From an uncultured virus (IMG/VR IMGVR_UViG_3300002835_000031) (taxonomy: Duplodnaviria; Heunggongvirae; Uroviricota; Caudoviricetes), in the IMG/VR virus record IMGVR_UViG_3300002835_000031: a stretch of 20,000 nt of DNA. One strand, 5' to 3'. Each line of letters starts with the position of its first letter. The stretch's first letter is position 1. Shown here piece by piece: positions 1-20,000 of this stretch. The notes beneath the pieces are model-generated. The model saw only the letters and a program-made list of their open reading frames with translations, had not been told where the DNA came from and did not search any database. The position numbers were made by a program, and so were the translations under genes.

Positions 1-3000
1 TAATGCAGTTGCTAAAGCATTAGTATTAGAATAATTTGCAAATCTTATTGGCGTTGAAGCCTGTACTCTGCCGGTCGATTGTGGCGATAATAAAATATTA
101 CCAGATGTTGATATTGTTAAATCACCAAATCCATTAATAATTCCTGCAGTATTGCCAGAACTTAATGTTACAACAGATGAATTTGCACCTGTTGCAAGAA
201 TAATATTTCCGCCGGATGTAATATTAACATTACCCGCGGAGAAAATTGTTCCACCAGCTGCGCCTGTACCATTGGCATAGAATGCGTTTGCTATTACGTT
301 ACCGGTGTTAATGTTGCCGGTATAAGTTATTAGGAACGCGGCAACATTGGCATTGGCAAATTGACTACCTTGTGGGTTTGCTGCAAGATAAGCAATAACA
401 TTTGAAACAACTCTTGCATTTGTATAATATAAGTTACCACTTGAAGCAAGTTCTGCAACATTGGCAGTTGTTAAATTAGCCTGCGTAACTGACCCACCGG
501 CTGATATACCAGTAACCGTTCCTCTAAATGTTATCGGACTGTTGACAAAAATGTTACCGCCAGCCAAATTCAAATTACCTGTAGCACTTAACAATAAGTT
601 ACTAGATGTCGATAATTCTGCAGAGCCTGTACCTGTAGCAATAAATGTATTTGCAATTATGTTTCCGCTTGCAAGAACATTTGAAGCTGTTAAATTAATG
701 GTATTATTTTGAGCAATAATGTTCAAATTACCGGTTGAATTTAATGTGCCGGACGTTGCTGAAGGTGAAATAACTGTGTTAGCTATAACATTACCTGCGG
801 AAATATTACCGGTATATGTTGTTAAGAATGCACTCACATTTGCATTACTATAACTTCCGCTTGTAGGATTTGTTAATAGATATGCTGCAACATTGGCATT
901 ACCATATGTACCGCCTTGTGGGTTTGCCGCAAGATAAGCAATAACATTTGAAACAACTCTTGCATTGGTGTAATATAGGTTGTTTAATTCTGTTACATTT
1001 GCCGTTGTTAAATTAGCCTGAGTAACCGATGCACTTGCAATACCCGTAACCGTTCCTCTGAATGTTATAGGGCTATTGACAAAAATGTTACCACCTGCCA
1101 AATTTAAATTGCCGGTCGCGCTTAATAACAAATTGCTTGAAGTTGAAAGTTCTGCGGAACCTGTACCTGTAGCAGTGAATGTGTTAGCAACAATATTGCC
1201 AGATGCAAGAACAGTATTTGCAGTTAAATTAATTGTGTCACCGGAAACAATGTTCAAATTACCAGTTGAATTTAATGTGCCAGATGTTGCAAACGGTGAA
1301 ATAACTGTGTTAGCAATAACATTGCCAGCATTAATATTGCCGGTATATGTTGTCAGGAATGCGCCGACATTAGCATTACCAAAATTACTTATTATTGGAT
1401 TTGCCGTTAAATAAGCAGTAACATTAGATAACACACGAGCATTTGTGTAATATAAATTGCCACTTGCGGCATTTTCATTTACATTTGCAGTGTTTAAATT
1501 AGCAGTTAATGCATAAGATGATAGTACTCCAATAACATTAGAATAAACTCTTGCATTTGTGTAGTATAGATTTGAACCTTCAGCAATACTAGAAGTCGTT
1601 AAGGTTAACCCTGTTAATCCTCCTCTTAATACCAGATTACCATTAACAAAAACATTTGGAGCAGTTAAGTTCAAATTACCGGCTGCACTTAATAATAAAT
1701 TACTTGTGGATACTATTTCACCGGAACCTGCACCTGCTGATATAAATGTATTTGCAACAATGTTGCCTGATACCAATACGTTGGGCGTGGTTAAATTAAT
1801 TGTACCCACCGCAGTAATATTTAAATTGCCAGTAGATGTTAGTGTAGCTGATGTTGCCGTAGGAGAAACAAAGCTGTTAGAAATTATATTTCCTGCAGAA
1901 AGATTGCCCGTATATGTTGTTAAGAATGAAGCAACATTGGCATTACTAAATGATGAAGATGCTGTAGGAGCAGCCCAGAATAAATTGCCTGTGCCATTTG
2001 TTTGCAGTATATACCCGGTCACCCCATCGGTCTTTGGCCATGCTTGCCCATCTAATATAATTCTACCTGTGCCGTTTGCAACCAATTCTATGTTGGAATT
2101 TCCGGTAGTTGATATAGATAGAACACCCACGTTGTCTATTATGCCGCCGGTTAAAATTAAGTTACCTGCAGCAATGTTACCAGTGTATGTTGGCAATGCC
2201 GCTTCAATATTTGATAATACTCGAGCATTGGTATAATATAAGTTTGAACCTTCGGCAATGCTTGATGTTGTTAGTGTTAATCCAGTTATTCCGCCTCTTA
2301 GTACTAAATTGCCGTTAACAAAAACATTCGATGATGTTAAGTTAAGATTACCGGCTGCACTTAATAACAAGTTACTTGTGGATGCAACTTCGCCTGAGCC
2401 TGCACCGGTCGATATAAAATTATTTGCTACAACATTACCTGACACCAATACGTTTGGTGTTGTTAAATTAATTGTTCCGGCCGCAGTAATATTCAAATTA
2501 CCCGTTGATGTCAATGTTGCTGAAGTTGCGGTTGGCGATACAAAACTATTGGCAATTACATTACCGGCACTTAGATTGCCAGTATAAGTTGTTAAGAAAG
2601 AACTCACATTGGCATTGCCAAAACTAACAGTCGCAGGATTTGCTGCTAAATATGCAATAACATTTGATACTACTCTGGCATTGGTATAATATAAGTTTGA
2701 ACCTTCAGCAATGTTTGAAGTAGACAATGCTGATAATGCGCTTATAACATTAGAGTAAACTCTTGCATTCGTGTAGTATAAGTTTGAACCTTCAGCAATG
2801 CTTGATGTTGTTAAAGTTAAGCCTGACAGAGCACCTCGTAATACTAAATTGCCATTAACAAATACATTTGAAGATGTTAAGTTTAAATTACCAGCTGCGC
2901 TTAATAATATATTGCTTGTGGATGTAAGTTCTGCAGAGCCTGAGCCGGTTGCAATAAATGTATTTGCTACAATATTGCCTGACACCAACACATTGGTTGT

Positions 3001-5226
3001 TGTTAAATTAATTGCACCTGCCGCAGTAATATTCAAATTGCCGGTAGATGTTATTGTTGCCGCTATTGCAGTAGGTGACAGAATTGTATTTGCAATTACA
3101 TTACCTGCACTAATGTTACCGGTGTATGTTGTTAGGAATGAAGCAACATTGGCATTGGCAAATGATGATGCAGGTGCTGCCCAAAATAAGTTGCCTGTAC
3201 CATTTGTTTGTAGTACATAACCATTAATGCCATCGGTATGTGGCCATGCCTGCCCATCTAATAAAATTCTGCCATTACCTGCCGCAGATAATTCTATGTT
3301 GGAATTTGAAGTGGTTGCAATTGTCAATACACCAACATTATCTATTATTCCACCTGTCAATATTAAATTACCTGCAGCAAGATTGCCGGTGTATGTTGAT
3401 AGGAATGATGCAACATTGGCGTTACTAAAACTACCACTTACCGGATTTGCCGCAAGGTAAGCAGTAATATTTGATAAAACTCTGGCATTGGTATAGAAAA
3501 TGCTATTGCCGGATTCAATTACGTTGGCCGTATATAGATTCAACCAAGTTGTTGCAGAAATATTACCCGCACTAATTAAATTGGCGCCTGTAAACGAACC
3601 ACCGGAACCACTGCCTGTTATAATGTTATTGGCAACAATATTGCCCGATGCAATAACATTCGGAGATGTCAAATTAATTGCACCTAACGCAGTAATATTC
3701 AAATTACCTGTTGATGTTATTGTTGCAGCTATTGCTGTAGGTGAAATAATTGTATTGGCAATAACATTGCCTGCAGTAATATTACCGGTGTATGTTGTTA
3801 GAAACGCACCTACATTTGCGTTACCATATGTACTAATTGCGGGATTTGCTGCCAAATATGCAATAACATTTGATACTACTCTGGCGTTGGTGTAATATAA
3901 ATTGTTTAATTCCGCAACATTGGCTGTGGTTAAATCTACTACATTGGCTTTTAATCTTAAATTAGACTCAACTTGAGCATTAACTCTGGCATTTGTATAG
4001 AATAGATTGTTTGTACCTTCAGTAATACCATTTGTATTGCCTGAGAATGATGATGCACCTACTCCCGTTAGAGAAGAACCATCACCAAAGAATTTTGTTG
4101 CGATTACATTACCAGATGCAATAACATTGCCGGAATTTAATGTAATATTTCCAGTGCCCGTGATATTAACATTACCGGTAGAAGATAATGTAGCAGAGCC
4201 TGTACCTACTGATATAAATGTATTTGCAATTAAATTACCGCTTGCAATAACATTTGTGGAATTGATATTGACTGCACCTGCGGCAGTCATTGTAATGTTT
4301 CCAGTAGATGTAATCAACCCAGCAGATGCGCTTGCTGATATAAATCCATTTGCTATTACATTACCAGTAACATTTAGATTGCCTGTGATATTATTAACAT
4401 TTACGGAAACGCCAGTCAAATTAGCAGAGATTTGACCATTAGCAGCGATAATAATGTTATTACCCTGTAATGACGGCATTAATGCTATAACATTGGATGC
4501 TACTCTGGCATTTGTATAGTATAAATTATTACCTTCAGCAACATTGGCAGTTGTTAAATCAACTACATTGGCCTTGGCAGCCAATAATGATACCACATTG
4601 GCAAAAACTCTGGCATTGGTAAAATAAAGATTACTTGCAGATTCTGTTACATTTGCAGTAAAAATTCCAGAATAACTATTTGCTGTTAAAGGTCCGTTAA
4701 CAACAATACTTGATCCAGTTAAAGTAACGACGCCGGTTGCGGATATTGATACGTTGCCGGTGGATGATAATAATCCAGAGCCTGGGCCGGTTGATATAAA
4801 AGTGTTGGCAATAACATTGCCAGTTGCGATAACATTTGTAGAGTTGATATTGACTGCACCCGCAGCAGTCATGGTGATGTTGCCAGAGGATGAAATTAAG
4901 CCAGCAGAAGCACTTGTGGAAACGAAACCATTGGCAATTACATTGCCGCTAACATTCAAGTTGCCAGTAACAGAAGAAACACTTACCGCAGACAGGTTTG
5001 CTGAAATAAGACCATTTGCTGCAATAGAGATATTATCGCCGGCAACAAGAGCGCCGATTGCCCTGGCGTTACTGAAATATACATTACCAGAACTTGTGTT
5101 TCCCGATTCAATAACATTACCGGTAAATATACTTTGGAAGGAAACATTGCCGGTGTTGGCACCCAGCAATTGGCCGTTACTTCCTCCATTTCCACTGATT
5201 AAACTTACATCTATTTTGCGAGCCAT
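1..5226 (-). CDS. Very long repetitive tail fibre / virion structural protein, at least 1742 aa, 3' end outside the window (not in the ORF track)
   Basis: ATG at 5226-5224 is preceded by AAAGGT (RBS-like). It translates MARKIDVSLISGNGGSNGQLLGANTGNVSFQSIFTGNVIESGNTSSGNVYFSNARA..., and the same frame at the left edge reads ...GRVQASTPIRFANYSNTNALATAL with no stop. The long + strand shadow ORFs from 461 to 5233 all share one frame, consistent with an uninterrupted minus-strand frame. About 13 NLY[YF]TNARV-type motifs and two DGQAWPxTDGxxGYxLQTNGTGNLFWAA motifs are present. Confidence 0.88.
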   Translation of the reverse strand, partial: MARKIDVSLISGNGGSNGQLLGANTGNVSFQSIFTGNVIESGNTSSGNVYFSNARAIGALVAGDNISIAANGLISANLSAVSVSSVTGNLNVSGNVIANGFVSTSASAGLISSSGNITMTAAGAVNINSTNVIATGNVIANTFISTGPGSGLLSSTGNVSISATGVVTLTGSSIVVNGPLTANSYSGIFTANVTESASNLYFTNARVFANVVSLLAAKANVVDLTTANVAEGNNLYYTNARVASNVIALMPSLQGNNIIIAANGQISANLTGVSVNVNNITGNLNVTGNVIANGFISASASAGLITSTGNITMTAAGAVNINSTNVIASGNLIANTFISVGTGSATLSSTGNVNITGTGNITLNSGNVIASGNVIATKFFGDGSSLTGVGASSFSGNTNGITEGTNNLFYTNARVNAQVESNLRLKANVVDLTTANVAELNNLYYTNARVVSNVIAYLAANPAISTYGNANVGAFLTTYTGNITAGNVIANTIISPTAIAATITSTGNLNITALGAINLTSPNVIASGNIVANNIITGSGSGGSFTGANLISAGNISATTWLNLYTANVIESGNSIFYTNARVLSNITAYLAANPVSGSFSNANVASFLSTYTGNLAAGNLILTGGIIDNVGVLTIATTSNSNIELSAAGNGRILLDGQAWPHTDGINGYVLQTNGTGNLFWAAPASSFANANVASFLTTYTGNISAGNVIANTILSPTAIAATITSTGNLNITAAGAINLTTTNVLVSGNIVANTFIATGSGSAELTSTSNILLSAAGNLNLTSSNVFVNGNLVLRGALSGLTLTTSSIAEGSNLYYTNARVYSNVISALSALSTSNIAEGSNLYYTNARVVSNVIAYLAANPATVSFGNANVSSFLTTYTGNLSAGNVIANSFVSPTATSATLTSTGNLNITAAGTINLTTPNVLVSGNVVANNFISTGAGSGEVASTSNLLLSAAGNLNLTSSNVFVNGNLVLRGGITGLTLTTSSIAEGSNLYYTNARVLSNIEAALPTYTGNIAAGNLILTGGIIDNVGVLSISTTGNSNIELVANGTGRIILDGQAWPKTDGVTGYILQTNGTGNLFWAAPTASSSFSNANVASFLTTYTGNLSAGNIISNSFVSPTATSATLTSTGNLNITAVGTINLTTPNVLVSGNIVANTFISAGAGSGEIVSTSNLLLSAAGNLNLTAPNVFVNGNLVLRGGLTGLTLTTSSIAEGSNLYYTNARVYSNVIGVLSSYALTANLNTANVNENAASGNLYYTNARVLSNVTAYLTANPIISNFGNANVGAFLTTYTGNINAGNVIANTVISPFATSGTLNSTGNLNIVSGDTINLTANTVLASGNIVANTFTATGTGSAELSTSSNLLLSATGNLNLAGGNIFVNSPITFRGTVTGIASASVTQANLTTANVTELNNLYYTNARVVSNVIAYLAANPQGGTYGNANVAAYLLTNPTSGSYSNANVSAFLTTYTGNISAGNVIANTVISPSATSGTLNSTGNLNIIAQNNTINLTASNVLASGNIIANTFIATGTGSAELSTSSNLLLSATGNLNLAGGNIFVNSPITFRGTVTGISAGGSVTQANLTTANVAELASSGNLYYTNARVVSNVIAYLAANPQGSQFANANVAAFLITYTGNINTGNVIANAFYANGTGAAGGTIFSAGNVNITSGGNIILATGANSSVVTLSSGNTAGIINGFGDLTISTSGNILLSPQSTGRVQASTPIRFANYSNTNALATAL
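330..3480 (-). repeat. Intragenic tandem duplications in the left fibre gene
   Basis: A ~540-nt duplication (ccttgtgggtttgc.gcaagataagcaataacatttgaaacaactcttgcatt at 368 and 914). A three-copy module starts near 1550, 2225 and 2765. The DGQAWP block occurs twice (about 1975-2200 and 3180-3400). Confidence 0.8.
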
Positions 5227-5254
5227 CTCTTGACCTTTTTATTGTTATCTACTA

Positions 5255-5262
5255 TATTTATT
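5255..5262 (-). promoter_or_regulatory. Putative T4-like late promoter (AATAAATA; T4 consensus TATAAATA)
   Basis: The minus strand reads GGCAATAAATATAGTAG in the 53-nt gap about 30 nt upstream of the 5226 start codon. It matches the gp55-dependent late-promoter core ATAAATA. The motif is short and AT-rich. Confidence 0.6.
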
Positions 5263-5279
5263 GCCAACGATTATTCTAC

Positions 5280-6272
5280 TTAAAACGTAATGGATCCTGA
5301 ACTGGTCCATTGATATATTCTATATCCGCCGGATACTATTACGTTAGGTGACCCTGTTGTACTTGTTGCTGATGAAAATGTATCTGCATAGCGGATGATT
5401 ACAGTACCAGAACCTCCGGAACCAGCTATACCAGTTGTCCATCCTAAACCTCCACCACCACCGCCGGTATTTACGTTGCCAGATGTTGCACTTGCTGTTC
5501 CACTAGCCGCCATAACGCCTGCACCACCACCTCCGGAACCACCATTTCCAGCAGTAGAGCCACCTTCACCGCCACCGCCACCGCCACCAGCATAATAAGT
5601 TGCAGTCCCGGTAATAGAACTAACTGCACCAATGCCGCCATTGCCACCTGTTCCCGGAGAAGTACCATTTCCGTTTGCACCGACACCTCCCGCTCCGCCA
5701 CCGCCACCAGCAACATAAATTGTATTAGGACTAGTTCCGCGTGTTCCCGAACCACCATTATTACCTTGTCCTGCAGTACCTGTTCCACCAGCAATAGTTG
5801 TAAAAGAAGCAGCAGAAGAACCACCGCCACCAGAACCGCCATTAGCGCCAACTGAAACATATGCGCCACCACCGCCGCCGCCTATTGCTGTTACCGTAGT
5901 AAATCCAGAACCAGATATACTTGAGTTAGCACCAGAAGCGGCTCGATTATTTGTTTGAGTTTGTGTTCCTTGTATTCCAACACCACCTGCGCCAACTGTT
6001 ATTGTGTATGTAACACTAACGGCTACGTTTGCCGTATTAGTTAGTAATCCACCTGCTCCGCCGCCGCCTCCGTCTGCTGAACCTCCTGCTCCTCCGCCAG
6101 CAACTACTAGATATTCTACCGTTGAAGTTGGAACAGGTGGCGGGGGCGGTTCTCCTGCAACTAAAATATTAACACTGACTTTTTGTCTTGCAATGGCACG
6201 AAAATTGTTCGCAGATGCAGAAAACTTTTGTGTAGTACTAACTTTTGCAGCACTATACTTCCGTAAGGTCAT
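5280..6272 (-). CDS. Glycine-rich virion protein, putative polyglycine-sandwich adhesin / fibre-tip protein (330 aa)
   Basis: Basic N-terminal leader, PPPPPVP linker, then VEYLVVAGGGAGG...GGGGAGG, many GGGGG runs separated by variable loops, YYAGGGGGG and the C-terminus GSGTVIIRY...YRIYQWTSSGSITF. This is a glycine-rich domain type common in tailed phages. Its start overlaps the upstream stop (TAATG). Confidence 0.8.
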   Translation of the reverse strand: MTLRKYSAAKVSTTQKFSASANNFRAIARQKVSVNILVAGEPPPPPVPTSTVEYLVVAGGGAGGSADGGGGGAGGLLTNTANVAVSVTYTITVGAGGVGIQGTQTQTNNRAASGANSSISGSGFTTVTAIGGGGGGAYVSVGANGGSGGGGSSAASFTTIAGGTGTAGQGNNGGSGTRGTSPNTIYVAGGGGGAGGVGANGNGTSPGTGGNGGIGAVSSITGTATYYAGGGGGGGEGGSTAGNGGSGGGGAGVMAASGTASATSGNVNTGGGGGGLGWTTGIAGSGGSGTVIIRYADTFSSATSTTGSPNVIVSGGYRIYQWTSSGSITF

Positions 6273-6601
6273 TAGGTAACCTCAGTGCCGAACAGATTAA
6301 AACTAATATTTGTGGTATTTGCATATACTGTTACAACGTCTGTGGCAGCCAATGTTACACCGATTGTTAGCGATATTGAATCCAAAGCAGGAACAGTTGC
6401 ATCAAAGGCAATATAATGTTTGTTTGCCAGCGTTTCACCTGCAGGTCTTACTGCAATGCGATATGCTGCTGCACTGGCATTTTGATTACAAACTGATATT
6501 GTAGAAGTAACTGCACTTGTGCCCGACGGAACAGTATACAGTGTATTTGCTGTACCTGCTGAAGGACTGATCTGTCCCAATACTTTATATGTTATCGCCA
6601 T
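6272..6601 (-). CDS. Small conserved phage structural protein, YKVLGQ type (109 aa), putative adaptor; paralogue of 9104-9433
   Basis: MAITYKVLGQ...TLYTVPSGTSAVTSTISVCN...IAVRPAGETLANKHY...GVTLAATDVVTV...FGTE aligns without gaps to 9104-9433. The pattern is beta-strand-rich. Confidence 0.8.
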   Translation of the reverse strand: MAITYKVLGQISPSAGTANTLYTVPSGTSAVTSTISVCNQNASAAAYRIAVRPAGETLANKHYIAFDATVPALDSISLTIGVTLAATDVVTVYANTTNISFNLFGTEVT

Positions 6602-6610
6602 TTTTATCTC

Positions 6611-6970
6611 TTATTCTGTTGTTGTAACAACTTCTACCCAATTTTGAACTTCTTCGTTCCATGCATAAATTTTATCATCATCTGGTTTTGCTATAGGTGC
6701 TTCCCATAAGCAAGTATTTTCATTTAATACCCAAGAATTAAATGGTGTTGGTGGTATAAATGCATCTCTTGTTGCATCATACCTATAACCAATACCAGCA
6801 TAATTTTTTCGTAATGGAGTACCCCCATTGATGTGAACGCCTGCATGAGTGTTATAGCTTGTTTGTACCCAGCTTGCGGGATCACCAAACAAACCAGTAT
6901 CAATTACATCTTGCTCGACAACGATAACCTGTGTAACGATACCGTTTTCTACTTTTGCGAAATGGCTCAT
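6611..6970 (-). CDS. Conserved phage protein (119 aa), M[AS]HFA...WxQTSYN...RKNYAGIG type; possible tail-tip accessory or assembly protein
   Basis: Strong RBS AGGAG at 6984-6980. Motifs MSHFAKVENGIVTQVIV, WVQTSYNT, PLRKNYAGIGYRYD, DAFIPP and WVLNENTCLWEAP match a family I recognise as typically adjacent to Gly-rich phage genes. The function is inferred only. Confidence 0.75.
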   Translation of the reverse strand: MSHFAKVENGIVTQVIVVEQDVIDTGLFGDPASWVQTSYNTHAGVHINGGTPLRKNYAGIGYRYDATRDAFIPPTPFNSWVLNENTCLWEAPIAKPDDDKIYAWNEEVQNWVEVVTTTE

Positions 6971-6994
6971 TTTAAAAAACTCCTATTTTCCTGT

Positions 6995-7001
6995 TATTTA
7001 T
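6995..7001 (-). promoter_or_regulatory. Putative T4-like late promoter (ATAAATA) overlapping the TGA stop of 7001-7960
   Basis: The minus strand reads TGATAAATAACAGGAAAATAGGAGTTTTTTAAAATG: late-promoter core, then AGGAG RBS, then the ATG of 6611-6970. Confidence 0.6.
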
Positions 7002-7960
7002 CAGAATGTTATTGAACCGGATGAGGTAAATTGATATATTCTATATCCGCCAGATACTGTTACGTTAGGTGAACCTGTTGTAGCTGTTGCTGCATTATAT
7101 GTATCTGCATAGCGAAGGATTACAATTCCAGAACCACCAGCACCGCCAGAAAATCTTGATCCTGAATAAGCACCGCCACCACCACCCCCACCTCCAGAAT
7201 TAGTGCCGCCGGCGCCACCGGCGCCACCGGTTGTTCCACTTGCTCCTCCGTTACTTCCGCCTGCACCGGATAATCCTGAACCAGAAGAACCTCCCCCACC
7301 TCCCCCCCCACCGCCGCCGCCGCCAGCAGAAAGTCTATAACCGCTACCGCCACCGCCGCCAGCATAATATGTTGCAGTTCCGGAAATATCAGTTGATGTA
7401 CCGGAACCGCCGGTACCGCCAGTAGGGGATGCACTTGCAGGCCCCGCATTACCTCCAACAGTATTAGAGCCACCTCCACCTCCACCAGCACCATCGATAG
7501 AACCATTTAATCCACCTCCACCATTATTGCCTTGACTAGGTGATGTTGATGGCGTGTTTCCTGCACCGCCTGTTGTTGGTATAGTAGGAGATAAACCGTA
7601 ACCTGTACCACCACCGGATCCACCAGAAGCGCCATTTAATCCAACTGAGGTAGTTCCATAACCCCCGCCAGTTGAGGTAATATCTCCAAATACAGAATTT
7701 GATCCCGAAATACCGTTGCCTCCGCCAGAGCCACCGGACCCACCACCGCCAACGGTAACAGTAATAGCAGAACCAGATGTTACAGAGTAACCAGCCGCAG
7801 TTCTGTACCCACCAGCACCGCCACCGCCACCATCAGAGCCACCACCACCTCCACCAGCAACTACTAGATATTCAACTGTTGGGGTAGGAGAAGGAGGAGG
7901 CGGAGTAATTGTTAGGGCTACCCCTGATCCGATTGAGATACCATTGAATGAAATTGCCAT
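7001..7960 (-). CDS. Glycine-rich virion protein, putative adhesin (319 aa); paralogue of 5280-6272
   Basis: Short leader MAISFNGISIGSGVALTIT, PPPPSPTP linker, VEYLVVAGGGGGG, poly-Gly runs including G12, and the C-terminus GSGIVILRYADTY...YRIYQFTSSGSITF. Confidence 0.8.
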   Translation of the reverse strand: MAISFNGISIGSGVALTITPPPPSPTPTVEYLVVAGGGGGGSDGGGGGAGGYRTAAGYSVTSGSAITVTVGGGGSGGSGGGNGISGSNSVFGDITSTGGGYGTTSVGLNGASGGSGGGTGYGLSPTIPTTGGAGNTPSTSPSQGNNGGGGLNGSIDGAGGGGGGSNTVGGNAGPASASPTGGTGGSGTSTDISGTATYYAGGGGGSGYRLSAGGGGGGGGGGGGSSGSGLSGAGGSNGGASGTTGGAGGAGGTNSGGGGGGGGAYSGSRFSGGAGGSGIVILRYADTYNAATATTGSPNVTVSGGYRIYQFTSSGSITF

Positions 7961-7975
7961 TTTTTTACTTTTAAT

Positions 7976-9094
7976 TTATGACGAGATTGCAGTTGAATGT
8001 CTATATCCTGCAGAAACATTCAACCAATTAGTTAAAGCACCAATTTGTACTGGACTAGATCTATTTGTGGTATTACCTTGACCTAATTGACCGTAGCTAT
8101 TACCGCCCCATGACCACAGTGTACCGTCGGTTTTAACTGCCGTAGTATGGAATTGTCCCGCATCAATTTTTGACCAAGTAGTCAATGCTCCAACTTGTAC
8201 AGGGCTAAATATATCAGTAGTATTACCTAAACCCAATCGGCCTGTCTCGCCTGAACCCCAAGCCCATAATGTACCATCTGTTTTAATGGCTACATTATGC
8301 TGATATGCTGCTTCTATAATTGACCAATTGGTCAACGCACCAACTTGTGCTGGACTAGAACCACCGCCCGATCCTCCATCTTGTCCTGCATTGTTTCTAC
8401 CCCAAGCCCACAATGTACCATTGGTTTTAATGGCAATCGTATGATGGTCTCCGCTAGTACAGCGCAACCAATTATTTAATGCGCCAACTTGCACAGGACT
8501 AGATCTATAAAATGTATTGCCCTGGCCCAACTGCCCATAAAAATTATTTCCCCATGACCACAGGGTACCATCGGTTTTTACGGCAAACGACGATGAACCG
8601 CCGGTGCCAATACTCGCCCACGTGGTTAATGCGCCAACTTGTTTGGGACTTGAATATGCTGTAGTATTACCGAAGCCAAGTTGTCCCGAGCCATTGGTTC
8701 CCCATGCCCACATGGTGCCATCTGTTTTTATAGCCAAACTATGCTCGCGGCCGCTGGCCAGACTACTCCAACCGGTTAATGCGCCAACTTGTACTGGACT
8801 AGATCTTGCGGTTGTAGTATTATCCCCCAATTGTCCACTGGCGTTATTACCCCAACTCCATAATGTACCATCTGTTTTTATAGCTGTATTATGATACCCA
8901 CCGCCAGCAACACTTAACCAATTACCCAGGGCACCAATTTGCGTGGGGCTCGATCTATTTGTGGTATCTCCCACGCCCAATCTCCCGTGGTAATTTACTC
9001 CCCATGACCATAAGTAAAATTCTGGTGGCGGAGGCAGATCAGGTGTCTCGTATGAAAATGTTCCACCAAATGTTAGATTTTGAAATGTGATCAT
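7976..9094 (-). CDS. RCC1/BLIP-II-like seven-bladed beta-propeller protein (372 aa), putative receptor-binding tip
   Basis: Seven ~50-aa repeats of the form [LM]W[SA]WGxNxxGQLGxGxTTxRSSPVQVGALTxWxxxxxGxxHxxAIKTDGT, which is the RCC1 repeat signature. They follow a short leader and a PDLPPPP linker. Confidence 0.88.
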   Translation of the reverse strand: MITFQNLTFGGTFSYETPDLPPPPEFYLWSWGVNYHGRLGVGDTTNRSSPTQIGALGNWLSVAGGGYHNTAIKTDGTLWSWGNNASGQLGDNTTTARSSPVQVGALTGWSSLASGREHSLAIKTDGTMWAWGTNGSGQLGFGNTTAYSSPKQVGALTTWASIGTGGSSSFAVKTDGTLWSWGNNFYGQLGQGNTFYRSSPVQVGALNNWLRCTSGDHHTIAIKTNGTLWAWGRNNAGQDGGSGGGSSPAQVGALTNWSIIEAAYQHNVAIKTDGTLWAWGSGETGRLGLGNTTDIFSPVQVGALTTWSKIDAGQFHTTAVKTDGTLWSWGGNSYGQLGQGNTTNRSSPVQIGALTNWLNVSAGYRHSTAISS

Positions 9095-9103
9095 GTTTTT
9101 ATA

Positions 9104-9433
9104 TTACTTATTCTCTGATCCAAATACGCTGAAACTAACATTGGATGTATTTGCAGAAACTGTTACCACATCCGTTGCAGCTAAAGTTATACCAGCAGTA
9201 ATGCCCAATGATTCATTTCCGGCAAGTGAAGTATTGAATGAGAAATAATGTTTGGAAGCCAGGGTCTCGCCAGCGGGTCTTATGGCAATACTAAATGTTG
9301 CAGACGAGGTTGAATAGTTGCAAACATTTAGAGTAGATATTACTGCACTGGTATCAGAGGGAACCGAATACAATGTGGTATTTGTATTCCCTGCTGGATT
9401 TGATTGACCAAGAACTTTAAATTGTAAAGCCAT
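9104..9433 (-). CDS. Small conserved phage structural protein, FKVLGQ type (109 aa), putative adaptor; paralogue of 6272-6601
   Basis: MALQFKVLGQSNP...TLYSVPSDTSAVISTLNVCN...IAIRPAGETLASKHY...GITLAATDVVTV...FGSE. Confidence 0.8.
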   Translation of the reverse strand: MALQFKVLGQSNPAGNTNTTLYSVPSDTSAVISTLNVCNYSTSSATFSIAIRPAGETLASKHYFSFNTSLAGNESLGITAGITLAATDVVTVSANTSNVSFSVFGSENK

Positions 9434-9443
9434 ATTTTTATTC

Positions 9444-12400
9444 TCACAATCCTGCTAATAAGAACGGATTAAACGTCTGTGTTGTTATTGCCTCATTACC
9501 GAAGAATTTAACTTCAATTGTAGAGTTTGGTGATGGAGTGGGAATCAATGTTAATATTGTTCCTGATACTGTGTAGTCCGTAGTAGGAATCTGAACCAAT
9601 CCGTCTATGGTAACAATGATACGTCTTGCTAACGATACAGAAGTGCCCAATGTTATATTTGCATTACCACCTGCGAATGTTTGACTATCTGTAATAGCAT
9701 GTACGCCACCGCTGATTAAACCATTGGCTGCAAGAGTTATACCTTCACCTGCGGTCAACGCAGATACCACACGGGCATTTGTGAAATATAAGTTACTACC
9801 AACTTCTGCAACATTGGCAGTTGTCAGCCCAACAATAGCTGTTGCGAATACTGTTGCACTTACGTTGGCTGAAATTCTACCGTTCGCTTCAATTGTAATA
9901 TTGTTTCCAGCCAATGTTGGTAACAATGCAATAACATTAGAGTAAACTCTGGTGTTTGTGTAATATAAATTATTTGTGCCTTCAGTAATACCATTTGTAT
10001 TACCTGTAAATGATGATGCACCTACACCCGTTAAAGATGAACCATCACCAAAGAATTTTGTTGCAGTTACATTGCCAGTTGCTACAATATTGCTTGAATT
10101 TAAATTAATATTGGCCGCAGTTATGCTAACATTGCTTGCTGCATTGATATTAAAATTACTGGTAGACGTTATCGAACCTGTACCTGTAGCAGTTGATATG
10201 AATGTATTAGAATATACGTTGCCCGTTAATATAATATTTCCACCAGAAACAATATTAAAGTCACCGGTTGCCGTTAATGTACCTGTACCGGTTGCTGCAG
10301 CAATAAAGCTATTGGCAATAACGTTGCCTGCATTAATGTTACCGGTATATGTTGTTAGGAATGCACCTACATTTGCGTTACCATATGTGCTAATTACTGG
10401 ATTGGCCGCAAGATACGCAATAACATTAGATACCACGCGAGCATTTGAGTAATATAAATTGCCGCCAAATTCATTTACGTTGGCTGTGTTTAAGCCTGTA
10501 ACCGAACTTGCGTTCAATGTCGTTGTAGATGAAATCTGACCATTTCCGCTGATTGATATACCAGAACCTGCGGACAATGCAGAAACAACTCTTGCATTTG
10601 TAAAATATAAATTACCGCTTGTTTCAATAACATTAGCAGTATATAAACCAACCCAGTTTACAGCTGTAATGGTATTTGTGCTAATTAGGTTAGCCTCCGT
10701 AATAGAGCCACCTGTTCCGCCACCTACAATAGTGTTCGCAAAAATAACGCTAGCAGAAATATTATTTGCGCTAATTAAATTAGCACCCGTAATAGAACCG
10801 CCTAAGCCTTGGCCTGCAATAATCGCATTAGCATTAATATTGCCCGCATTAATATTGCCGGTATACGTTGTTAGGAATGCACCTACATTGGCATTACCAA
10901 ATGTTCCGCCCTGTGGATTTGCTGCAAGATATGCCGTAACATTTGATAATACTCTGGCATTTGTGTAATATAAATTACTATTTGATTCGGATACGTTAGC
11001 AGTGGTCAAGCCAACAATGGATAAAACATTTACTGTTGCACTAGCTGTAGCAGAAATTCTACCATTTGCGGCAATTGTAATATTATCGCCGGCCAAGGAT
11101 GGTAAGAATCCTATAACATTTGATTGAACTCTTGCATTTGTAAAATATAAATTACCACTTGTTTCAATTACGTTGGCTGTGTATAAACCAATCCAATTTA
11201 CTGAAGAAATGTTATTTGTGCTGATCAAATTAGCACCAGTAACAGAACCTCCAGAGCCACCACCAATAATGGTGTTTGCAGTAATAACACTTGCAGAAAT
11301 ATTATTTGCGCTAATTAAATTAGCACCAGTAATAGAACCACCTAAACCAGTTCCCGAAATAATCGCATTAGCAATTACATTGCCTGCACTAATGTTACCA
11401 GTATATGTTGTTAGGAAAGCCCCAACATTGGCATTGCCATAAGTACTAATTACCGGATTTGCTGCAAGGTAAGCGGTAACATTTGACAATACTCTGGCAT
11501 TTGAATAATATAAATTGCCACCAAATTCATTTACGTTGGCTGTGTTTAAGCCTGTAACAGAACTTGCGTTTACTGTTGCTGTAGATGATATTTGGCCGTT
11601 TGCAGATAATGAAATACCTGAGCCTGCGGACAATGCAGAAACAACTCTGGCATTTGTAAAATATAAATTACCACTGGTTTCAATAACATTCGCAGTATAT
11701 AAATTGTGCCATGTTGTTGATGAAATTCTTCCCGCAGTAACATTTCCAGTTGTTACGATATTGTTTGAATTTAAATTAATGTTACTTGCTGTTATATTAA
11801 CATTGCCGGCAGCATTAATATTAAAGTCGGATGTTGATGCAATTGATCCAGAGCCTGTTGCGGTAGATATAAATGTATTGGCAAAAACATTACCTGTTAA
11901 TCTAATGTTGCCGCCGGAAACAATATTAAAATCGCCAGTGGCGTTTAATGTACCTGTACCTGGTGCAGTAGATATAAAACTATTTGCAATTACATTACCA
12001 GCACTAATATTACCGGTATACGTTGTTAGGAAAGCGCTCACATTAGCTGTGCCAAATGTGCCAACTTGCGGATTTGCTTCAAGATATGCAGTAACATTCG
12101 ATAACACACGAGCATTTGTATAATATAAATTGCTATTTGATTCTGATACGTTAGCTGTGTTCAAACCTACAACTGAACTTGCGTTTACTGTTGTTGTGGA
12201 TGAAATTTGTCCGTTACCGCTAATTGCAATACCGGAACCAGCTGACAATGCAGAAACAACTCTGGCATTTGTAAAATACAAATTACCACTGGTTTCAATT
12301 ACATTTGCTGTGTATAGTCCAAGCCAATTTACAGATGAAATATTATTTGTACTAATTAGGTTAGCACCTGTAAACGAACCGCCTGTTCCTGAACCAGTAA

Positions 12401-14192
12401 TAATTGTGTTAGCAATTACATTACCAGCACTAATGTTACCTGTATATGCAGATAACAGTGCAATAACATTAGCATATACTCTTGCGTTTGTATAATATAA
12501 ATTGCCTGCAACTTCTGTTACGTTTGCAGTAGATAAATTGTTAACAGTTGTTTCAATTGTTGCTGTTACATTTGCCGTTGCACGAATCGTACCTGTAGCC
12601 GGGTCATAGATAATTGTAGAGTCGCCAGCGCTTAATGCCGCTCTTGCAAGAGCATTACTAAAATACTTGTTAGTGCCTTCGGTTAAATTACTTGTGGTGA
12701 AGTTGCTTAATGTTGATACTGTACCTTGTACATTACCAAATAATGTGGTAGCCGATAAATTTGCCAATCTAAATGACGCGTGCGCAGTATTGATAAAGAT
12801 GTTTGCATCGGGTGCAGGATCGTAGTTATCAAATACTTTAAATGTTCCGTCGGTTGCATCTCTAAAGAAACCGGCATTATGATATACGCCATCGTTATAG
12901 TTAAATGCAATACCTAGATCCGGATTTGCAGATGGTGAACCATTGTTCAAATAAATCATATTGTCCGATATGGACAAATTATTTGAGCTGTGAGTTGTTA
13001 CATTACCGTAAAAATTTACAGGCCCGGTAACATTTAATCCACCAAATGTAACATTTGAAGATGTGGATACATTTTGACCAATTGAAATACCGCCGGTTGT
13101 GTTATCATATGATACGCCAGTATCGCCAGATAATGCAGATCTTACACGAGAATTTGTATAATAAAGATTGTTTAGTTCTGTAACATTGGCAGTTGTAATA
13201 TTTGCTGTTAAAGGACCGTTAATAACAACGCCATCACTACCGCTTAAAGTAACAATGCCGATCGCAGATACTGTTACGTTGCCAGTAGATGATATTAATC
13301 CTGAGCCTGGACCGGTTGATACAAAATTATTTGCAATTACATTGCCGCTAACATTCAAATTACCAACAACACTATTAACAGCTACCGCTAATAAATTAGC
13401 AGAAATTCTACCATTTGCAGCAATAATAATATTATCGCCGGCTAATGTGGGTAACAACGCAATAACATTAGATGCTACTCTTGCATTGGTATAATATAAA
13501 TTGTTTAATTCTACAACATTTGCAGTAGTAAGGTCCGTAACATTTGCTTTAAGATTTAATAGCGGAGTAACATTAGATACTACTCTTGCATTGGTGTAAT
13601 ATAAATTGTTTAATTCTACAACATTTGCGGTTGTTAAATCTGTAACATTTGCTTTAAGATTTAATAGCGGAGTAACATTCGCCAATACTCTTGCATTGGT
13701 AAAGTATAAATTTGTACCTTCTGCTAAATCAGCAGTTGTAAAATTACTTAATGTTAAAACAGTATTTGCAACATTAGCAGTTAATGCAATATTTGCAAAA
13801 TTAGCATTTGCAGCAAAAAATGCAGTATTAGCAACAAGCGAACTTTGAACTATTCCCAATATGGTATTGGCTACATTCGATAATTCGGTGGACGAAACAG
13901 TAATTATATTAGGAACCCAATTTGTTCCGTCCCATATTAAACCATATCCAAGACCAGGGGCAAGCGTTACAGTATCTACATCTGCTAACGCATTAATACT
14001 TATTGCTGATAAATTTGCCGTAGGTAAAATCCAAGCTCGGTTACCATCTACATTCGCAGTTAATACATAACCATTGGCAGCAGGCAAGCCTAAGTCTGGT
14101 TCAGTTTCCTCTAGACGTATAAATTCATAACGACTAGCGCTTACATTGGCGCTAGGTGTCTTTTTTACTCTACCCGATATTAGTTTAGTCAT
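9444..14192 (-). CDS. Long repetitive tail fibre / virion structural protein (1582 aa)
   Basis: The N-terminus MTKLISGRVKKTP...RYEFIRLEETEPDLGLP resembles T4-like cyanophage virion proteins. It has about 16 NLY[YF][TS]NARV-type motifs, a DLGxxxxYNDG...AGxFRDATD...FDN domain, a C-terminal IDGLVQIPTTDYTVSG beta-domain and a terminal FNPFLLAGL. It overlaps the upstream gene by 8 nt (ATGACTAA). Confidence 0.85.
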   Translation of the reverse strand: MTKLISGRVKKTPSANVSASRYEFIRLEETEPDLGLPAANGYVLTANVDGNRAWILPTANLSAISINALADVDTVTLAPGLGYGLIWDGTNWVPNIITVSSTELSNVANTILGIVQSSLVANTAFFAANANFANIALTANVANTVLTLSNFTTADLAEGTNLYFTNARVLANVTPLLNLKANVTDLTTANVVELNNLYYTNARVVSNVTPLLNLKANVTDLTTANVVELNNLYYTNARVASNVIALLPTLAGDNIIIAANGRISANLLAVAVNSVVGNLNVSGNVIANNFVSTGPGSGLISSTGNVTVSAIGIVTLSGSDGVVINGPLTANITTANVTELNNLYYTNSRVRSALSGDTGVSYDNTTGGISIGQNVSTSSNVTFGGLNVTGPVNFYGNVTTHSSNNLSISDNMIYLNNGSPSANPDLGIAFNYNDGVYHNAGFFRDATDGTFKVFDNYDPAPDANIFINTAHASFRLANLSATTLFGNVQGTVSTLSNFTTSNLTEGTNKYFSNALARAALSAGDSTIIYDPATGTIRATANVTATIETTVNNLSTANVTEVAGNLYYTNARVYANVIALLSAYTGNISAGNVIANTIITGSGTGGSFTGANLISTNNISSVNWLGLYTANVIETSGNLYFTNARVVSALSAGSGIAISGNGQISSTTTVNASSVVGLNTANVSESNSNLYYTNARVLSNVTAYLEANPQVGTFGTANVSAFLTTYTGNISAGNVIANSFISTAPGTGTLNATGDFNIVSGGNIRLTGNVFANTFISTATGSGSIASTSDFNINAAGNVNITASNINLNSNNIVTTGNVTAGRISSTTWHNLYTANVIETSGNLYFTNARVVSALSAGSGISLSANGQISSTATVNASSVTGLNTANVNEFGGNLYYSNARVLSNVTAYLAANPVISTYGNANVGAFLTTYTGNISAGNVIANAIISGTGLGGSITGANLISANNISASVITANTIIGGGSGGSVTGANLISTNNISSVNWIGLYTANVIETSGNLYFTNARVQSNVIGFLPSLAGDNITIAANGRISATASATVNVLSIVGLTTANVSESNSNLYYTNARVLSNVTAYLAANPQGGTFGNANVGAFLTTYTGNINAGNINANAIIAGQGLGGSITGANLISANNISASVIFANTIVGGGTGGSITEANLISTNTITAVNWVGLYTANVIETSGNLYFTNARVVSALSAGSGISISGNGQISSTTTLNASSVTGLNTANVNEFGGNLYYSNARVVSNVIAYLAANPVISTYGNANVGAFLTTYTGNINAGNVIANSFIAAATGTGTLTATGDFNIVSGGNIILTGNVYSNTFISTATGTGSITSTSNFNINAASNVSITAANINLNSSNIVATGNVTATKFFGDGSSLTGVGASSFTGNTNGITEGTNNLYYTNTRVYSNVIALLPTLAGNNITIEANGRISANVSATVFATAIVGLTTANVAEVGSNLYFTNARVVSALTAGEGITLAANGLISGGVHAITDSQTFAGGNANITLGTSVSLARRIIVTIDGLVQIPTTDYTVSGTILTLIPTPSPNSTIEVKFFGNEAITTQTFNPFLLAGL
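10320..12490 (-). repeat. Intragenic modular repeats in the 1582-aa fibre
   Basis: Repeated blocks LYTANVIETSGNLYFTNARV, AYLxANPxxxT[YF]GxANVxAFLTTYTGNIxAGN and GGSITGANLISANNISASV recur in shuffled order with high DNA identity. Confidence 0.8.
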
Positions 14193-14520
14193 TTGCTGTT
14201 TCTAATAAACTCATAACTAATTTTAGTGCGGTGTTTGCACTGGCAAAAGCTACCACCTTTTGTCCCGTCTCTAATACAAGCTTACCTGTTAAAACACTTG
14301 CAGAATCCTTTGTGGGAATCTCAAAATCTTTGGCCAATTCAATTTGTTGATTTGTTGCCGTACTATGTAATAGAGTAGTTGATACCGTATTATTACTCAC
14401 ATTAGTTACTTGCAAAGATAAGATAATAGATGTTTTTAACGCAGGTGCGGTATAAATTACATTAGATTGTGTTGTAAGATTTGATGTTATTGTTTTAAAT
14501 ACGTTTAATGCTGTTGCCAT
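14185..14520 (-). CDS. Small conserved phage structural protein (111 aa), distant relative of the two 109-aa proteins
   Basis: MATALNVFKT...VIYTAPALKTSIILSLQVTN...IPTKDSASVLTGKLVLETGQKVVA...SLLE has the same size and the same [FY]K...Y[TS][AV]P...N...P...L pattern as 6272-6601 and 9104-9433. Confidence 0.75.
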   Translation of the reverse strand: MATALNVFKTITSNLTTQSNVIYTAPALKTSIILSLQVTNVSNNTVSTTLLHSTATNQQIELAKDFEIPTKDSASVLTGKLVLETGQKVVAFASANTALKLVMSLLETAND

Positions 14521-14523
14521 TTA

Positions 14524-17070
14524 TTATCCTTCGATTGCTAGTATATACGGTGTCATAACTGCAAACAATGCCTTATTGAATGTTCTACCTGTAATTGTGC
14601 CGTCAACTCTATTTATAACCAATCCTGTACCAATTCTAAAATCGCCAAGCTGGTCGGTACTAGTAAAGTATACTTTTCCTCCGCGCAATTCGGTAACTTC
14701 ATTTTCCTGTATTGGTACGCCACCTAAATAGGGCAAAGCGGTTGCAATAGTAGTGCCGGAACCAACATATTCAAATGTGTGTCCGCTGGATGAAATATAA
14801 CTTCCTTGATGGAAAGAAACTGTAGAATTGGCCAACAAAGACTCATTAACTACTTCTAAAAATGTAACTGTACTAGTGTTGCCAATTAATTCAGTTGCAC
14901 CGCTAACGGTATAGAATGTGCCAGCACCATTACTAATATTTGCCCAGTTTTGATTTACAAATCCTATCACTTCAGCAGTAATAAATTCTCGATTAGCTAA
15001 AACTAATTTTGTAGCATTAATAATGTTGGTATTAGAACTAGGAGTAAATGTTATTGGAGTTTTTGCAGGTGCAGCATTGGGTCCTAGTGTGACAATATTT
15101 GCAATTAATGCCACATCAGCTAATAATAGATTTGCTTCAGCCGACGTTGCGTATGATGCTGCTGTGGTATTTTGAGTTATAGCTGTTTGATAAACATTAG
15201 CAATTACGTTGCCTCTTACAATTTTATCAACAAGATTTCCAATAAAATAATATGCTGCTCCTGTTTGAACGACTTGATCATTAATTTGTGTATCAGTTGC
15301 GTCATATTGATAATAATAAGTACCAGCAATAACAGATTGTTTATTGCCAGTATGTCGCAAATCAAACGTAACACTTTCTAGAATATACCCAACATCTCTG
15401 GAACACGTTGAAACTGCATTGGCATAATCTATAAAATTGGTGTTTGCCCAATATCCAGGATATGTGGAATCAATATATCCAATGACTTCAGCTGCTATAA
15501 ATGCCTTATTTGCAATGATTAAATTTGCAGCATTGTTTACATTTACATTTGTATTTGCAGGATACTGATTGGGTACAATTGTGTCTGTAACGCCAGCTGT
15601 ACCATTTTGAATAATGTTTGTAACCACATTAAAATTATTTTGTATTATTGTACTTTCAACTGCCGTGCCGCCTGTGCCATTTGAGGGTGATACATTTGAC
15701 TGATACACTTGGCTAACAGTAGTACCTTGTGCAAATTGAACTGCAATTTGTGCCGCAACATTAATTCCATTTAATGTTTCAGGAGTTTGATTTGGTATAG
15801 CGGAAGTAGGTTGTGACCAATATTGTAATCCTGCAAATGTTGATTGAGTATTACTATTATATCCCAAATCAATTGCCAAAGAATCAACAATTAATCTAGT
15901 ATCTCTTGCACATTTTGTTTGATTATAATTTGCAAATATTGCAGCATCACCATAATTTGGTTTAATTGGTAAATTATAAATCACTACACTATTAGTTGCT
16001 TCTACAGTTGCATTTGCTACTTTTCCAAAATATAAAGGTTCGCTTACTCCGTCTGCCCACAAACCATAATTACCAAAAGCCGCATTAGAATTTGTAACTG
16101 AGCAAAATCCACCATTTTCACATTTAATTGCAATGCTACAACAAATTGTGAATACAGATACCAACTGAGTATACCCTCTATTTAGCATATGAATGCCGAT
16201 GCCGCCTTCATTCGTTTGTGTGTACGCATCACACACCATAGAACGCAATCCGGTAACATACCTACCATCTACACGCATACCTGTACCGGTAGTTGTAATA
16301 GAAGAACAATTCTGTATATATGGACTGGTTACAATAGTACCAGCAGATCCATTTGGATTATATGAGAATGCGGCCGCAGGCGATACGTGGTCTCTGAATG
16401 TAATACCTGTTACATAAGAAGCATTCTCAACATAGAACATATCAACCGATGGTTGCGTTGGTCTAATTGTAGTTGTTCTTAGATTATCCCCTACTAATGC
16501 AACACGTCTAGGTATTGTTACTGGTTGATTGTGTAGTCTGTAATCTCCGCTTCTTAAGAATACGGTTGTCCACTCTGTGGCCGCAGCCAATGCCACGTGG
16601 ATATTGGCAAATGCGTTACCCGTTGTTTTGCCATCATTTGCATCGTTACCATTTTGTGCAACGTATAATACGTTAGAATTAAATCTTGAAACTAATGCTC
16701 TTAATTCCGCAACAGTTGGTTGAATTGCGGCCTCAACTCTTGCATTTGTGTAATATAAATTACTTGCAGATTCTTGCACATTAGCAGTTGTTAAATCTGT
16801 AACATTTGCTTTTGCGTTTAATAAACTAATTACATTAGCATAAACTTTTGCATTTGTAAAATATTGATTAGTGCCTTCTGCAAGATTTGATGTTGTTTGA
16901 TTTGATAAACTGCTTACAGTACCAGTTACATTACCAACAAGTGAACCATTGACAGTTAAATTGCCAAAGATACCATTATAGGTTACATTTATATTGTTTG
17001 CGGTCAGGTAATCTACGCCATAGACGTTACCTGAAACTCTTAACCCTGATTTTACTCTAAAATCTTGCAT
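14524..17070 (-). CDS. Virion structural protein with right-handed beta-helix (pectin-lyase-like) domain and two inserted helical CxRD repeats (848 aa)
   Basis: RBS AGGA. N-terminal DFRVKSGL motif, two NxY[YF]TNA[RK]V motifs, the beta-helix cap LYVAQNGNDANDG...AFANIHVALAAA...VFLRSGDY...LVGDNLRTT, then SPYIQNCSS and YTQTNEGGIG. The C-terminus SGHTFEYVGSG...GKVYFTSTDQLGDFRIG...ITGRTF resembles T4-like cyanophage virion proteins. Confidence 0.8.
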   Translation of the reverse strand: MQDFRVKSGLRVSGNVYGVDYLTANNINVTYNGIFGNLTVNGSLVGNVTGTVSSLSNQTTSNLAEGTNQYFTNAKVYANVISLLNAKANVTDLTTANVQESASNLYYTNARVEAAIQPTVAELRALVSRFNSNVLYVAQNGNDANDGKTTGNAFANIHVALAAATEWTTVFLRSGDYRLHNQPVTIPRRVALVGDNLRTTTIRPTQPSVDMFYVENASYVTGITFRDHVSPAAAFSYNPNGSAGTIVTSPYIQNCSSITTTGTGMRVDGRYVTGLRSMVCDAYTQTNEGGIGIHMLNRGYTQLVSVFTICCSIAIKCENGGFCSVTNSNAAFGNYGLWADGVSEPLYFGKVANATVEATNSVVIYNLPIKPNYGDAAIFANYNQTKCARDTRLIVDSLAIDLGYNSNTQSTFAGLQYWSQPTSAIPNQTPETLNGINVAAQIAVQFAQGTTVSQVYQSNVSPSNGTGGTAVESTIIQNNFNVVTNIIQNGTAGVTDTIVPNQYPANTNVNVNNAANLIIANKAFIAAEVIGYIDSTYPGYWANTNFIDYANAVSTCSRDVGYILESVTFDLRHTGNKQSVIAGTYYYQYDATDTQINDQVVQTGAAYYFIGNLVDKIVRGNVIANVYQTAITQNTTAASYATSAEANLLLADVALIANIVTLGPNAAPAKTPITFTPSSNTNIINATKLVLANREFITAEVIGFVNQNWANISNGAGTFYTVSGATELIGNTSTVTFLEVVNESLLANSTVSFHQGSYISSSGHTFEYVGSGTTIATALPYLGGVPIQENEVTELRGGKVYFTSTDQLGDFRIGTGLVINRVDGTITGRTFNKALFAVMTPYILAIEG
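14944..15930 (-). repeat. Two ~169-aa helical repeats with a CxRD motif (phycobiliprotein-like) inside the 848-aa protein
   Basis: KCARDTRLIVDSLAIDLGYNSN (Cys 15910-15912) and TCSRDVGYILESVTFDLRHTGN (Cys 15403-15405) are 507 nt apart. Each is followed by AGxxY[WY] and later by a helix AxxLxxAN[KR]xFIxAEVIG[YF]. Confidence 0.75.
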
Positions 17071-17099
17071 TACTAATCCTGTTGTATGCCATTATTTTT

Positions 17100-20000
17100 T
17101 TATTTTTCGGTATATGTAGCGCCTGTCAATTTTACCGTAACTTGTATTGCTGGATCTGAAACATTACCATAAATTATAACATTACCAGTATTTATGTCTA
17201 CCTGGAATGATAATAGATCTAAATTATTATCATTTGACAACATGGCATATTGAGTTATAAAACTACTAGTATCATCATGCATTACTAACAATTCACCTGA
17301 ATTATATTTACCGGTGTATCCCGCACTTGTACCTTTTGCAGTATACACGTATTTTGCAGTTGAATATGTAGAAGTACTAAATCTTGTTATCTCTACATTT
17401 CCAGTTGTTGTAATATTTGCAACTATTGCGTTGGATTGCCCAGCATTAGCTTTAATGAATTTTGTTCCATCCCATACCAATGTATCATTTGGTTGTATAT
17501 TTGAAATATCAACATCTGCAAACACATTAATGCTCATTTGTGCTACATTGGATAGTACGCGAGCATTAGAATAATAAAGATTATTTAATTCTACAACATT
17601 AGCAGTAGTTAAATCTACTACGTTAGCTTTTAATGCTAAATTCGGTGCTATTTGTGCGTTAACTCTTGCATTAGTATAGTAAAGATTGTTTAATTCTACA
17701 ACATTTGCAGTGGTTAAATCTGTAACATTAGCTTTTAATCTTAAATTGGATTCAACTTGCGCATTAACTCTTGCATTTGTGTAGTAAAGATAATGAGGTC
17801 TTTCAATTATAGTAATTGTACCTACCATTGAACCGTGGAATTGGCATATGTAATAATATGTTCCAGGAGCAATACCTGCAGTATCCCAGACTACCGTACC
17901 GATTTGCGCGCCATTATTAGTTACACCGGTAGTTACTGCGGATCCTGTGCCAGTTGTTGCAACAGTCTTTATCCAAAACGGATGCCCTGATGCATTAACA
18001 TTAAATGTTAAAACAGTCCCAGCTTCAGCTGTAATAGCTATATTATTTCCAGAACTGTACCCCGTAAACACATAGGCGCTGGAACCCGAAGCAGTTACAC
18101 CATATGTTCTGTCTGTTAAAGTAGAAAGACTTTCTATAACATTAGCAGTTGTTAAATCTGTAACATTAGCTTTTAACACTAAATTAGGTGCTACTTGTGC
18201 ATTTACTCTTGCATTAGTGTAATATAGATTAGTACCTTCTGCTAAATTGCTTGTAGTGAAGTTACTAATTGATAACACAGTATTTGCTACATTAGCAGTA
18301 CCGGCAACATTAGCTGTACCAGCAACATTTGCAAAATTAGCAACTAATGCAACATTAGCGGTTTCGGCAACATTTGCAAAATTAGCGCTGGTTGCTGGTG
18401 GAGTTGCCCCCGCAACAAAAGATGTTCCATTCCAAATTAATATACCAGTGTTTGTAATGCCTGTTATATCAACATCCGCAAACACATTAATGCTCATCTG
18501 TGCTACATTGGATAGTACGCGAGCATTAGAATAATATAATGCAGATTGTGATTCAATTACATTTGCGCTGTATAACCCTTGCCAATTTGTAGCAGAAATA
18601 TTATTTGCACTAATTAAATTAGCACCGATAATAGAACCACCTGTACCTGAACCAATTGTTACGTTGCCCGCACCAACATTACCAGTATAGCTTGGCAACG
18701 ATGATATTACATTGGAATAAACTCTTGCATTGGTATAATATAAGTTGTTACCTTCAACAAGATTACTGGTTGTAAAATTGCTAATTGATAATACTGTATT
18801 TGCTACATTAGCAGTTCCTGAAACATTTGCAAAATTAGCAACCAATGCTATATTAGATATAGCAGCAACTAATGCTACATTAGCAGTTTCTGAAACATTT
18901 GCAAAATTCGCGCTGGTTGCTGGTGGAGTTGCCCCCGCAACAAAAGCTGTCCCATTCCAAATTAATATGCCAGTGTTTGCAATGCCAGAAATATCAACAT
19001 CTGCAAATACGTTAATGCTCATTTGCGCTACGTTAGATAATACGCGAGCATTTGAATAATATAAATTATTGCCTTCTGTTAAATTAGAAGTTGTAAAATT
19101 ACTTAATGTTAAAACAGTATTTGCAACATTAGCGGTTTCAGCAACATTTGCAAAATTAGTTACCAATGCAACATTAGCGGTTCCAGCAACATTTGCAAAA
19201 TTAGCTTCAGTTGCTGTCGAAGGGGCCCCTGCAACAAAAGATGTTCCATTCCAAATTAATATGCCATTGTTTCCAATGCCAGAAATATCAACATCTGCAA
19301 AAACATTAATACTCATCTGTGCTACATTAGATATAACACGCGCATTAGTATAATATAAGTTATTTAATTCTACAACATTTGCAGTAGTTAAATCTACTAC
19401 ATTGGCTTTTAAAGCTAAATTAGATTCTACTTGAGCATTAACTCTGGCATTGGTGTAATATAAATTGTTTAGCTCTACTACATTTGCAGTAGTTAACTTT
19501 GGATCAACATGCGAGTCAACTCTTGCATTTGTATAATATAATTGAGTTCCTTCTACTAAATTAGTAGTACTAAAATTACTAATTGTAGATACAAATCCAG
19601 TTACATTACCAACAACATTACCTTCATATGTGGTGGCTACAACATTTGCTAAACGGAATCCAGCATTTGTAGTATCAACAGTGGCTGCGTTAGGATCGCC
19701 CGGAAGGTTATCAAAGAACTTAAATTTCTTATCAGTTGCGTCTCTAAATATTCCCGCAAGTTTTTGGGTACCATCGTTATAATGTCCAATTAATCCCAGA
19801 TCAATAGAATCTGAAGGATTGCCGTAACCCAATTGAATTAATGGATCAGTTATAATTAATGTATTTGCATAAAATCCAACTACATTTCCAACAACATTTA
19901 AGTTGCCGGTCAACGTCATATTATTGAATGTTACGTTAGATATTGTATCTACATTTTGGCCGATGCTTATAACGCCGGTTGTATTATCGTAATAAACACC
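17100..20000 (-). CDS. Long repetitive tail fibre / virion structural protein, 5'-truncated (>966 aa)
   Basis: The frame stays open upstream of the tracked Met at 19919 to the window edge (GVYYDNTTGVISIGQNVDTISNVTFNN-MTLTGN), so 19919 is an internal Met. It has about 10 LYY[TS]NARV motifs, four SINVFADVDI...L[IV]W[ND]GTxF motifs, a DLG...YNDG...FRDATD domain and a C-terminal YSTAKY...ELLVMHD...QYA domain. Confidence 0.85.
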   Translation of the reverse strand, partial: GVYYDNTTGVISIGQNVDTISNVTFNNMTLTGNLNVVGNVVGFYANTLIITDPLIQLGYGNPSDSIDLGLIGHYNDGTQKLAGIFRDATDKKFKFFDNLPGDPNAATVDTTNAGFRLANVVATTYEGNVVGNVTGFVSTISNFSTTNLVEGTQLYYTNARVDSHVDPKLTTANVVELNNLYYTNARVNAQVESNLALKANVVDLTTANVVELNNLYYTNARVISNVAQMSINVFADVDISGIGNNGILIWNGTSFVAGAPSTATEANFANVAGTANVALVTNFANVAETANVANTVLTLSNFTTSNLTEGNNLYYSNARVLSNVAQMSINVFADVDISGIANTGILIWNGTAFVAGATPPATSANFANVSETANVALVAAISNIALVANFANVSGTANVANTVLSISNFTTSNLVEGNNLYYTNARVYSNVISSLPSYTGNVGAGNVTIGSGTGGSIIGANLISANNISATNWQGLYSANVIESQSALYYSNARVLSNVAQMSINVFADVDITGITNTGILIWNGTSFVAGATPPATSANFANVAETANVALVANFANVAGTANVAGTANVANTVLSISNFTTSNLAEGTNLYYTNARVNAQVAPNLVLKANVTDLTTANVIESLSTLTDRTYGVTASGSSAYVFTGYSSGNNIAITAEAGTVLTFNVNASGHPFWIKTVATTGTGSAVTTGVTNNGAQIGTVVWDTAGIAPGTYYYICQFHGSMVGTITIIERPHYLYYTNARVNAQVESNLRLKANVTDLTTANVVELNNLYYTNARVNAQIAPNLALKANVVDLTTANVVELNNLYYSNARVLSNVAQMSINVFADVDISNIQPNDTLVWDGTKFIKANAGQSNAIVANITTTGNVEITRFSTSTYSTAKYVYTAKGTSAGYTGKYNSGELLVMHDDTSSFITQYAMLSNDNNLDLLSFQVDINTGNVIIYGNVSDPAIQVTVKLTGATYTEK
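17793..18128 (-). other. Cupredoxin (plastocyanin-like) domain inserted in the fibre
   Basis: ...LTFNVNASGHPFWIKT...TVVWDT...PGTYYYICQFHGSMVGTITI, with His (17982-17984), Cys (17844-17846), His (17835-17837) and Met (17826-17828) in type-1 copper-site order. Confidence 0.75.

Follow-up and report, generated by a model that had tools for sequence, protein, structure and literature searches.

T-even gp38 is a monomer that caps the gp37 trimer. The available parts of PMC3157838 describe gp38 of T2, T6 and S16 as a separately encoded tip with an N-terminal attachment part, glycine-rich motifs and variable segments, and its attachment subtype co-varies with the fibre C-terminus. In the Klebsiella phages KP32 and K11, a dual-RBP system has been described in which a conserved 29-aa N-terminal peptide of RBP2 docks on the T4 gp10-like branching domain of RBP1; according to the same partial text, G7C gp66/gp63.1 and the CBA120 TSPs are related branched systems (PMC13352976). 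Since docking through a peptide is an established principle in KP32, the lake-phage system described here is less of a surprise. In cyanophage Pam3, the fibre gp24 trimerises and docks via an N-terminal helical domain, and the small gene after it encodes its chaperone, gp25 (PMC9608196, in the sections available). In the HFTV1 turret, as far as the available text describes it, a small jelly-roll chain connects a binding head, inserted through a stalk, to the capsid (bioRxiv 2024.12.09.627619).

The locus analysed here resembles these systems in part. It lies in a 20,000-nt window of the uncultured virus IMGVR_UViG_3300002835_000031 and contains three head genes, each composed of a short leader, a proline hinge and a head domain. 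As in the available account of KP32, a short N-terminal peptide that would serve as an address is combined with an exchangeable specificity domain, and several binders per virion are envisaged. The folds found behind the leaders were RCC1, PF21722 (polyglycine), LamG and fn3, with no enzymatic tailspike head, whereas the tailspikes described for KP32, G7C and CBA120 are enzymatic. The presumed dock is a free-standing gene of 109–125 aa here and a domain of RBP1 in KP32; the head genes of this single genome number 18 and have leaders of at least three classes, and docking, described for KP32, is here presumed.

Organization of the Locus

The source genome is that of a 128-kb Melnitz-like T4 relative from a lake. 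Among its 18 leader-bearing head genes, 15 carry the class A leader, the type common to the RCC1 protein and Gly-rich 1. All features of the window given below are on the minus strand and are described in that direction. A 111-aa distant adapter paralog (phrog_1276; 14185..14520) lies between an 848-aa protein and a 1582-aa fibre-like protein (9444..14192), the C-terminus of which is the hydrophobic tail motif found ahead of 109-type genes. A TIM match on the 848-aa protein reached only the Pfam cut-off and is probably spurious. Directly after the fibre comes 109-aa protein a (109a; 9104..9433), which is 57% identical to 109-aa protein b (109b; 6272..6601). The 372-aa RCC1-like propeller (7976..9094) begins with a 17-aa class A leader (9044–9094) and a proline hinge (9023–9043). 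Gly-rich 1 (319 aa; 7001..7960) has a 19-aa class A leader (7904–7960) and a hinge (7880–7903) before its predicted beta-sandwich/polyglycine head. A 119-aa protein (phrog_7759; 6611..6970), a companion of Gly-rich heads, is followed by 109b, whose stop codon overlaps the start of Gly-rich 2 (330 aa; 5280..6272). The latter consists of a basic 41-aa class E leader with a net charge of +6 (6150..6272), a hinge (6129..6149) and a PF21722 head. The three reading frames, leaders and proline runs of the initial annotation were thereby confirmed on the sequence.

The surroundings of the three head genes are tail genes. A second fibre-like protein (1787 aa; 1..5226) extends beyond the window; behind it, the genome continues with a 123-type adapter and then two RCC1 genes with a class B leader. 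The order of fibre, small adapter and leader-bearing head was also found in the cultured phages Melnitz, phiPsal1, HTVC026P and S-SRM01. The main texts searched, with few subscription journals among them, yielded no paper on this adapter/leader gene order, and the available parts of PMC8651126 and PMC13730344 offer loose analogies only.

Head Families and Predicted Folds

According to Pfam analysis, the RCC1 protein contains six PF00415 stretches over the cut-off and matches PF25390 at 274 bits; further matches were UVR8, HERC2 and RCC1. Phage RCC1 proteins are now labelled 'regulator of chromosome condensation'. The two Gly-rich heads matched PF21722 (Gly_rich_2) at 80.9 and 44.1 bits (cut-off 24.3) and are paralogous, as had been proposed (BLASTP 9e-21; 55% in the alignment). 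Variable segments lie between their glycine-rich motifs, and the model and its matches depict these motifs as polyglycine bundles. The model of the Gly-rich head matched the Bxb1 tail tip (9d93_Q; Z 13.6, rmsd 3.4, 168 residues aligned) and the Pam3 fibre (Z 13.0, rmsd 2.6, 167 aligned), the next match having a Z of 6.8. The head is therefore predicted to be a beta-sandwich with a polyglycine bundle, as in the Pam3 and Bxb1 tail tips, and the proposal that the heads are tip-like gains support from this resemblance to virion tip folds. The N-terminal helical domain through which Pam3 gp24 is described to trimerise and dock is absent here. A tblastn search with Gly-rich 1 against 50,697 phage records gave no match.

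The comparison with gp38 drawn in the initial annotation does not extend to membership in the gp38 sequence family. The heads share with gp38, as it is described, separate coding, a putative N-terminal attachment part and glycine-rich motifs with variable segments, and the leader class likewise co-varies with the fibre end. However, a Pfam scan of the Gly-rich heads (E ≤ 0.01) yielded PF21722 only, with no gp38-family match, and a profile search of PDB sequences listed the Pam3 fibre and not gp38. S16 gp38 was also absent among the matches listed in the fold searches, where unlisted families may still match. In addition, the leaders here are 17–41 aa long and also occur on unrelated folds, and between fibre and tip there is one more gene, that of the adapter.

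Leaders and Proline Hinges

At least four prolines within 8 aa near the N-terminus were found in 12 of the 16 RCC1/Gly-rich ORFs of the genome; among the other ORFs of at least 150 aa, the same criterion selected 1 of 70, and that single ORF is itself leader-bearing. The likeness of the RCC1 and Gly-rich 1 leaders held in a leave-one-out HMM test, where each of the 15 class A leaders, including these two, scored above all 145 other N-termini of the genome. When the class A profile (24 positions) was searched against 1.84 billion representatives, one match was obtained, inside an unrelated 2312-aa repeat protein; it was judged a chance match, the profile being too short for that library. A DNA pattern of the class E leader gave two matches in viral contigs, both copies of the source phage, and 12 in metagenomes, of which five (L206–L210) were unrelated and left out and one (L203) was the source phage. 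Among RNA data, no holder was listed.

Each of the three hinges was spanned by contigs with 0–3 differences in at least two of four lake runs, and none of these contigs was marked as a possible origin of the source DNA. The junctions are therefore not assembly chimeras. The class E leader ends in residues similar to the first strand of a Gly-rich head, and in L129/L132 this leader passes straight into such a head; the leader end is probably a relic of an older payload.

Head Exchange Between Sister Strains

The leader of Gly-rich 2 was found on 11 proteins at 78–98% identity (among 36 candidates), and the heads behind it were eight RCC1, one LamG, one Gly-rich and one LamG-like below the cut-off. 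In sister contigs where the head behind this leader is visible, it was RCC1 in 5/5 (3 distinct starts). The Gly-rich 1 leader was identical over 57/57 nt in sister L202, where the head is RCC1, and it also carries an RCC1 head in P0012. The RCC1 leader was 16/17 identical in two sister alleles whose heads are approximately 50% identical. Values of about 30% global identity between unrelated heads reflect alignment noise and were left out. The leaders thus recur on unrelated folds, as proposed, with RCC1 or LamG replacing the Gly-rich head behind the same leader in sister strains, and these data demonstrate leader–head fusion and exchange at the hinge.

The end of the high-identity prefix fell within the proline run in 10 of 11 comparisons, and for Gly-rich 2 the match to sister alleles stops at 6145–6135. 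Where two alleles have the same fold, an indel in the proline run may account for the prefix end. Identity to the sister strains ends at the proline run, which is optional in other phages.

The 119-aa protein had been considered a partner of the leaders. This role was rejected, as its occurrence tracks the Gly-rich payload and not the leader; for example, it has decayed in L202, where RCC1 replaces the Gly-rich head. The 119-aa protein is therefore probably a chaperone of Gly-rich heads. As with Pam3 gp25, its small gene comes after that of a Gly-rich protein; any homology to gp25/Tfa is conjectural.

Small Adapters With a Predicted Jelly-Roll Fold

The model of 109b (pLDDT 94) predicts a single jelly roll forming a complete sandwich without the leader. 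The protein was 107–109/109 identical in three sister loci and matched only unnamed viral clusters in the ESM Atlas, and its profile had no relative among PDB sequences (best E 0.52). The fold matches of the adapter model, a KHP40 cement trimer (VIA; Z 9.6, rmsd 2.9, 102 aligned) and HFTV1 turret chain 8qpg_TD (114 aa, by its length presumably the hexameric turret base; Z 9.0), are middling, with non-viral nucleoplasmins among them (top Z 9.7). HFTV1 differs, as described, in being archaeal and in having a capsid-borne turret with one enzymatic head type, and this middling match implies no common function. No gp10/XD domain was named among the best 50 adapter fold matches listed, and the dock proposed here is encoded by a jelly-roll gene of its own.

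With the fibre-end motifs defined post hoc, related loci sharing labels and loci retrieved with these proteins as queries, motif M1 was found upstream of 45 of 53 109-type adapters and M2 upstream of 48 of 49 123-type adapters, with zero crossovers. Among held-out loci, which contained no new 109-type adapter, 12 of 14 new 123-type adapters followed M2 and none followed M1. The nearest-neighbour leader predicted the adapter type in 55/61 cases (mean of 31 and maximum of 47 over 5000 shuffles), and in 23/27 for Gly-rich heads only. It also predicted the payload type (36/61; 18.6 when shuffled), so leader and head are not independent. In sister L205, the fibre end changed, the 123-aa adapter was lost and the leader class changed, all together. 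Co-variation of the adapter type with the upstream fibre end and the downstream leader class fits a coupler role, with 109a likely the fibre-end coupler and 109b likely coupling the class E leader. When the Gly-rich 2 leader was co-folded with 109b in three copies, the score of 0.01 (mark 0.32) was uninformative; the stoichiometry was guessed, the fibre tail peptide was left out and the controls did not fold.

Alternatively, the leader could be the missing part of a split domain that completes a beta-sandwich directly with the fibre end, the small jelly rolls being unrelated cement-like decorations. Class B and C leaders, which occur fused on one gene or divided over two tandem genes, are in keeping with this, as is the resemblance of the adapter to capsid cement proteins. 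However, the motifs on both sides vary with the adapter type, an adapter–Gly-rich head fusion exists (L129/L132) and the adapter model is already complete. A split domain is the least probable of the explanations considered, and a very unlikely one.

The leaders might also be kept for genetic reasons, such as translation start or coupling or as recombination homology arms, with the proteins acting as non-structural binders, for example as decoys set free at lysis or as binders of proteins inside the cell. An overlap with the next start codon was found for 109-type adapters in 53 of 60 cases, and the RCC1 relatives with solved structures are intracellular proteins of eukaryotes. Moreover, phage phAPEC6 has an RCC1-like array of eleven paralogs, and its authors proposed an inner-body DNA role for RCC1-like proteins; the passages available describe no leader or swap (PMC7247149). 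The 'DNA condensation' proteins in the phAPEC6 virion proteome are counted below in favour of virion tips. Nevertheless, in class A it is a protein pattern that divergent paralogs and phages conserve, leader differences at slot 3 are mostly silent (5 nt, 1 aa), leader class follows adapter and fibre-tail type, and the heads resemble tail-tip folds. The leaders also show no hydrophobic core with a basic n-region and were rejected as signal peptides. We therefore regard this explanation as unlikely.

Proposed Mechanism and the Class A Leader

These results suggest that the three proteins are two-part modules in which a head is exchanged behind a fixed leader and a proline hinge, and in which the leader would fasten the head to the virion, making it a tip for host binding, a reading we consider fairly probable. 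Context and precedents in its favour are the tail-gene surroundings, the shared gene order in cultured phages, the KP32 docking peptide and the 'DNA condensation' proteins of the phAPEC6 virion. Docking and the virion location of the heads are inferred, as are binding and several receptor specificities per virion. An adapter oligomer would grip the hydrophobic C-terminal peptide of the fibre on one side and the matching leader on the other; that 109b takes the basic leader of Gly-rich 2 is favoured, somewhat less firmly. For RCC1 and Gly-rich 1, the class A leader would find its dock at a site repeated on the virion. Gly-rich heads would have the 119-aa protein as their chaperone, and binding specificity would be renewed through recombination at the hinge, with assembly undisturbed.

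The idea that leaders act as address tags agrees with the leader class tracking the neighbouring small jelly-roll type, but class A does not follow this pattern. Its 15 copies lie in three genome clusters and only one adjoins an adapter: 109a followed by RCC1 after a 9-nt gap, which breaks the usual pairing of 109-type adapters with basic leaders. Class A leaders may instead need no separate dock, each being a rung of three short beta-strands that stack into a beta-solenoid filament or collar showing up to 15 heads. An alignment of 31 leaders shows three pairs of alternating hydrophobic residues, with a G/N turn (31/31) and a Gly turn (26/31) between them; this pattern, the 14 copies without an adjacent adapter and the low confidence of the leader modelled as a monomer (pLDDT about 50) would fit stacking. 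However, internal repeats of the genome's fibres scored at best 4.8 bits, compared with 10–24 for leaders, and stacking leaves classes E, B and C unexplained. We consider it improbable, and docking on a repeated site remains the preferred reading for class A.

Implications

An extension of the model would be a general peptide-address code in aquatic phages, in which a fibre tail peptide, a free jelly-roll coupler and a leader are matched as a triplet, and one leader class stacks on itself as beta-solenoid rungs into a mixed filament, giving at least 15 heads of unrelated folds per virion that are renewed by recombination at the proline hinge; taken as a whole, this is a long shot. The two-part module itself, if true, assigns a role to three large unannotated families, namely the phrog_1276-like adapters, phrog_7759 and the phage RCC1 proteins, and the idea can be tested in Melnitz, phiPsal1 and HTVC026P, cultured phages that share this gene order. 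It would mean that the fold itself is exchanged behind a constant anchor of 17–41 aa, and it would account for the ability of T4-like and smaller phages infecting streamlined aquatic bacteria to hold many heads and change them fast.

Leader-bearing genes and their hinges

The virus record containing the window is 127,885 bases long and 79% complete, and the window sits at its end. T4-like head, tail, and baseplate genes were present in the record, as labelled by reading translations, and the nearest relative of the major capsid protein was that of Methylophilales phage Melnitz (66%). Among the matches listed, the stretch was present in at least 24 freshwater or lake runs, with 11 flagged as possible sources of this DNA. 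Every window gene lies on the minus strand, and PHROGs grouped the large ones with tail fibre and structural proteins.

Inspection of the RCC1 gene (7976-9094), Gly-rich 1 (7001-7960), and Gly-rich 2 (5280-6272) reproduced the coordinates, leaders, and Pro runs of the initial annotation; Pfam assigned the first to RCC1 and the other two to PF21722. Across the whole genome, an early Pro run occurred in 12/16 RCC1/Gly ORFs versus 1/70 other ORFs, and contigs showing 0-3 differences spanned each hinge, in two or more of the four runs compared. Eighteen genes bear leaders: 15 of class A, the type common to RCC1 and Gly-rich 1 (10 RCC1, 3 Gly-rich, 1 weak fn3 match, and 1 without a Pfam match), two RCC1 genes of class B, and Gly-rich 2, whose basic leader defines class E. 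The proposed likeness of the RCC1 and Gly-rich 1 leaders was borne out, as held-out class A leaders beat all 145 background N-termini in 15/15 tests. The class A pattern, which scores at N-termini and nowhere else, consists of three short alternating hydrophobic stretches with a G/N turn and a G turn between them. Twelve more proteins from other phages share it, on heads that were Gly, LamG, fn3, or unassigned; a Pro run was lacking in several of these, and one had a Gly linker. Therefore, of the proposed Pro hinge at the domain boundary, the linker role and the Pro runs of the window stand, but polyproline is not required.

A further short leader class beginning MSG was seen in loci L013, L036, L078, and L205, downstream of fibres with a larger terminal domain and no separate adapter gene. 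Two leader types were fused on one RCC1 gene in L064, L081, L099, and L112, and divided between two tandem RCC1 genes in L047, L051, and L054, an arrangement suggesting that either one head or two heads occupy a pair of docking sites.

Exchange of heads behind constant leaders

Heads are swapped behind leaders. The initial proposal that leaders carry swappable payloads was upheld in sister strains, where class E and class A leaders recur on unrelated folds. The class E leader was present on 11/36 candidate proteins (8 RCC1, 1 LamG, 1 Gly-rich, and 1 LamG-like); a metagenome scan with it gave 12 matches, comprising six sister contigs, the phage itself, and five unrelated. The Gly-rich 2 slot held RCC1 in 5/5 sisters with a visible head, with three distinct starts, and sister contig L202 is cut there. 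The Gly-rich 1 slot of L202 carried an RCC1 head behind a leader identical at 57/57 nt, while L204 and L205 had other Gly alleles and one of 14 candidates (P0012) was another RCC1 allele for this slot. L264 showed a LamG head on a leader that bears a Gly head in this genome. At the RCC1 slot, sister alleles were identical at 16/17 leader positions and approximately 50% identical in their heads. The identical prefix ended inside the Pro run in 10/11 comparisons, although for same-fold alleles an indel could give the same result. It is very unlikely that the leader completes a split domain. That the proteins are non-structural, their 5′ ends being kept for genetic reasons, is also improbable.

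Companion genes of the heads

Of 57 members of the 119-aa family (window gene 6611-6970), 47 lay directly downstream of a Gly head and none of an RCC1 head, and in L202, whose slot carries RCC1, the 119-aa gene is largely deleted, although an assembly fault is possible. Because it tracks Gly heads and never RCC1, the 119-aa protein belongs to the payload, and by analogy with Pam3 gp25 it is probably a payload chaperone. Members of an unrelated 128-aa family came directly after an RCC1 head in 25/33 cases and after a Gly head in none; one member is L042:14921-15307 (G000 99420-99806). A 175-aa gene after an fn3-type head (L042:558-1085; G000 85057-85584) has a weak tail-assembly-chaperone match. 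Perhaps each head fold has its own chaperone family.

Behind the RCC1 allele of L202, a remnant second copy of the leader is fused to the last codons of a Gly head (408-578) and is followed by the largely deleted 119-aa gene. Either head and chaperone have decayed together here, or the assembly is faulty. Between head arrays, L043 (G000 99874-104909) holds an enzyme-like block, presumably sulfotransferase-, methyltransferase-, and oxygenase-like by motif; a similar block stands beside RCC1 genes in L051 and S-SRM01.

Adapters as candidate docks

Fibre tail, adapter, and leader co-vary. Above score cut-offs, the fetched loci gave 66 distinct 109-type and 50 distinct 123-type adapters, with 15 weaker ones excluded. 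The upstream gene ended in hydrophobic motif M1 for 45/53 109-type and in M2 for 48/49 123-type adapters with zero crossovers, counts that omit 13 and 1 adapters, respectively, with no upstream gene called, and that rest on motifs defined after looking at the data, on relatives sharing labels, and on loci fetched with these proteins as queries. In later loci, M2 preceded 12/14 new 123-type genes and a class B/C leader occurred in 9/13. Leaders predicted adapter type in 55/61 deduplicated cases (23/27 with Gly heads only), under the same caveats of kinship and retrieval, and they predict payload type as well (36/61). The class B motif was downstream of 19/45 123-type versus 0/60 109-type genes. 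In sister L205, fibre end, adapter, and leader class all changed together; in L129/L132, adapter and Gly head are fused. The order tail motif, adapter, downstream gene was also present in cultured Melnitz, phiPsal1, HTVC026P, and S-SRM01. Adapters would couple fibre ends to leaders, and 109b (6272-6601) plausibly binds the class E leader. An adapter adjoins a class A leader in only 1/15 genes; self-stacking of class A leaders is nonetheless unlikely.

The 109-aa protein was predicted to form an eight-stranded jelly roll (pLDDT 94), with middling matches to nucleoplasmin HDT1 (Z 9.7), the KHP40 cement trimer (9.6), and an HFTV1 turret chain (9.0). A 111-aa adapter paralog (14185-14520) lies between the hydrophobic end of an 848-aa protein and the basic N-terminus of a 1582-aa fibre; judging from this position, fibre segments may also be linked to one another through this coupler. 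In L101, L120, and L249, a 186-202-aa gene, which we take to resemble a GIY-YIG homing endonuclease, stands right after the 123-type adapter, in the usual place of the leader-bearing head.

Predicted head folds

The Gly-rich 1 model (pLDDT 83.5 overall, leader approximately 50) had its best matches in the Bxb1 tail tip and the Pam3 fibre (Z 13.6 and 13.0, respectively), far ahead of the next at Z 6.8; Foldseek returned the same top two (E approximately 0.02). In 56 RCC1 repeats of the genome, a few highly variable positions are set in a constant frame, a pattern that a library of binders would be expected to show. An open frame after the adapter of Pontimonas phage phiPsal1 (L216:4336-5240) begins with basic residues and carries a Gly-rich head; it is unannotated, the record having two different frames at this place. 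The phAPEC6 virion proteome includes proteins labelled "DNA condensation protein" (PMC7247149), taken here to be its RCC1-like proteins.

Comparison with known systems

In KP32, removal of 29 residues abolishes incorporation and fusion of a foreign head works (PMC13352976); a conserved peptide and branching domain there resemble the leader and putative dock here. The window proteins are not members of the gp38-type adhesins with which they had been compared. The likeness is that the gp38 attachment subtype matches the gp37 end (PMC3157838), and that leader and adapter here co-vary with the fibre tail. Enzymatic spikes are a difference from KP32, none being among these heads. The literature search, which covered passages of main texts, listed no account of such a gene order; virion proteomes in supplements could bear on location. 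What is new here is that the putative couplers stand free, that leaders fall into several classes, and that unrelated folds replace one another; the size of the repertoire is new as well.

Taken together, these genes are modular and exchange heads at the hinge, and we consider it likely that they are modules with exchangeable heads anchored on the virion through their leaders. Such heads would bind host surfaces, and many of them would be displayed by one virion or one burst.
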